A stretch of 64,000 bases of DNA from Trueperaceae bacterium (GCA_034520945.1 JAXHNB010000006.1:608001-672000); one strand, 5' to 3'. Shown: positions 1 through 64,000, numbered from the stretch's first letter. Program-made: numbers and translations. The notes: generated from the letters alone by a model not told the origin.

Positions 1-636
1 GGGGGTCCTTCGCCTTCGTGCCGGCCCGGATCGACGTCTCGACGAAGCTGGCCAGGACGGCCAACGCGATCTCGTTGCGGCCGCCCTCGGGCACGATCAG
101 GTCGGCGTACTGCTTGGTGGGCTCCACGTACAGGTCGTGCATCGGTTTGACGGTCTGGCGGTACTGGGCGATCACGCCGTCGGCGTCGCGGCCGCGCTCG
201 TGGACGTCGCGTTCCAGCCGCCGGATGAAGCGTTCGTCGGGTGGGGCGTCCACGAACACCCTCAAGGTCATCCGCTCGCGCAGGCTGGCTTCGTGAAGGA
301 CCAGGATGCCCTCCACCACCATCACGGGGTGGGGGTCCACGCGCACGGTGGCGTCCAAGCGGTCGTGCCGGCCGAAGTCGTACACCGGTCGGTCGACGCC
401 GCGGCCCTCCAGCAACGCGTCCAGGTCCCGGACCAGCGCCTCCGTCTCGAACGCGGCGGGTTCGTCGTAGTTGGTGCGGGCGCGCGCCTCGAACGGGCGG
501 CCCGGTTGGGCCCGGTAGTACGCGTCGTGCGGGAGGATGGCGGCACGGCCGTTCGCGGCCTGGACGATGGCATCGGCCACGGTGCTCTTGCCCGCGCCGG
601 TCCCGCCCGCCAGCCCGATCACCACCGGGCGGGGAT

Positions 637-640
<4 letters not shown>
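1..640 (-). CDS. udk: Uridine kinase (3' end runs off window)
   Basis: Manual translation from ATG at 640: MNPRPVVIGLAGGTGAGKST...HDAYY...NYDEP...EGILVL...VEPTKQYADLIVP; ATGA overlap with pyrG stop. Confidence 0.92.
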
Positions 641-2328
<1,688 letters not shown>

Positions 2329-2421
2329 GAGCCTCACCTTCTCCGGGACGTCAGCGTACCACCCGTCGTTGCGCGATTCGGCCCGTGCCGCCGTGGGCGG
2401 GACCATGGTAGGTTGCGCCCC

Positions 2422-3105
2422 GTGATGGACGGAACGGCGGGCGGCCAGGCGGACGCGGACGACAAGACGGATGCGCAGGCGCGACCCCGGCGCGGGAGGC
2501 GGGGGATCCCCTTCGTGATGACCGGGGCCTCGGGGGTCGGCAAGGACACCATCCGCCAGGCGGCCCTCCCCGGGATGGGCGACCTGGTGTACTCGATCTC
2601 AGCCACCACGCGAGCCAGGCGACCGGGCGAGACCGATGGCATCCAGTACCACTTCCTGACGCACGAACGTTTCGAGCATCTGATCGCGAGGAACGGCTTT
2701 TTGGAGTACGCCGAGTACGTGGGCGACTACTACGGCACCCCCCGCGCGCCGGTCGAGCGTGCCTTGGCCGATGGGCGCGACGTCCTGCTGGAGCTGGAGC
2801 TGGCGGGCGCGCGGCAGCTCAAGGTCGCCCTGCCCGAGGCGGTGATGGTGTTCATCGCGCCGCCGTCGCTGTACGAGCTCGAGCGGCGCCTCCGTGGCCG
2901 CGGCACCGACGACGAGGCCAAGATCCAGAAGCGCCTGGCCCGCGCCCGAGAAGAGATCAAAGCCGTCCGCGAGTTCGATTACGCCGTCGTGAACGACGAA
3001 CTGGACGAGGCCGTGCGCGATTTCCGGGCGGTCATCCACGCCGAGCGCGTGCGCGCCGTGCGTCTGGACGACCAAGACGTGGCGAGGTTCCTGCGCGAGG
3101 ACTGA
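2422..3105 (+). CDS. gmk: Guanylate kinase
   Basis: GASGVGKDT P-loop, SISATTRARRPGE, YYGTP; GTG start 7 nt after TAGGTT (ATG 2425 alternative). Confidence 0.95.
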   Translation: MMDGTAGGQADADDKTDAQARPRRGRRGIPFVMTGASGVGKDTIRQAALPGMGDLVYSISATTRARRPGETDGIQYHFLTHERFEHLIARNGFLEYAEYVGDYYGTPRAPVERALADGRDVLLELELAGARQLKVALPEAVMVFIAPPSLYELERRLRGRGTDDEAKIQKRLARAREEIKAVREFDYAVVNDELDEAVRDFRAVIHAERVRAVRLDDQDVARFLRED

Positions 3106-3229
3106 ACCGGCGCGGCCGCTCCGGGCGCGTACCGGGCGGTGCGGCGCCGCGCGCGCCTGTCCGGTATGCTCGCAGGTGCGACGTTCGGGTCTGCTGCGAC
3201 CCCGCCCCGATTCCGCCCAAGGAGGATCC

Positions 3230-3514
3230 ATGGCCCAACACGGCTACGATACGCTGTTCGCCCTTACCGACTCGCGGTACCGCCTCACCATGATCGTGGC
3301 GCGGCGCGCCGCCCAGCTCAAGAGCGGGTTTCCCTCCCTGCTGACGCCCGAGGAGATGCCGCCGGCGCCCAGCAACACCGTCACCGTGGCGATGACCGAG
3401 CTCCTCCTCGGCAAGCCGCTCCGTTTCGGGACCGACCTGCCCGATGAAGCGACGCTGCAGGAGGCGCGCGGGCGCTCCCGTCGCGACCGGGAGGAGCTCG
3501 GCGACGCCCTCTGA
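3230..3514 (+). CDS. rpoZ: RNA polymerase omega subunit
   Basis: DSRYRLTMIVARRAAQL motif; AAGGAGG RBS; gmk-rpoZ-coaBC synteny. Confidence 0.93.
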   Translation: MAQHGYDTLFALTDSRYRLTMIVARRAAQLKSGFPSLLTPEEMPPAPSNTVTVAMTELLLGKPLRFGTDLPDEATLQEARGRSRRDREELGDAL

Positions 3515-4712
3515 GGGACGCGAACCTCCCCCCCGCGTGCTGCTGGGGGTCACGGGCGGTCTGGCCGCGATCAAGGCGCCGTCCGTGGTGCGGCGATTGC
3601 AGGAGGCCGGCGCCGAGGTGCGCGTCGTGGCGACGGCGCGGGCCTACGCCTTCGTCACGCCCCTGTCGCTGGCGTCGGTGGCGGGCCACGAGGTGCTGGA
3701 CGAGGCGGCGTGGTTCCGGCCGGACGGTCGGGCCCGGCACCTGAGCTGGGCGCACTGGGCCGATGTGCTGTTGGTCGCCCCCGCCACCGCGAACGCGCTC
3801 TCGGCCGCGGCGACCGGTCGCGCCGACGACCCTGTGTCCGCACTGGTGCTGAGCGTCCCGCGGACGGTATTCGCCCCCGCGATGAATGCGGCGATGTGGG
3901 GGGCGCCGGCCGTGCGGCGCAACGTCGCCACCCTGCGCGGCGACGGCCACACCGTGCTGGAGCCGGCGGTCGGCCCTCTCGGCACCCTGGGGGAGGACGC
4001 CGGCCCCGGCCGCCTTCCCGACGAGGCGGTGCTGGCGGGCGCCGCGTTGCGGGCGCCCCGGCCGCGCGATCTGGTGGGCAGGCGCGTCGTGGTCAGTGCG
4101 GGGCCGACCCGGGAGTGGTTGGACCCGGTGCGGTTCCTGAGCAACCCCTCCTCGGGCCGGATGGGCGTGGCCGTGGCCGAGGCGGCGCGCGACCGCGGCG
4201 CGGAGGTGACGCTGGTGTGCGGACCGACGGCGGTGCCGATGCCGCACGGGGTCGAGGTGGTCCGGGTCGAGTCGGCGGAGGAGATGGCCGCGGCGCTGGA
4301 GGCGCCGTTCGACGCCTGCGACCTGCTGGTGATGACCGCTGCGGTGGCCGACTGGCGGCCGCGGGCGCGGGCCGCCGAGAAGGAGCCCAAGTCGGGCGAC
4401 GCCAAGGAGCTGCCGCTGGTCCGCACGCCCGACGTGCTGGAGGCGTTGCGGGCGCGCCGCACGCGGCAGGTGATGGTGGGCTTCGCGATGGAGACGGACC
4501 AGGGCGTGTCCCGTGCGGTGGAGAAGGCGCGCCGCAAGGGCCTCGCCTTCGTGGCGCTCAACTACCCGACGCGCGAGGGCGTCGGCTTCGGCATGTCGGA
4601 GACGGAGCTCACCGTGGTGGGGCCCGAGGGTGAGCACGAGGCGATGGGGCGCACCACCAAGTGGGAGGCCGCCGAGCGGATCCTGGACCGGGCGCGTCCG
4701 CTGCTGCCGTGA
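3444..4712 (+). CDS. coaBC: Bifunctional phosphopantothenoylcysteine decarboxylase/synthase (true start uncertain, probably 3504-3537)
   Basis: VLLGVTGGLAAIK, APATAN, PAMN, SAGPTREWLDPVRFLSNPSSGRMG, VGFAMET. Confidence 0.95.
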   Translation: MKRRCRRRAGAPVATGRSSATPSEGREPPPRVLLGVTGGLAAIKAPSVVRRLQEAGAEVRVVATARAYAFVTPLSLASVAGHEVLDEAAWFRPDGRARHLSWAHWADVLLVAPATANALSAAATGRADDPVSALVLSVPRTVFAPAMNAAMWGAPAVRRNVATLRGDGHTVLEPAVGPLGTLGEDAGPGRLPDEAVLAGAALRAPRPRDLVGRRVVVSAGPTREWLDPVRFLSNPSSGRMGVAVAEAARDRGAEVTLVCGPTAVPMPHGVEVVRVESAEEMAAALEAPFDACDLLVMTAAVADWRPRARAAEKEPKSGDAKELPLVRTPDVLEALRARRTRQVMVGFAMETDQGVSRAVEKARRKGLAFVALNYPTREGVGFGMSETELTVVGPEGEHEAMGRTTKWEAAERILDRARPLLP

Positions 4713-4767
4713 TCGCTTGCGTGCGGTCACGTGTCGCACGCCTCGCACCTCGGGCCCAAATCCCGCG

Positions 4768-4788
4768 TATAGTGAATGAATATGCCGA
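4768..4788 (+). promoter_or_regulatory. -10 box TATAGT overlapped by ARG-box-like site AGTGAATGAATATGCCGA (argR autoregulation)
   Basis: AT-rich TGAAT-N4-ATGC motif resembling the ArgR operator, lying on the argR start. Confidence 0.55.
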
Positions 4789-5240
4789 GTAAAGAGTACC
4801 GACAACGATTGATCGAAGAACTCGTCGAAAACGAATTCATCTCCACCCAGGCAGAGATCGCCGAGCACCTGGCGCAGCGCGGCATCAAGGTGACCCAGGC
4901 GACCATCAGCCGCGACGTCAACGAGCTGCGGCTGGTGCGGCTGCCGGCCGGCAACGGGCAACACCGCTACCGTTCCACACCGCTGGCGGCCCAAGAGGAC
5001 GTGCTGGGTGAGCTGGCGCAGCGCTTTCGTCTGTTCGTGCGGCACATGGACCGGGGCGACAACCTGTTGGTGGTCGACACCGACGAGGGGCACGCCACCG
5101 GGATCGCCTACGTGATCGACAAGCTGGACCGGGAGGAGGTCGTCGGCACCTTGGCGGGCCAGAACACGATTCTGGTGATCTGCCGCGACGGCGACCAGGC
5201 CGAGCGCGTGATGGAGGAGTTCGAAGAACTCTTGGCCTGA
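4776..5240 (+). CDS. argR: Arginine repressor
   Basis: TQATISRDVNEL HTH motif; VGTLAGQNTILVI C-terminal arginine-binding domain. Confidence 0.95.
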   Translation: MNMPSKEYRQRLIEELVENEFISTQAEIAEHLAQRGIKVTQATISRDVNELRLVRLPAGNGQHRYRSTPLAAQEDVLGELAQRFRLFVRHMDRGDNLLVVDTDEGHATGIAYVIDKLDREEVVGTLAGQNTILVICRDGDQAERVMEEFEELLA

Positions 5241-5346
5241 AGCGCGGCGCGCCGAGCGGGCGCCGGGCGCGACGCCGGCCCGCGGGTCGGCGTGCGGCCA
5301 GATTCCTCATTCCAGCCGTGCTAGCGTCCAAGTCACGGAGGTTTCC

Positions 5347-7617
5347 ATGCGCCCGTTGATCACGTTATTGGCCGTTCTCGCCCTGCTGGGTACGGCGTCC
5401 GCACAGACCGTTCTGGTGCACCCGTTCGACAGCGGCGACTCCGTCCTCGGGGCCGTCGTCGCCGACCGGGTCGCCCAGTCGCTCGCGCCGCAGGTCGACC
5501 TCATGGTCGGCCCGGCCGCGGCCCCCACCTTGGTGCCGCCCGTTCCCTACGACAACGGCTTCCTGGGCCCGCTGGCCGTGCTGCGGCAGGGGGGCGTCGC
5601 CACCCTGCACGGCGCCGCCCTGTTGCGAAGCGGCACCGGGGCCGACCTCGCCGCCAGCGGGCGGGTGGCGACGGACGCGGAGGGATTGCGGCTCGAGCTG
5701 TTCGCCGCGGCGGGACGTCGCGACGCGCTCCAGACCACCGTCCGCGCGCCCGAGGATCGCCCCGACCTGCTGGCCCGCCGGGCGGCCCGCTTGCTGGCCT
5801 CGCACCTGGGCGTGCCGGCACCGTCCGCCCCCGACGCCATCGACATGGCCGGCGCGGACGACGCCCTGGGGCGCGCCTCGACGCTGCTGGCCGGCGGATT
5901 CGCGCAGGAGGCGGAGCAGCTGTTCCGCGAGGCGGAGGAGGCCGGGCAGGACACCCCCCGCCTGCGCGCCCTGCGAGCCGCGCTGGAGGACGTGCAAGAC
6001 GGCCGTTCGCATCCCGACGATCCCGCGCTGGCGGCGTCGTTGGCGTTGACGGTGCTGGAGGACGACGCGCGCACCCTCGCCTACATGGAACGCCTCGGCG
6101 AGGCCGGCCTGCCCGCCGCGGACGCCTGGATCGGGGCGATCGCGGCCAGCACCAACGACCTGGCGCGCGCCGACGACGCCTACATGCGGGCGGCGGAGGC
6201 GTACCCCTACGGCCGGGCGGCGCGGGCGGCCTACCAGGCGTCGCAGGGTCGCTCGGGGGCGGCCGAGGCGGTGCGCGACCTGCACGACGGCGGGGACGTC
6301 GCCTCGCTGGTGCTGGCGTCGCTGCTGCACGAGCTGTCCGGCGACGCCCAAGCAAAACGAGCAGCGCTGGAGGCGCTGGGCCGGGCCGCCCCGACGTTCG
6401 CGTGGCCGTTCGAACAGCTCAGCTTCCTGGCCTTCGACCGGGATGACGGTCGCGCGGCCGCCGAAGCGCTCGTGGTCGCGGTCCGACTGGCGCCCGAGGA
6501 GGACCTGTACTGGACCAACCTGGGGTGGGCCTGGTACCTGCTGGGGTTCTGGGAACGAAGCGAGGAAGCCAGCACGCGAGCGCTGGAGCTGGAGCCGGGC
6601 GCCCACATCGCCGCCTACAACCTGGGCTTGGTACGGGCACGTTCCGGCCGCTTGGATGAGGCGATGTCGGCGTACGACACCGCGCTCGATGCCGACCCCG
6701 AGGTCGACGACGAGGCACTGGCGGACGTGCGGCGCGCGCTCGAGGAGGTGCCGGACGAGCCGGCGTTGCACTACGTGCTGGGGCGCATGCTGGAGGCCGA
6801 GGGAGACCGAGACGCCGCGGCGCAGGCGTTCGATCGCTACCTGGAGCTGGGCGGATTCGGCGCGCCGTACGACGCGCGGGCCGAGGCGCGCTACGAGGCG
6901 TTGAGCGCCCCCCCGCCGCCCCTGGCGATCACCGACGACGCGGTGACGGCGCGGCTGGGCGGCACGCGCCCCGCCGAGCCGTGGCATCCGGGCGACCCGA
7001 TCGGCCTGTCGTTCGAGGTCACCACCCCCGGCGAGTCGCTGCCGCGGACCTTGCGCGTCCGTGCGGAGGTGCGTCCCGGCCAGGGGGAGGAGCCGATCCT
7101 CAGCGAGGAGACGTCGGTCGAGATCCCGGCCGAGGCGATCGGCTACGTCGTCGAAGAGCTCGCCTTCGAGCTCCCCGATACGCTCGAAGCCGGGACGTAC
7201 ACGGCCGAAGTCCGCGTCCGCGGCGACGGCGAGCAACGGGCCACGGCCCGCGTGGCGTTGCCGGTGGAGGGGCAGCCCGTGACGTTGCGCCGCCTGATCG
7301 GTCGCGGCGTGGTGCTCACCTCGCTCGACGCCGGCCGGTCCCTGTTCGGGGCGTCCGATCTTGGGCGTGAGGAGGCCGTCGTGGCCACGCTCGTCGACGC
7401 GTTGCGGCAGGCCGCCGACGCGGCCGAGGAGGCGCTGCCGGCCGTCGAGGAGGGGCGCTTCGCGGGGCTGTCCGGGCGTGCCCTGTTCGAGCAGAGCGAC
7501 GAAGGCGACGTGCGCGCCTTCCTGGACTACCTGGTCCGCGAAGAGGTGCGCGACGTCCGGCTGACCTTCGTGGACGCCTACGCCGAGTGGGCGATCGCCG
7601 GTGCGCCCGGGCCCTAG
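5347..7617 (+). CDS. Secreted tetratricopeptide-repeat protein
   Basis: Signal peptide (ASA-Q), TPR motifs (YWTNLGWAWYLLG, AYNLGLVRA), GGAGG RBS. Confidence 0.8.
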   Translation: MRPLITLLAVLALLGTASAQTVLVHPFDSGDSVLGAVVADRVAQSLAPQVDLMVGPAAAPTLVPPVPYDNGFLGPLAVLRQGGVATLHGAALLRSGTGADLAASGRVATDAEGLRLELFAAAGRRDALQTTVRAPEDRPDLLARRAARLLASHLGVPAPSAPDAIDMAGADDALGRASTLLAGGFAQEAEQLFREAEEAGQDTPRLRALRAALEDVQDGRSHPDDPALAASLALTVLEDDARTLAYMERLGEAGLPAADAWIGAIAASTNDLARADDAYMRAAEAYPYGRAARAAYQASQGRSGAAEAVRDLHDGGDVASLVLASLLHELSGDAQAKRAALEALGRAAPTFAWPFEQLSFLAFDRDDGRAAAEALVVAVRLAPEEDLYWTNLGWAWYLLGFWERSEEASTRALELEPGAHIAAYNLGLVRARSGRLDEAMSAYDTALDADPEVDDEALADVRRALEEVPDEPALHYVLGRMLEAEGDRDAAAQAFDRYLELGGFGAPYDARAEARYEALSAPPPPLAITDDAVTARLGGTRPAEPWHPGDPIGLSFEVTTPGESLPRTLRVRAEVRPGQGEEPILSEETSVEIPAEAIGYVVEELAFELPDTLEAGTYTAEVRVRGDGEQRATARVALPVEGQPVTLRRLIGRGVVLTSLDAGRSLFGASDLGREEAVVATLVDALRQAADAAEEALPAVEEGRFAGLSGRALFEQSDEGDVRAFLDYLVREEVRDVRLTFVDAYAEWAIAGAPGP

Positions 7618-7644
7618 GCCGGGCGCACCGGCGCGCAGGTCGCG

Positions 7645-9351
7645 TCAGCCGTCGCTGGGGTACACCACGCCCCAGGCGGCGGCCGGGTCGTCGGGGAGGG
7701 GGACATGCCCGGGCCCTTCGATCCGTTCGGCCAACCAGGCCTTGAGGGCGTCCATCCCTTCGCCCGAGCGGGCGGAGACCGAGCGCGCCTGGTAGCGCAG
7801 TTCCAGGTCGGCCCGCACCTCGGCGTCCATGCGGTCGGCCTTGTTGACGACGATCTCGCGGGGGGGCGCCAGCTGCAGTGCGTCGAGGATTCGCTCGACC
7901 GCGGCGACGCGGTCGGGCGCACCGGGGGCGGCACCGTCCACGACGTGCAACAGCAGGTCGGCGTCCTGCAGCTCCTCCAGGGTGGCGCGGAAGGCGTCGA
8001 CCAGCTCGTCTGGAAGGTCGCGGATGAAGCCGACCGTGTCGGTGTAGATCACCTTGCCGCCCCACTCGCCGAGGGCGGGCAGCCATCCTTCGCGCGAGGT
8101 GGGCCGCAGCGTCGCGAACAGCTCGTTGCGACTCAGGGCGTCCGACTTGGCCAGCACGTTGAACAACGTCGACTTGCCGGCGTTGGTGTACCCGATCAGC
8201 GCCACCACCGGCGTGCCCGCCTCGGTGCGGTTCTTGCGCGTGCGCTCGCGCCGGTCGCTGATCTGGTCCACGTCGCTTTGCAGGGAGGTGATGCGGTCGC
8301 GGATGCGGCGCCGGTCCACCTCGAGCTTGGTCTCGCCGGGGCCCCGGGTGCCGATGCCGCCGCCCAGGCGGCTGAGGGCGGTGCCCTTGCCGGCCAGGCG
8401 CGGCAGCTGGTATTGCAGCTGCGCCAGTTCGACCTGGACCTGCGCCTCGCGTCCGCGGGCGTTCTGCGCGAAGATGTCGAGGATCACCTGCGTGCGGTCC
8501 AGCACCTTGAGGCGGGTCGCCTCCTCGATCTCGCGCGCCTGGGCGGGCGAGAGCTCGCGGTCGAAGACCAACAGGTCGGCGTCCTCGTGGTAGGCCAGCG
8601 ACACCAGCTCCCGCAGCTTGCCGTGGCCGATCAGCGTCTTGGGGTCGGCGTGGCCGCGCTGTTGCAGCTCGGCCTTGGCCACCGTCGCGCCGGCCGAGCG
8701 GACCAACTCGGACAACTCGTCCAGGCGGGCCTGCGCCTCGGGCCCGTCTCCGGTGTCGAGGCCGATCAGGACCGCCCGTTCGGCCGAACTGCGGCTGACC
8801 TCGCGCGCGTGGGCGCTGCGGGCCATCTCGGCCTCCAACGCCCGGATGCGGTCGGCCAGGTCGATCCGTTCGAGGCTGGCGACGTCGGCCGGCGGCTCGA
8901 TCAGCCAGTCCTCCTCCTCGCTGGTGGGCGGCGCGACCTGCGCCAGGTGGGCCGGGCCCAGGACGGGGCGGCTCGGGTCGCCGTGCGCTTCGATGGCGAC
9001 CATCGCGTCCAGCCGCGCCAGGAACAGCGTGGTCAAGTCCGCGTCCGACAGCCCGCCCCCGCCGGGATGCACGTGGATCAGGCGCATCCCCCGTAGGCGC
9101 GACTCGGCCTCGCCGAAGCGGGCGGGCAGGGGGGTGCCCTCCGCGTCCGCGAACGCCACCGTGACGACGCGCCCCCGTCGGTCGACGAGGACCGAGACCG
9201 GCCCCCGCATCTCGAGGGCGAGGGTGGCCATGGCGCGCGCCAAGTCGGTGCTGACGGGCGCTTCGGGGGGGACCCGGCGGCGGTACAGGTTTCCGAGGCG
9301 TTTGATCTGGTTCTTCTTGAGGCCCGACAGGGATCCGTGAACCTTGTCGAT
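7645..9351 (-). CDS. hflX: GTPase HflX, long form (probable ATC start)
   Basis: GIGTRGPGETKLEVDRR, GYTNAGKSTLFN, DTVGFI, NKAD; N-terminal extension with HVHPGG. Confidence 0.95.
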   Translation of the reverse strand: MDKVHGSLSGLKKNQIKRLGNLYRRRVPPEAPVSTDLARAMATLALEMRGPVSVLVDRRGRVVTVAFADAEGTPLPARFGEAESRLRGMRLIHVHPGGGGLSDADLTTLFLARLDAMVAIEAHGDPSRPVLGPAHLAQVAPPTSEEEDWLIEPPADVASLERIDLADRIRALEAEMARSAHAREVSRSSAERAVLIGLDTGDGPEAQARLDELSELVRSAGATVAKAELQQRGHADPKTLIGHGKLRELVSLAYHEDADLLVFDRELSPAQAREIEEATRLKVLDRTQVILDIFAQNARGREAQVQVELAQLQYQLPRLAGKGTALSRLGGGIGTRGPGETKLEVDRRRIRDRITSLQSDVDQISDRRERTRKNRTEAGTPVVALIGYTNAGKSTLFNVLAKSDALSRNELFATLRPTSREGWLPALGEWGGKVIYTDTVGFIRDLPDELVDAFRATLEELQDADLLLHVVDGAAPGAPDRVAAVERILDALQLAPPREIVVNKADRMDAEVRADLELRYQARSVSARSGEGMDALKAWLAERIEGPGHVPLPDDPAAAWGVVYPSDG

Positions 9352-9489
9352 CGCGACGACTCCTTTCGCGCCGCGGGGCGGACGGCCTCTCGGCCGCCGG
9401 CGTTCGTTCCGCGGCGACTCCCCCGTAGGGTAGCGCACGCGGAGGCCGGAGGGCGTGGCGGCAGGTACGGGCGTGCTAGCGTCGGGCGC

Positions 9490-10374
9490 GTGCCGGTCCG
9501 AATCAAGCGAAGAACCCCCCGGGTCGCGACCTGGTTCGCGACCCTGTTCCTGCTCTCCGTCGCATGTGCGTCCGCCCAAGGCGAGGACCCGGCGCACGGC
9601 GTGCTGGACGCCGAGGCCGCCACGCCGCAGCCCCGCGTGCGGGCCCGCGACCTGGCGCGCGTGTTGGGGGCCGAGCGCGGCGGGGAGGCCGGCGTGCTGG
9701 TGCTGCGGCGCGAGGGGGTGACCCTGACGATGTTCGACGGCTCCAGCGACGCGATCATCGGTGGTGGGGGGGCCGAGCAGGCGACGTTGTCCGCCCCGGC
9801 CCGCCGCCGCGAGGACGGCTGGTGGCTGCCGCTGGACGCCGGGGCGCCGTTCGGGCTGGTCCGGACCGGCCCCAACGCCGTCCGCACCGCCGATGGGCGG
9901 CGCTGGCGGCTGCGGGTGCGGGAACCGCCCGCCGCCGCGACGTCGTCGCGGGCGCGGGTGGTGCGCGCCGCCGCCGGCGCCTCGGCGGTGGAGATCGTCA
10001 GCGACGGCCCGCAGGGCCAACCGGAGGCGGTGTCGCTGTGGGTGACCGACCTGGCGTTGGCGGCACTGGTGGTGCCGGAGGCCCGTGCCGAGTTGGACGC
10101 CGCCATGGCCGAGGTCGGGGCGTCGCGTGGGTTGCTGGGGGTGGTGACTTCGCGGGTGCCGGGCGCGCGCGCCGAGGGTCCCACCGTCGTGGTGGAGGGC
10201 GAGGTGCGCGTCGAGGCCGGAGCGCGCCTGCAGACCCTCGCAGGCCGCCGCGACGCGATCGGGCCGGCGCAGCCCTGGACCTTCGTGCTGTGGCTCCCCG
10301 CCGGCACGCGGCTGGACGGACCGATCACCGTGGCGTGGCGCGACGAGCGGGCGGACGTCGTGTTCCGCCGCTGA
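9490..10374 (+). CDS. Hypothetical secreted protein
   Basis: GTG 7 nt after TAGCGT; signal-peptide-like N-terminus (ASA-Q); coding-like composition. Confidence 0.6.
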   Translation: MPVRIKRRTPRVATWFATLFLLSVACASAQGEDPAHGVLDAEAATPQPRVRARDLARVLGAERGGEAGVLVLRREGVTLTMFDGSSDAIIGGGGAEQATLSAPARRREDGWWLPLDAGAPFGLVRTGPNAVRTADGRRWRLRVREPPAAATSSRARVVRAAAGASAVEIVSDGPQGQPEAVSLWVTDLALAALVVPEARAELDAAMAEVGASRGLLGVVTSRVPGARAEGPTVVVEGEVRVEAGARLQTLAGRRDAIGPAQPWTFVLWLPAGTRLDGPITVAWRDERADVVFRR

Positions 10375-10447
10375 CCGGGGAGGGCCGACGGTAGACTGGG
10401 CGCATCGCCGTCGCCGCCATGCGCCGGCCGTTCCGCAGGAGGCACTC

Positions 10448-11623
10448 ATGGACATCGTCATCGCCGCCGCCGCCCGCACGCCCATCGGATCGTTCCTGGG
10501 TGGCCTCGCCCCGCTGAAGGCGTCCGAACTGGGGGCCGCCGCCGTGCGCGAGGCGGTCGCGCGCGCCGGTTTGGACGCCGCCGAGGTGGACCTGGCGCTG
10601 ATGGGCAACGTGCTCTCGGCCGGCATGGGACAGGCGCCGGCGCGGCAGGCCGCCATCTACGCCGGCCTGCCCGAGCGCACCCCGGCCGTGACGCTGAACA
10701 AGATGTGCGGCAGCGGCCTGGAGGCCATCATCCAGGCGGCCCGTGCCGTGCAGGTGGGCGACGCCCACGTGGTCGTCGCCGGCGGGATGGAGTCGATGAG
10801 CAACGCACCCTACCTGCTTCCCGGCGCACGCGGCGGGCTCCGGCTCGGCCACGGCAAGACGGTCGACGCCTTGATCCACGACGGACTGTGGGACGTGTAC
10901 GAGGACCGGCACATGGGGTCCTGCGCCGAGGACTGCGCGCGGACGTACGACTTCGGACGCGACGCCCAGGACGCCTTCGCCGCCAGGTCCTACCGGCGTG
11001 CGCAGGAGGCGACCCGCTCGGGCGACGCCGCCCACGAGATCGTGCCGGTCGAGGTGCCGGGGCGCAAGGGCGCGATCACGGTCGTGGACGCGGACGAAGG
11101 GCCGTTCGCCATGGACCTGGATCGCATGGCGGGCCTCCGCCCCGCCTTCGAACGAGACGGCACCGTGACGGCCGCCAACGCCTCCAGCATCAACGACGGC
11201 GCCGCCGCCGTGATCGTGACCTCGCGGGAGGTGGCGGAGGCGCGCGGGTACCCGGTGCTCTGCACCCTGCGGGGCTGGAGCGTCCACGCGCAGGAGCCCG
11301 GACGCTTCACGACGGCGCCTCTCGGCGCCCTGCGGACGCTGTTCGACCGCCTCGACTGGGCACCGGACACGGTGACCCGGTACGAGATCAACGAGGCCTT
11401 CGCGGTGGTGCCGATGGCGGCGATGCAGGAGTTCGGGCTGTCCGACGACGTGGTGGACGTGCTGGGCGGCGCCGTGTCGCTGGGGCACCCCATCGGCGCG
11501 TCGGGCACGCGCATCGTCGTGACCCTGCTGAACGCGCTGCGGTTGGCCGGCGGGGGGCGCGGCGTCGCGGCGATCTGCATCGGCGGCGGCGAGGCGTTGG
11601 CGCTGGGGGTCGAGACGCCCTGA
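10448..11623 (+). CDS. Acetyl-CoA C-acetyltransferase (thiolase)
   Basis: NKMCGSG, NEAF, GHPIGASG, CIGGG catalytic motifs. Confidence 0.96.
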   Translation: MDIVIAAAARTPIGSFLGGLAPLKASELGAAAVREAVARAGLDAAEVDLALMGNVLSAGMGQAPARQAAIYAGLPERTPAVTLNKMCGSGLEAIIQAARAVQVGDAHVVVAGGMESMSNAPYLLPGARGGLRLGHGKTVDALIHDGLWDVYEDRHMGSCAEDCARTYDFGRDAQDAFAARSYRRAQEATRSGDAAHEIVPVEVPGRKGAITVVDADEGPFAMDLDRMAGLRPAFERDGTVTAANASSINDGAAAVIVTSREVAEARGYPVLCTLRGWSVHAQEPGRFTTAPLGALRTLFDRLDWAPDTVTRYEINEAFAVVPMAAMQEFGLSDDVVDVLGGAVSLGHPIGASGTRIVVTLLNALRLAGGGRGVAAICIGGGEALALGVETP

Positions 11624-11647
11624 GTCCGGCGCCGGCGCGCGCGGCGG

Positions 11648-12418
11648 TCAGGGTTCGAAGACGTCGTCTGCGTCGTCATCGCCGGTCGCATCGTCGGGTT
11701 CCTCTTCGCGGCCCGGCATGCGGCCGTGCTGGACCGCTTCGGCCACCACGGAGGGCAGGCCCCAACCGACGATGTCGAACGCGACGGCGGCCACGTCGTA
11801 CTCGACCTTGTCCATGCGCACGTCCACGCCGTCTTCGCGCACCTGCAGCAGGGCGTAGTCGGCGCCCGGCTCGCCATTCAGGGACAGGCCGACCGACCCG
11901 GGGTTCACCGCCAGGCCCTGCGCCGCGCGCCGCAGGAACGGAACGTGCGTGCCGCCCGTCGCCAGGATGGTGCAGCGGTTCTCGTCCAGCAGGCGGGCGA
12001 ACCGCATCGGATCGACGTGCAGGTCGGTGCGTCCCGCGGGATCTTCCGCCGTGCCGTGGAACGCGCGGAACCGTCCGTACGGCGTGTCCAGCCGTCGTTG
12101 GACCGGCAGCTCCCGCAACCAATGCACGTGATCGAGCTCCAGGATCTCGCGTGTCCACTCCAGGGTCTGATCGCCGACGCCCTTGCGCGGCACCGCCTGC
12201 CGCGCGAAGTCGAACGCGATCCGTTCGTCGGCGGCGCCGAGCGTGCACAGCAGCTTCTCTTCGCGGATCCGTTCCAGCGTCTCGTTGGGGGCGGGCCCGT
12301 AGCCGACCATGTCGCCCAGGCACACCACCGTGTCCGCCCGGCGCGAGCGGAGCTCGGCGAGGACGGCGTTCAACGCCACCACGTTGGCGTGAACGTCGCT
12401 GATCAGCCCGATGATCAC
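11648..12418 (-). CDS. Metallophosphoesterase family protein
   Basis: ISDVHAN, LGDMVGYG, FHG, THVP, NPGSVG motifs (GNH motif altered to GAA). Confidence 0.85.
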   Translation of the reverse strand: MIIGLISDVHANVVALNAVLAELRSRRADTVVCLGDMVGYGPAPNETLERIREEKLLCTLGAADERIAFDFARQAVPRKGVGDQTLEWTREILELDHVHWLRELPVQRRLDTPYGRFRAFHGTAEDPAGRTDLHVDPMRFARLLDENRCTILATGGTHVPFLRRAAQGLAVNPGSVGLSLNGEPGADYALLQVREDGVDVRMDKVEYDVAAVAFDIVGWGLPSVVAEAVQHGRMPGREEEPDDATGDDDADDVFEP

Positions 12419-12437
12419 GTGGGTCGGCCCTCCCCGC

Positions 12438-13502
12438 TCAGGCGTCCGGCGCGCGGACGGCGTCGGCGTCGCTCAGGAAGGCGCCCAGCAGGGTGACGGC
12501 CGCTTCGAGGTCGCGCTTGGCCACCATCTCGGTCACGGTGTGCACGTACCGCGACGGCGTCGAGAGCGTCACGCTGGCGACCCCCGCGCGGCTCTGTTGG
12601 ATGGCGGCGGCGTCGGTACCGCCACGGGGCAGGACCTCGTACTGATGCGGGAGGTCGTTCGCCTCGGCCATGGCGCCGAGCCGGTCGACCAGCCAGTCCT
12701 GGCTGATCGAGCGGCCGTCCGAGATCTTGATGGCGACGCCGTCGCCCATGCGCGTCACCGCCTGGTGCTCGGGCGTGCCGGGGGTGTCGATCGCCAGGGT
12801 GGTGTCCAGGGCGACCCCCACGTCGGGGGCGACGCCGAACGCGGAGGTGGTGGCGCCGCGGACGCCGACCTCCTCCTGGACGCTGAACACGGCCGCCACC
12901 CGGACCTGCGGCGCGGCCAGGCGCCGCAGCGTCTCGATCAGGATCCAGCAGCCGCTCCGGTCGTCCAACGCCTTGCCGGTGACGACGTCGCCGAGGTCGT
13001 GGAAGGACGGAAGCAGCGTCACCATGTCGCCGACGCGGACCTCGGCGCGCACCGTCTCGGCGGGCAGGCCGAGGTCGACGGCGAAGTCGTCCATCTCCGG
13101 GATCTTGGTCCGTTCCTCCTGGGAGGCGACGTGGACCGGTTTCACGGCGGGATTCAACACGCCGATGCGGGGCGCGCCGTCGCGCACGTGGACCGTGACG
13201 TGACGGGCGAACAGGTTCCGCACGTCGAAGCCGCCCAGGTTGTGAATGCGCAGAAAGCCCTTCTCGTCCACGTGGCGCACCACGAAGCCGATCTCGTCCA
13301 TGTGGGCGCTGACCATGACGCGGGGCGCCCCCGATGGGCCGGGCGCCTCGGCGATCAGGTTGCCCATCGCGTCGACGCGCAGGTCGAGATCGAGGCCGTT
13401 CAGCGCCTCGCGAATGCGATCGCGGACCCGCGCTTCGCGTCCGGGAATGCCCGGCGCCTCGCACAGGGTCGCGAGCAGGTCGTAGTCGAACCCATCGCTC
13501 AT
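12438..13502 (-). CDS. M42 family metallo-aminopeptidase
   Basis: AHMDEIG, KALDDR, QEEVG, GGTDA, RYVH motifs. Confidence 0.93.
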   Translation of the reverse strand: MSDGFDYDLLATLCEAPGIPGREARVRDRIREALNGLDLDLRVDAMGNLIAEAPGPSGAPRVMVSAHMDEIGFVVRHVDEKGFLRIHNLGGFDVRNLFARHVTVHVRDGAPRIGVLNPAVKPVHVASQEERTKIPEMDDFAVDLGLPAETVRAEVRVGDMVTLLPSFHDLGDVVTGKALDDRSGCWILIETLRRLAAPQVRVAAVFSVQEEVGVRGATTSAFGVAPDVGVALDTTLAIDTPGTPEHQAVTRMGDGVAIKISDGRSISQDWLVDRLGAMAEANDLPHQYEVLPRGGTDAAAIQQSRAGVASVTLSTPSRYVHTVTEMVAKRDLEAAVTLLGAFLSDADAVRAPDA

Positions 13503-13551
13503 GTCCGGAGCCTACCACCGGCGTTCGCGCCCGGCGCCCCCGGACCGGCCG

Positions 13552-14562
13552 TCAGGGAGGCCCGTCTGCGTGGGCCTCGTCCAGCCAGGCCAGGATCGCG
13601 TCCGACGCGGCCTCCGGGCACTCCTCGTGAAGCGCGTGGCCGCAGCCGGCCAGCCGGGTCGCGCGCGCGGCCGGCAACGCCTCGACCAGCCGCTCGGCGT
13701 CGCCTTCGGGCAGGACCGTGTCCTCCTCGCCCCGCAGCACCAGCACCGGGACGCGAAGGTCGTCCAGTCGGCCCGCCAGGCGCGGGCTCCGGCGCGCCTT
13801 CGTGAAGGCCCACAGGGCGCGGTCCCAGCCTTCGACCCGCATTGCCTGCTGGGCCGCCTCGCGGGCGGGCTGGTACAGGCCGTCCGGGTCGGCGTAGGCG
13901 GCGCGCAACAGCTCGTCGGTCGAGGCGCCCGCCATCTGCCGCAGCAACAGCGGCCCGATCCGGTTCAACTGCGGGGTGTGCAACAACCAGCGCGTGCCGG
14001 CCGGGGCCCCACCGCGCGTGTAGACGGCGGGCCCGATCAACACCAGGCCCGATACCCGCTCGGGGTGAGCCAGCGCGGTGCGGAGCGCCAGCAGCGCGCC
14101 GGAGGAATGCCCGATCAGCACCGCCGTGTCCGCGCCGGCCGCGTCCATCGCGGCCAGCGTCTGCGCGACCTGCGCGTCGGGCCGGTAGGGGGCCGCGTCG
14201 CCGTACGGGGTGGGTCGTTCGCTCAACCCGAACGCCGGCCGGTCGAACGCCAGCGTCGGCGCGCGCGACGCCAGGCGGGGGGCCAGGAGGTCCCACGTCC
14301 GCAGGGTGGAGGCGAACCCGTGCAGCAGCACGAACCCGGGGGTGGGCCGATCGTCGGCGCGGGTGGCGGGCGTGAAGGCGGCGTGCAGCCGGACGCCGCC
14401 GGCGTCCAGCCAGGTGGCCTCGTCGTCGGCCAGAGATGCGGCCGGCTGGACGTCCTCCAGCGGCGGGGCCGGCCACAGGAGTGGGCCGATCAGCACCGCG
14501 CCGGCCAGCAGGGCCAGCAGCGCCAGCGAAACCTTGATTCGGAACGGCATGCCGGCCATCAC
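13552..14562 (-). CDS. Membrane-anchored alpha/beta hydrolase
   Basis: LLHGF, DRPAFGLS, GHSSG nucleophile elbow, GEED, CGH. Confidence 0.88.
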   Translation of the reverse strand: MMAGMPFRIKVSLALLALLAGAVLIGPLLWPAPPLEDVQPAASLADDEATWLDAGGVRLHAAFTPATRADDRPTPGFVLLHGFASTLRTWDLLAPRLASRAPTLAFDRPAFGLSERPTPYGDAAPYRPDAQVAQTLAAMDAAGADTAVLIGHSSGALLALRTALAHPERVSGLVLIGPAVYTRGGAPAGTRWLLHTPQLNRIGPLLLRQMAGASTDELLRAAYADPDGLYQPAREAAQQAMRVEGWDRALWAFTKARRSPRLAGRLDDLRVPVLVLRGEEDTVLPEGDAERLVEALPAARATRLAGCGHALHEECPEAASDAILAWLDEAHADGPP

Positions 14563-14612
14563 ACCACGGGGGGCGGGCCGCCGCGGTCGCGCGACGGTGG
14601 TAGCGTCGCGCC

Positions 14613-15479
14613 ATGAGAGCCGTCGCTACGTTTTCGATTCTAGCGCGCGACCCGGCGTCGGGAGCGCTGGGGATCGCGACCGCCAGCCGCTTCCTCGCGG
14701 TCGGCGCCGTCGTGCCCCACGCCGTGGCGGGGGTCGGCGCCATCGCGACGCAGTCGTTCGCGAACACCTCGTACGGGCCACGGATGCTCCAGGCCTTGCG
14801 GGCCGGCGTGCCGCTCTCGTTGGTGCATCGCGCCTTCGAGGAGACCGACGCGCAGCACGCCTCGCGGCAGTACGGCATGGTCGACGCGGACGGGCACACG
14901 CTGACGTTCACCGGCGACGCCTGCCACCCGTGGGCGGGGGGCCGGACCGGTCAGGACTACGCGGCGCAGGGGAACCTCCTGGCCGGCCCCGAGGTGATCG
15001 CGGACCTGGCTGACACCTTCGAGGCGACGTCGGGGGCGTTGCCCGAACGGTTGATGGCGGCGTTGCGGGCGGGCGACGCGGCGGGTGGGGATTCGCGCGG
15101 GCGGCAGGCCGCCGCGCTGCTGGTGGTCCGTGCCGGCGGCGGCTACGGCGGGCTGGACGACCGCTACGTCGATCTGCGGGTGGACGACGATCCCGACCCG
15201 GTGGGGCGCCTGACGGAGCTGTTGACGTTGCAGCGGTTGTACTTCGGGGCCCCGGACCCAGACGACGTGGCGCCGATCGAGGGCGAGGTGGCCGAGCGGG
15301 CGTTGCAGGTGCTGCGCGCGCACGGGCGGCTGCCGCCCGACCACGAGCGCTGGGACGACCGCGCCGAGCAGGCCCTGCGCGACCTCGCCGGCGTGCTGAA
15401 CCTCGAAGAGCGCATGGTGGCGCCCGGCAGGGTGGACCTGCAGGCGCTGGCGCACATGGAGCGGGTCGCGCCGGCCTGA
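14613..15479 (+). CDS. DUF1028 (Ntn-hydrolase-like) protein
   Basis: TFSILARDP N-terminus, AAQGNLL, GGDSRGRQAA, DLRVDD. Confidence 0.88.
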   Translation: MRAVATFSILARDPASGALGIATASRFLAVGAVVPHAVAGVGAIATQSFANTSYGPRMLQALRAGVPLSLVHRAFEETDAQHASRQYGMVDADGHTLTFTGDACHPWAGGRTGQDYAAQGNLLAGPEVIADLADTFEATSGALPERLMAALRAGDAAGGDSRGRQAAALLVVRAGGGYGGLDDRYVDLRVDDDPDPVGRLTELLTLQRLYFGAPDPDDVAPIEGEVAERALQVLRAHGRLPPDHERWDDRAEQALRDLAGVLNLEERMVAPGRVDLQALAHMERVAPA

Positions 15480-15516
15480 CCCGCGGGGACGCCGGCGCAG
15501 GGGCGGGCGCCTAGGC

Positions 15517-16344
15517 TCAGCGTCCCTCAAAGGCGGGATCGCGCCGTTCCAGGAAGGCGCGCACGCCCTCCTCGCGGTCCTGCGTGGTGGCCACGAGGCC
15601 GAACAGGTCCGCCTCGACCTCGAGCCCTTGCGGCAGGGTGCCGTCCATGCCGCGCACCACCGCCTCCTTCGCCAGGCCCAGCGCGACCGGCGCGTTGCGG
15701 AGCAGGTCCCGCGCCAGCGCCTCCGCGGCCGCCTTGGCGTCGGGGTCGATCCGCGCGACCAGGCCCATCGCGGCGGCCTCCTCGGCGTCGACCATGCGGC
15801 CGGTGAGGATCAGGTCCAACGCCCGCGATTCGCCGATCAGGCGTGGCAGGCGTTGCGACCCGCCGTAGCCGGGGATGAGCCCCAGCGTCGTTTCGGGGAG
15901 GCCCAGCTTGGTGCCGGGTGCGGCGATCCGCAGGTCGCAGGCCAACGCCAGCTCCAGGCCGCCCCCCAGCGCGAAGCCGTGCAGCGCGGCGATCGTGGGG
16001 AAGGGCAGGGCGGACAGGCTGTTGGTCACGTCCTGGCCAGCCAATGAGGCTTCACGCCCCGAGAAGGCGTCGTCCATGTTCAAGAAGCCGGACACGTCGG
16101 CCCCGGCGCAGAATCCGCGGCCGGCGCCGGACAGCACCAGCGCGCGCACCTCCGCGTCGGCCTCCACCAACTCCAGGGCGGTGCCGAGCTCCAGCAGCGA
16201 CTCCGACGTGAGCGCGTTGCGCGCGCCCTGGCGGTCCAGCTCGAGGAACGCCACGCCGTTCTCGCTGCGGAGCGTCAACGTCTCGAAGTCGGGGGCGTCC
16301 CGAATCGGGGAGGTGTCGTTCCCGTTGTCGCCTGGATCGTCCAT
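15517..16344 (-). CDS. Enoyl-CoA hydratase/isomerase
   Basis: FCAGAD, GFALGGGLELALACD, GLPETTLGLIPG. Confidence 0.93.
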   Translation of the reverse strand: MDDPGDNGNDTSPIRDAPDFETLTLRSENGVAFLELDRQGARNALTSESLLELGTALELVEADAEVRALVLSGAGRGFCAGADVSGFLNMDDAFSGREASLAGQDVTNSLSALPFPTIAALHGFALGGGLELALACDLRIAAPGTKLGLPETTLGLIPGYGGSQRLPRLIGESRALDLILTGRMVDAEEAAAMGLVARIDPDAKAAAEALARDLLRNAPVALGLAKEAVVRGMDGTLPQGLEVEADLFGLVATTQDREEGVRAFLERRDPAFEGR

Positions 16345-17198
16345 CACGTACCTCCGTACTCGAAGAACCCTCGGCCGCGCTTGCGCCCCAAGTGGCCGGC
16401 GCGGACCATGCGGCGCAGCACCGGGGCGGGGCGGTAGCGCGGGTCGCCGAACTCGCGGTGCAGGCTCTCCATCACGGAGAGCACCACGTCCAATCCCACC
16501 ATGTCGGCCAGCGCGAGGGGCCCGATCGGCATGTTGGCGCCGAGCGTCATGGCCCGGTCCACGTCGTCGGGAGTGGAGGTGCCCTCGTCCGCCAGCGTCG
16601 CCGCCTCGTTCAGGTAGGGGATCAGCAGCCGGTTGACGAGGAACCCCGGGCGGTCCTCGCAGCGGACCGGCGTCTTGCCGAGCGATTCGGCCAGGCGTTC
16701 CGCGCGGGCCAGCGTGTCGCCTGTGGTGGCCTCGCCACGCACCACCTCGACCAGCGGCATGATGGGCGCGGGCACGAAGAAGTGCAGCCCGCACAACGCC
16801 TCCGGCCGGCCACTGGCCGTGCCCAGCGCGGTGACCGACAGGCTGGAGGTGTTGGTGCACAGCAGCGCCTTGCGGGGGGCGCCCTGACCCACCTCGGCCC
16901 ACACCCGGCGCTTGACCTCGTCGTCCTCGACGACCGCCTCGATCACCGCGTCCGCGGAGGCGACCGCGTCGGCGAGCCCGCGCGTCTCGACCGTGATGCG
17001 CTCGGCCGCGTCGGCCGCCTCGCCGGGCGACATGCGGCCCTTCTCGGCCTGGCGGTCCAACGCGCTGCGCACGCGTTCGTGCGCGGCGGAGGCGGCACCT
17101 TCGGCGGCATCGAACAGGGTGACGGCGTGTCCGGCGGTGGCGCACGCCTGGGCGATGCCGGCGCCCATGGTGCCGGCCCCGAGGACGGAGACGTTCAC
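16344..17198 (-). CDS. 3-hydroxybutyryl/3-hydroxyacyl-CoA dehydrogenase
   Basis: GAGTMGAGIA Rossmann, IEAVVED, TNTSSL, GLHFF, PGFLVNR. Confidence 0.93.
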   Translation of the reverse strand: MNVSVLGAGTMGAGIAQACATAGHAVTLFDAAEGAASAAHERVRSALDRQAEKGRMSPGEAADAAERITVETRGLADAVASADAVIEAVVEDDEVKRRVWAEVGQGAPRKALLCTNTSSLSVTALGTASGRPEALCGLHFFVPAPIMPLVEVVRGEATTGDTLARAERLAESLGKTPVRCEDRPGFLVNRLLIPYLNEAATLADEGTSTPDDVDRAMTLGANMPIGPLALADMVGLDVVLSVMESLHREFGDPRYRPAPVLRRMVRAGHLGRKRGRGFFEYGGT

Positions 17199-17923
17199 GA
17201 CGCCGCCTCGGCGCCTTCGTGCAGCGCGACGCACGCCTCGAGCGTCGCGCGGACCATGGCGGCCACGCCGTCCGCCAACACCTCCGGCGCCACGAACGCG
17301 GGATCGCCGATGTGGTTGCTGGCGACCAGCATGCAGCCCGTCCGCACCCCCCGCAGGCGCCCCAGCAGGAACAGGGCGGCGGCCTCCATCTCGACGCCCA
17401 GCACACCGCGCGCCGCCAGGGCCGGCACCTCTTCGGGGCGGCGCGCGTAGAAGGCGTCCTCGGTGTGGATCAGGCCCACGTGGGCGGGCGGCTCCGCTTG
17501 TGCCGCGTCCACCAGGGCGCGGGTGGTCTCGAAGTCGGCGCTCGGCGCGTACGGGTCGCCCCCGAGGTACATCCGGGTGGTGCCGTCGTGCGGCACGGCG
17601 GCGTCGGCGACGATCCGGTCGCCCGGCGCGACGTGATCGGCGACGATGCCGGCCGTTCCGACCCGCACCAGCGTCCGAGCCCCGAGGCGCACGAGTTCCT
17701 CGACGACGATCGCCAGGCTGGGGCACCCCATGCCCGTCGTCTGCACGCTGATGGGCACGCCGCGGTAGCGGCCGCTGTAGCCCAACAGCCCACGGTTGTC
17801 CGTCGTGAGGCGGGCGTCGTCCAGGAAGGTCTCCGCGATGGTGCGGGCCCGGCCCGGGTCGCCTGGCAGGAGCACGAACGGGGCCAGCTCGCCGGGTTCG
17901 ATGTGCAGGTGGAGTTGGCTCAC
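17195..17923 (-). CDS. Purine/uridine nucleoside phosphorylase (DeoD/Udp family)
   Basis: LLPGDPGRA, TTGMGCPS, RVGTAG, VEMEAAA. Confidence 0.92.
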   Translation of the reverse strand: MSQLHLHIEPGELAPFVLLPGDPGRARTIAETFLDDARLTTDNRGLLGYSGRYRGVPISVQTTGMGCPSLAIVVEELVRLGARTLVRVGTAGIVADHVAPGDRIVADAAVPHDGTTRMYLGGDPYAPSADFETTRALVDAAQAEPPAHVGLIHTEDAFYARRPEEVPALAARGVLGVEMEAAALFLLGRLRGVRTGCMLVASNHIGDPAFVAPEVLADGVAAMVRATLEACVALHEGAEAAS

Positions 17924-17990
17924 CCGTCAAGCCTAGCAGACGGCGTGGACGCCGGCCGTGGCCGTCGTGCGCGTGCTAGACTCTGCCCGA

Positions 17991-18362
17991 ATGGACACCG
18001 TGCGCGACCTTCTCGAGACGTGCCGGCGCGACGCCGACGCCGACGTCGCCCTCTTGGTCGGTGCCGACGGCCTGGTGATCGAGCAGGCCGGCCCCGAACG
18101 AGGCGGCGCGGACACCGATCTGCCGTTGGCCGCGGCCGAGGCGACCGATCTGCTGCGCGTCGCCGACCGCATCCTGCGCGACGCCGTCGCCGCCGGCACG
18201 GCGCACGAGGCGTGGTGCGCGGCTGGCGCCACGTCCGTGCACCTCGCACGATTGGACGAGGGGGCGTTCGTGTTGTCCGTGTCGGGTGGACCTGCGGACC
18301 CTGCGCGGGCGCGGGGCGCCGTCGCGCAGGTCGCCGACCGGCTGCGGGCGGTCCTGGCGTGA
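17991..18362 (+). CDS. Roadblock/LC7 (MglB-like) protein
   Basis: ALLVGADGLVIE motif, ~120 aa. Confidence 0.75.
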   Translation: MDTVRDLLETCRRDADADVALLVGADGLVIEQAGPERGGADTDLPLAAAEATDLLRVADRILRDAVAAGTAHEAWCAAGATSVHLARLDEGAFVLSVSGGPADPARARGAVAQVADRLRAVLA

Positions 18363-18724
18363 CGCTCCGCGCGCGCCTCGAGGGGCTGTTGGCAACCCGC
18401 GGCGTGCGCAGCGTCGCCGTGTCCAGCAACGACGGGTTCCTGTTGGAGTCGGTCGGGGGGGACGACGCCGACGGCGAGTTCGTCGCCGGCATGATCGCCA
18501 GCAGTCTGGCCTCCGGCCAGGCGCTGGCGGAGTTGTTCGGTGACGGCGCGGTGCGGCAGGCCACCATCGAGTACGAGCGCGGGCCGGTGGTGCTGCTCCC
18601 GATGCCCGACGACGCGGAAGGACACGTGCTGGTGGCGGTGTTGGACGACGCCGCGGCGCTCGGCCGGGTACGGTTGGCGTTGCGACGCGCCCTGCCGGAG
18701 CTGGCACAGGAGGTGACGACGTGA
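18359..18724 (+). CDS. Roadblock/LC7 (MglB-like) protein
   Basis: GVRSVAVSSNDGFLLE, QATIEYERG, LGRVRLAL; GTGA coupling. Confidence 0.85.
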   Translation: MTLRARLEGLLATRGVRSVAVSSNDGFLLESVGGDDADGEFVAGMIASSLASGQALAELFGDGAVRQATIEYERGPVVLLPMPDDAEGHVLVAVLDDAAALGRVRLALRRALPELAQEVTT

Positions 18725-19020
18725 GCGACGAGAAACGGCCCGGCCAGAAGCGACTGGAACTGGACCTGCCGCGCGACACGGCACGCGGGACGTACGCCAA
18801 CGGGACGGTCGTGAGTCACGGCACCAACGAGATCGTGTTGGACTTCGTGGCCGCCCTGCCCCACCACAAGCCGCAGGTGGTGTCGCGGGTGGTGCTGCCC
18901 CCCGCCCAGGCGCAGGCATTGCTGCGCACCCTGAAGCACAACCTCGAACGGTGGGAGGCCGCGCACGGCAAGGGCGGCACGCAGGCCGCCCGCTCCGGCC
19001 ACGACGAGGAACCGAACTGA
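18721..19020 (+). CDS. DUF3467 family protein
   Basis: GTYANxxxVSHxxxEIVLDF...SRVVLPP motif. Confidence 0.82.
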   Translation: MSDEKRPGQKRLELDLPRDTARGTYANGTVVSHGTNEIVLDFVAALPHHKPQVVSRVVLPPAQAQALLRTLKHNLERWEAAHGKGGTQAARSGHDEEPN

Positions 19021-19094
19021 ACGACATGGCGGGCGCCGACCGGTAGGTCGGCGACGCTACCCCTGTCCGAGCGGGCCTGCGGTTCAATGCCGCC

Positions 19095-19715
19095 ATGCCG
19101 ACCGAGACCGTCACGGTCTACTTCGACTTCCTGTGTCCGTTCGCCTGGCGTGCCGCCGAGTTGGTCGCGCGTGTCGACGAGCCGTTGGACCTGCGCTTCG
19201 AGTGGGTCCATTTCAGTTTGTTCCAGGCGCGCGAGCACGGCGCCAACGGTTGGCAACTGTGGAACGACCCGATCGACCCGGACGACCCGGGCGGCTCCAA
19301 GGGGCTGTTGCCGTTCTTGGCTTCGATCGCGGCCAATCGGCAGGGCGAGGAACGTGGCGACGCGTTCCGATTGGCGCTGATGCGATTCAGGCACCGCGAG
19401 CATCGCCCGTTGAACCGGGACACCATCCTGGAGGCGGCGCAGACGGCCGGGCTGCACCTGGCCACCTTCGGACGCGACCTGGACGACCCCGAAGCGCGAA
19501 CCGTCCTCGCTCGTGATCACGCCCGGGCCGTGGACGCCCAGGTGAACGGCACCCCGACGTTCCAGTTCCCGGGCGGGCACGTCGCCCGCCTGCGCTTCAA
19601 GGCGCTTCCCAGCGACACCGAGACGTCGGTGCGGCTGTTCCGGGACGTGTACGGCATGCTGTCCGCCTACCCCTACCTGCACACCATCGAACGCCCCTCC
19701 GCGCGCGGCAACTGA
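19095..19715 (+). CDS. DsbA-family thioredoxin-fold protein (single Cys)
   Basis: YFDFLCPFAW and VNGTPT motifs. Confidence 0.82.
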   Translation: MPTETVTVYFDFLCPFAWRAAELVARVDEPLDLRFEWVHFSLFQAREHGANGWQLWNDPIDPDDPGGSKGLLPFLASIAANRQGEERGDAFRLALMRFRHREHRPLNRDTILEAAQTAGLHLATFGRDLDDPEARTVLARDHARAVDAQVNGTPTFQFPGGHVARLRFKALPSDTETSVRLFRDVYGMLSAYPYLHTIERPSARGN

Positions 19716-19768
19716 CGCCGGGCCGCGGACCCGCCGCGCAGCGCGGCCCCCCGGGATACACTGTCGCC

Positions 19769-20533
19769 GTGTCCGTCACGGTTCGCGTTGCTCATGGTTC
19801 GGATGCGGGACGCGTCCGCCCCCTGAACGAGGACTACCACCGCGTGTCCAGGTTCGTTCGCGACGACGGGGCCTTGTGGCTCCTGGCCGTCGCGGATGGC
19901 ATGGGGGGCGCCGCCGCGGGCGAGGTCGCCAGCAAGATCGCGGTGGAGGCCGTGGACGAGACCGTGCGCCGCTACGTGCGCGAGCGGAGCGAAGGCCGCG
20001 ACCTGGTCGGCCTGGAACCGCTGCTCGAGAAGGCCATCCGGCTGGCCAACCGGCGCGTGCACGCCGCGGCGCTGCAGAACCAGGCGGCCCGCGGGATGGG
20101 CACCACGCTCACGTGCGTGGCGTTCGAGGATTGCGTGCTGCACGTCGGGCACGTGGGCGACTCGCGTGCCTACCTGTGCCGCGGACCCACGATCTACCAG
20201 TTGACGCGCGATCACAGCTGGGTCGAGGAGCAGCTTCGCCTCGGGGTGCTGAGCGAAGAGGAGGCGCGCACGCACGAGTGGCGCAACCTGATCACGCGTG
20301 CGTTGGGCACCCGGCCGCAGCTGGCGCCGGACACCGCGCGGGTCGACCTGAAGCCGGGCGACGTCCTGTTGCTGGCCACGGACGGACTGCACGCCGTGGT
20401 CGAGGCCGAGGAGATCCTGGCGGAGGTGGGCCGCGGTCCGGACCTGCAGGCCAGCGTGGACGGGCTGATCGCCCTGGCGAACGAGCGCGGCGGTCCGGAC
20501 AACGTCACCCTGGTGTTGGCGGAGGTGTCGTGA
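19769..20533 (+). CDS. PP2C-family Ser/Thr phosphatase (Stp1/PrpC-like)
   Basis: NED, VADGMGG, GMGTT, HVGDSRAY, LATDGL, GGPDNVT. Confidence 0.95.
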   Translation: MSVTVRVAHGSDAGRVRPLNEDYHRVSRFVRDDGALWLLAVADGMGGAAAGEVASKIAVEAVDETVRRYVRERSEGRDLVGLEPLLEKAIRLANRRVHAAALQNQAARGMGTTLTCVAFEDCVLHVGHVGDSRAYLCRGPTIYQLTRDHSWVEEQLRLGVLSEEEARTHEWRNLITRALGTRPQLAPDTARVDLKPGDVLLLATDGLHAVVEAEEILAEVGRGPDLQASVDGLIALANERGGPDNVTLVLAEVS

Positions 20534-22557
20534 CGCCATTCGTGCTTCTCGCGCTGGTGCTGATCCTGGCGGCGGTCCTGTTGCGCGCCTCCGTGTGGGT
20601 GCACGTCGGCATCGTGGCCTTCGCGGTGCTGGTGTCGGCCGGCCTGGCCTCGCTGGGGGGGCTCGAACGTGCCAGCCCCGCCTGGGCGGTCACCGCGCTG
20701 GCGTTGGGCCTGTTGGTGCCCGCAGGCGTGCCCCACCGCGGGCATTCGCGCGTCGCGCCGCGCCGCAAGCGCTCCGGCACCCGCGTTCCCGCCAAGTCGT
20801 CCGGCGGTGGCGGCTTCGAGGGGATCGAGGTGCCCGGGTTCGAGATCCTCGAGAAGGTGGGCTCCGGCGGCATGGCCAGCGTGTACCGCGCGCGGCGCCG
20901 CAGCGATGGGCAGGTGGTCGCCCTGAAGGTCCCCATGGAGCAGTACGTGGCGGACGCCAAGTTCATCCGCCGCTTCCACCGCGAGGCGGAACTGGCGCAG
21001 CGCCTGGACCACCCCAACATCGTGCACACCTTCGATCATGGCGCGCACGGCGTGCAGCACTACATGGCGATGGAGTTCGTCGATGGGCGCAGCCTGGAGA
21101 GCTTCATCGAGGCCGGCGAACGCGACCCGGAGCTGAGCGTGGACGTCATGAAGCCCGTGGTGGAGGCGCTGCAGAACATCCACTCCACCGGCATCATTCA
21201 CCGCGACATCAAGCCCGGCAACATCATGATCGTCAAGGGCGGCGTGCGGAGCGGACGCCCGCGCGTGGCGCCCGAGGCGGTGAAGCTGATGGACTTCGGC
21301 ATCGCCGGCGGCAAGGTGATGTCGCGTCTGACCATGACGGGGGCCCGCGTGGGCACGCCGGTGTACATGTCGCCGGAGCAGGCCCGGGGCCTCAAGATCG
21401 ATCACCGCAGCGACATTTACAGCCTGGGGCTGGTGCTGTACGAGCTGTTGACCGGCCAGACGGCGTTCAAGGGGGGGTACGAGGCGATCGTGCACCAACA
21501 GATCTTCCAGACGCCCTCGCCCCCCCGGCAGCTGGACGTGAACATTCCACGGACGCTGGACGGCCTGGTGATGCGGATGATCGCCAAGGATCCCGACGAG
21601 CGTCCCACCCTGCAGGAGATCCAGTCGGTGCTCGCTTCGGAGGAGGAATGGGAGTCCTCCGACGAGGAGTTGCCGGTGCGGCTGGTGCTGGCCGTCTCGA
21701 CCCGGAAGGGCGTACTGCGCATCCTGGATCCCGAAGGGTCGCTGTACGGCAGCATGGGCGACGTCGGGGTGGGGGAGGGGTCGTTCCCGGCGGCGCCGCT
21801 GGCGGTGGCGACCGACGAGGACGGGTTCCTGTACGCGGCCGTGTTCGAGTACCGCGTGGGCGACGACAGTGACCACCGCATGATTTTCAAGCTCACCGCC
21901 GACGGGCACGAGGTGACCCGCTTCGGCCGCTACGGCATCGAGGAGGGGCAGTTCCTGTACCCCGTCTCGTTGGCGGTCGCCCCCGGCGGCGGGGACGTGT
22001 ACGTCCTGGACGGCGAGTCGTTGCGGGTACAGCGCTTCTCGCGCGACGGCGAGCCGCGCGGCACCTTCGGAGGGCGCGGACGAGGGCAGGGCGCCTTCGA
22101 GGATCCGCGGTCCCTGACGTGCGGTCCGGACGGCAAGGTGTACGTGCTGGACTACGGAAACCGGCAGGTGCAGCGGTTCACGCCGGACGGGCGCTACGAG
22201 ACCCGCTGGGCGTTCCGGATGGGACAGGACCAGGACGGCATGCGCCTGCTGGACGGGGTGTGCGTCGGGCGGGACGGCACGCTGTTCCTGAGCGACGCGA
22301 CGGCGGGCCGCATCCGCACGGTGACGGCGTCGGGCCGCGTGGGGCAGAGTTATGCCGTGGAGCCCCTGCAGGGCGAACCGACCGAAGGTCTGATGGACTT
22401 GGGCGTCGACGACGACGGCACGCTCTTCGCCGGGCGCCGGGGCGGGCACCTGATTCGCGTGTACGACACGGACGGCCACCACGTGCGCATGATCGACACC
22501 TACGCGCCGTTGGTGCAGATGGTGCTGGACGTGCGCCGCCCCTTCCACGGGGCGTGA
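20530..22557 (+). CDS. Hanks-type Ser/Thr kinase with N-terminal TM helices and C-terminal NHL repeats
   Basis: GSGGMASVY, VALK, HRDIKPGN, DFG, YMSPEQ; NHL repeats (GQFLYPVSLAV, YVLDYGNRQVQRF). Confidence 0.93.
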   Translation: MTPFVLLALVLILAAVLLRASVWVHVGIVAFAVLVSAGLASLGGLERASPAWAVTALALGLLVPAGVPHRGHSRVAPRRKRSGTRVPAKSSGGGGFEGIEVPGFEILEKVGSGGMASVYRARRRSDGQVVALKVPMEQYVADAKFIRRFHREAELAQRLDHPNIVHTFDHGAHGVQHYMAMEFVDGRSLESFIEAGERDPELSVDVMKPVVEALQNIHSTGIIHRDIKPGNIMIVKGGVRSGRPRVAPEAVKLMDFGIAGGKVMSRLTMTGARVGTPVYMSPEQARGLKIDHRSDIYSLGLVLYELLTGQTAFKGGYEAIVHQQIFQTPSPPRQLDVNIPRTLDGLVMRMIAKDPDERPTLQEIQSVLASEEEWESSDEELPVRLVLAVSTRKGVLRILDPEGSLYGSMGDVGVGEGSFPAAPLAVATDEDGFLYAAVFEYRVGDDSDHRMIFKLTADGHEVTRFGRYGIEEGQFLYPVSLAVAPGGGDVYVLDGESLRVQRFSRDGEPRGTFGGRGRGQGAFEDPRSLTCGPDGKVYVLDYGNRQVQRFTPDGRYETRWAFRMGQDQDGMRLLDGVCVGRDGTLFLSDATAGRIRTVTASGRVGQSYAVEPLQGEPTEGLMDLGVDDDGTLFAGRRGGHLIRVYDTDGHHVRMIDTYAPLVQMVLDVRRPFHGA

Positions 22558-22588
22558 ACCCGGCCGACGGGCCGAACCGGGGACAGGA

Positions 22589-23218
22589 TCAGAGGCCGGG
22601 GATCAGCCCGATGATGGCTTGGAACAGGTTGAGGAAGATGCCCTGCAACGCCCCGATCACGCCGGTGTAGCTCAGCACCAGGAACACCACCAGGAACCCC
22701 AGGATCCCGAAGCCACGAATCTGCTCCATGAACCGCCGCACCGAGGGGTTGCCCCACGCCAGGGCCGCCATCGCGCCGTCCAGCGGGAAGACGGGGAACA
22801 GGTTGATGACGGCGTGCAGCACCGCGAACGCGGCGGCGATCAGGAACGACCGGTACAGGTCGGGCGAGCCGGTGGAGAGAAACACCGATCCGATCAGCAC
22901 GCACACGAAGCCCACCATGAGGTAGGCGAGTGGCCCCGCGTACCACGCGAACGCCTCGCGGGAGCGGGGGCGGTAGTTGCGCGACTGGATGGGCACCATG
23001 CGCGGCCAGCCGAAGCCCAGCAGGAACAGCAGCGCCACGCCGATCGGCTCGAGCTGCTGCTGCGGTTCGAACGCGCCGTAGCCGCCCAGCCGCGGGGCGT
23101 TGTCCCCCAGGCGGGCGGCGACCCAAGTCTGGAACACGTTGTGGAACATCAGGGCGAACAACATCACGATCGCCGCGATCACCAGGGTGGTGGGGTCGTT
23201 GAGGTAGCGAAGGATCAC
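22589..23218 (-). CDS. Site-2 protease (M50) homologue with degenerate HExxH
   Basis: FGWPRMVP, AGP, NLFPVFPLDG; HExxH position reads HNVFQ. Confidence 0.85.
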   Translation of the reverse strand: MILRYLNDPTTLVIAAIVMLFALMFHNVFQTWVAARLGDNAPRLGGYGAFEPQQQLEPIGVALLFLLGFGWPRMVPIQSRNYRPRSREAFAWYAGPLAYLMVGFVCVLIGSVFLSTGSPDLYRSFLIAAAFAVLHAVINLFPVFPLDGAMAALAWGNPSVRRFMEQIRGFGILGFLVVFLVLSYTGVIGALQGIFLNLFQAIIGLIPGL

Positions 23219-25746
23219 GTCGGGTCGGTCCGCCTCTCGTTCGGGCCCTCCGCACGGAGGCGTCGGACCAGCGTTCGTGCCAGCTCGAGCTCCTGCTCGA
23301 AGCCGTTCACCTCGTCGTCGAGTCGCGCTTCCGCCACCTCGTCCAAAACGCGCCCCACGTCGGGGCCGGGCGGAAGACCCAACTCTATCACGTCCTGGCC
23401 GCGCAATCTGCGCTCGCCCAGGCGCGCTTCGAAGGCGCGGACGCGGGCGCGGAACGGCGCGCCGTGCACCTCCAGCAGGGCGCGGCCGGCACGGCCCAAC
23501 GAGCGCAGCACGGTCTCCGTGGCGCGCTCGCCCGCCAACAGGCGGTCCAGCTGCGTCAGCGCCTCCGCGCGGCGCGCCGGCCAATGGAACCGTTCCAGCA
23601 CCCGCTGCCGCGCGGCGGGCGACAACGGGTGCAGCATGGCCAGTACGTAGGCGGCGCCCGGCACGTCGCGGCCCTCGTCGTGAAGCGCGTCCAGCGCCTC
23701 CAACTCCGCGCGGGGGTGCGTCAGGCCGTACAGGCCCTCCAGGGCGCCCAACCGGTCCAGCTGCGCCAGCGCGCGGGACGGCATGGGGTCGCGCACCGTG
23801 CGCTCCAACTCGTTGCGGAGCCGTTCGGCACCGACGGCGACGCCGGCGTCCAGGGCCCGGCGCGCCTGCGCTTCGGTCTCGGCCTCGAAGGCGAAGCCCA
23901 AGCGGCCGGCCAGCCGCGCGCCCCGCACGATGCGGGTGGGGTCCTCCGTGAACGACAACGGGTGGAGGGTGCGCAGCACGCCACGTGCCAGGTCGCGCCG
24001 CCCGCCGAACGGGTCCAGCAGCCGGTGCGGGGCCGGGGCCAGCCGCAGCGCCATGGCGTTGATCGTGAAGTCGCGCCGCGCCAGGTCGCGCCGCACGTCG
24101 CTGTGCTCAACCTCCGGAAGCGCGCCGGGTTCGGGGTAGCGTTCCTCCCGCGCGGCCGCCAGGTCCACCGTCAACCCGCCAGGCAGGCGCACGTCGGCCG
24201 TCCCGAACGACGGGTGCGTCGTCCAGCCACCGCCGAGTTCGGCCACCAGCGCCTGCGCCATCATGGCGGCCTCCGCTTCCTCCAGCACCACGTCCAGATC
24301 GGTCAGCGGCCGCCGCAGGACGGCGTCGCGCACGGAGCCGCCCACCAGGTACGCCGCCCCGCCCGCCGGAAGGGCCGAGCGCAGCACCTGCAGCGCGCGC
24401 TCGGCCTGATGGGGGAGCCGTCTCAACAGCGCCTCGGCGGGATCGACGTGGTCCCGCTCGGGCGGGTGCCGTGCGGCCAACAGGTCGCTCCGCGTCACGA
24501 TGCCGATCAACCGGCCGTCCTGCACGACGGGGAGGCGACCGACGCCACGCTCGGACACCAGGCCCTCCAAGCGTTCCAGCGTCGCGTCGGGTGGGGCCGT
24601 CACGGCGGGCGTCCCCATGAAGCCGCGGACCTGCGACCGCCCCAGCCCGTGATCGAGGGCGCGCTGGACGTCCCGGCGCGACACCACCCCGACGACCGCG
24701 TCGCCGTCCAGGACAGGCATCCCGTTGTGCCCGAAGCGAAGCAACGCCCGCCCCGCCTCGTGCACGTTCGCGTCGACCGACAACGTGCGCACCGGGCGGC
24801 TCATCAGGTCACGCGCGCGCAGGGGCGGGCGGGCGTGCGTCTCGAAGGCGTGAAGCGCGGCCCGGACCGCGTCGTCGACGTCGTCGCGGGTACGAGCGAA
24901 CGCCGCGCCGGGATGCCCGCCCCCACCGGCGGCGTCGGCCAGCGCCGCCGCCACGTCGATCGCGCCGCCTGCCGAGCGGGCGAACAGCAACGTGCGGTCC
25001 TCCATCCGCACCGCCAGCAGCGCGGCGTCGGCCCGGTGCAGCCCCAGCAGGTCCTGCGCCATCTCCGAGACCCCCTCCAGGTACGCCGGCCAGGTGAACG
25101 CGGCCACCGCCACGGGCCGCCCCGCCACTCGTTCCAGGCGGGCCTCGTCCAGCATGCGGGCGTGGAACGCCCGGTGGGCGTCGTCGGCGAGGACGCCGCC
25201 GGTGAAGCGGCGGATCAGTTCCGGCGTGCCGCCCCGTCGCATCAGCCAGGCGGCGGCGTCGTGATCCTCGGCGGTGGTCAGGGCGTAGGCGAACCCGCCG
25301 GTGTCCTCGTGCAGGCCCAACAGCGCCAGGCTGGCCAGGTCCGCCGGCAGGGGGTCTTCGCGGCGCCGCAACTCCCGGACCAGCAGCGTCACGGTCGCGC
25401 CGACGGCGTCGATCAGGCCCCGACCGGCCGGGAGGGCGGTGTCGTCGGGCGGGTCGGGATGGTGGTCGTACACCCACAGGCGGGCGTTCGCCGTCCGCTC
25501 GGCCAGGGGACCTAGGCGCGCCTCGTCGGCCGTGTCCACGACGACCATCTCCTGAATCTTGCCGCGAAGCGCCTGCGCGACGCTGAGGGGGTCCAGCCGG
25601 TCGCGGTACAGGTTCACGCAGGCGCCGACCTCCGGCCGCAGGTTGGCCGGCAGCACGATGCGCGCCGTGGGGTGCAGCCGGCGCGCCAACGCCAGGCTGG
25701 CGATGGCGTCGAAGTCCGGCTGTTCGTGGGTGACGATCACGACCAC
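23215..25746 (-). CDS. tRNA nucleotidyltransferase (A-adding/CCA type) with DHH and CBS domains
   Basis: THEQPDFDA, YDHH, GGGH, tandem CBS, VGGSVRD, DLD, DLARRDFTINAMA, EDPTRIVRG. Confidence 0.9.
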   Translation of the reverse strand: MVVIVTHEQPDFDAIASLALARRLHPTARIVLPANLRPEVGACVNLYRDRLDPLSVAQALRGKIQEMVVVDTADEARLGPLAERTANARLWVYDHHPDPPDDTALPAGRGLIDAVGATVTLLVRELRRREDPLPADLASLALLGLHEDTGGFAYALTTAEDHDAAAWLMRRGGTPELIRRFTGGVLADDAHRAFHARMLDEARLERVAGRPVAVAAFTWPAYLEGVSEMAQDLLGLHRADAALLAVRMEDRTLLFARSAGGAIDVAAALADAAGGGGHPGAAFARTRDDVDDAVRAALHAFETHARPPLRARDLMSRPVRTLSVDANVHEAGRALLRFGHNGMPVLDGDAVVGVVSRRDVQRALDHGLGRSQVRGFMGTPAVTAPPDATLERLEGLVSERGVGRLPVVQDGRLIGIVTRSDLLAARHPPERDHVDPAEALLRRLPHQAERALQVLRSALPAGGAAYLVGGSVRDAVLRRPLTDLDVVLEEAEAAMMAQALVAELGGGWTTHPSFGTADVRLPGGLTVDLAAAREERYPEPGALPEVEHSDVRRDLARRDFTINAMALRLAPAPHRLLDPFGGRRDLARGVLRTLHPLSFTEDPTRIVRGARLAGRLGFAFEAETEAQARRALDAGVAVGAERLRNELERTVRDPMPSRALAQLDRLGALEGLYGLTHPRAELEALDALHDEGRDVPGAAYVLAMLHPLSPAARQRVLERFHWPARRAEALTQLDRLLAGERATETVLRSLGRAGRALLEVHGAPFRARVRAFEARLGERRLRGQDVIELGLPPGPDVGRVLDEVAEARLDDEVNGFEQELELARTLVRRLRAEGPNERRTDPT

Positions 25747-25807
25747 GGCCGCAGCCTATCGCGCAGCCGTGGGTCTCGGCCGCGCGCGGGTCCGGGCGTG
25801 CACGGGG

Positions 25808-26860
25808 TCAGGGCTGCTCGAGCGGGTGCTCCTCCGCCAGCCGCGACGCGAACGCCACCAGCAGCTGCACCACGCGCTCCACGTCCCGTACGTCGACCAT
25901 CTCGTTGGGGGAGTGCATGTAGCGGTTGGGGATCGACACCACCGCGGTGGGCACGCCCGCGCGTACCTTGGAGAGGTCGTCGGCGTCGGTGCCGGTCCGG
26001 CTCGGCGCCGCCGACACGGTGTAGGCGATGCCCTCCTGCTCCGCCGTGCGGCGCAACGCCTCCAGCACGCCGCGATGCACGTAGCTCCCGACGGACAGCT
26101 CGGGGCCGGACCCCAGCGCGTGGTCGCCCTCCTTGCGTTTGGAGGCGCCCGGCACGTCGGTGGCGTGCGTGACGTCGATCGCGATGGCCACGTCGGGCTC
26201 CCACGACCAGGCCGCCGACGCCGCGCCCAGGCCGCTGATCTCTTCTTGCACCGTGCCCGCCGCGATCGTCTCGCAGGGGCCGTCCTCCAGCCGCCGTGCG
26301 GCCTCGAGCGCGACGTAGGCGCCGATGCGGTCGTCGATCGCCTTGCTGACGATGCGGTCGTTGCGGAGCGTCACCAGCGGCTGCTCGATCACCGCGAAGT
26401 CGCCCGGCCCGGCGACGGCCAACGCCTCCTCCGCGTTGCGCGCGCCGAGGTCGATGTAGAGGTCCTCGATCTTGACCTGCTTGCGGCGGTCCTCGGCGCT
26501 CATCAGGTGCACCGGCTTGCGGCCGATCACGCCGATCGACTCCGCCCCGCGGCCGACGACGCGAACGCGCTGCCCGACCAGCTGCACGGCGTCCCAGCCG
26601 CCGACCGGCTTGAACCACACGAAGCCGTCCTCGTCGACGTGGGTGAGGATCAGCCCGATCTCGTCCAGGTGGCCGGCCAGCAGCAGACGGGGGGCGCGGC
26701 CCTTGCCGGCCACCGCGAACACGTTGCCGTACGCGTCCCGCTGGGTTTCCAGGCCGGCGCGTTCGGCGTGCTCGCGCCAGGTCGCGGCGGGGCGAGATTC
26801 GAAGCTGCTGGTGCCGGGGGCGGCCAGCAGCGCCTTCAGGAACGTCATGTCGAGAGCCAT
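25808..26860 (-). CDS. M42 family metallo-aminopeptidase (second paralogue)
   Basis: GHLDEIG, KAIDDR, QEEI, TGTDAD, RYMHSP. Confidence 0.93.
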   Translation of the reverse strand: MALDMTFLKALLAAPGTSSFESRPAATWREHAERAGLETQRDAYGNVFAVAGKGRAPRLLLAGHLDEIGLILTHVDEDGFVWFKPVGGWDAVQLVGQRVRVVGRGAESIGVIGRKPVHLMSAEDRRKQVKIEDLYIDLGARNAEEALAVAGPGDFAVIEQPLVTLRNDRIVSKAIDDRIGAYVALEAARRLEDGPCETIAAGTVQEEISGLGAASAAWSWEPDVAIAIDVTHATDVPGASKRKEGDHALGSGPELSVGSYVHRGVLEALRRTAEQEGIAYTVSAAPSRTGTDADDLSKVRAGVPTAVVSIPNRYMHSPNEMVDVRDVERVVQLLVAFASRLAEEHPLEQP

Positions 26861-26900
26861 GGTCCGAAGCCTACCCGTCGCCCGGCCTGGGCAGGGTCCC

Positions 26901-27326
26901 TCAGCGTCCCGGCGTGGCCGGCTGCAGGCCGTCGTCGGTCGCGACCCGTGGGAGGAGCTGGAGGCGCAACGGCCCCTCGTCGAGGCCGAGCTTGCGGGCG
27001 GGCTCGTTGAGGTGCCGCACGATGCCGTGCGCCAGCAGGTCGTCGGCGTCGCCGATGCGGGCGCTGTCGTGCGCCACCGCCACCGCGGGGATGTGCACGT
27101 CGGCCAGCCGTTCCAGCCCGGCGACGCCGGCGCGGTCCTTGCCGACGCCGGCGTCGTGCAACACGATCAGGGCCGGCGCGTGCCGCAACATCGCGCGGGC
27201 GGTGCCGAGCGTGGCGGGCGCGCCGCACACCACGACCTTGCCGGCGTGGTGTGCGCTCAAGGCCGCGGGGTCGTCCAGCAGGACGACCCGTCCCGCCCCC
27301 AGCGGCTCGTGGCGGGCGCGGCTCAC
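26901..27326 (-). CDS. Conserved hypothetical protein
   Basis: HDAGVGKDRAGVAGL...SARIGDA motif; GTGA coupling to upstream gene. Confidence 0.65.
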   Translation of the reverse strand: MSRARHEPLGAGRVVLLDDPAALSAHHAGKVVVCGAPATLGTARAMLRHAPALIVLHDAGVGKDRAGVAGLERLADVHIPAVAVAHDSARIGDADDLLAHGIVRHLNEPARKLGLDEGPLRLQLLPRVATDDGLQPATPGR

Positions 27327-27817
27327 TGGGCCGACCGACGCATCAGCATCCAAGCGCCGGCGCCGATCAGCAGCAGCGGCACGACCCAGCCGCCGACGCC
27401 CTGCAACACGTCGTCGAACACGAACAGTTCGAAGAACGCACCGAAGGCGGCGAACAGCGTTAGTCCCGTGCCGGCCAGGCGGAGGCCCTCGCGCTGCCCG
27501 TCGGCTCGGTTTTCGATGCTGGCCTGCAGAAAGGTGCCCACCCCCACCGAGGCGAGCACCAGGCCCCAGGCGTAGCTCCAGGTGTCGAAGGTGCCGGTCG
27601 CGTCCTGCAACGCCAGGATCGCGCCCACGGTGGCAGTGATTGCGCCGGGCACCGCCAACCTCGCGTTGCGCCGCGGTCCGATCAGGGCGGCCGTGACCAG
27701 TGCGAGCCCCACCACGATCACGATCAGCGGCCACGCGAACCCGTCCCAGATGCGGACGAGCAAGAACAACGCACCGATCAGCACCAGCAGCACCCCGGCG
27801 CGACGTCGGGTGTCCAT
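27323..27817 (-). CDS. Membrane protein with LiaF/LiaI-like repeats
   Basis: GVLLVLIGALFLL...WPLIVIVVG; ~6 hydrophobic segments; GGAGGTG RBS. Confidence 0.7.
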   Translation of the reverse strand: MDTRRRAGVLLVLIGALFLLVRIWDGFAWPLIVIVVGLALVTAALIGPRRNARLAVPGAITATVGAILALQDATGTFDTWSYAWGLVLASVGVGTFLQASIENRADGQREGLRLAGTGLTLFAAFGAFFELFVFDDVLQGVGGWVVPLLLIGAGAWMLMRRSAQ

Positions 27818-27892
27818 GGTCACCTCCGCCCCGAGTCTAGCGTCCCTCGCGCGGCGCGGTCAGCCGCGCGAGGGACGCCGTCGACGGCGCGA

Positions 27893-28879
27893 TCACTCCG
27901 GCGCGCTGGCCGTCGTGCGGCGGCGCAGGTGCGTCATCGCCGCTTCGGCGTGCACCAGGCCGTTCTCGATGAACACGTCGCTGGTACGCCGGCCGAACCC
28001 GGCGGAGCCGATGCAGAACAGGCCGGGGACGGTGGTTTCGAAGTTGTCGTCCAGCTCCGCCGCCAGCGTCGCCTCGTCCACCTCGGCGCCGACCTGGTGC
28101 AGCAGGGTGGGCGGCGCGTGGTACCCGGTCAGGAGGAACACTCGCTCGGCCGGAATGGCCAGCTCTTGCGGCCCCTTCACCGCCCGTACGACCTCGGGTC
28201 GGATCTCACGCACCTCGGCGCCGAAATGGACGTGGATGGAGCCTTCCTTGACGCGGTTCTCGAGGTTGGGACGGATCCAGTACTTGAGGCTGTGCCGGAA
28301 ATCATCGCCGCGGTGCACCATGGTGACCCGCGCCCCGCCACGGAACAGGTCCAACGCGGCGTCGGCGGCGCTGCTGCCCGCGCCGACGATCACCACGTCG
28401 CGGCCGTAGTGGGGGTGCGCCTCGTCGTAGTAGTGGCTCACGTGCGGAAGGTCCTCGCCCGGCACGCCGAGGCGGTTCGGGTGGTCGAAGTAGCCCGTCG
28501 CCAGGATCACGAAGCGCGCCTGCAGCGTACGCTCCGAGCCGTCGCGCCCGCGCGTCGCCACGGCGAACCCTTCGCCGTCGCGCGACAGCTGCGTGACCTC
28601 GGTGAAGGTCTCGACCTCCAGCGCTTCGGCGTGCACGACCTTGCGGTAGTAATCCAGCGCCTCCTTGCGGGTCGGTTTGTCGGTGGCGGTCACCAGCGGG
28701 TGTCCGCCGATCTCCAGCCGCTCGCTGGTGGTGAAGAAGGTCATGTACGTCGGGTAGCGGTAGACCGCGTTGACCACCGGTCCCTTGTCCAGGACCCGGT
28801 AGCGCATGCCGGCCCGCTTGGCTCGAATGGCGGCCTCGAGCCCGACCGGTCCCGCGCCGACGATGATCAGATCCAACAT
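27893..28879 (-). CDS. ypdA: YpdA-family putative bacillithiol disulfide reductase
   Basis: YPTYMTFFTT, PTRKEALDYY, HYYDEAHP, KYWIRP, FIENG. Confidence 0.9.
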   Translation of the reverse strand: MLDLIIVGAGPVGLEAAIRAKRAGMRYRVLDKGPVVNAVYRYPTYMTFFTTSERLEIGGHPLVTATDKPTRKEALDYYRKVVHAEALEVETFTEVTQLSRDGEGFAVATRGRDGSERTLQARFVILATGYFDHPNRLGVPGEDLPHVSHYYDEAHPHYGRDVVIVGAGSSAADAALDLFRGGARVTMVHRGDDFRHSLKYWIRPNLENRVKEGSIHVHFGAEVREIRPEVVRAVKGPQELAIPAERVFLLTGYHAPPTLLHQVGAEVDEATLAAELDDNFETTVPGLFCIGSAGFGRRTSDVFIENGLVHAEAAMTHLRRRTTASAPE

Positions 28880-28943
28880 GCCGCAGAGCCTACCAAGCGG
28901 TCCCCGTGTCGGCCGCGCCGCGCCCGACAGGGATCGTTCCGGC

Positions 28944-29591
28944 TCACACCCGCGCGCTGGGGCAATCGGGGACCAGAGGGCAGGCCTCGCACTTGGGCGA
29001 ACGGGCGGTGCAGACGCGCCGGCCGTGCAGGATCAGGGCGTGATGCGCAAAGATCCAGCGGTCGCGGGGCAGGACCGCCTCCAGGTCCTTCTCGACCTTG
29101 CTGGGGTCCTCGTGGCGGGTGAGCCGCAACCGGCGCGCCAGGCGGCCGACGTGCGTGTCGACCGCGATGCCGGGACGGCCGAAGGCGTTGGCGGCGACCA
29201 CGTTGGCGGTCTTGCGCCCCACGCCGGGCAGCGCAAGCAGGGCGCCGAAGTCCTCGGGGACCTGGCCGCCGTGCCGCTCGACCAGCACCCGCGCGGCGCC
29301 GACCAGGTTCTTGGCCTTGTTGCGGAACAGGCCGATGCGGCGCAGGTACGGCTCGAGATCTGCCGGGTCCGCCGTCGCCATGGCGGCCGCGTCGGGATAC
29401 GCCTCGAACAGGGCGGGCGTCGCGGCGTTCACGCTGACGTCGGTGGCTTGCGCGGAGAGGATGGTCGCCACCAACGACTGGAACGGGTCGCGGAAGTCCA
29501 ACTCGCTGGCGGCGTCGGGGTAGGCCTGCCCCAGGCGGCCGAGAATGCGGGACGCCCGTTCGGTACGGGCCTTGCGGCTCTCGCGCGGCAT
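28944..29591 (-). CDS. nth: Endonuclease III
   Basis: ILSAQATD, LPGVGRKTANVV, VDTH, C-x6-C-x2-C-x5-C 4Fe-4S motif. Confidence 0.96.
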   Translation of the reverse strand: MPRESRKARTERASRILGRLGQAYPDAASELDFRDPFQSLVATILSAQATDVSVNAATPALFEAYPDAAAMATADPADLEPYLRRIGLFRNKAKNLVGAARVLVERHGGQVPEDFGALLALPGVGRKTANVVAANAFGRPGIAVDTHVGRLARRLRLTRHEDPSKVEKDLEAVLPRDRWIFAHHALILHGRRVCTARSPKCEACPLVPDCPSARV

Positions 29592-29761
29592 GGAGCGAAG
29601 GCTACCACCCGACCTGCGGCCCCGTTGGTGGCGACGTGAGCGACCTCGCGGCAGGCGGGACGCCCGAGCGGCTACACTCGGAGCGAACACCCCGCGCGCA
29701 TCGCGCTCGCAGCGGTCTCGCACCGTGCTCGGCAAGCGGCGCGAACGCAGGAGGAGGCAGG

Positions 29762-30991
29762 ATGCCCGTCTTCGAGTACAAGGCCCGCGACCGCAGCGGC
29801 AAGGTCGTCGCGGCGACCATGGAGGCCACCACCCAGCGGGAGGTCGCCACCGCCCTGCGGGACAAAGGCTACTTCGTCAGCGAGATCAAGTCGCCGAAGC
29901 GGGGACTGAACACCGACATCAAGCTGCCGGCCTGGCTGGACATCGGCAGCCGCCCCAACACCCGGGACGTCACCATCTTCAGTCGGCAGTTCGCCACCGT
30001 GATCAACGCGGGCCTGCCGGTGGTGCAGTCGCTGGCGATCCTGCAGCGCCAGACCGACAAGCAGGGGTTCAAGAACGCCTTGCGGCGCATCCGGGAGGAC
30101 GTCGAGACGGGCATTCCGCTCTCGGACGCCATGGCCAAGTTTCCCGGCATCTTCAACAAGCTCTACATCTACCTCGTCAAGGCCGGCGAGGTGTCCGGCA
30201 ACCTCGACGGCATCCTCGAGCGCGTCGCGGCCTACCTCGAGAAGCAGGCCGAGCTGCGCGGCAAGATCCGTACCGCCCTGACCTACCCGACCGTGGTGCT
30301 GGTGATCGCGCTGGCGGTGACGTTCTTCCTGCTGACCGGCATCGTGCCGCAGTTCGCCAACATCCTCAATCAGCTGGGCGGCGAGCTGCCGATCATCACC
30401 AAGGTATTGATCGGCATCAGCGATTTCCTGATCAACTTCTGGTGGTTGTTGATCCTGATCATCGTGGGGGCGGTGGTCGGCCTGGGGCTCTACTACCGAA
30501 CGCCGAACGGACGCCGCGTGATGGACCGGATCGCGCTGCGCCTGCCGGTGTTCGGCGTGCTGATCCAGAAGACCTCCATCGCCAACTTCTCGAACACCTT
30601 CGGCTTGCTGCTGCACTCGGGCGTGAACATCATCGAGGCGCTGGAGATCACGAAGGGATCCGCCGGAAACGCCGTGGTGGAGGACATCCTCGACGAGACG
30701 AAGGAGTCCGTCCAGCGCGGCGAGCAGATCAGCGCCACCCTGATGAAGTACCCGCGGGTGTTCCCGCCGCTGGTGTCGTCCATGACCGCGATCGGCGAGG
30801 AGACCGGCGCGGTGGACCACATGATGCACAAGATCGCGGCGTTCTACGAGCGCGAGGTCGACGAGGCCGTCGCCAGCCTCACCGCCGCCCTGGAACCGGC
30901 CCTGATCGTGTTCCTCGGCGTCGTCGTCGGCTTCATCGTGGCCGGCATGTTCCTGCCGATGTTCTCGATCATCGGGCAGTTGTCGGGTTGA
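29762..30991 (+). CDS. pilC: Type IV pilus platform protein PilC (T2SS F family)
   Basis: FSRQFATVINAGLP, AGEVSGNLD, ALTYP, IGEETG, EPALIV; AGGAGG RBS. Confidence 0.94.
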   Translation: MPVFEYKARDRSGKVVAATMEATTQREVATALRDKGYFVSEIKSPKRGLNTDIKLPAWLDIGSRPNTRDVTIFSRQFATVINAGLPVVQSLAILQRQTDKQGFKNALRRIREDVETGIPLSDAMAKFPGIFNKLYIYLVKAGEVSGNLDGILERVAAYLEKQAELRGKIRTALTYPTVVLVIALAVTFFLLTGIVPQFANILNQLGGELPIITKVLIGISDFLINFWWLLILIIVGAVVGLGLYYRTPNGRRVMDRIALRLPVFGVLIQKTSIANFSNTFGLLLHSGVNIIEALEITKGSAGNAVVEDILDETKESVQRGEQISATLMKYPRVFPPLVSSMTAIGEETGAVDHMMHKIAAFYEREVDEAVASLTAALEPALIVFLGVVVGFIVAGMFLPMFSIIGQLSG

Positions 30992-31518
30992 GGTGTAGAG
31001 GGTCATGAATTCTGGCGGAAATCGGGCACGGGTCACGAAGTGTGACGTGCGCCCGATTTCTTGCATACTGACCCTGGATGCCATGGAAAGGTCATGCACC
31101 AAAGTCATGAGCCGAGTGGGAATCGGCCGTTCAGGGCGACGTTTCTGAGAATCCTCGTTCCGAGCGATCCATGCAGCGGCGTGCGGTCTCTTGTGCTCGA
31201 TGGCTGGCAGTGTGGCCGTCCTCGGGACCGCTGTCCGTTGAAGCGCGATTGGCAGTGACGCTGTCAGGGACGTAATCCGCCAACTTCCTGTACCCGGCTA
31301 TGCATCGGCCGTAGTAGAGTGTCACACGACTCTGTGACGTAGTGCGCCATTTGCGTGTACATTGGTCGGGTTTCAGGGTTCCACATGGCACATGCGAGGT
31401 GTGAAAACAAGTGTTTCCGGCTGTATATCGTGCGAAGTGTCCATCCGCCATTTTCGTCCTCGGTATGCGTTGTTCGGACGGTGCAATACATCGGGCCGGA
31501 GGCTGCATAGGCGGAGGC

Positions 31519-31620
31519 ATGCAGACCTCGGGGTTCGGGTGCCGCGGCGGTGCTGGCCGACCCCATTCGGATGAAGATCGTCGCGTTCCTGCTTGATCCC
31601 GTCGCGAGCTGCTGCAGCCG
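31519..31620 (+). pseudogene. arsR: ArsR-family regulator remnant
   Basis: VLADPIRMKIVAFLLDPVASCCS fragment; not in frame with upstream RBS/ATG; truncated. Confidence 0.55.
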
Positions 31621-31649
31621 GTGGTGGCCCCTCCCGGCTGTGGCGCCGC

Positions 31650-31822
31650 ATGTCGTTCCCCGACCGCTGGCTGACCGCCTGGATCTTCGCGGCGATGGCG
31701 ATCGGCGTGGCCGATCGGCTGGGCGGCGCCCGGCATCGGGGGGTTCCTCGACCGCCTCGCGGTCGGCGCGACGAACCTGCCGATCGCGATCGGCCTGATC
31801 GTGATGATGTACCCGCCGCTCG
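31650..31822 (+). pseudogene. acr3: Acr3 arsenite efflux pump 5' remnant
   Basis: [20 protein letters not shown] then, after a frameshift, [26 protein letters not shown]. Confidence 0.8.
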
Positions 31823-31959
31823 AGCGTCCGCCCGGTGACGAGCATCAGGACGAGCCCCGCTCGCCTGGTGTTGCGCAGGGCCTCCCAGGTCGCGGGCTCG
31901 ACCTCCCCGTCCCGCGCCAGGGTGCCATCCAGGTCGCACGCCAGGCTCTTGCGATACAC
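31819..31959 (-). pseudogene. HAD/Cof-family hydrolase 5' remnant
   Basis: [13 protein letters not shown]...[12 protein letters not shown], then homology is lost at the acr3 junction. Confidence 0.7.
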
Positions 31960-32180
31960 GGTCGCCTCACGAGGGCTTGTGGAGTCACCTCGGAGGACGG
32001 CGCCGATACCGGAGGGGGCGCGGCCGCTCCACCGGCAACCCCGTCGGATCCCGCACGCGACGGCTCGATGACCCACCGGCCGTAACCGCAGGCGCCCCAC
32101 CCTCTTCGCCGGGTGGGGCGCCGACTTCCTGCTTCTACTGATCCACCTCCATCCTTCCTCTGCGACGCAGTCGCCGGAGG

Positions 32181-33239
32181 CTACCGGGAGATGGCCACCT
32201 TCATGGACTTCGTCTCGGCGGCTCGACCGAAGACGTCGTACGCCTCCATCATGTCGTCCAGCTTGAACCGATGGGTCACGAACTGCTCCGGCTCGATCTT
32301 GCCCTGGCTGACCAACTTGAGGAGCATGGGCGTCGTGGTCGCGCTGACCAGGCCCGTGGTGATGCTGATGTCCTTGATCCAGAGGTCCTGCAGCTTGAGC
32401 TCGACCGACGCGCCGTGCACCCCCACGTTCGCCACCGAGGCGCCCGGCCGGATCAGCGATGTGCACATGTCGAAGGTCTTGGGGATGCCCACGGCTTCGA
32501 CCGCCACATCGACGCCCAGCCCGCCTTCGGTCATCGCCATGACCCGATCGCGCCAGTCGTCCTCTCCGCTGTTGACGGTGTCGGTAGCTCCGAACTTCCG
32601 CGCCATTTCGAGACGGTTGTCGTCCAGGTCGATGGCGACGACCCTGGAGGCCCCTTGGAGCCCGGCCGTCATGATCACGGAGAGCCCGACCGGTCCCGCG
32701 CCGACGACGGCCACCACGTCGCCCGGCTCCACGTCGCCGTTGCGGATGCCGATCTCGAAGCCGGTCGGCAGGATGTCGGAGAGCATGATGGCGGCTTCGT
32801 CGCTTACGTCGGCCGGCAGCTTGTGCAGCGAGTTGTCGGCGAACGGGATCCGGACGTACTCCGCCTGGGTCCCGTCAATGAGGTGGCCGAGGATCCACCC
32901 GATGCCTGAGGCACCTTCCTCGTCCAGGCAGTGGGAGGGGAGCTGTTGATGGCAGTAGGCGCACGATCCGCACGCGGTGATGCACGAGATGATTACGCGG
33001 TCGCCGACCGCCAGGCCCTTCACCGCCGATCCCACCTCGGTGATCGTGCCCACGCCTTCGTGGCCGAGAACCCGACCGTCCGTGACCGCCGGCACGTCTC
33101 CCTTCAGGATGTGGAGGTCCGTACCGCAGATGGTGGTGGTGTCGATCTGGACGATGGCGTCGGTGGGCTTCCGCAGCTCCGGGTCCGGCACATCTTCCCA
33201 TGACTTCTGGCCAGGCCCGTGATAGACAAGCGCTTTCAT
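32181..33239 (-). CDS. Zinc-dependent alcohol dehydrogenase family protein
   Basis: ICGTDLH, GHEG, C-x2-C-x2-C-x7-C, DILPTG, GAGPVG. Confidence 0.95.
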   Translation of the reverse strand: MKALVYHGPGQKSWEDVPDPELRKPTDAIVQIDTTTICGTDLHILKGDVPAVTDGRVLGHEGVGTITEVGSAVKGLAVGDRVIISCITACGSCAYCHQQLPSHCLDEEGASGIGWILGHLIDGTQAEYVRIPFADNSLHKLPADVSDEAAIMLSDILPTGFEIGIRNGDVEPGDVVAVVGAGPVGLSVIMTAGLQGASRVVAIDLDDNRLEMARKFGATDTVNSGEDDWRDRVMAMTEGGLGVDVAVEAVGIPKTFDMCTSLIRPGASVANVGVHGASVELKLQDLWIKDISITTGLVSATTTPMLLKLVSQGKIEPEQFVTHRFKLDDMMEAYDVFGRAAETKSMKVAISR

Positions 33240-33449
33240 GAAGATCCTCTCTGTGCAGGGCTCATCGGAGGTGGGGCGCTGCCACCGGACTCGCCTCGGG
33301 AGCGCGGCCCTGACAGAGCGCCTCGCGAGGAACGCTTCTTCTTCCCCAGCATCAGAATGCCGCGCGGTCGCAAGTTGTGTCAAGTAGTGCGCATTGACTC
33401 AAATAGAATCGTACCGAAGGGGTCTTGGATGACTCATAAGTAATTCCGA

Positions 33450-33597
33450 CCGTGGAGCTTCGACGTGGTGCTCACCGTCTGCGACGACGCGAACGCGGCC
33501 TGTCCCGCCTACTCGGCCTAGACCGCGCGGCTGCACGCGTCGTTCCCCGACCCAAGCGGGAGGGTCTCGCCACCTGGTGCGAGGCGCGCGACGCTCA
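33450..33597 (+). pseudogene. arsC: ArsC (LMWP arsenate reductase) 3' remnant
   Basis: FDVVLTVCDDANAACPAYSA*TARLHASFPDPSG; internal TAG at 33519; 5' half absent. Confidence 0.75.
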
Positions 33598-34038
33598 CTG
33601 CGAGCCGGGCCGCCCGATCCCCAGCTTCCGGTGCAACGCCAACATGCAGGCGTCCTGAACCACGTCGATCCCGGCCTCGGCCAGCTCGCGAGCCACCTCG
33701 TCGTGTCGAATGCCCTGCTGCAGCCACACCACCTTCGGGCGTGGTCGCATGGCCAGGATCTCGCTCAGGTGCGCGGGCAGGTGCTCGGCGCGCCGGAACA
33801 CGTCGACGACGTCGATCTGCTCGTCGAGGTCGGTGAGCGCGGCGCGCGGCGTCTCGCCGAACAGCACGCGGTCGGTGTAGACGGGATTGATCGGCAGGAT
33901 CCGGTAGCCGTGCTCGTGCAGGTACAGAGGCACGTAGTGGGCCGCCTTGCGGGGCTCGGGATGGGCGCCCAGCACGGCCACCGTGCGGGCGGTCTGGAGC
34001 ACGTTCCGGAGCGCTTCGTCGCTGGTGAGTACGGGCAT
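33595..34038 (-). CDS. CoA-binding protein (YccU-like)
   Basis: TVAVLGA, GYRILPINP, DVVDVFR, VVWLQQGI, VVQDAC. Confidence 0.92.
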   Translation of the reverse strand: MPVLTSDEALRNVLQTARTVAVLGAHPEPRKAAHYVPLYLHEHGYRILPINPVYTDRVLFGETPRAALTDLDEQIDVVDVFRRAEHLPAHLSEILAMRPRPKVVWLQQGIRHDEVARELAEAGIDVVQDACMLALHRKLGIGRPGSQ

Positions 34039-34064
34039 CGCGATACCTTCCTATCGCCGAAGGA

Positions 34065-34460
34065 TGTCAATTCTCATCAGCATGACTCACCTTTTCTCGC
34101 GAGCTTGACGCACCCCTTGGGTGATGGGGTTTTCCCATTTGCTTGACGCATGACGTAGGGGTGATGCGGTTTTCTCGTGAGCTTGGCTTCAGGTGCTTGC
34201 ATCTTCTGTCATCGTGCCTTCAGTTCCTGTCTGGAGGTGCCTGGTGGCGTATCGAGAGGTGAGCATGTGGGACGTGAAAACGGTGTTGGAGCGGTTGGGG
34301 CGCGGCGAGTCGCGCAGCGCGATTCAGCGTGCGACCGGCCATTCGCGGAGAACGGTCGCGCGGATCGAGGAGCGCGCCCGGGCGGAGGGATGGACGCCGT
34401 CGCCGGATTCGCCCGTGGAGGAGGGGTTGGCGGGCCGTGAGCTCACGAGGCGCATCTCTC
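34065..34460 (+). mobile_element. IS21-family left-end remnant with truncated istA
   Basis: TGTCAA terminus; four ~21-bp imperfect direct repeats; IstA-like N-terminus VAYREVSMWDVKTVLERLGRGESRSAIQRATGHSRRTV, then truncated. Confidence 0.75.
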
Positions 34461-34461
34461 T

Positions 34462-34752
34462 CTACATGTGCCTGTGGGGGTCCATCCGGTCATGAAGGAC
34501 GCGGACGATCTGAACTGCAGAGGGTGTGATCCGGTAGTAGATCGCATGGCGGTCGACGAAAAAAACGCGATACCCGTCGCGCACGCCGTCCCGTCTCACG
34601 CCCATCTCGGGCTGGAGCACGAGCTGCTGGATGGCAAGCCCGATCACATCGAGGTACGCATCCGCCTGGTCTTCGTTCCACCGCTCGGCGGTGTAGTGCC
34701 AGATGTCGATGAGATCCCGTTCGGCACGTCTCCGCAGGCGTGCGGTTCGCAT
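34462..34752 (-). CDS. parE: ParE/RelE-family toxin
   Basis: AERDLIDIWHYTAERW..QADAY, HAIYYR, IVRVLHDRMD. Confidence 0.9.
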   Translation of the reverse strand: MRTARLRRRAERDLIDIWHYTAERWNEDQADAYLDVIGLAIQQLVLQPEMGVRRDGVRDGYRVFFVDRHAIYYRITPSAVQIVRVLHDRMDPHRHM

Positions 34753-35003
34753 CAGGTGCTCGGTGTGGCTCTCGACCGTGCCTTCTTCTTGATGGATTCC
34801 ATGTTCACCTCACCGACGTCGCCGCTCTGCTCACCCTCGATGAGGGCCTGCCGTAGCGCTTCGACCCTGTTCTCGTGTTCCTCGAGCAGGCGGAGGCTGG
34901 CACGGACGACCTCACTGGCCGATCCGTACCGGCCGCGCTCGACCTGCCGGCCGATGAACTCGTCGAAGTGGTCTCCCAAGGTGACACTGGTGTTTTTCGC
35001 CAT
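34752..35003 (-). CDS. parD: ParD-family antitoxin
   Basis: [14 protein letters not shown]...[27 protein letters not shown]. Confidence 0.9.
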
Positions 35004-35559
35004 TCGCGAACCCCCTACGTGTACCAGCATATACCACGATTCGGTAGCGTAGCCCGATCGAGGGTCAAGCTCAAATCCGGTATCACCGCCGGTCGTAGCG
35101 TGGACGGAACCGCGGGTCGGCAGGCCATTGCAAGAGGACGAACACCCGTCGAACGCGCATCGGGCCTGATGCGTTGGTGCGCGTCAGTCTGGGCTGTGGG
35201 GGGAAAGGCCCGCTTCGTGGCGGGCGCCAGTCGGGGTTTTCGAGCGCAGTACGACCTTCGGTCCGCGCTGGTGCGTCGATAGGTACGACGCGTCGGGCTG
35301 CTCTTGCTCGCGTGGCAGGTGCGCCCGCCTCGCAGGGGGTGCCACAAGAGCTCGTCGCCTCACTCGCCAAGGGCGTGCACGCTCCTCCGTCGAACAACGC
35401 CGCCTGCGGTTCCGCCCCAAGTTGGCCTCGCGCTCGGAAGATCGCCGCCTTGCTCGGAAGCTGGTACGACGCCCGTCACGAAGACGCCGGCGACGGTTCC
35501 TTGAGTGACGGCTTTCCGACTCCGCAGCCTGACGACTCGCGTTCGCGGTCTCGCCTCGA

Positions 35560-36363
35560 TCACGGCACCAACAGCTCGAGCCCACCTCCGTCGATGGAAA
35601 ACCGCCACGCCACGCCCGGCCCGGTGGGGGCGTCCACGTCGCCCGCCTCGCCGGGCCGGTCGGTGACGAACCGCAGCGCCGTCCCGTCCTGGCGCCACAC
35701 CAGCGCGCGCACGTGCGGCAGGTACGGCCGGCCGCCGGGCTGCGCCACGTCGCCGCGGGCGCGACGCCAGGCCTGCAGCAGGTTCTCGCCGTCCAGGTGC
35801 GCCACCGTCCGGCCGGTCTCCGTGTCGTCGATGGCGAGCATCTCGCCCGAAGCGCGGGCCGTCCCCAGGGCGTACGCCAGGTAGCGGCCGGACGGGGACC
35901 AGGTCGGGTCTTCGAGGTCGCCGAACTTGGCGTCGTGGACCATGGTCACGGCCCCCGAGGCGGGGTCCAGCGTCCCGACCAGCGACACGGTGGTGAGCAC
36001 GGCGTAGCTGGTGACCGAGAACGCGACCCGCGCGCCGCCCGGGTGAACGGCGACCGCCCCGAAGCGGTCGAAGTCGGCGGCCTTCAGCGTTCGGCCCGCC
36101 AGCTCGGGCGCTTCGTCCAAGATCTCGTCGAACCGGGGGGCGGCCCACGTCCGCCAGTCGGCGACGGTCCAGCGAACCGTGTCCGCGTCGGGACCCGTCG
36201 TCACCAGGGTGCGTCCCTCGTCCGCCAAGCGGGCGGTCTCGATCCGGGGCGAGGCGTTCCCACCGGCGGCCGAGGCGACGGCGGACAGGAAGGCGAGCGC
36301 CGCGATCGCGAGCGTCAGGCGGATCGTGGTGCGACGGACGCCAAACCTAAGGGAGCGATGCAT
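35560..36363 (-). CDS. Secreted protein with PD40/TolB-like repeats
   Basis: Signal peptide; VHPGGARVAF and PTWSPSGRYLAY repeats. Confidence 0.7.
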   Translation of the reverse strand: MHRSLRFGVRRTTIRLTLAIAALAFLSAVASAAGGNASPRIETARLADEGRTLVTTGPDADTVRWTVADWRTWAAPRFDEILDEAPELAGRTLKAADFDRFGAVAVHPGGARVAFSVTSYAVLTTVSLVGTLDPASGAVTMVHDAKFGDLEDPTWSPSGRYLAYALGTARASGEMLAIDDTETGRTVAHLDGENLLQAWRRARGDVAQPGGRPYLPHVRALVWRQDGTALRFVTDRPGEAGDVDAPTGPGVAWRFSIDGGGLELLVP

Positions 36364-36597
36364 GGGCTCATCATGACCCAGCAGGCGTGGCGAGGTTCCG
36401 TGCGGGCGTCAGGGCGGGGCTTGCGTGCAGGGCGGCGGTGCTCGTACCATCGAAACGTGGCGGCGCCGTGCCGAAACTCGGCGTCGAATCGCGTCCGCGG
36501 CGCGAAGCCGAGGGTTCACGGTCGACCGCCCCGAGGTGCCGGGAACGACCCCGCGGGCCGGTTCGGGCCCATGAAGCAGGACCGAAAGGTAGGGAAT

Positions 36598-36840
36598 ATG
36601 AACATTCTGTTGTGGATCGTGTTCGGAGCCGTGGCAGGTTGGTTGGCGAGCCTCGTGATGAAGAGCAGCCAGGGGCTCCTGATGGACATCGTGGTCGGGA
36701 TCGTCGGGGCGATGCTCGGCGGGTGGTTGTTCGGCCAATTCGGCGCTGCCGGCGTGACGGGTTTCAACCTGCCAAGCCTGCTGGTCGCGGTCGTCGGCGC
36801 GATCGTCCTGTTGGCGTTATTGCGCCTGGTTCGTCGCTGA
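36598..36840 (+). CDS. GlsB/YeaQ/YmgE stress-response membrane protein
   Basis: ILLWIVFGAVAGWLAS...DIVVGIVGA...VAVVGAIVLL. Confidence 0.92.
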   Translation: MNILLWIVFGAVAGWLASLVMKSSQGLLMDIVVGIVGAMLGGWLFGQFGAAGVTGFNLPSLLVAVVGAIVLLALLRLVRR

Positions 36841-36850
36841 CGCACGTGGC

Positions 36851-38425
36851 CTAGTTCGGTCGTCGGTTTTGATTCGCGTCTGGCCCTCGGTCGCCCCCGT
36901 TTTCGGGCGGCCGAGGGCCAGACGTTTCGGTCGGCCGTCCCCGGGTCTCCTCGGGACGCAAATCGGGCATGGCCAAGCAGATCGCCAGGGTGATCACAGC
37001 GAACACCAGCATCACCAGGAAGGCGCGGTCCAGGCCCTGCGCCAGGCCGGTCGAGACGCGTTCCAACAGGGCGGGATCGGCCGCGGCCCGCTCGGTGAGC
37101 AGGCGGGTGACGTCGTCCAGCGACACCTGACCCGCCAGGCCTTCGCGGCGTAGGAACGACGTGAGCGAGGCGTTGACCACGCCCCCCAGCAGGGCGGCGC
37201 CGAGGGCGTTGCCGAGGATCCGCATCAGGGCGTTGGTGGCGGTGGCGGCACCGCGGCGGTGCCACGACACGCGCGTCTGCACCGACACCAGGAAGGTCGT
37301 GATCAACAGGCCCATGCCGACGCCAATGATTGCGGAGGCGGCGGCCGCGAACCACGCCTCGCGTACACGGTCCAGAAGCGCGAATCCGGTCGCGCCCAAC
37401 ACCAAGGCGATGCCGCCCGCCCGCACCGTGGTGCGCACGCCGACGCGGACCATCAGCCGACCGGCCACCACGGCGGCCAGCGGCCAGCCCATCGACATGG
37501 TGGTCAGCGTGAAGCCCGCGACCAGGGCGGAGGTGCCCAGCACGCCCTGCGCGTAGGTGGGGAGATAGCTGATCACGGCGATCATCACGATGCCGGCCCC
37601 CAGCGTCCCGAGGTTGGCGGTCGTCACCAGACGGTCGCGCCACAGGTCGGGTGGCATCATCGCGTCGGGCGCGCGGGTCTCGTGCCACGCGAAGAACGAC
37701 AGCGACGTGGTACTGAGCGCCAGCAGCGCCAGGCTGAGCCAGGCGGGAAAGGTGCCGAACTGCGTCAGCACCGTGATCAGGGCGGCGATGCCGACGAAGA
37801 AGGTGACGGCGCCGGCGTGGTCGATGCGGCGTTCGGTGCGGCGCACGTCCTCGTGCAGGTAGGTCGCCACCAGGCCGAGGGCGAGGAGGCCGAAGGGGAC
37901 GTTGGCCCAGAAGATCCACGCCCAGTGCGCGTGTTCGACGATCAGCCCGCCGGCCAACGGCCCCAGGATGGCGGAGAAGCCCCACACGCTGGCGAGCCAG
38001 CCCTGAACCCGGGCGCGTTCCCGGAACGCGAACAGGTCGCCCGCCAGCGTGTTGGTGACGGGTTGCACCGCGCCGGCGCCCGCGCCCTGCACGAAGCGGA
38101 AGGCGATCAGCCACGGCATCGAGGTCGCGAAGCCGCACGCGACCGAGCCGGCCAGGAATACGGCGACGCCGAGGGTGAACACCGACTTGCGTCCGAACAG
38201 GTCGGCCAGCTTGCCGAACATGGGCGTGGTGGCGGCCTGCATCAGCAGGTAGGAGGCGAACACCCAGCCGTACAGCGCGAAGCCGCCCAGCGAACCGGCG
38301 ATGCTGGGCATGGCGGTCGCCACGATGGTGCCCTCGATGGCCGCCATGAACATGGCCAGCACCAAAGCGGCCAGGACGGGGCCGCGGCGCGTGCGTCGTG
38401 CGGGGGAGGGAGAGGGATCGGGCAC
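36851..38425 (-). CDS. DHA2-type MFS efflux transporter
   Basis: 14 TM pattern; TIVATAMPSI, GKLADLFGRK, RFVQGAGAG, WIFWANVP. Confidence 0.92.
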   Translation of the reverse strand: MPDPSPSPARRTRRGPVLAALVLAMFMAAIEGTIVATAMPSIAGSLGGFALYGWVFASYLLMQAATTPMFGKLADLFGRKSVFTLGVAVFLAGSVACGFATSMPWLIAFRFVQGAGAGAVQPVTNTLAGDLFAFRERARVQGWLASVWGFSAILGPLAGGLIVEHAHWAWIFWANVPFGLLALGLVATYLHEDVRRTERRIDHAGAVTFFVGIAALITVLTQFGTFPAWLSLALLALSTTSLSFFAWHETRAPDAMMPPDLWRDRLVTTANLGTLGAGIVMIAVISYLPTYAQGVLGTSALVAGFTLTTMSMGWPLAAVVAGRLMVRVGVRTTVRAGGIALVLGATGFALLDRVREAWFAAAASAIIGVGMGLLITTFLVSVQTRVSWHRRGAATATNALMRILGNALGAALLGGVVNASLTSFLRREGLAGQVSLDDVTRLLTERAAADPALLERVSTGLAQGLDRAFLVMLVFAVITLAICLAMPDLRPEETRGRPTETSGPRPPENGGDRGPDANQNRRPN

Positions 38426-38742
38426 GGGCTCCTCGTAGCCGTGGCTGCGCGGAACCGCGCGGCGCTGGCGACGGTCGAGGGTATCACCGGCCGGAGGTGC
38501 TTGCGGGAGCGGTCGGGCGTGCGCCAGCGCAGAGACCTCCGGGGCTCGAGCGAGGCGTGCCGTTTCGTTCGGCGTGCACCGCGCGGGTGAGCGCGGGCAC
38601 GCTGTTAGGAAACCTGATATGGGTATACTAAAGTCATGAGGCTGACGTCGACATACGAGTCGAAGATCGCCCGTGCGCGCGATGGCCGTGACCGAGGTCC
38701 ATCCGCCGTCGCCGCGCTTGGGCTCGGGATCAGGAGGCGTAC

Positions 38743-39189
38743 ATGACCGCTGGAGCCGACGTCGCGCGCTGCCCCAAGTGCGGTGCCAAGAACCGCCTGA
38801 CGAACGCGCCGAGCGGTCAGGTGCCGGCGTGCGGGCGCTGCGGCGCCTCGTTGCCGTGGTTGCAGACGGCCGGCGACGCCGATTTCGCGTCGCACCTGAA
38901 CGCGCCCGTTCCGGTCCTGGTCGACTTCTGGGCGGCGTGGTGCGGGCCGTGCCGCATGGTCGATCCCGTCGTGCGCACGCTGGCTGCGGAGCACGCCGGC
39001 CGCGTGAAGGTCCTCAAGCTCGACATCGACGAAAACCCCGGCACGGCGCGGAAGTACCGGGTGAAGAGCATCCCCACCCTGATCGTGTTCCAAGACGGTC
39101 AGCCGGTGGACACCATCGTCGGGGCCATGCCCAAGCGGGAGTTGGCGGCGCGGCTGTCGCCGCACCTTCTCGCGGCGCCGCGGGCGTGA
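38743..39189 (+). CDS. trxC: Thioredoxin 2 with N-terminal Zn finger
   Basis: CPKC...CGRC Zn motif; [14 protein letters not shown]. Confidence 0.92.
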
Positions 39190-39334
39190 ACGTTGCGCCG
39201 CCCGCGGGCGGCGTGCTAGAGTTCCGCAGCTAGCGCACCCTCGGTCGCGGCCGTGGCTGCGACCGTGCCTGGCGCCCCCAAGTTCGTCGATTCCGCGTGG
39301 CCCGCGCCGCGAGAGGGACCCCCCGAGGAGAAAC

Positions 39335-39613
39335 ATGGCCCGTACCCCAGCTACCCTGAAGTACCGCCGTCAGTCCGAGAAGCGTCGGTTGCGCAACCGG
39401 TCGGCCAAGTCGATGATCCGCACCTTCAGCAAGAAGGCCATCTCGGCCGCCGACAAGGGCGACTACGACGCCGCCGAGAAGTACCAGCAGGTCGTGCAGA
39501 GCCTGGTCGACAAGGCCGCCAAGGGCTCCACGTTGCACAAGAACACCGCGGCCCGCAGGAAGGAGCGCCTGGCGGCGCGCCTCCGCAAGGCGCGCGAAGG
39601 CGCTCAGGCCTGA
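39335..39613 (+). CDS. rpsT: 30S ribosomal protein S20
   Basis: [31 protein letters not shown]. Confidence 0.96.
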
Positions 39614-39698
39614 CCCTGCCGGCGCCCCGTCCCTCACGCTGCCATGTTCCGCCCCCGACGAGCCCGCCGGGGGCGGTGACGTCGGCGCCCGCCAGGCG

Positions 39699-40463
39699 AT
39701 GAGCACGCCCGGTCCCGGTCGCCCCCCGCGCGTCGTACTCGTGCGGCCCAAGCTCGACGACAACGTCGGTGCCGCCGCACGCGCGATGAAGAACTTCGGT
39801 CTGAGCGAGCTGGTCCTGGTCGCGCCCCGCTGCGGCGTAGGGCGGCAGGCGTACGCGCTGGCCTCGCACGCCGGCGACGTGCTGGACGCCGCGCGGACGA
39901 CCGCCACGCTGGGCGAGGCGCTGGGCGACGTCCGTTGGGCGATCGGCACCTCCGCCCGCGTCCGCGCCGACGGCGCGCCCGAGCCCGCGGGGCCCGACGA
40001 AGGCCTCGCCACCCTCCCGGCCGGCGGCGGCGCGTTGGTGTTCGGCCCCGAGGACCACGGCCTGGCCAACGAGGATCTCGACCAGTGCCAGGCGGTCGTC
40101 CGCATCCCGACCGCCGCGTACGCCTCGATCAACCTGGCGCAGGCCGTGAACCTTCTGGCGTACCGCTGGTTCGCGCTGCATGGCGCGGACACCGTGCCAC
40201 AAGGCGACCCGGAGCCGGCCGCCCGCGATCAGGTCGAGCGCATGTACGCCCAGCTGGTGTCCCTGTGGCACCTGATCGGCTACACCGACGCCGCGCGCGA
40301 ACGCGCCACCCTCCGCCTGTTCCGCAACATTTTCGACCGGGCCGCCCTGCGGCCCCGCGAGGTCGCCGCCCTCCGCGGCCTGTGGTCGCAGGCCGCCTGG
40401 GCGGCCGAACGCGACCCGGGGCGCCTACCGGGCCGAAACGCCGCCGGCAATGATACGCGTTGA
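39699..40463 (+). CDS. TrmJ/LasT-family SPOUT RNA methyltransferase
   Basis: NVGAAARAMKNFGL, VFGPEDHGL, SINLAQAV. Confidence 0.92.
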   Translation: MSTPGPGRPPRVVLVRPKLDDNVGAAARAMKNFGLSELVLVAPRCGVGRQAYALASHAGDVLDAARTTATLGEALGDVRWAIGTSARVRADGAPEPAGPDEGLATLPAGGGALVFGPEDHGLANEDLDQCQAVVRIPTAAYASINLAQAVNLLAYRWFALHGADTVPQGDPEPAARDQVERMYAQLVSLWHLIGYTDAARERATLRLFRNIFDRAALRPREVAALRGLWSQAAWAAERDPGRLPGRNAAGNDTR

Positions 40464-40488
40464 CACCGTCCTGGAGCGCCGGTATACT
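40460..40488 (+). promoter_or_regulatory. Sigma70 promoter of tRNA operon
   Basis: TTGACA-N17-TATACT ending 14 bp upstream of tRNA-Ser. Confidence 0.85.
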
Positions 40489-40502
40489 TCTCTGCGCTGA
40501 CC

Positions 40503-40591
40503 GGAGGGTTGGCTGAGCGGTCGAAAGCGGCGGTCTTGAAAACCGTTGTGGGCATTCCCCACCGGGGGTTCGAATCCCTCACCCTCCGCCA
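40503..40591 (+). tRNA. tRNA-Ser(TGA)
   Basis: Cloverleaf with long variable arm; CT-TGA-AA loop; GTTCGAATC; CCA end. Confidence 0.95.
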
Positions 40592-40635
40592 CCCGCTTCC
40601 CTCCGTAGGGGGTTCCGGTCGGCGACAGGCGGTCT

Positions 40636-40728
40636 GGAGAGGTGGCCGAGCGGCTGAAGGCGCTCCCCTGCTAAGGGAGTATAGGGGCAAAACCTCTATC
40701 GAGGGTTCGAATCCCTCCCTCTCCGCCA
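40636..40728 (+). tRNA. tRNA-Ser(GCT)
   Basis: CT-GCT-AA loop, long variable arm, GTTCGAATC, CCA. Confidence 0.95.
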
Positions 40729-40759
40729 CGATAGGTCCGGTACGATGCCGGCAGCGCGT

Positions 40760-40836
<77 letters not shown>

Positions 40837-40869
40837 GCAGAAAGGCCGTCCCACACGGTAGCTGCGTTG

Positions 40870-40899
40870 AACCGTCCCCGCCCGAGCGGGGGCGGTTCG
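40870..40899 (+). terminator. GC-rich hairpin downstream of tRNA operon
   Basis: GAACCGTCCCCGC-CCGA-GCGGGGGCGGTTC; no U-tract. Confidence 0.45.
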
Positions 40900-41083
40900 C
40901 ATGCCGTGTCCGGCCGACGAACGCAAGGAACACCAGGTCCCGGTCGAAGCTCCGCCAGACGGGCGTGACCCAACGCCCGGTTCGCACCAGCGCTCGTCGC
41001 GCGGAATGGGGCCCTTCGCGGTACGCTCGTCGCTGCGAGGCGTTCGCGCGTTGAGAAGGCATCGCTCGCAGGCAGGAGCGCCC

Positions 41084-42241
41084 GTGCCAGAGAGGCCCAC
41101 CCTCCGCGTCGGCATGGCCGGTTTGCTGGCCCTCGCCGCGACCTACGGCCTGGGACGGCAGGCCTACGGCCTGTTCGTGCCGTCGTTCCGCGCCGAGTTC
41201 ACGCTCGGTCTGGACGCCGTCGGCTACTTGGCGGGCGCTGCGCAGTTCGGCTACCTGGTCGCGACCGTCGCGACCGGTGTGATCGAGGCGCGTTTCGGAC
41301 CCCGGCTGCCGGTGGTCGCCGGGTGCATCCTGCTGGCCGTCGGCGCGGTGCTGGTCGCGACGGCGGGCGCGACCGGGCCGCTGGTGGTCGGCGTGATCCT
41401 GGCGGGGACGAGCGCCGGCGGGGCGTGGGCGCCGTTCTCGGACGCCGTCGCGCAGCGGGTCCCGCGGGGGCGCCAGCGGCGGGCGTTGGCGCTGGTGAAC
41501 GCCGGGTCTCCCGCCGGGCTGCTGATCGCCAGCCTGGTCGTCGCGATCACGGGAAGTTCCTGGCGCCTCGCCTGGGCCGCGTTCGCCCTCGTCGGCCTGG
41601 TCGCGGCCGCCGTGAACGCGGCGGTGCTCCCGAACGTGCCACCGACCCGTGACACCACCGTCGAGTGGGGATGGAAGGGCCTCGTTGCCCCCTCGGCGCT
41701 CCGCTTGTTCGCGGTGGCGGCGCTGGCGTCGATGACGTCCGGCGCCTACTTCGCCTACGCGCCCGAGGCGGCGCAGGCGGCCGGGCTACCTACGTGGATC
41801 GGGGCCGCCATGTGGGGTGCCCTGGGCCTGAGCGGGGGTGCGGTCGGCGCGTTCGGGGGCGAGATCGCGGACCGCTTTTCCTTGGGCCGGCCCCTGGCCG
41901 TCACCTGGTTGGGCTTGGCCGCGGCCCTCGCCTCTCTGCTGGTGGTCATGGGGACGCCCGCGGGTGCGCTGGGATCCGCCGCGGTGTTCGGTGTGACGTT
42001 CACCACCGGCTACGCCTTCATCGCGATGTGGAGTCAGGAGGTGTTTCCGCAGCGGCCGACGACGGGTTTCACCGTGACGATCGTGTTCATCGCGGCCGGA
42101 TTCGTCGTCGGCCCGATCCTCTACGGCGTCGTCGCGACGTTCCTGGGACGTCCCTGGGCGCCGGTGGTCGCGGCCGTGCCGGCGGTGCTGGCCGCCGTGT
42201 TGTCGGTGGCGCCCCCTGCGCGGCGGCGTACCGGCACGTGA
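41084..42241 (+). CDS. MFS transporter (YbfB/YjiJ-like)
   Basis: YGLGRQAYGLFVP, 12 TM pattern; AGGAG RBS before GTG. Confidence 0.85.
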   Translation: MPERPTLRVGMAGLLALAATYGLGRQAYGLFVPSFRAEFTLGLDAVGYLAGAAQFGYLVATVATGVIEARFGPRLPVVAGCILLAVGAVLVATAGATGPLVVGVILAGTSAGGAWAPFSDAVAQRVPRGRQRRALALVNAGSPAGLLIASLVVAITGSSWRLAWAAFALVGLVAAAVNAAVLPNVPPTRDTTVEWGWKGLVAPSALRLFAVAALASMTSGAYFAYAPEAAQAAGLPTWIGAAMWGALGLSGGAVGAFGGEIADRFSLGRPLAVTWLGLAAALASLLVVMGTPAGALGSAAVFGVTFTTGYAFIAMWSQEVFPQRPTTGFTVTIVFIAAGFVVGPILYGVVATFLGRPWAPVVAAVPAVLAAVLSVAPPARRRTGT

Positions 42242-42297
42242 ATGAGGACCGCGTAGCGGGGCGCACGGCCGTGTTCGCGACGCGCTCGGCGGGTCGT

Positions 42298-43116
42298 TCA
42301 GTCCACTGCGCCCTTTACCAGGCCCGAGATGAATTGCCGCTGGAACGCCAGGTACACCACCACCAGCGGGGCCGCCACGATGGTGGCTCCGGCGGCCAGC
42401 AAGGGAATGTCGGTGGTGTAGCGTCCCTGGAAAAAGGCGATCCCCACCGGCAGTGTCCGTAGGGCGTCGTCGCTCACCATGACCAGCGGGATGAAGAACT
42501 CGTTCCAGTTCCATATGAACAAGAAGATGGTCAGCACCCCGAACGTGGGGCGGGCCAACGGCAGGAGGACGTGCCGAAACACGGTCATGCGCCCCGCGCC
42601 GTCCAGTACCGCCGCGTCGATCAGCGCGTCGGGGAGGCTCTTGAAGGTCGCCCAGAGAAGATAGGTGCCGAACGGTAGGGACAGCGCGATCAAGGGCAGG
42701 ATCATGGCGAGATAGGTGTTCAGCAGGCCGACCGATCGAAGGCCGTAGTACAGCGGGATGATCAGCCCCTCGTAGGGCACCACAAGGCCCAGCAGCAGCA
42801 CCGCGAACAGGGTGCGTCGGCCCGGTAGGGGCAGGAGTGCCAGGGCGTAGGCGCACATCGCGGCCAATGCGGGCGTGACGACCACGACCGGCACGATCAC
42901 GATCAGCGAGTTCAGGAAGTAGCGCCGAAGGTTGCCTTCCGTCCAGGCGCGCAGGTAGTTGCCCCACTGCGGGGCCTCGGGCAGTGTCAGCAGGCCCGCG
43001 CCCAACTCGTCCGGCGTCTTGAGGGACGTCAGAGCGATCAACAGGAACGGGATCAGGACGGCGGCGGTGAACAGGCTCAGGACGAGGTAGGCGAGGGTGC
43101 GATCAACGCGCATCAC
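42298..43116 (-). CDS. Carbohydrate ABC transporter permease
   Basis: DAAVLDGA EAA loop, WNEFF, TLPVG, FQRQFISG. Confidence 0.93.
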   Translation of the reverse strand: MMRVDRTLAYLVLSLFTAAVLIPFLLIALTSLKTPDELGAGLLTLPEAPQWGNYLRAWTEGNLRRYFLNSLIVIVPVVVVTPALAAMCAYALALLPLPGRRTLFAVLLLGLVVPYEGLIIPLYYGLRSVGLLNTYLAMILPLIALSLPFGTYLLWATFKSLPDALIDAAVLDGAGRMTVFRHVLLPLARPTFGVLTIFLFIWNWNEFFIPLVMVSDDALRTLPVGIAFFQGRYTTDIPLLAAGATIVAAPLVVVYLAFQRQFISGLVKGAVD

Positions 43117-44036
43117 GAACTGCTCCGCTGCAGCCGTCGCAGCATCACCGTGACGAGAATGACCAGGATGGTGAGCACCACCGCGATGGTCGAGGCGTAG
43201 CCGACCTCGCTGCGCTGGAACGCGCTGCGGTACAGGTACAGCGTGCCTACCAGGGTGCTATCGCCCGGCCCCCCGCGCGTGGTGACGAACACCAGGTCGA
43301 ACACCTTTAGGGCGGTGACCAGCGTGAAGAAGGCGACGACCACGATCTCCCTGCGTAGGCCGGGCAGGGTCACGTGCAGAAGTTGTCTGAGCGCACTTGC
43401 CCCGTCGACGCGGGCGGCGTCGTAGAGCGTGGGATCGATGCGTTGCATGCCAGCGAAGAACACCGCCATGCAGAAGCCGTAGAAGTACCAGGAGGCGATC
43501 AGGCCTACGCTGGGCAACGCCCAGTCGAAGTCGCCGAGCCACGGGCGCGTGAGGGCGCCGAGCCCGATGGCGGCGAGGAACGCGTTGATGGGTCCGTCGC
43601 CGGGGGCGTACATCCAGCGCCAGATGACGCCGATGAGCGCCATGGGAAGGATCTGCGGCAGGAACAGCAGCGCCCGGAACGTGCCGCGCCCGCGCAGCCA
43701 CGGTTGGTGCAGCACGGCCGCCAGCAGCAGCCCCAGCGTGATAGGGACCACCGTGTAGAACACGATGAACGCGGCGTTATTCGCCAACGCGCGCCAGAAC
43801 AAAGCGTCCCCGAGCAGGCGGCGATAGTTCGCTAGGCCGACCCAGCTCGCCTCCCCGAAGCCCGCCCAGTCGTGCAGGCTGTACCAGACCGACACGCCGG
43901 CGGGCAGCAGCACCAGCAACGCGTACACCGCGAAGCCGGGCAGGAAGATCGCCAGCCCGTGGTACCAACGATCGCCCGGCCGGGAGGGGATGTCCCCCTC
44001 CCGGCGGAGGTTGCGCGTGGGCGCCTCGTCAGTCAC
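43113..44036 (-). CDS. Carbohydrate ABC transporter permease
   Basis: WVGLANY, LYDAARVDGA, HVTLP, TRGGP. Confidence 0.93.
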   Translation of the reverse strand: MTDEAPTRNLRREGDIPSRPGDRWYHGLAIFLPGFAVYALLVLLPAGVSVWYSLHDWAGFGEASWVGLANYRRLLGDALFWRALANNAAFIVFYTVVPITLGLLLAAVLHQPWLRGRGTFRALLFLPQILPMALIGVIWRWMYAPGDGPINAFLAAIGLGALTRPWLGDFDWALPSVGLIASWYFYGFCMAVFFAGMQRIDPTLYDAARVDGASALRQLLHVTLPGLRREIVVVAFFTLVTALKVFDLVFVTTRGGPGDSTLVGTLYLYRSAFQRSEVGYASTIAVVLTILVILVTVMLRRLQRSSS

Positions 44037-45306
44037 GCGAGGCGAGGTAGTCCTGGTAGTCCCGGTCCAGGTCCTCGACGAACTGCTGCGCGTCGATGCG
44101 GCCGGCCAACAGACGCTGCAGGCCGGCAGTGATCGTGTCGTAGAAGCTGGGGGTGGCCCAGTCGAGGTAGAAGCCGGTGGCGCCTGCCTCGTCGATACGG
44201 GTCCAGACGTCGTGAATGTCGGCCTGCAGGCTGCCGGGCTCCAGCATCGCTTCGTCGATCGGCAGGGCGGGCACGACGTCGGCCGCCATCCAGGCCTCGG
44301 CGGCACGCTCGGACATCATCCAGTCGATGTACGCGGCGGCCAGGTCGGGATGCGCGGTGGAGGCGGAGATGGAGAACGGGATGCCGGTTCCCACGATGTG
44401 GAGCGGCGTGGTGCCGGTGTTTTCCTCGAGGGGCGGCATGGCGAAGAAGCCGATGTCGGGGTTGTCGGCGAACAGGTCGGCCACCTCGCTGCCCGTGATC
44501 ATCATGGCGCCCTCTCCGCGCGCGAAGGCGGCCCAGGAATCGTCGTAGCTGAGGCCGGCGTAGCCGTCGCTGAGGTAGCCGCTCTCGACCCAGTCGCGCA
44601 CGATCTCGGCGGCGCGCAGGTTGCCGTCGGTGACCCAGCTTCCCCCGCGGCCGTAGATCAGGTCGCTGAGGTAGTCCAACTCGACGAACAGGTGCTGGAC
44701 GGCGCCGTAAAGGTGGATGGCGGGCCAACCGTCGCTGTTCCCGAAGGTGATCGGCGTGATGCCGGCCTCGTCCAACGCCTCGAGGTTGGCCTGAAACTCT
44801 TCGAACGTCTCGGGTACGTCAATGCCTGCCTCTTCGAAGTGCGCGCGGTTGTAGTACACGCCCACCACGAAGATCTCGGGCGAGACGCCGTACAGGTCGC
44901 CCCGGCCGAAGTCGCCGTCCTCGGTCCAGCGCTTACGTTCGAACAGCCGCTCGGAGTGTAGGTCCAACCAACCGTACTGCTCCGCGTACGCGTCCAGGGG
45001 CCGGATCAGGCCGCCCTGGACCATCTCGCCCATGTCGGGGGCGCCCTGGTTCACCATGGGCACGTCGGGACCTTCGCCGGAGCCGAGGGCCAGTTTGACG
45101 GTGACCTTGAGGTCGTCGAGGGGCCGGGAGGTCCGCTCGATGGTGACGCCCGGATTCCGTTCTTCGAACTCGGCGTTGAGCTGTTCGGCGACTTCGTTCT
45201 TCTTGCCTTGCGTCCACCAGTCCCACACTTCCAGCGTCTGTGCGTGGGCGAGGGAGAGGACCGCGAGGGCCGTGAGGGTCAGGATGGTATTGCGGAGTCG
45301 GTGCAT
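44029..45306 (-). CDS. Carbohydrate ABC transporter substrate-binding protein
   Basis: Signal peptide (AHA-Q); YYNRAHFEEAG..PETFEEF; GGAAGGAG RBS. Confidence 0.9.
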   Translation of the reverse strand: MHRLRNTILTLTALAVLSLAHAQTLEVWDWWTQGKKNEVAEQLNAEFEERNPGVTIERTSRPLDDLKVTVKLALGSGEGPDVPMVNQGAPDMGEMVQGGLIRPLDAYAEQYGWLDLHSERLFERKRWTEDGDFGRGDLYGVSPEIFVVGVYYNRAHFEEAGIDVPETFEEFQANLEALDEAGITPITFGNSDGWPAIHLYGAVQHLFVELDYLSDLIYGRGGSWVTDGNLRAAEIVRDWVESGYLSDGYAGLSYDDSWAAFARGEGAMMITGSEVADLFADNPDIGFFAMPPLEENTGTTPLHIVGTGIPFSISASTAHPDLAAAYIDWMMSERAAEAWMAADVVPALPIDEAMLEPGSLQADIHDVWTRIDEAGATGFYLDWATPSFYDTITAGLQRLLAGRIDAQQFVEDLDRDYQDYLASRD

Positions 45307-45373
45307 GGGGCTCCTTCCGGGGAGCGGCGTGCCCGCGAGGGGCGTGCCATTGGGCGTGGGTCTGGTGCGGGCG

Positions 45374-46348
45374 TTACCCGCAGGGTGCATGGGGATCTCC
45401 CTCCTGCGCAGGAGCGTGGAGGCTCAGCGAGGGCCCATCCTGCGTGTGGGCGAGCGTGCCGAGCGCGGCGCCCAGGACGCCCGCGTCGGTGCCCGTCGCG
45501 GCCGGGAGGACGGGCACGTCTCGGCTTCCGGGGGTCCAGATGCCTTGCCGGGTGGCACGTACCAGTCGATTCCAGTAGCGTCCGCCCGAGGTGCCCAGCC
45601 CACCGCCGACGATCAGTACGGCGGGATCGAGGACGTCGACCAACCACGCGAGGGCGTCGCCCAGCGCGTCGGCGGCTTCGTCGAGGACGGCCTGGGCGTG
45701 TACGTCGCCGTTGGCCGCGAGGTGGGCGACGTCGCGTCCGTGCGTGGTGTCCTGGCCGCTGGCGAGGCGGTACCGGCGCACGAGGGCCGGGCCGGAGGCG
45801 CGCGCCTCCAGCGAGCGGCTGGCGTCGCGCCGCACGCCGGTGCCCAGGACGCCGGCGCGTCCATGCGCTCCTGGGTACGGCGTGCCGTTCAGGACCAGGC
45901 AGCTGGAGATGCCCGTCCCAATGCTGACGTACACGAAGTCGTCATGCCCGCGTCCTGCACCGAAGATCGCTTCGGCCCGGGCGGCGGCGCGCACGTCCGC
46001 GTCGACGAAGGTGGGGGCGACCTCCGCCAGGCGCGCCCGTACGGGCAGGCCGGCCCAGCGAACGGTGTGCCCGGTGATGACGTGGCCTCGGAGGTCGACG
46101 AGCTCCGCGACGCCCACCCCGATGCCGCGGAACGGCCGGTCCGGCGGCCGCGGCAACGACAGCAGGTGGCGGGCCAACGCGAGGGTGTCGTCCAGCACCT
46201 CGCGTCCTTGGCGCTCCGGCCGCGTGGGTTCCTCGCGTCGCGCCCGCAACGCGCCTGTGGCCAGGTCAACCAGCGCGGCGGCGGTCTTGGTGCCGCCCAC
46301 GTCGATGCCGATGGCGAGGCCTGCGTCGTGGGGCACGGAGGACGTCAT
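45374..46348 (-). CDS. ROK-family sugar kinase
   Basis: GIDVGGTK, DVRAAARAE, SIGTGI, LDPAVLIVGGG; lacks Cys Zn motif. Confidence 0.9.
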   Translation of the reverse strand: MTSSVPHDAGLAIGIDVGGTKTAAALVDLATGALRARREEPTRPERQGREVLDDTLALARHLLSLPRPPDRPFRGIGVGVAELVDLRGHVITGHTVRWAGLPVRARLAEVAPTFVDADVRAAARAEAIFGAGRGHDDFVYVSIGTGISSCLVLNGTPYPGAHGRAGVLGTGVRRDASRSLEARASGPALVRRYRLASGQDTTHGRDVAHLAANGDVHAQAVLDEAADALGDALAWLVDVLDPAVLIVGGGLGTSGGRYWNRLVRATRQGIWTPGSRDVPVLPAATGTDAGVLGAALGTLAHTQDGPSLSLHAPAQEGDPHAPCG

Positions 46349-46355
46349 GCTCGTT

Positions 46356-47222
46356 TCAGGCGTCCTCGGGCGGGGCGTAGCGTGGCCCGACGCCGAACAG
46401 GACCTCGACCGGCGTTCCGGTCATGTTGTAGATCGCGTGGGGCTCGCCGTGCGGGACGAAGAAGCCGTCCCGTGGCGCCAGCTCGAACCACTTGGGCACG
46501 TCGGGCTTGCCTGGGGCGTGAATCTGAGGATCGCCCTCGAGGACGTACATGCACTTGTCCCCGGCGTGGCGCATGGCGTCGGTGTGCTGGCCCGGCAGGA
46601 GGCGGACCTTGCCGGCGGTGAGGTGTTCCGTCGCCGCCAACAGGCCTACGAGTACGCGATGCTCGCTACCTTCGAGCCGCCACATCATGTCGTCCTCGCG
46701 GAGGTGCCGGATGGTGTGCCCGGCACGGCGGGCCGCGTCCTCCATCGGGAAGCGCGTCATCCATTCGTCCTGGCCGTAACGGACCTCGGGAAGGTTCTCC
46801 TGCTGGCGCGCGTAGCTGCCCGACGTCCCCTGGGATGGCGGGGGCGAGAAGTACTCCAGGACCCGCAGCCGCTCGTTGCTGAGGTTGTGGACGTGGTGCC
46901 AGGTGTCGCGACGGAAGAACGCTGCCTGTCCGGGACGGACGCGGTGCACCTCGCCGGTTTGCGGGTTGGCGATCACCATCTCGCCACTGAGGACGTAGAG
47001 CACCTCGTCGGCGGCAAAGATGGTGCGAAACGAATCGGAGTGCGTGAACGATCCCATCGGCGGCACGCCGAACAGCAACTGGTGGATTTCCTGGGTGGAG
47101 GCGTAGATCCAGTCGGAGACCTGGCCGGCTTCAGGATCGCCCCACAGGTGACGGGTGACGTCGCGGTAGGGGATGTGGGTGGGCGCATCGAAGGTCGGGC
47201 GGGGGGAGGGGGCGTAGCTCAT
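46356..47222 (-). CDS. Two-domain cupin protein of unknown function
   Basis: Cupin motifs DEVLYVLSGE...WHHVHN and HAGDKCMYVLEG...PHGEPHAIYN. Confidence 0.85.
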   Translation of the reverse strand: MSYAPSPRPTFDAPTHIPYRDVTRHLWGDPEAGQVSDWIYASTQEIHQLLFGVPPMGSFTHSDSFRTIFAADEVLYVLSGEMVIANPQTGEVHRVRPGQAAFFRRDTWHHVHNLSNERLRVLEYFSPPPSQGTSGSYARQQENLPEVRYGQDEWMTRFPMEDAARRAGHTIRHLREDDMMWRLEGSEHRVLVGLLAATEHLTAGKVRLLPGQHTDAMRHAGDKCMYVLEGDPQIHAPGKPDVPKWFELAPRDGFFVPHGEPHAIYNMTGTPVEVLFGVGPRYAPPEDA

Positions 47223-47308
47223 ACGGGGGCTCCTCGGGGGTGGGTGCGCAGTGGGGGTACGCGGTGCGTCAGGGCGAACTTGGCGTCAGGGGGTCGGGCG
47301 CGGCGGAC

Positions 47309-48115
47309 TCAGGACGGCGCGTCCCGGCGGGCTTGTGACAGGACGACGGCGATGCCCGGCGCTGCTGCCTCGGCTTCGCTTCGCGCGTGGCGGTCGCTGG
47401 CCACGGCGAGCTTGAAGCGGTCACCGCGGTAGCGCACCTCGAAATACTCGGTTGGGAGGTCGTCTTCGCTGTAGCTGATCCCTTCGACCGCCAGCAGTCC
47501 CGTCCCTTCCGGGACGTCGAAAGCGTCGGCCTCCTCGACGCTCGCGGTGGTGGCGGCGATCGTCTGCTCCGCGCGTTGCAGGGGTAGGCCGTAGCGTTCC
47601 TCCAGTAGCCGGTAGAGCGACTGGTGTGCCAGGTCCTGATTCTCGAGCCCCCGGCAGAGCCGGTGCGGCAGCCAACTGCTCTCCAGCGCGACGGGCTCCC
47701 CGTTGACCCGGCGGAGGCGCGCGACCCGCACCACCGTTTCGTCGGGACGCAGCGCCAGCGCGGTCGCAACGTGGGGCGGGGAGGTCGCGGTGTCTTGCCG
47801 TAGCACGTCCGAGCTGACCGTGCCGTCCTGCTGAAGCATCGTTTCGGTGAAGCCCATGAGGTTGACCGCGTCGAAGGTCAGTTTGGGTTCGGCCACGAAG
47901 GTGCCTGCGCCCTGCCGGACCGTCAGCGTGCCGTCCTGCACCAGTCGGGCCAGGGCCTGACGGAGCGTCATGCGGCTGATCCCGAATTCCTCGGCCAGTT
48001 CGCGCTCGGAGGGTAGCCGCGCGCCGGGCGCCCAGGCGCCGGTCCGGATGCGACGCCGGATCTCACGGACGACCTGGTGGTAGAGGGGGACGGGGCTGGA
48101 CTTGCGTAGGGTCAT
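47309..48115 (-). CDS. GntR/HutC-family regulator (UTRA domain; NagR/DasR-like)
   Basis: PLYHQ, LPSERELA..FGISRMTLRQAL, GAGTFV, YRGDRF. Confidence 0.93.
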   Translation of the reverse strand: MTLRKSSPVPLYHQVVREIRRRIRTGAWAPGARLPSERELAEEFGISRMTLRQALARLVQDGTLTVRQGAGTFVAEPKLTFDAVNLMGFTETMLQQDGTVSSDVLRQDTATSPPHVATALALRPDETVVRVARLRRVNGEPVALESSWLPHRLCRGLENQDLAHQSLYRLLEERYGLPLQRAEQTIAATTASVEEADAFDVPEGTGLLAVEGISYSEDDLPTEYFEVRYRGDRFKLAVASDRHARSEAEAAAPGIAVVLSQARRDAPS

Positions 48116-48192
48116 GCGGCCCCTTTCGGCGGGCGTGCGGGCTGGGATGCGCGGCGTGTTCGCGCCACGGGGTCCTCGAGGCACTTGGGAGC

Positions 48193-48214
48193 TCTGGAGG
48201 TCTAGACCTCTAGA
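48193..48214. promoter_or_regulatory. dre-like GntR operator palindrome
   Basis: TCTGGAGGTCTAGACCTCTAGA; perfect 14-bp core GAGGTCTAGACCTC. Confidence 0.8.
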
Positions 48215-48243
48215 ACCGTACCCTGGACTGCTGCGCAGCGCAA
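48215..48243 (-). promoter_or_regulatory. Sigma70 promoter of gntR-cupin-ROK-ABC operon
   Basis: TTGCGC-N17-TACGGT directly abutting the operator. Confidence 0.65.
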
Positions 48244-48501
48244 GTCCCTCGATGCAATCGTGGTCTGTGACGCATGGGGTCAACGCGCGTGGGGGACGCC
48301 CAGACGCCCTCGAACGATCCTGCGTGCCGGCGCGCCGCGGCCAAGCACCGGCAAGGCGCATGGCGCGGCGCGACCCGCCGGGGAGGACGCCGCGGCCAAG
48401 GCGTAGCATGGCCGTATGGTTTTGATCGCACGACCGGAAGGAGCGCTTCGAGCAAGGGTTGCACCGCGCCCGACGTCCGCGGGGCCGACCGGTGGGCGGC
48501 C

Positions 48502-49380
48502 GTGAGCCGCACGGTCCTCGTCCAGGTGGTGGGCCCACCCGGCGCAGGCAAGACCACGCTGATCGAGCGGTTGGTGCGTTCGACGCGAAACGAGATGCTC
48601 GCGGCCGTGCGCGTGGTGGAGGAGGAAGGCGGCGACACCGTGGCGCGCGACGAGGATGGCGCGGAGGTGGCGTCGTGGCGGGCGGCCGGCGCGCTCCTCC
48701 CCGAGCGGGTGCGGCTGCCGGCGGGTCATTTCGGCGGTGTGCACGCAGCGCTCCAGGCGTGCGGCGCCGGACCCTCCGTGGCCGACGTGGTGCTCATCGA
48801 AGGGGGACCCGTCACGTCCCGTGCGGTGGATGTCGTGGTGTTCGTGACCCGTGCGTTGCAGTCGGAGGCGTCGCTCACGGTGGACGAAGGCCGCGAAATC
48901 GGCCGCATGGACGGCGGGGAGGCGCTGAGCCTGATGTTGGGGCTCACCCCGCCCAGCGAAGACGAGGACGAAGAGGCGGGGATGCCCGGCGAGGGTGACG
49001 CGGTCGATGACGACGACGTCGAGGTCGTGGAAACCTACGAGATCCCCGAACCCGCCGCGCAACGCATACGCGAGCTGCTGGAGCACGGCCATCCGATCGT
49101 GCAGCGCGGCCGCTGGCTCAGGGCGGGCTACGAGCCGCTGGTCCACGCGCAGGTCATCGTCGTAGGGCGTGGCGCGGACGGGGATCGCGTTCTGGGCGAA
49201 CGCACCAAGGGCATGATCGAAGCGGCGCTCGAGGACGAGGAGTTGCGGCGCACCTATCCCGAGCTGGGATCCGTGCACCGACGCACGATCCTCGCGGCCG
49301 ACCTGGCGGAGGCGGGCAATGCGGAAGCGCGCAAGGCGGTCGAGGCCATCAAACGCCGTTGGCGGCGGGCGGCGTGGTGA
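48502..49380 (+). CDS. P-loop NTPase, MobB-like, with acidic insertion
   Basis: GPPGAGKTTLIERL, WRAAGA, DVVLIEG. Confidence 0.65.
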   Translation: MSRTVLVQVVGPPGAGKTTLIERLVRSTRNEMLAAVRVVEEEGGDTVARDEDGAEVASWRAAGALLPERVRLPAGHFGGVHAALQACGAGPSVADVVLIEGGPVTSRAVDVVVFVTRALQSEASLTVDEGREIGRMDGGEALSLMLGLTPPSEDEDEEAGMPGEGDAVDDDDVEVVETYEIPEPAAQRIRELLEHGHPIVQRGRWLRAGYEPLVHAQVIVVGRGADGDRVLGERTKGMIEAALEDEELRRTYPELGSVHRRTILAADLAEAGNAEARKAVEAIKRRWRRAAW

Positions 49381-49438
49381 TGGCGTTCGGGGCGCCGGCA
49401 CGATGTTCCCTGTCCAACGTGGAGGGGTCGGTTCGTAC

Positions 49439-49633
49439 CTACCCCTCGTCGTCCTCCCAACCGAGCATCACCTGGTAGGTGCGGCGGCCGTACAGGTAGG
49501 TGCCGACCGTTCGCTCGAGGTCGTTCACGAAGGCGTGAACCTCCTCGCTGGGCACCGCCCAATCGAAGGCCCCGTTCGCGTCGGCGACGTAGCCGTCGAG
49601 CGACATCAGGGTGGTGTAGATCAGTCGGGCCAT
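49439..49633 (-). pseudogene. Truncated dihydrofolate-reductase/RibD-C family protein
   Basis: MARLIY...SLDGYVAD...YLYGRRTYQVM; stops after 64 codons. Confidence 0.75.
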
Positions 49634-49714
49634 CGTTGGTTCCTCGGGCGGGCTCGGGCGCCGAGTGCGCCGGGTGCGGCGTTCCAGCGGATGCTCGTGA
49701 TGTAGGATTCCATC

Positions 49715-49969
49715 GTGGCACATCGGACGCAGTTCACGCTCACCGACGACCAGTACCGGCGTCTTCGAGAGGAGGCGACGAGGACGGGCCTCAGCATGGC
49801 CGAGTTGGTGAGGCTCGCCGTCGAGCGCACCTACGGCGCTCGCAGCGTAGAGCAACGCTCGCGTGCGCTGGAACGTTCGTTCCATGGGTGGGCCGAGCAT
49901 TCGGAAGGCGGGCGGGCATACGTGGATGGCTTGCGTAGAGGGATGGCGCATCGCCTGGATCGCGAGTAG
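49715..49969 (+). CDS. Ribbon-helix-helix antitoxin (VapB-like)
   Basis: HRTQFTLTDDQY..L...GLSMAELVRLAVE; GTG 6 nt after TAGGAT. Confidence 0.8.
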   Translation: MAHRTQFTLTDDQYRRLREEATRTGLSMAELVRLAVERTYGARSVEQRSRALERSFHGWAEHSEGGRAYVDGLRRGMAHRLDRE

Positions 49970-49979
49970 CGCACCGCAG

Positions 49980-50360
49980 GTGGCGGTTCTCGTCGATACC
50001 TCCGTGATGGTCGATCATCTTCGTGGCGTCGACGAGGCGCGACGCGCGCTTCAGAGCGCATCTCACGAAGGAGAGCGGTTGGTGGCCACGGTAATGTGCA
50101 AGGTCGAGGTCCTGGCTGGCATGCGTCTCCATGAGGAGACCGCGACGCGTGCACTGTTGAGCGTATTCGATTGGCTTCCCGTGAGCGAAGCCGTGGCGGA
50201 ACACGCGGGGATGCTCGCGAACCGGTACCTGCGCTCGCACCCGGGCGTCGATCCCGTCGACTACGTGGTGGCAGCGACGGCCGAACGAGCCGGGGCCGAG
50301 CTTTGGACGCTGAACGTCAAGCACTTTCCGATGTTCCCGGGGTTGCGGCCTCCCTACTGA
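49980..50360 (+). CDS. vapC: VapC PIN-domain toxin
   Basis: [32 protein letters not shown]. Confidence 0.9.
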
Positions 50361-50416
50361 CGGGCGATCCGGGATCGCTTGCGCGGCCGTTCGAGACGGT
50401 CGCGTGCAAGATTGAC

Positions 50417-50580
50417 CTGCGGTTCACGGCGGTCATCACCATGGAGGCCCAAGGGGACGGCACGCGCTACGTCGCTATCGCCAAGCACCGGGACGAGGCT
50501 GGCCGCAGCCAGCACGAGGAGATCGGCTTCGAGCAGGGATGGGGCACCGCGCTGGACCAACGGGTGGACTTTGATGAAGG
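50417..50580 (+). pseudogene. SRPBCC/Aha1-domain protein 3' remnant
   Basis: [16 protein letters not shown]...[16 protein letters not shown] with no N-terminal half. Confidence 0.7.
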
Positions 50581-50673
50581 CGTCGTAGGGGGGAGGTGCG
50601 CCCCACGCCTGGGCCGGGCGCCAGGTCGCGGGGCGCGTAGGACCGGGGCGCTCAGCCTCGCCGACGCGCTCCT

Positions 50674-50687
50674 TTGACCTGCGTCAT
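50674..50687 (+). promoter_or_regulatory. CRP/FNR-type box
   Basis: TTGAC-CTGC-GTCAT centred 42.5 bp upstream of ATG 50723. Confidence 0.75.
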
Positions 50688-50722
50688 GGGTCGGCGCGGC
50701 GTGAGCCGGCAGACTGGGTGTC

Positions 50723-50941
50723 ATGACAGCGAACGCGTCCATCCCTTTCGAGTCCATCACCTCCGAAACCACGCTCAACGACGTCATCGCCGCCCAGCCT
50801 GAAGCGACCACCGTATTCGCCGCGCGCGACCTCGACACCTGCTGCGGTGGGGGCGCGACCCTCGCCGAGGCCTGCGCCGACGCCGGCGTGTCGCTCGACG
50901 ACTTGATGGCCGACCTCGGGCGCCTGTGGGACCGAACGTGA
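50723..50941 (+). CDS. Stand-alone DUF542 (ScdA/RIC N-terminal domain) protein
   Basis: VFAARDLDTCCGG..TLAEAC. Confidence 0.85.
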   Translation: MTANASIPFESITSETTLNDVIAAQPEATTVFAARDLDTCCGGGATLAEACADAGVSLDDLMADLGRLWDRT

Positions 50942-51279
50942 GCGTGCCGCCCGAAGGCGAGGCCGACACCGCGCTCGCCCACCACGACCTGCCCGCGCTC
51001 GCCCGGTACGGGGCGACGCGCGACGCCCAGATCCTCGTGGACGCGCCGGAGGTACGCATGGTGCTGTTCAGCCTCCAGGACGGGCAACGCGTCCGCGGGC
51101 GGGGCGAACCGCGGGTGCACATGATCTGCATCGAGGGCGAGGGCGAGCTTTGGGCGGGCGAACGCAGCGTGCCTGCGCGCGCGGGAAGCATGATCGGCTG
51201 CGGGGCCGGCGAGGCGCACGGCGCGCAGGCGGGCGACGGACGCTTCCTGGTGCTGGGCGTAATCACGCCGCGGCCCTGA
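50938..51279 (+). CDS. Small cupin-domain protein
   Basis: RMVLFSLQDGQ...ICIEGEG...EAHGAQA; GTGA coupling. Confidence 0.75.
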   Translation: MSVPPEGEADTALAHHDLPALARYGATRDAQILVDAPEVRMVLFSLQDGQRVRGRGEPRVHMICIEGEGELWAGERSVPARAGSMIGCGAGEAHGAQAGDGRFLVLGVITPRP

Positions 51280-51289
51280 ACGCGCGATC

Positions 51290-51703
51290 ATGATCGCAGC
51301 CACCCGTATTGCGCTCAGCGCGGGCGTCCTCTACTTCCTGATCTCCAACACGCTGGGCCTCCTGCTCGGCACCGGCACCGTGTCCCCCTCGTGGCGGCCG
51401 GCGCACGCCCACCTGAACCTGCTGGGGTTCGTGGCGATGATGATCTACGGCGTGGCGTACCACGCGCTGCCACGATTTCGGGGCGTGCCGATGCGCCGCC
51501 CGCACCTGGCGCTGGGCCAGGTGGTGCTGGCCAACGTCGGCCTGATCGGCATGGCCCTCACCTGGGGGCTGCGATGGGACGCCGCAGCCTTTGCGCTGTG
51601 GGGCGGCCTGTCCTGGTTGGCCAGCGTGCTGTTCGTGGCCCTCATGATGGAGGTGCTGTGGCGTCCACGGCCGGCCATCCCGTCGGGCGGGCGCCTACGC
51701 TGA
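51290..51703 (+). CDS. 4-TM membrane protein with HxH motif (heme-copper-oxidase-subunit-I-like repeat)
   Basis: AHAHLNLLGFVAMMIYGVAYHALPRF. Confidence 0.75.
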   Translation: MIAATRIALSAGVLYFLISNTLGLLLGTGTVSPSWRPAHAHLNLLGFVAMMIYGVAYHALPRFRGVPMRRPHLALGQVVLANVGLIGMALTWGLRWDAAAFALWGGLSWLASVLFVALMMEVLWRPRPAIPSGGRLR

Positions 51704-51737
51704 GTCGCTGGCCGTAGGTTTCGCGCCTCTTTCTCGG

Positions 51738-51770
51738 GCGCTGGGCCGGCCCAATGGGCCGGCCCAGCGC
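51738..51770. terminator. Perfect 33-bp inverted repeat between convergent genes
   Basis: GCGCTGGGCCGGCCCA-A-TGGGCCGGCCCAGCGC. Confidence 0.65.
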
Positions 51771-51830
51771 GTCGCGTCGTATCGCGGGTGGCGCAGTGTC
51801 CACGGGCCTACTCCGTTCGTGGGTCACGGG

Positions 51831-52577
51831 TCAGTCGTGGGCGTCCTCCAGCGAGGCCCCGTGCCATGCGTGCGGCCAGATCGCGCCGGTGGTGGCGTGG
51901 ACGCTGAGCATGCCGTCGACGCGCCCCTCGCGGCCGTAGTCGAAGGTGACGTAGCCTGGGAACGCCTGTCCGGCGAGGATCTCGGCGCCCGGCAGGAACC
52001 CCTTGAGGAAATCCTTCGCCAGGTCGCGCGCCGCCGCTTCGTCGTAGCGTTCCGCGGGCGCTGCGGCGTAGCCCATCCCGCCGGCGCGGTTCCACATCAT
52101 GTTGGGGCCCGGTTCGGGCGTCACCTGGCCGGTGTAGCGGTCGACGAGCAATTCCGCCAGCCCTCGGTCCTCGCCGTCCACGACCTGCGCGTAGGTGTGG
52201 TTCGCGAAGGGCATGACGTCGGCGATGCGCGCGTCGGGGCCGAACGAGGCCGCGGCCTCCTCCAGGCGTTCGCGCAGCAGCGTGTCGTCGAGCGGCGTCG
52301 CGCCGGCGGGCAACGTCTGCATCATGCCCATGCCGCCGCCCATCATGCCGCCGCCCATCATGCCGCGCGTGCCAGGGGCCATGCGTCCGGGGACCCGCTG
52401 GCCGTACCCCATACCGCCGTACCCCATGGCACCGTTGCCGGGACCCATGTGGTGGGCACGTTGGTAGCCGTCGTTCGTCCATGGTTGCGTGTTCGGGCCG
52501 TCCATCATGCCCTGGGCGACCACCAGTCCGAGGGCGAGGAGGCCGAGGGTGATCAGTAGCGTTCGTGTGCGGTTCAT
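51831..52577 (-). CDS. Secreted Met/Gly-rich protein (PepSY-like C-terminus)
   Basis: Signal peptide; GMMGGGMMGGGMGMM; PEPGPNMMWN; FPGYVTFD; WPHAWHG. Confidence 0.8.
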   Translation of the reverse strand: MNRTRTLLITLGLLALGLVVAQGMMDGPNTQPWTNDGYQRAHHMGPGNGAMGYGGMGYGQRVPGRMAPGTRGMMGGGMMGGGMGMMQTLPAGATPLDDTLLRERLEEAAASFGPDARIADVMPFANHTYAQVVDGEDRGLAELLVDRYTGQVTPEPGPNMMWNRAGGMGYAAAPAERYDEAAARDLAKDFLKGFLPGAEILAGQAFPGYVTFDYGREGRVDGMLSVHATTGAIWPHAWHGASLEDAHD

Positions 52578-52834
52578 GTCGTGTCCTTTCGCGTCAGTTC
52601 GCTCTTGCGACGTTCGAACTCGTCGCTGTCGATCTCGCCGCGGGCGTAGCGCTCGCGGAGGATATCGAGGGCGCGGTCGTCCCTCTCGCTGCTTTCGTTG
52701 CGGCCTCCGGTCTGCGACCGGCCTTGATCCAGCGCCCGTACCAGCCAGACGATGGCCAGGATCAGGACGATCCAGAACAGGATCATGCCGATGCCGCCGA
52801 AGCCGCCCATGCCCCAGCCGCCGTAGCCCATCAT
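52574..52834 (-). CDS. SHOCT-domain membrane protein
   Basis: GMILFWIVLI...ALDILRERYARGEIDSDEFERRK; GGAGAGGAG RBS. Confidence 0.88.
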   Translation of the reverse strand: MMGYGGWGMGGFGGIGMILFWIVLILAIVWLVRALDQGRSQTGGRNESSERDDRALDILRERYARGEIDSDEFERRKSELTRKDTT

Positions 52835-52954
52835 CGGACTCCTCCCTCCAACTCAGCGGTCTGCCAGGCGCCGGGCTCGACGCCGCGAACGTCGCGGTCG
52901 ATGCGCGCGCTTGGGATGGTGTTCGCACAGGTCTGCATGTGGACCTCCGTTCCG

Positions 52955-52969
52955 TACCCCATCGGGGTA
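52955..52969. promoter_or_regulatory. CsoR/RicR-type operator
   Basis: Perfect TACCCC-ATC-GGGGTA palindrome upstream of SHOCT gene. Confidence 0.7.
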
Positions 52970-53374
52970 TCTGCGTCGAGGATGCCCTGCCCGTGTAAAG
53001 CTGACGTCAAGGGCCGGACAAGCTCGGATGAAGTCGTCTACGCGTGCACCTGCCGGTTTCGTGCATGTTGGCGCCATGCGCCTGCCCCAGGCCCTGCTTC
53101 CGCGCGCCGCCGCTGCCGTTCACGGCGCCCGAGTCGCTGCACGACTGACGCAGGTTCCTGGCGGCGCCGGAGGACGCAGTGAGCGCCGTGCACACCACTT
53201 TGGGCAGCACGGGCGCGCCGATGGTGGTGCGGTTCACCTGGCGCGATTTGCAGCGTCTGACCAACCTGTGGGCGCTTGGGTTGCGGCTGGTGGGCACGGA
53301 TTCCATGCGCGCACCGATCGCGCTCCCCTGCAGGCGCGGCCTGCCGGCCTGCCGCGAGGTGGGCGTCCGCCTCG

Positions 53375-53641
53375 CTACTCGTTCGGGGGGGTCAGGTCCC
53401 GTACCTGGCGCGCATACTCCTCGTCGTCGATCTCGCCGCGCGCGTAGCGTCGACGCAGGCGCTCGTGCGCCCGCGCGTTCGCGTCTTCCTCCCGTGCCCG
53501 TTCCTTCTTGAGGCCGATGGCACGCATCAGCCGGTCGATTCCCATGACGGAGAGGATGACGAGCAGGGCGACGCCGAGCGGGGCGAATCCGCCCATGCCC
53601 CAGCCGTGGTAGGGAAGCATGGCAGCCCCGAGGATCATCAC
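53375..53641 (-). CDS. Second SHOCT-domain membrane protein (possibly degenerate)
   Basis: GWGMGGF...LRRRYARGEIDDEEY. Confidence 0.7.
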   Translation of the reverse strand: MMILGAAMLPYHGWGMGGFAPLGVALLVILSVMGIDRLMRAIGLKKERAREEDANARAHERLRRRYARGEIDDEEYARQVRDLTPPNE

Positions 53642-53749
53642 GCCCGCCCCCTCACGTGGCGCCCCCCATCAGCAGGTTCCGCCGGGTGTCGCGGGTGGAC
53701 GGGTCGAACTGCAGGCCCATGGAGAGAGTGTACGCGCCCTGGCCCGGCC

Positions 53750-54047
53750 ATCGGTCGGCCGGATCGGCGTGCAAGGGCTCGAGATCCACCGAGGCCACGC
53801 CGATGCGCGGCGTCATGGGTAGGGACTCGAGGTTCGGCAAGCGTTCGCAGTGTGCAAGCAGATCGTCGAGGGGCATGGCCCGTTCGATGCCGTTTCGCTT
53901 GTGAAGCAATGCGACCTCCCACACGCGAAGGGCCGACACCGCGATGCCGCTCTCAATGTGCGCCTGAATGGCCCGTCGGGCGGTTGCGCTCGGTTCGCGC
54001 GGTTCGCTCAGCCACCACAGCCAGGCGTGCGTGTCGAGGGCGATCAC
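53750..54047 (-). pseudogene. Truncated VapC PIN toxin without antitoxin
   Basis: IALDTHAWLWW...WEVALL...HADPADR, then the conserved LIxATA tail is lost. Confidence 0.75.
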
Positions 54048-54082
54048 GCGCTCGGTCGGCCGCCTGGCCCCTCCTGGACGCC

Positions 54083-55162
54083 TCAGGCGCGCGGCGCAAG
54101 GCGCTTCGGGTGCTGGAAGGCGAAGTCCTCGCGGAGGATCATGTCGAGCGTCTGTTCGATCGTGGGGCGGTCCCCCCAGTAGGTGCCGGCGTTGCAGAAG
54201 CGCACCACGCCCTCGGGGTCGATGATGACGGTCGTCGGGCGGTTCACGAACTCGCCGTGGACGGCGTACTGCAGCGGTTCGGTCCCGTACCGGGCACCGA
54301 CGGCGCCGGCCCGGTCCATGAGGTGAGGCCACCAGATCCGTTCGGTGTAGGCCTCCTTGAACCATTGCCGTGAGCCCCATAGCGTGGGTTGGATCTCGCG
54401 GCCCACCATGAGGCGAGCGCGCCAGGTGTCGTGCGCCTCGAGCGTCGCGAGCTGTACGCCTCGCTCCACGAACGCGTCGCGCATCTCCATCAACTCGGCG
54501 AATTCGCGGTGGCAGACGGGGCACCAGTCGGCGAACACCCACACCAGGACGACCCAAGCGCCGCGGGCGTTCCGCAGGCGCCACCTTCGGCCTTCGGTGT
54601 CGTCCAGCTCGAAGTCGATGGCGTGATGACCGGGTGCAGGGCGACCGAAGTGGTCTTCGTTCAGGGCCAGGAAGGCGTCGCGTTGGGCGTCCGAGCTGTG
54701 GCCGGCGGCCTCGATCTGCGCCGCTGCCAGCTCGAGCTGATGGCGGACGTCGGCGTGCGGTTCGGACGCGAGGCGTTCTTGCAGGAGCTCCAGGGACGGC
54801 GTCGCACCCATCTCGCCCAACGCGATGGCCCCGTACGCCCGGGCGACCGGTTCGGGGTCTTGGGCAACCATGCGTTCGAGGTCGTCCCGTGCCGCGTGCG
54901 CCCGGGCGATGCCGAGGGCGTACGCGGCGAGGCTGCGGACGTTCAGGTCCTCGTCGGCCAGTCCACTCGCGACGGCGTCGGGGTCGGCGAGCGCCCCCCG
55001 GATGAGGTCGCGGACGGCCAGGGAGCGCACGCGGCCGTCTTGATCCTCGAGATCGGCCACGCCCGGCTCGCCCAGCTCGCGGTCCACGGTGAAGGTGCGC
55101 CGTTCGGCCTCGAGGGGATGGAAGTCGTGCCGGCGGATCCGTTCGAAGGTGGCGGAAACCAT
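54083..55162 (-). CDS. HEAT-repeat + AhpC/TSA redoxin fusion protein
   Basis: VRSLAAYALG / ARAYGAIALGEMG repeats; DFEL.DTEG, ADWCPVC, RPTTVIIDPEG; ATG 5 nt after TACACT. Confidence 0.8.
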   Translation of the reverse strand: MVSATFERIRRHDFHPLEAERRTFTVDRELGEPGVADLEDQDGRVRSLAVRDLIRGALADPDAVASGLADEDLNVRSLAAYALGIARAHAARDDLERMVAQDPEPVARAYGAIALGEMGATPSLELLQERLASEPHADVRHQLELAAAQIEAAGHSSDAQRDAFLALNEDHFGRPAPGHHAIDFELDDTEGRRWRLRNARGAWVVLVWVFADWCPVCHREFAELMEMRDAFVERGVQLATLEAHDTWRARLMVGREIQPTLWGSRQWFKEAYTERIWWPHLMDRAGAVGARYGTEPLQYAVHGEFVNRPTTVIIDPEGVVRFCNAGTYWGDRPTIEQTLDMILREDFAFQHPKRLAPRA

Positions 55163-55342
55163 GCGTGAGTGTAGGCGACGCCCCGTTCTCGACCGCGTCG
55201 CGTGTTTGTCGGGCCCAGAAGGGGCTGGCGCGAGGGGGTCTGATCGACCGGCACCGCGTCGTTCGTCGTTACGAGCGTTGCAGTGCGCCCGTGGCGCTAC
55301 GGGCTGCAGGCGAATCCGATGAATCGTGCAAAGCTGTAGCGC

Positions 55343-55816
55343 ATGAGACCCATCCAGCGCCTGATCGGACGCGTACGTCACCCCATGGCCGAGCGGCACG
55401 CGCGCGGCAAGGGCATCGAGGTGCTTGCCGCCGAACTCGAGGCGTCCGGCCGCGCGCTGGACGCCCGCATCGCCGGAAAGCTGGACACGTCCGGGAACCG
55501 CGAGGCGCTGGCTCACTGGATCGGGATCGAGCGCTGGGGGCAGCGCCGCCTCCACGTGACGCTGGGTGAGCCCTTCCTCCAGGACGAACATCATTCCTAC
55601 CGGCCCGACATGGGGGAAGGGTTGACGGCGCTGCAGCGCGCCTTGGCCGAGACGCGCGCCGAGACGGTGGCGTTGGCACGCAGGCTGCAGAAGGAAGGTG
55701 TCGATCCCACCACGACCGTGCCGCACAACGATCTGGGCCGGCTGAGCGTGGCCGGCTGGCTGGCGTACCTGCGGCAACATCCGGAGCAGGAGGCGAGGGG
55801 GCGGCTGCGGGGGTGA
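55343..55816 (+). CDS. DinB-like four-helix protein
   Basis: LAHWIGIERWGQRRL, PHNDLGRLS..GWL.YL..H. Confidence 0.7.
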   Translation: MRPIQRLIGRVRHPMAERHARGKGIEVLAAELEASGRALDARIAGKLDTSGNREALAHWIGIERWGQRRLHVTLGEPFLQDEHHSYRPDMGEGLTALQRALAETRAETVALARRLQKEGVDPTTTVPHNDLGRLSVAGWLAYLRQHPEQEARGRLRG

Positions 55817-56023
55817 CCTCGGCGGGCCCGGACGCTCACGACCGACCTTGGGGCGTGTCCTCTTCCGCCAGCAGGCCGTCGATCGCCTGGAGCGCCCACA
55901 GGGTCCGAGCGAGCGTGGTTGACCTCGGCGGGCCCGGACGCTCACGACCGACCTTGGGGCGTGTCCTCTTCCGCCAGCAGGCCGTCGATCGCCTGGAGCG
56001 CGCGCAGGGTCCGAGCGAGCGTG
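55814..56023. repeat. Tandem duplication, 104-bp unit, period 106
   Basis: 55814-55917 vs 55920-56023 identical except 2 bases. Confidence 0.95.
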
Positions 56024-56427
56024 CCGCTGCCCAAGTGGTCGCCTAGCTCGCGATCCAGTACGGCCAGGAACGCGCGAACGTCCGCCATCATCCGTTCGCC
56101 CCGGTCGGTGAACACGATGCACTTCTGCCTGCCGGTGCCCTCACGTTGTTCCACGTATCCGGCGCGGGACAACTGCGCGACGGTCTTGCCCACCATCTGC
56201 CGGGACACACCGAGCGTGCGGGCGACGTCGGAGGCGACGTTCACGCCGCAGTCGAGCGTCCCCAAGAACTCGAGAACCGCTGGGGAGAGGTCCTCGTATC
56301 CTTTCTCCTGCAGGTGCTGGGCCGCGCGTGACACGATCCGTTCGTGGACGTCGGCGGTCGCGAACACGAGCGCGAGCGAGCGGCTCTCGACCATCGCCAC
56401 CCCGCGCTGTGTAAACCAAGTTGACAT
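55942..56427 (-). CDS. MarR-family regulator
   Basis: ASDVARTLGVSRQMVGKTVAQL...GYV...FTDRG. Confidence 0.85.
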   Translation of the reverse strand: MSTWFTQRGVAMVESRSLALVFATADVHERIVSRAAQHLQEKGYEDLSPAVLEFLGTLDCGVNVASDVARTLGVSRQMVGKTVAQLSRAGYVEQREGTGRQKCIVFTDRGERMMADVRAFLAVLDRELGDHLGSGTLARTLRALQAIDGLLAEEDTPQGRS

Positions 56428-56467
56428 AGGGCGCTCCGTCCGCTAGCCTGTGTCTACCAAGTTTACA
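56410..56467. promoter_or_regulatory. Two MarR-type operators flanking a TTGACA-N17-TAGCCT promoter
   Basis: TGTAAAC-CAA-GTTGACA (56410-56426) and TGTCTAC-CAA-GTTTACA (56451-56467). Confidence 0.75.
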
Positions 56468-56510
56468 TGCGGCCGCGGTTCCGACCCGGCGGCGTGGAAG
56501 GGGCCCGAAC

Positions 56511-57425
56511 ATGCACACCGCACGCCCATTACGCCACGCGCTGCTTGCCAACGCCACGTTCTCGCTGGTGATGGCGTCGCTGCTCGTCATTGCCCCCTCG
56601 CGTGTCGGGGACGCTCTGGCGCTCGACGCGCCCGGCCTCTTGCGGTTTTTGGGCTACGGGCTCGTCGTCTTCGGCGCGGACCTCGTGCACCAGGCCACCC
56701 GCGAGCGTGTCGCGACGTGGCGGGCGCTGTATGCCAGCGCCCTGGACGTCCTGTGGGTGGTCGGAACGGCGGGATTGCTGCTCGCCCGTCCCGAGTTGCT
56801 GTCCCTCAGGGGCGCCGTCGTGGCGCTGGCGGTCGCGGGGATGGTCGCCGTGTTCGCGGCTTGGCAGCTCTGGGCGATCGACCGAGCACACGCCGGTTCG
56901 AGCTCGGGTTTGCGCCGCCACTGCGTGGCCGTGCACGCAGACGTCTCGGCCGATGCCATGTGGCGCGTCTTGGGCGACTTCGGCCGCATTCAGCGCTTCA
57001 CGGCGAGTCTGGCCAGCTCCGAGATCCTGGGCGACGAGGATGCGGACGTCGGCGCTGGTGCGCCGATGCGTGGACGTGCGCGGCAATGCCTGGGAGGAGG
57101 CCTGCGTGGCCTACGAGCCCGGCAGCAGCCTCACGATGCGCTTCTTGGCAGAGGCGCCGGACGTTCCCTTCCCTGCGCGGTCCATGACGCGCGGTTGGAA
57201 TCTCGTTCCGGACGGCTCACGAACGCGCGTCGAGGTGTGGTGGGAACGGCGCCCCGCCCGCGCTACGCCGCGCCCGTGCTCATGCCCCTCTTCGCCTGGC
57301 GGGCCGACCGGGCGATCCCGGAGGTGGTGCGACGCATGACGCAGGCCGCCAGGGGTGCCCGAGGGGTCGAGGCCTCGCGGCGCGGGGTTCGCCGCTTGGC
57401 GCGGCCCCTTCCGCGTGCGTGCTGA
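56511..57425 (+). pseudogene. Membrane + SRPBCC fusion with two compensating frameshifts
   Basis: 4-TM N-terminus; SRPBCC core (VRRCVD...WEEAC..YEPG...GWNLVP) lies in another frame between ~57055 and ~57250. Confidence 0.7.
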
Positions 57426-57447
57426 CCGAGGACACGTGCTCCCTGCG

Positions 57448-58176
57448 CTACGCGGCGCAACCGTCGTCGTCGCAGGCCGCCCCGTGCTCGCCGAGCGTCT
57501 CCAGCGGCGCGCGTTCCTGCCAGGTGCGGCGCAGCGCCTGCAGGATGGTGTCGGCCGGTTGCGCGCCGGGAAGGCCGTAGCGGCTGTCCAGCGCGAAGAA
57601 CGGCACGCCCGTGATGCCCAGTCGGCGGGCGCGGGTTTCGTCGGCGCGCACGTCGTCGGCGTGCGCGCCGGAGCTCAGGGCCTCGCGCACCTCGTCTGCA
57701 GGGACGCCGACGTCGTCCAGCAGCTCCACCAGCGTGTCCGTGTCGGAGATGGCGCGGGCCTCGGTGAAGTATGCCCGCAGCAGGCGTTCCTTGGCGTCGT
57801 CCTGCAGGCCGTGCTCCTGGGCGAGGTGCAGCAGGCGGTGCGCGTCGAAGGTGTTGCCGCGCTGGGCCTGGTCCAGCCGGTAGTCCAGCCCCTCGGCGGC
57901 CGCCAGTTCGGTCACCTGCTGGTTCATGGCGGCGGCGCGCTCGAGGCTGACGCCGTACTTCTCCGCCAGGTGCTGCTCGAGGCCCACGCGGGCGTGGGTC
58001 GGCGCGTCCGGGTCGAGCTCGAACGAGCGCCAGACCACGTCGACGGCGTCCGCATGCTCGAAGTCCCGGAGGGCCGCTTCGAAGCGCCGCTTGCCGATGT
58101 AGCACCAGGGGCAGACGACGTCGGACCAGATCTCGACGGTGAGGTGCTCGGTAAGGGTGGGGGCGCCGTCGTTCAT
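57448..58176 (-). CDS. frnE: FrnE-type DsbA-family oxidoreductase
   Basis: WSDVVCPWCYIG, SFELDP, NTFDAHRL, GVPFF, C-terminal ACDDDGC. Confidence 0.88.
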   Translation of the reverse strand: MNDGAPTLTEHLTVEIWSDVVCPWCYIGKRRFEAALRDFEHADAVDVVWRSFELDPDAPTHARVGLEQHLAEKYGVSLERAAAMNQQVTELAAAEGLDYRLDQAQRGNTFDAHRLLHLAQEHGLQDDAKERLLRAYFTEARAISDTDTLVELLDDVGVPADEVREALSSGAHADDVRADETRARRLGITGVPFFALDSRYGLPGAQPADTILQALRRTWQERAPLETLGEHGAACDDDGCAA

Positions 58177-58266
58177 GGGGAGAGTGTACGGGTGGGCGGG
58201 CGAGGGTGGCGTCGGCTCGGGTGCTTGTAGATTCACTTCACGCGTACCACGAGGGTACGGCTCTCC

Positions 58267-58500
58267 TTAGGTTTTGCCTATGCGGACGCGCCAGAGTTCG
58301 GGTCCGGATTCGAGGTACTCCCATTCGAGCAGGCCGGGGCGTTCGGCCTGGAACTGGTAGTACAGCGGCTTGGGATCGTGGTCGTTGACCAGCTCGTACG
58401 CTTCGCCGGGCGAGAGGTCGTCGAAGCGTTCGAACAGCAGGGGGTGGCGGTCGCGCGGTGGGATTTCCCGCACGTCGATGCGTTCCTTCGGATCGGCCAT
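58267..58500 (-). CDS. DUF2249 protein
   Basis: DVREIPPRDRHP...LVNDHDPKPLYYQF...YLESGP..WRV. Confidence 0.9.
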   Translation of the reverse strand: MADPKERIDVREIPPRDRHPLLFERFDDLSPGEAYELVNDHDPKPLYYQFQAERPGLLEWEYLESGPELWRVRIGKT

Positions 58501-58625
58501 GATGAACCTCCGGGGTCGTGGGGTGCATGTAGGTGTCGTTGCTCTTGAGGGATCGTACGCCGAGCACGGTGAGCGTGCCGGCGCCAGCGATGAGCGCTTT
58601 GTGCTCGCCTTGGGCGACGTGCACC

Positions 58626-59903
58626 TGGACCTCCCCCGGGGCCGTGGACCGGGCTTGGGCGCCTTCGGTCATGCGGGCGCCGTCCTGCGAGCGTACTGGG
58701 TTTCCCACTCCGCTGGGGTGAGCATGCCCAGGGTGGAGTGGCGCCGACGCTGGTTGTAGGTCACCTCCAGCCAGAAGAAGATCGCGGTTCTCAGTTCCTC
58801 CTCGACCGCCACGCGTGGCGGTCGAGGAGTTCCGTCTGCAACGTCGCGAAGAAGCTTTCCATCACCGCGTTGTCGTGGGGGCTTCCCCGACCGCTCATGC
58901 TGCCCACCAGGCCGAACTGGGATAGCGTCTCGCCGAACCGGATCGAGGTGTACGCCGACCCGCGGTCGGAGTGGTGGATGAGACCGCCGTTCACGTCGTG
59001 CCGCCCTGCGGCCATGCTGACGGCGTCGACGACCAGCTCGGTGGAGGCACTGTCGCCCATCGACCAGCCTTTGATCCGTTTCGATGCCGCATCGAGGACG
59101 GCCGCCAGGTACAACCAGCCGTCGTCCGTAAGGTGCTGCGTCACGTCCGCGTACCAAACGCGGTTGGGCTCCTCGACCTCGAAGGCGCGCTGCACCAGGT
59201 CCGGCGCGACGCGCTCCGCCAGCGAAGCCTCCTGCGCCTTCCTGCGGCCCTGCTTGCGGCGGTGCACGCCCTGCAGGCCCGCGGTCCGCATCAGGCGCTC
59301 CACGCGCTTCCTGGAGACGTACCAGCCGTGCTCCAGGCGCAGCTCGGCGTGCACCCTGGGCGAGCCGTACGTGCCGTCCGACGCCTCGTGAATCTCACGG
59401 ATCACGCCCAACAGCTCATCGTCCTCCTGGGCCCTCTGGGACGGCGGGCGGTCCCGCCAGGCGTAGTACCCCGCCCGAGCAATGTTCAAGACGCGGCACA
59501 TGGTCCTGACGCTGTGGTTCGCCTTCTCCGCATCGACGAACCGATACACGCTTACCGCGTGCGATCGGTCGTCCGTCGCGAAGAAGGCTGCCGCCTTTCG
59601 TAAGATCTCCCGTTCCTCACGCAACAAGCGATTCTCGCGCTTCAAACGGCGAATCTCCGCGCTTTCCTCGACCGCCTGCGGGTTCTCCTGGACTTCGGCG
59701 TCCCGCACCCACTTCCGGATCGAGTACGCGCTCACGTCGAGTTCCTCCGCCAGTTTCCGGAAGCCCTTGCCACTCTCCCGGTAGAGGCGTACGACCTCCT
59801 GTTTGTACTCGCTGCTGTACCGCTTGGCCATTCGGACCAGTCCCTTCCTTCCCGAAACCTACCAGGAAGCAGTCACATGGTCCACGAGGCAGGGGGAACT
59901 CCA
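58626..59903 (-). mobile_element. IS3-family insertion sequence (1278 bp) with 3-bp target duplication ACC
   Basis: Imperfect terminal IRs TGGACCTCCCCCGGGGCCGTGGAC / TGGAGTTCCCCCTGCCTCGTGGAC; ACC on both flanks. Confidence 0.92.
58669..59831 (-). pseudogene. IS3 transposase (OrfA-OrfB fused in frame; frameshift near 58800)
   Basis: KRYSSEYK, YGSPR, WYADVT, HHSDRGS, DNAVMESFF; C-terminal YNQRRRHSTLG in another frame. Confidence 0.88.
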
Positions 59904-59909
59904 ACCACG

Positions 59910-60155
59910 TCACCCTCGGGGGCGCGTGAGGATCTCCTCGAGTTCTGCGTACAGCGCGTGCGCCTGCGTTTCGCTCAGGCCTCGGATGCGGATGGCTTGC
60001 TCCAGCGTGACGGTCGCCGCCAGCGCGCTGCGCATGACGGGGTTCTGCAGCGGCGTGAATCCGTGGCGCACCAGGCAGGGCAGCACCTCGGGGGAGCGTT
60101 CCAGCAGGGTCGAGACGCGCGTATGCGCCAGCGAAGCGGGAGGGTCGGCCGTCAT
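59910..60155 (-). CDS. DUF1858-like small protein
   Basis: VSTLLERSPEVL..LVRHGFTPLQNP.MR...TLEQA. Confidence 0.75.
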   Translation of the reverse strand: MTADPPASLAHTRVSTLLERSPEVLPCLVRHGFTPLQNPVMRSALAATVTLEQAIRIRGLSETQAHALYAELEEILTRPRG

Positions 60156-60191
60156 GCGCGTCACCGTGGCCGAGCCCAACGGCGCCTCGCT

Positions 60192-60205
60192 ATGACCGAG
60201 GTCAA
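60192..60205 (-). promoter_or_regulatory. CRP/FNR-type box
   Basis: TTGAC-CTCG-GTCAT (minus strand) centred 43.5 bp upstream of ATG 60155. Confidence 0.72.
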
Positions 60206-60825
60206 ACGCCGCGCAGGGAGGCGGTGTCCATATCGGCCGGTTCACCGCCGTTCTGGCTGCGCTGCGTTCCCACGACCTCGCTCACGAGGCGGTCGCACCA
60301 CGCATCCAGCAGCTCGTCCACCCGCTCCTCCTCGCCGTCGTAGTTCAGCAGCAGGCCCACGAACATGTCCCCCCGCAACGCGCGGGAGTCCTCGAAGTCG
60401 TAGCCGGCGTGCGGCCACGGCGCCACCAGCGTCGCCCCCGCCGCTTCGAAGCGTTCCGCGACGATGCCGAGGGCGTCGCCGAAGGTGTCGGGATAGAAGA
60501 CCGGATCGCCGGCACCGAAGAGGGCGACGCGCACGCCCCGGAAGTCCTGACCCGTAAGCTCGTCCAGGCGGTCGTCCCAGTCGGCCTGCAACAGCCCGAT
60601 GTCCCAGGTGGGGACACCGAGCGCAAGCACGTCGTACGACGTCAACGTGGCCGGTTCCACGACCCCCACGTCGAGGCAGGGCACTTTGGCGTCCAGCCGT
60701 CGCTCCAACCGCTCGGTGAGTCGCTTGGCGGCGTCCTCGGTGTTGCCCGAGGTGCTGCCGTACACCACGGCCATGCTGGGCGTCTCAGGAACGGTCGTGC
60801 GGGTCGGATCGGAGGAGGACGCCAT
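60202..60825 (-). CDS. Long-chain flavodoxin
   Basis: YGSTSGNTEDAA, LGVPTWDIG, VALFGAGD..YPDTF.DA, GYDFEDSRA. Confidence 0.92.
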   Translation of the reverse strand: MASSSDPTRTTVPETPSMAVVYGSTSGNTEDAAKRLTERLERRLDAKVPCLDVGVVEPATLTSYDVLALGVPTWDIGLLQADWDDRLDELTGQDFRGVRVALFGAGDPVFYPDTFGDALGIVAERFEAAGATLVAPWPHAGYDFEDSRALRGDMFVGLLLNYDGEEERVDELLDAWCDRLVSEVVGTQRSQNGGEPADMDTASLRGV

Positions 60826-60860
60826 GCGTGGCAGGATAGCGGCCCTCCCGCCAGGGCGCC

Positions 60861-60874
60861 TTGACGCAGGTCAA
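60861..60874 (-). promoter_or_regulatory. CRP/FNR-type box (perfect)
   Basis: TTGAC-GCAG-GTCAA centred 42.5 bp upstream of flavodoxin ATG. Confidence 0.8.
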
Positions 60875-60996
60875 GTTCGCCCGGTCGCGCGCCCGGGGGG
60901 CGGTCGCTGGACGAGCGCAGGTACGACGCGGCGGTTTCGACGCAGCCGCACGCGGGGCGGGCCTTCCGTGGAGGAGCGCTCCGGGTTGGGCAGGGC

Positions 60997-61010
60997 ATGA
61001 CGTGCGTCAT
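60997..61010 (+). promoter_or_regulatory. CRP/FNR-type box
   Basis: ATGAC-GTGC-GTCAT centred 42.5 bp upstream of ATG 61046. Confidence 0.72.
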
Positions 61011-61045
61011 GGCCCCGGCACGCGCTTGCAGGCTAGGTTCACCGC

Positions 61046-61294
61046 ATGAGTGACACCGTCGACGAGGTGCTCGACAATCGCGGCCTCGAACCCCCCATGC
61101 CGATGACGCGCACGCTGGAGGCGTACGAGGGCCTTGCGCCGGGCGGCCGCCTGCGGATCCACAACGACCGCGTGCCCATCTACCTCCTGCCACAACTAGA
61201 GGAGCGCGGCGCCCGCTTCGAGATCGACGAACAGGTTGATGGCAGCGCCTTCGTCACCATCACCAAGCCCGAGGGCGACGCGGCGGCGCGGTGA
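61046..61294 (+). CDS. DUF2249/SirA(TusA)-like protein
   Basis: LDNRGLEPPMPMTRTL...IHNDRVPIYLLPQLEERG. Confidence 0.85.
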   Translation: MSDTVDEVLDNRGLEPPMPMTRTLEAYEGLAPGGRLRIHNDRVPIYLLPQLEERGARFEIDEQVDGSAFVTITKPEGDAAAR

Positions 61295-62637
61295 CGTCCG
61301 CGCTTGCTGGGGGCAATGCCGTCCCTTTCGTGGTTCCGCTGCGCTTCTTGCTGAGTGGCGCCGTGGCCCTGGCTGCGTTCTGGACGGCGCTCGTGTTGCG
61401 TCCCAGCGCTGCGGTGGGGTACGCCGCCGCGCCGGATACGTTGGCGTTGGTGCATGTGCTCACGTTGGGGGTCGGCACGCTGGTGCTGGTGGGTGCCATG
61501 CATCAGTTGGTGCCGGTGCTGCTGGTCACGCACCTCTATGCTCCCGGGTGGGGGTTGGCGACGTTCCTGGGGTTGGGTGTGGGTTCGTTGGCGGTGGTGC
61601 TGGGTTTCGCCCTCGGGTCGCGCCCGGCGTGGTTGGCGGTGGGTGGCACCGTGGCGTGGCTGGCCGTCACGCTGTTCGTCCTGAACGTCGGCCTCACCGC
61701 CGCCCGCGTAGCGCGCCTCGACGCGCCCGCCGTGACGCTGCTGGTGGCGACGGCGTACCTGTGGTTGACGTTCACGCTGGGGACGCTGCTGGCGCTGGCG
61801 CGCGTCTGGCCCGCCCTGCAGGCGGCGCTCGGGTACGCCACGCCCGTCCACCTCTCCTTCGGCCTGCTTGGCGCGTTCGGGCTGGCCATCGCCGGTGCGG
61901 GCCATAAGCTCCTCTCGATGTTCACTCTGGCGCACGGTGTGCGCCTGGGCGCGCTCTGGGGCGTCCTCGGCTTCACGGTGGCCGGGACGGTGCTGCTGGT
62001 GGTGGTCACCTGGGGTCCCGCCGTGGGGTTCGGCGGCGGTCCGGGGGCGCTTACCTACGCCGCGTCCTGGGGGGCGCGCCTCGCCTTCCTGTTCGGGGGC
62101 GCGTGCTACGCCCTGGACGTCCGTCGGATCCTGCGCGCCCGCATACGCCGCAACCCGGACGTGGGCGTGCGGGGGTTCCTGGTCGGCATCGCAGGGTTCG
62201 TGCCGGCGGCGGCGGCGATGCTGGCGGGGCGCATCGACGTCGCGGTGACACTGGTGTTGGTGGGCGTCGTTCCGCTGGCCATCGCCGGCATGCTCGTCAA
62301 GATCTCGACGTTCCTGACCTGGCAGCACCGCTACGCGCGATGGGTGGGTCGCAGCCAGACGGGGCGGGGCACGCCGATGCTGTCCGACATGATCCGGCCG
62401 CGCCTGGGGTGGGTCACGATCATGGGCTTGGCGGCGGGGAGCCTGCTGGTGGCACTGGCGCGATTGCTGGACAGCGAAGCCGTCGCGGGCATTGCTGCCG
62501 TGCTGGGCGCCGTGGGCGCCTGGGCGCTGCTGGCGCACGTGGCGTGGATCGTCTTCGCCGAGCATGCGCCGAGCGGAGCGCAGGGCACGCCCCCCGCTCC
62601 GCCGGTGGAGAGGAGACAGGATGTCCGACCTTCGTGA
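61291..62637 (+). CDS. ~12-TM membrane protein with conserved His (NnrS/oxidase-subunit-I-like repeats)
   Basis: HVLTLG...GAMHQLVP; HLSFGLLG...GAGHKLLSMF; GMLVKISTFLTW. Confidence 0.78.
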   Translation: MTSALAGGNAVPFVVPLRFLLSGAVALAAFWTALVLRPSAAVGYAAAPDTLALVHVLTLGVGTLVLVGAMHQLVPVLLVTHLYAPGWGLATFLGLGVGSLAVVLGFALGSRPAWLAVGGTVAWLAVTLFVLNVGLTAARVARLDAPAVTLLVATAYLWLTFTLGTLLALARVWPALQAALGYATPVHLSFGLLGAFGLAIAGAGHKLLSMFTLAHGVRLGALWGVLGFTVAGTVLLVVVTWGPAVGFGGGPGALTYAASWGARLAFLFGGACYALDVRRILRARIRRNPDVGVRGFLVGIAGFVPAAAAMLAGRIDVAVTLVLVGVVPLAIAGMLVKISTFLTWQHRYARWVGRSQTGRGTPMLSDMIRPRLGWVTIMGLAAGSLLVALARLLDSEAVAGIAAVLGAVGAWALLAHVAWIVFAEHAPSGAQGTPPAPPVERRQDVRPS

Positions 62638-62977
62638 CGAGATTCGGGGTGACGTCGCCGTCACCGAGATGAACCCCAGCGTTGATCCGCAGGAGGTGGT
62701 GCGCGGCATGGCGAGCGTCATCGATCCCGAGCTGGGATTGGATGTGGTGTCGCTCGGCCTGGTGTACGAGGTGCACGTGGTGGGGGGTGATGTGACCGTC
62801 ATCATGACGCTCACCACGCCGGGATGCCCGCTGCACGGCATCATCAGCGCCGACGCCAGCGAGAAGGTCGGCGCGCTGCCGGGCGTGGACAGTGTCGATG
62901 TGCAGCTGGTTTGGGATCCGGCCTGGACGCCGGACATGATCTCAGAGGAGGGCAGGAGCAAGCTGTTCTGGCTGTGA
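62621..62977 (+). CDS. DUF59 metal-sulfur cluster assembly factor (SufT/PaaD-like)
   Basis: VIDPELGLDVVSLGLVY, MTLTTPGCP, VWDPAWTPDMIS. Confidence 0.92.
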   Translation: MSDLRDEIRGDVAVTEMNPSVDPQEVVRGMASVIDPELGLDVVSLGLVYEVHVVGGDVTVIMTLTTPGCPLHGIISADASEKVGALPGVDSVDVQLVWDPAWTPDMISEEGRSKLFWL

Positions 62978-63018
62978 GCCGGCCCTTGCTACCTCGGTTT
63001 GGGCGCCCCCCCCCGGGG

Positions 63019-63572
63019 TCAGGGAGCGCTGCATGTCGTCGATGCGTTCGCTGATGCGGATGCCGCGCCGGCACGATCTCGGGCTGATGGTGGTGCCGGG
63101 CCTCGTGTCGTGCCCTCGGTCACACCTGGCAACCCCGGGTACGATCCAATCCGAACTTCGGCGTATTCGATGGCACGAAGGTCAGCGGCGTGGCGAACGG
63201 CCGCGTCGAGGGTGACGATACGTGCGTTTAAGCCTCCCGCAAAGGCGAGGTGCAGTGCGTCGAGGCGCGTAGGCTCGTGCGCCGCGCAAGCAGCCACGCC
63301 GTGGCGCGCTCGTAGTGGACCGCGGTGAGGGGTCGGATCTGGAAGCGGCTGGCTTGGAGATCCTGCTCGAATGCCGCTTCGATACGGTTAGCTTCCACTT
63401 CGCTGATCTGGCGCATGCGGGTCCAACGTGCCAGCGCGGAAGTGAACTCGACGCGCGTCAGTTGACGGATCAGCACAGCCTCTTCTTGGCGTCGCAGCAA
63501 ATCCTCTACGGCTTCGCTGTGCCGTTCGAGCCGGTAGTAGGGCAGGAGCGCGCTGGTGTCGAAGTACAGCAC
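63019..63572 (-). pseudogene. vapC: VapC PIN toxin, frameshifted near 63265
   Basis: YFDTSALLPYY..E, VEFTSAL; LDALHLA...TLD continues in a different frame. Confidence 0.8.
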
Positions 63573-63815
63573 TCAGTACCGCTCATCGTCTCGAAGGCTG
63601 CGCACCGTTTCGGCCGCTGACTCCTTCATCGAGGGTAGCTGACGCCGCAACTCGCTTCGGTCAGGGAAAGGCGACATCGGTCGTTCGACGGGAACGAGTC
63701 GTGCCGCCGGTCGTCCTCGGCGAACGATCACGATCTCCTCCCCCGCAGCCACCGCGTCGAGGAGGTCTGAGAGTCGCTCGCGTGCGTCTCGCACGTTCAC
63801 GGTTTCCATACGCAC
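63573..63815 (-). CDS. Phd/YefM-family antitoxin
   Basis: VNVRDARERLSDLLDAV..GEEIVIVRRGRPAARLVP. Confidence 0.9.
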   Translation of the reverse strand: MRMETVNVRDARERLSDLLDAVAAGEEIVIVRRGRPAARLVPVERPMSPFPDRSELRRQLPSMKESAAETVRSLRDDERY

Positions 63816-64000
63816 TTCCCGTGTGTACTCGTCTAGTGTACGTCAACCCGTGTCAGCGCTCCCTGCCTTGCGCAGCCCGTCTCTTCACCTTCCTTCACGT
63901 ACGGTATCGTTTTCCCGAAGCACGCTTTGCGGTGAGTGCGACGCAACCCGTCGCAGCGCCGTGCCATACCGGGACACACGCGGCAGGACCCGGACCGAGC

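Follow-up and report, generated by a model that had tools for sequence, protein, structure and literature searches.

Boxes and start codons in the window and in the genome

In a stretch of 64,000 nt from Trueperaceae bacterium (GCA_034520945.1, JAXHNB010000006.1:608001-672000; hereafter, the window), genes for several small proteins are preceded by the same short palindrome. This raises the question of whether these genes form one regulon, which protein reads the palindrome and what the regulon serves. The palindrome TGACNNNNGTCA (TGAC-N4-GTCA) was found four times in the window, at positions 50675, 60193, 60862 and 60998, versus 0.73 expected (sd 0.92), and four matches were reached in one of 100 dinucleotide shuffles of the window. 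All four boxes have A/T on both flanks, and the resulting WTGAC-N4-GTCAW sites agree with the 14-bp FNR/DNR palindrome TTGA-N6-TCAA.

The distances between boxes and start codons were counted on the printed sequence and by a script. Box 1 (TTGACCTGCGTCAT, 50674..50687; PWM score 21.4 bits) is centred 42.5 nt upstream of the ATG at 50723 (+), box 2 (ATGACCGAGGTCAA, 60192..60205; 16.4 bits) 43.5 nt upstream of the ATG at 60155 (-), box 3 (TTGACGCAGGTCAA, 60861..60874; 24.3 bits) 42.5 nt upstream of the ATG at 60825 (-) and box 4 (ATGACGTGCGTCAT, 60997..61010; 24.1 bits) 42.5 nt upstream of the ATG at 61046 (+). At class II promoters, the centre of the site lies near -41.5 of the transcription start; here, it lies 42.5 or 43.5 nt from the start codons. 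The -10-like hexamer CAGACT (50710..50715, +) stands 7 nt before the ATG at 50723, a spacing that is kept in relatives, and the hexamers CACGGT, TATCCT and TAGGTT end 7, 7 and 6 nt before the ATGs at 60155 (-), 60825 (-) and 61046 (+), respectively. All four ATGs are preceded by C, and by eye none of them has a GGAGG-like stretch within the preceding 14 nt. A preliminary description of this DNA had reported the four boxes at these distances, each start having a -10-like hexamer and no RBS, and had read them as FNR-type boxes with class-II-like geometry at leaderless-looking promoters. The recount agreed with it in these points, and the sites look functional. Note that box 2 overlaps the stop codon of the flavodoxin gene.

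The genome scan that was proposed at the same time revealed 36 TGAC-N4-GTCA sites in 3.47 Mb, only seven of which have A/T on both flanks, versus 2.1 such sites predicted from base composition. Six of the seven precede a high-GC3 ORF, at a distance of 40.5-43.5 nt from its start. For the seventh (C2:348187), no start codon was found 38-48 nt away on either side, and according to our own reading of the sequence, this site falls within a coding region. The consensus of 34 sites in relatives was CC(A/T)TGACC(Y)(R)GGTCA(T/A)GG. Only eight positions in the genome score at least 14 bits with the PWM, and six of these are the box promoters. Two box promoters lie outside the window, both on contig C2, where a boxed DUF1858-cupin-DUF2249 operon diverges from the gene of a second FNR-type regulator.

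The unit behind box 1 (+ strand) encodes a 72-aa NsrS-like ScdA_N/DUF542 protein (50723..50941; Pfam PF04405, 1.2e-13), a 117-aa NsrT-like cupin (50926..51279; weak Cupin_2 match) and a 137-aa four-helix membrane protein (51290..51703) with one unit of the haem-copper-oxidase fold. The Thermus counterpart of the first gene stands after an Rrf2 gene. The cupin is 66% identical to the product of the gene after ScdA_N in the Thermus genome G248, and the 137-aa protein is 60% identical to that of the gene after nsrT there. The 137-aa protein matches positions 341-398 of the COX1 profile below the cut-off, and residues 29-135 of the 448-aa protein described below with an hhalign probability of 91.8%.

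Box 2 precedes the gene of an 81-aa DUF1858 protein (59910..60155, -; Pfam PF08984, 6.1e-12), which matches the N-domain of DrpB. An IS3-family transposase ORF (58791..59831, -; Pfam HTH_21, rve and HTH_Tnp_1) is inserted in this DUF1858-cupin-DUF2249 operon and is not a member of the regulon. The IS element splits the cupin gene, of which a 3' remnant was found (58538..58675, -; residues 63-107 of the C2 cupin with 57% identity by tblastn), and cuts off from the promoter a gene for a 77-aa DrpA-type DUF2249 protein (58267..58500, -; 79% identity to the C2 paralogue by tblastn). Box 3 precedes the gene of a 207-aa long-chain flavodoxin (60202..60825, -; Pfam Flavodoxin_1, NCBIfam FldA-like below the cut-offs). 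The unit behind box 4 (+ strand) encodes an 82-aa TusA-like DUF2249 protein (61046..61294; Pfam PF10006, 6.2e-17), a 448-aa 12-helix membrane protein (61291..62637), whose GTG start overlaps the DUF2249 stop codon, and a 118-aa DUF59/FeS_assembly_P protein (62621..62977), whose gene overlaps the end of the membrane-protein gene. Pfam PF01883 was found with 2.1e-21 on the longer ORF 62492-62977, and the product of 62621-62977 is SUF_assoc/SufT-like in NCBIfam, below the cut-offs. The Pfam names in the preliminary description (ScdA_N/DUF542, weak Cupin_2, DUF1858, Flavodoxin_1, DUF2249 and FeS_assembly_P/DUF59) hold; the 'metal-cofactor repair' that it ascribed to the genes amounts to a reading of the family names.

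No match was found for the 448-aa protein in Pfam, COX1 included, in NCBIfam or among the PDB sequences. Its predicted model (pLDDT 89.7, pTM 0.89) has a 12-helix fold close to those of CcoN, NorB and CyoB (Foldseek TM 0.59-0.66; CcoN 3mk7, 0.66; NorB 3o0r, 0.59). Haem-copper oxidases bind two haems and CuB/FeB through six conserved histidines. In 13 sequences of the 448-aa protein, H55 and H187 are the only invariant histidines; with two of these instead of six and without a COX1 Pfam match, the protein was rejected as a canonical catalytic subunit of a haem-copper oxidase or NOR.

Conservation of the box in relatives

Conservation of the box in Deinococcota orthologues, on which the proposal had been made to depend, was observed. 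A perfect box adjoins the DUF2249-membrane-protein-DUF59 operon in 29/29 Trueperaceae loci (the best 29 of 89 other genomes with a match), and in seven loci of Thermaceae and others, it is perfect in six and has one mismatch in one. With gene starts taken from our own crude GC3-based calls, the box centre lies 41.5-43.5 nt from starts on both sides in 17 of the 29 loci, on one side in 11 and on neither in one; at random positions, a start was found on at least one side in 8.0% and on both in 0.16%. Among 42 box-proximal starts, NANNNT with a 6-7 nt spacer was found at 41, C at -1 also at 41 and a Shine-Dalgarno-like core at five. The conserved -10 spacing and C(-1)/R(+1) suggest that transcription at the box promoters probably starts at the start codon itself.

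A box of at least 13 bits was found within 200 nt upstream of the flavodoxin orthologue in 20/29 loci, and the remaining 9/29 had no box with this score. Of nine relatives, only three keep a perfect box at the ScdA_N-cupin operon, two have a 12.6-bit site and four have only a half-site. These four half-sites stand at the same place as the box. The units, which are 10 kb apart in the window, had been proposed to form one system; the conservation of the box across the phylum agrees with this, as does the relative G016, in which all of these units are found in one cluster.

Candidate regulators and their rivals

The regulator gene had been said to lie outside the window, and a DnrT-type candidate was indeed found on another contig (C9:134091-134762). 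The protein contains cNMP_binding and HTH_Crp_2 domains, and its recognition helix, VPELASR (E--SR), is of the FNR type. Over 213 residues, the protein shares 44% identity with a Thermus G248 protein, and the two are each other's best match. The gene of the latter stands after a GAF-BTAD gene and diverges from narCGHJI, the position described for DnrT (PMC6282519), and we infer that it is DnrT. Orthologues of the C9 regulator were found directly beside the operon in six of the seven wider loci fetched, and in 47/49 Trueperaceae genomes with the 448-aa membrane protein. Solved structures of FNR, DNR and CRP match the regulator by sequence; the NCBIfam FNR, FixK, FtrB and CRP models all scored far below their cut-offs, and an N-terminal cysteine cluster is absent from its sequence. 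There is no box upstream of its own operon, in which it is co-transcribed with an NsrR-type Rrf2 gene (C9:133636-134094) that overlaps the start of the CRP gene. An E--SR helix (PESVSR) was also found in the second FNR-type paralogue (C2:211873-212631; cNMP_binding and HTH_Crp_2).

The observed sites, their geometry and conservation, and the orthology of regulator and targets are best explained, in our fairly confident view, by the DnrT-type C9 protein switching on the box promoters as a class II activator; we infer from them its binding, the promoter activation and the transcription starts. A DnrT-type dimer would bind the box about 42.5 nt upstream of the probable transcription start and start codon and, owing to this distance, would contact RNA polymerase in the manner of class II FNR/CRP activators. 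It would switch on the ScdA_N, cupin and four-helix oxidase-fold proteins (NsrS/NsrT-like), DUF1858 of the operon now interrupted by the IS element, flavodoxin, and the unit of DUF2249, 12-helix oxidase-fold protein and DUF59; the C2 boxes would drive the DUF1858-cupin-DUF2249 operon and the second FNR-type regulator. As to the signal, our guess is low oxygen or nitric oxide, acting through the co-transcribed Rrf2 protein, which would set the regulator level. A role in coping with NO from two NirK nitrite reductases, by protecting or servicing haem and Fe-S centres, is likewise a guess. What speaks against this explanation is the unboxed operon of the regulator itself, the flavodoxin and ScdA_N-cupin loci that lack a high-scoring or perfect box, and the Thermus gel shifts described next.

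The NsrR-type Rrf2 protein could itself bind the palindrome as the activator, the CRP-family protein being accessory or upstream only. In the Thermus study (PMC5748679), the palindrome is assigned to the Rrf2 protein NsrR(Th), which shifted PnirS, PnirJ and PnorC fragments and left PnorC fragments without the palindrome unshifted, and gel shifts with DnrT failed. The Rrf2 protein found here is 48% identical to the product of the Thermus G248 gene preceding ScdA_N-cupin and was accepted as the NsrR(Th) orthologue; its gene overlaps that of the CRP protein, and its orthologues were found in 45/49 Trueperaceae genomes with the 448-aa membrane protein. However, the box beside the operon and the CRP orthologue are kept in G042 (one contig, 99% complete), G173 and G343, the box having been seen in G042 and G173, and the only Rrf2 matches in these three genomes are 23-29% identical, so an Rrf2 orthologue does not accompany the box wherever it is kept. 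In family f3, an Rrf2 orthologue was found in 0/23 genomes and the CRP orthologue in 21/23. In most cases, the Rrf2 gene is distant from the operon or lies on a different contig, whereas the CRP gene adjoins the operon, and the Rrf2 protein occurs in 83/127 Trueperaceae genomes, whereas the operon occurs in only 49. In addition, a TTGA-N6-TCAA site at about -42 is the mark of FNR/DNR class II promoters, and DnrT is reported at about -43 (PMC7694296). We consider activation by the Rrf2 protein unlikely.

A second E--SR paralogue could share the sites. The C2 protein may read the boxes or some of them, notably those of flavodoxin and of the C2 locus, either by itself or under the DnrT-type protein in a cascade, as in ANR-DNR or FixK2-NnrR. 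Besides its domains and helix, three findings point in this direction: a perfect box lies 40.5 nt from its start codon, which has TAGGCT 6 nt upstream; its gene diverges from the boxed operon; and flavodoxin has a related gene as its neighbour in the relatives L139, L148 and L152. Yet its orthologues (E<=1e-30) were found in only 4/60 relatives, against a box that is universal beside the operon. The three orthologues with upstream DNA (L004-L006) have no box there, and the paralogue is absent from G016, G018, G020 and G005, all of which keep the box. This explanation appears improbable. As for chance in a GC-rich genome, where start codons and ORFs are plentiful (70% GC) and one window shuffle in 100 gave as many matches, it is refuted by the conservation (29/29 and 6/7 loci) and by the two-sided geometry (17/29 loci vs 0.16%), with the excess of A/T-flanked sites and the placement of six of them before starts also against it, and it deserves virtually no credence.

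The genome contains two NirK genes, a cd1-type gene and COX1 genes, and there is no box in their upstream regions (scores of 6.1 bits or less). A DnrS (GAF-BTAD) orthologue was not found in the genome, only partial BTAD matches with 27-31% identity, nor were NarI/respiratory nitrate reductase and canonical NorB. Control of nar/nir/nor reductase operons by the box was rejected for this genome because NarI was not found and the nirK and cd1-type upstream regions are unboxed; together with the missing DnrS and the unboxed COX1, this makes the tie to nitrogen oxides in Trueperaceae bacterium indirect.

A wider joint reading is offered tentatively, as one we would not bet on. If it is true, the palindrome assigned to NsrR(Th) in the Thermus literature would be the DnrT site throughout Deinococcota, and one dimer exactly midway between divergent leaderless starts (about 85 bp apart) would fire both promoters simultaneously. 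The core would consist of DUF2249, a copper-less two-histidine oxidase-fold haem protein, DUF59 and flavodoxin, with ScdA_N-cupin. This flavodoxin-fed membrane system would handle nitric oxide, or repair metal centres that NO has damaged, without depending on nitrate respiration, and would here serve a NirK-containing organism.

Comparison with known systems

The 72-aa protein resembles the RIC/ScdA/YtfE di-iron repair proteins in its N-terminal ScdA_N domain. Unlike them, it has no di-iron hemerythrin-like C-domain, and a cupin is encoded separately behind it, as is the case for NsrS/NsrT in Thermus; its match to the RIC model is confined to positions 2-50 of 216 and scores far below the cut-off, and it was rejected as a full RIC/ScdA. 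The 448-aa protein, with its 12-helix oxidase fold and two invariant histidines, is like the HCO-homology (HCOH) proteins, a group reportedly including NnrS and described by Pei, Li, Kinch and Grishin in 2014 (Protein Sci 23:1220). The four-helix 137-aa protein, matching one third of the 448-aa protein, is like them too. No library model that would place it in a particular HCOH family matched the 448-aa protein.

The FNR box of class II activation by proteobacterial DNR/NnrR/FixK is TTGA-N6-TCAA. The 14-bp palindrome with TTGA/TCAA arms and the E--SR recognition helix are shared with these systems, whereas the Trueperaceae arms are extended to CC-WTGACC. The FixK2 box is TTGA/C-N6-T/GCAA (PMC6710368).

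The closest known system is the DnrT regulon of the Thermus thermophilus nitrate-respiration element (NCE) and nic cluster (Cava and Berenguer; Alvarez et al. 2017, PMC5748679; Chahlafi et al. 2018, PMC6282519; reviewed in PMC7694296). The regulon had been presented as undescribed; however, the same palindrome, CTTGACCNNGGTCATGG, is published for T. thermophilus denitrification promoters (PMC5748679), and drpAB (DUF2249; DUF1858 plus two DUF2249) are DnrT-dependent in Thermus (PMC6282519). According to PMC7694296, the CRP-family activator DnrT binds at about -43 on a sequence containing CTTGACCCCGGTCAT and recruits RNA polymerase, the site being CCTTCACCTTACTCCTTGACCCCGGTCAT. The Trueperaceae consensus equals this published DnrT footprint and nic palindrome. 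The ScdA_N and cupin genes nsrS/nsrT are also described in Thermus (PMC5748679), and the suggested link to nitrogen oxides or low oxygen fits the Thermus literature. The gene order in Thermus G248 is boxed drpA, drpB, a four-helix oxidase-fold gene, a protoglobin-like gene, a box, the gene of a 383-aa protein and DUF59; the 383-aa protein is a homologue of the 448-aa membrane protein.

Several differences from the Thermus regulon were revealed. No reductase gene has a box in the Trueperaceae genome, the regulator gene and an NsrR-type Rrf2 gene are co-transcribed, and flavodoxin belongs to the conserved members. The promoters look leaderless, often as divergent pairs around a single site, and DrpB is split into separate small genes. 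At the same time, the palindrome, its approximate distance from the start, the orthologous CRP-family regulator, the drpA/drpB-type and nsrS/nsrT-type genes under the box and the oxidase-fold and DUF59 genes beside them are common to both. Judged by these sequence comparisons, the regulon is real and corresponds, in Trueperaceae, to the accessory genes found in the nitrate/nitrite respiration islands of Thermus.

Boxed promoters in the window and in the genome

The window (C6:608001–672000) has a GC content of about 70%, and the whole genome comprises 3.47 Mb in 10 contigs. The palindrome TGAC-N4-GTCA was found in the 64-kb window at positions 50675, 60193, 60862 and 60998, all four copies with A/T flanks, while 0.73 copies were expected and at least four were obtained in 1 of 100 shuffles. 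The observation of four such boxes in the preliminary description was borne out and is far beyond chance. The first box is centered 42.5 nt upstream of the ATG at 50723 (+ strand; hexamer CAGACT), the second 43.5 nt upstream of that at 60155 (− strand; CACGGT), the third 42.5 nt upstream of that at 60825 (− strand; TATCCT) and the fourth 42.5 nt upstream of that at 61046 (+ strand; TAGGTT). The hexamer is separated from the ATG by 6–7 nt at all four starts, and a C immediately precedes each ATG.

Throughout the genome, the core occurs 36 times and its A/T-flanked form 7 times, versus 2.1 according to base composition, which was taken as the chance level. Six of the seven flanked sites are located 40.5–43.5 nt ahead of the start of a high-GC3 ORF; the two boxed promoters outside the window share a single divergent region (C2:211671 and C2:211827). 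The consensus derived from 34 sites of relatives was CC(A/T)TGACC(Y)(R)GGTCA(T/A)GG. Its weight matrix reached at least 14 bits at only 8 genome positions, of which six are the boxed promoters and the remaining two lie at C5:2981 and C6:235028. Sites with one mismatch number 147 genome-wide and are mostly deep within open frames. Two matches to the core located 17 kb apart (C2:63529 and C2:80623) have the same flanks and the same ORF patterns, which suggests a duplicated segment.

Gene families were assigned using Pfam and NCBIfam. The first box precedes genes for a ScdA_N protein (50723–50941, +), a weakly matching cupin (50926–51279, +) and a 137-aa membrane protein that matches COX1 below threshold (51290–51703, +). 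The second and third precede genes for a DUF1858 protein (59910–60155, −) and a long-chain flavodoxin (60202–60825, −). The fourth precedes an operon encoding a DUF2249 protein (61046–61294, +), a 448-aa polytopic protein without a family match (61291–62637, +) and a DUF59 protein (62621–62977, +).

An IS3-family transposase ORF (58791–59831) is located directly downstream of the DUF1858 gene and is followed by the 3' portion of a cupin gene (58538–58675) and an intact DrpA-type DUF2249 gene (58267–58500). In the 58267–59900 region, the element splits the cupin gene and severs the DrpA-type gene from the boxed DUF1858 promoter. Since it is flanked by these three genes, the ancestral unit was DUF1858–cupin–DUF2249, similar to the boxed operon C2:210821–211633 of the same genome. 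A further DUF2249 pair (C2:265223–265662), with identities of 58% and 40% to the two types, has no box of at least 14 bits nearby. In addition, a long ORF in the window (54083–56122, −) encodes HEAT repeats and a C-terminal AhpC/TSA (redoxin) domain, and the GC3-based call backs only its 3' 359 codons. Between 30001 and 36000, the GC content of the window falls to 0.64–0.67 compared with about 0.71 elsewhere.

Conservation of the box and promoter geometry

Of the 364 genomes in the phylum, 90 have a homologue of the 448-aa protein, including 49/127 in Trueperaceae (f1), 34/68 in family f4, 3/23 in f3, 3/125 in f2 and 0/19 in f5. A scan with the alignment built from this protein returned 45 named loci, among them those of Meiothermus, Calidithermus and Thermus. 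One of the contigs, labelled as a Deltaproteobacteria bacterium MAG (L081), encodes a homologue with 45% identity, as close as the Trueperaceae relatives, which suggests transfer or mis-binning.

A perfect WTGAC-N4-GTCAW box adjoins the kept DUF2249–membrane protein–DUF59 operon in all 29 Trueperaceae loci compared (L008–L036, the best-scoring other genomes with the 448-aa homologue), mostly between the operon and a divergent DUF1858 gene. In seven loci of other families, the box was perfect in six and had one mismatch in the seventh. Of 29 loci, 20 have a box of at least 13 bits no more than 200 nt upstream of the flavodoxin orthologue. For the ScdA_N–cupin–four-helix operon, nine relatives have a perfect box (three), a 12.6-bit site (two) or only a half-site in the same place as the box (four). 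In one relative (G016), all the boxed units, the flavodoxin gene and an Rrf2 gene form one cluster.

Of the 29 Trueperaceae loci, 17 have start codons 41.5–43.5 nt from the box center to both sides, 11 to just one side and one to neither side; among random positions (n = 11,600), 8.0% had a start codon at this distance to one or both sides and 0.16% to both. In the 17 loci, a single box is located exactly midway between divergent start codons separated by about 85 bp. Among the 42 box-proximal starts of L008–L036, a NANNNT hexamer with a 6–7 nt spacer was found at 41, a C before the start codon also at 41 and a Shine–Dalgarno-like core at only five. This is the pattern that transcription from the start codon would predict, and judging by sequence the promoters look leaderless. 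The six promoters of the genome, with their fixed geometry, represent a compact and clean set for studies of leaderless class II activation as well as of two-way activation by one site.

Candidate regulators of the box

Six proteins of the genome have an HTH_Crp_2 match that reads as a CRP/FNR-type helix-turn-helix, and the FNR-type E--SR recognition helix was found in two of them, encoded at C9:134091–134762 (VPELASR) and C2:211873–212631 (PESVSR). The C9 protein, a CRP-family regulator of the DnrT type, occurs in 47 of the 49 Trueperaceae genomes that encode the membrane protein, and its gene directly adjoins the operon in six genomes (G016, G018, G020, G319, G324 and G346). The genome distribution, motif type, E--SR helix and gene position favor this DnrT-type protein as the predicted reader of the box. 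The MFS transporter encoded beside the regulator in relatives is MdtG-like rather than NarK-like.

An alternative candidate reader is the NsrR-type Rrf2 protein, whose gene is overlapped at its 3' end by the C9 CRP gene. In the available text of Alvarez et al. 2017 (PMC5748679), the palindrome CTTGACCNNGGTCATGG is present in PnirJ, PnorC, Pnrc, PnsrR and PnsrS of Thermus; it is attributed to NsrR(Th) on the basis of a gel shift, an overlap with the DnrT footprint is noted and no gel shift was obtained with DnrT. A 2020 review (PMC7694296), in its available part, has DnrT binding near −43, within a sequence that includes CTTGACCCCGGTCAT, and recruiting RNA polymerase. Rrf2 orthologues occur in 45 of the 49 operon-bearing genomes and, across all Trueperaceae, in 83 of 127; in most cases their genes lie far from the operon. 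None was found in the 23 genomes of family f3, 21 of which have the CRP protein. The CRP orthologue is also encoded in three genomes (G042, a single contig of 99% completeness, G173 and G343) whose Rrf2 matches are only 23–29% identical; a box adjoining the operon was observed in G042 and G173. Because the box and the CRP gene are kept in genomes without the NsrR-type gene, the comparative data speak for the CRP-family DnrT over Rrf2 as the reader of the palindrome, a question unsettled in the Thermus papers. The Rrf2 protein may have a co-binding or upstream role. At the promoter of the rrf2–CRP unit on C9, no box was found (at most 6.1 bits).

The C2 paralogue, initially chosen for its own box at 40.5 nt, was dropped as the main candidate: no more than 4 of 60 relatives have an orthologue, and it is the other paralogue that adjoins the operon. 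No box was found upstream of its orthologues in the three loci with upstream DNA (L004–L006). A C2-type homologue adjoins the flavodoxin gene in three loci (L139, L148 and L152; genomes G318, G319 and G292, respectively).

Oxidase-fold proteins and relation to the Thermus system

In its predicted structure (pLDDT 89.7, pTM 0.89), the 448-aa protein resembles catalytic subunits of the haem-copper oxidase superfamily, namely CcoN (3mk7, TM 0.66), NorB (3o0r, TM 0.59) and cytochrome bo3 subunit I (TM 0.65). Only two histidines (H55 and H187) are invariant among 13 sequences, and a profile search with the alignment of the protein gave no PDB sequence match at E ≤ 1; for these reasons, the protein is neither a catalytic oxidase nor an NO reductase. 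An alignment of the 137-aa protein covers residues 29–135 of the 448-aa protein (hhalign probability 91.8%), a relation consistent with the 'HCO homology' group described by Pei et al. (2014). The predicted complex of the 448-aa and DUF59 proteins scored 0.52 (best of three controls, 0.00), with a partner pLDDT of at least 77 and at least 63% of contacts shared between runs. This lends it weak support: the mark was reached by 116/157 solved complexes and 2/215 mismatched pairs, but with a score of 0.60 or less by only 18 of the 157 solved complexes and by both mismatches.

In the genome, two copper nitrite reductases (NirK) above the equivalog cut-off, one cd1-type gene and two oxidase-type COX1 genes were found; searches for NarI and a DnrS orthologue gave no result. 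The promoters of both nirK copies and of the cd1-type and COX1 genes contained no box (all at most 6.1 bits). The site GTGACGCTCGTCAA at C2:102728 was rejected as a nirK box, being located within the nirK reading frame. As far as the searches found, the regulon occurs without respiratory nitrate reductase and DnrS, which suggests that the role of the Drp-like, Nsr-like, oxidase-fold and DUF59 proteins is independent of nitrate respiration. A tie to nitric oxide may be inferred from the presence of NirK, the orthologous Thermus islands and the induction of DUF2249 genes in Haloferax denitrification, as given in the available text of PMC11218638.

The reciprocal best match of the C9 protein in Thermus (genome G248) is 44% identical. 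Its gene follows a GAF-BTAD gene and is divergent from narC-narG-narH-narJ-narI and two MFS genes. Downstream are a boxed DUF2249 gene, a DUF1858 gene with two DUF2249 domains, a four-helix COX1-like gene, a protoglobin-like gene, a second box, the gene of a 383-aa homologue of the membrane protein and a DUF59 gene. This order is that of the dnrST/nar/drpAB layout in the available text of PMC6282519. In the region L070:7520–8796, the protoglobin-like gene lies between the neighbour of drpB and the boxed membrane protein gene. For the C9 Rrf2 protein, the gene of the best match in Thermus (48% identity) lies ahead of genes for ScdA_N, cupin and four-helix proteins, the latter two being 66% and 60% identical to their window counterparts. 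This cluster (L167:4734–6064) is nsrRST with one extra gene, that of the four-helix COX1-like protein; the available text of the 2017 paper (PMC5748679) describes only three small proteins.

The preliminary description was right in kind in proposing that genes for small uncharacterised proteins form a CRP/FNR class II regulon, and wrong in calling it undescribed: the regulon represents the Thermus DnrT system in Trueperaceae. Work on Thermus has already described the box, the type of regulator and several of the target families, so this is not a new kind of system. In contrast to the Thermus system, the Trueperaceae regulon is uncoupled from nitrate reductase and DnrS, takes in flavodoxin, and uses apparently leaderless promoters, many of them two-way.
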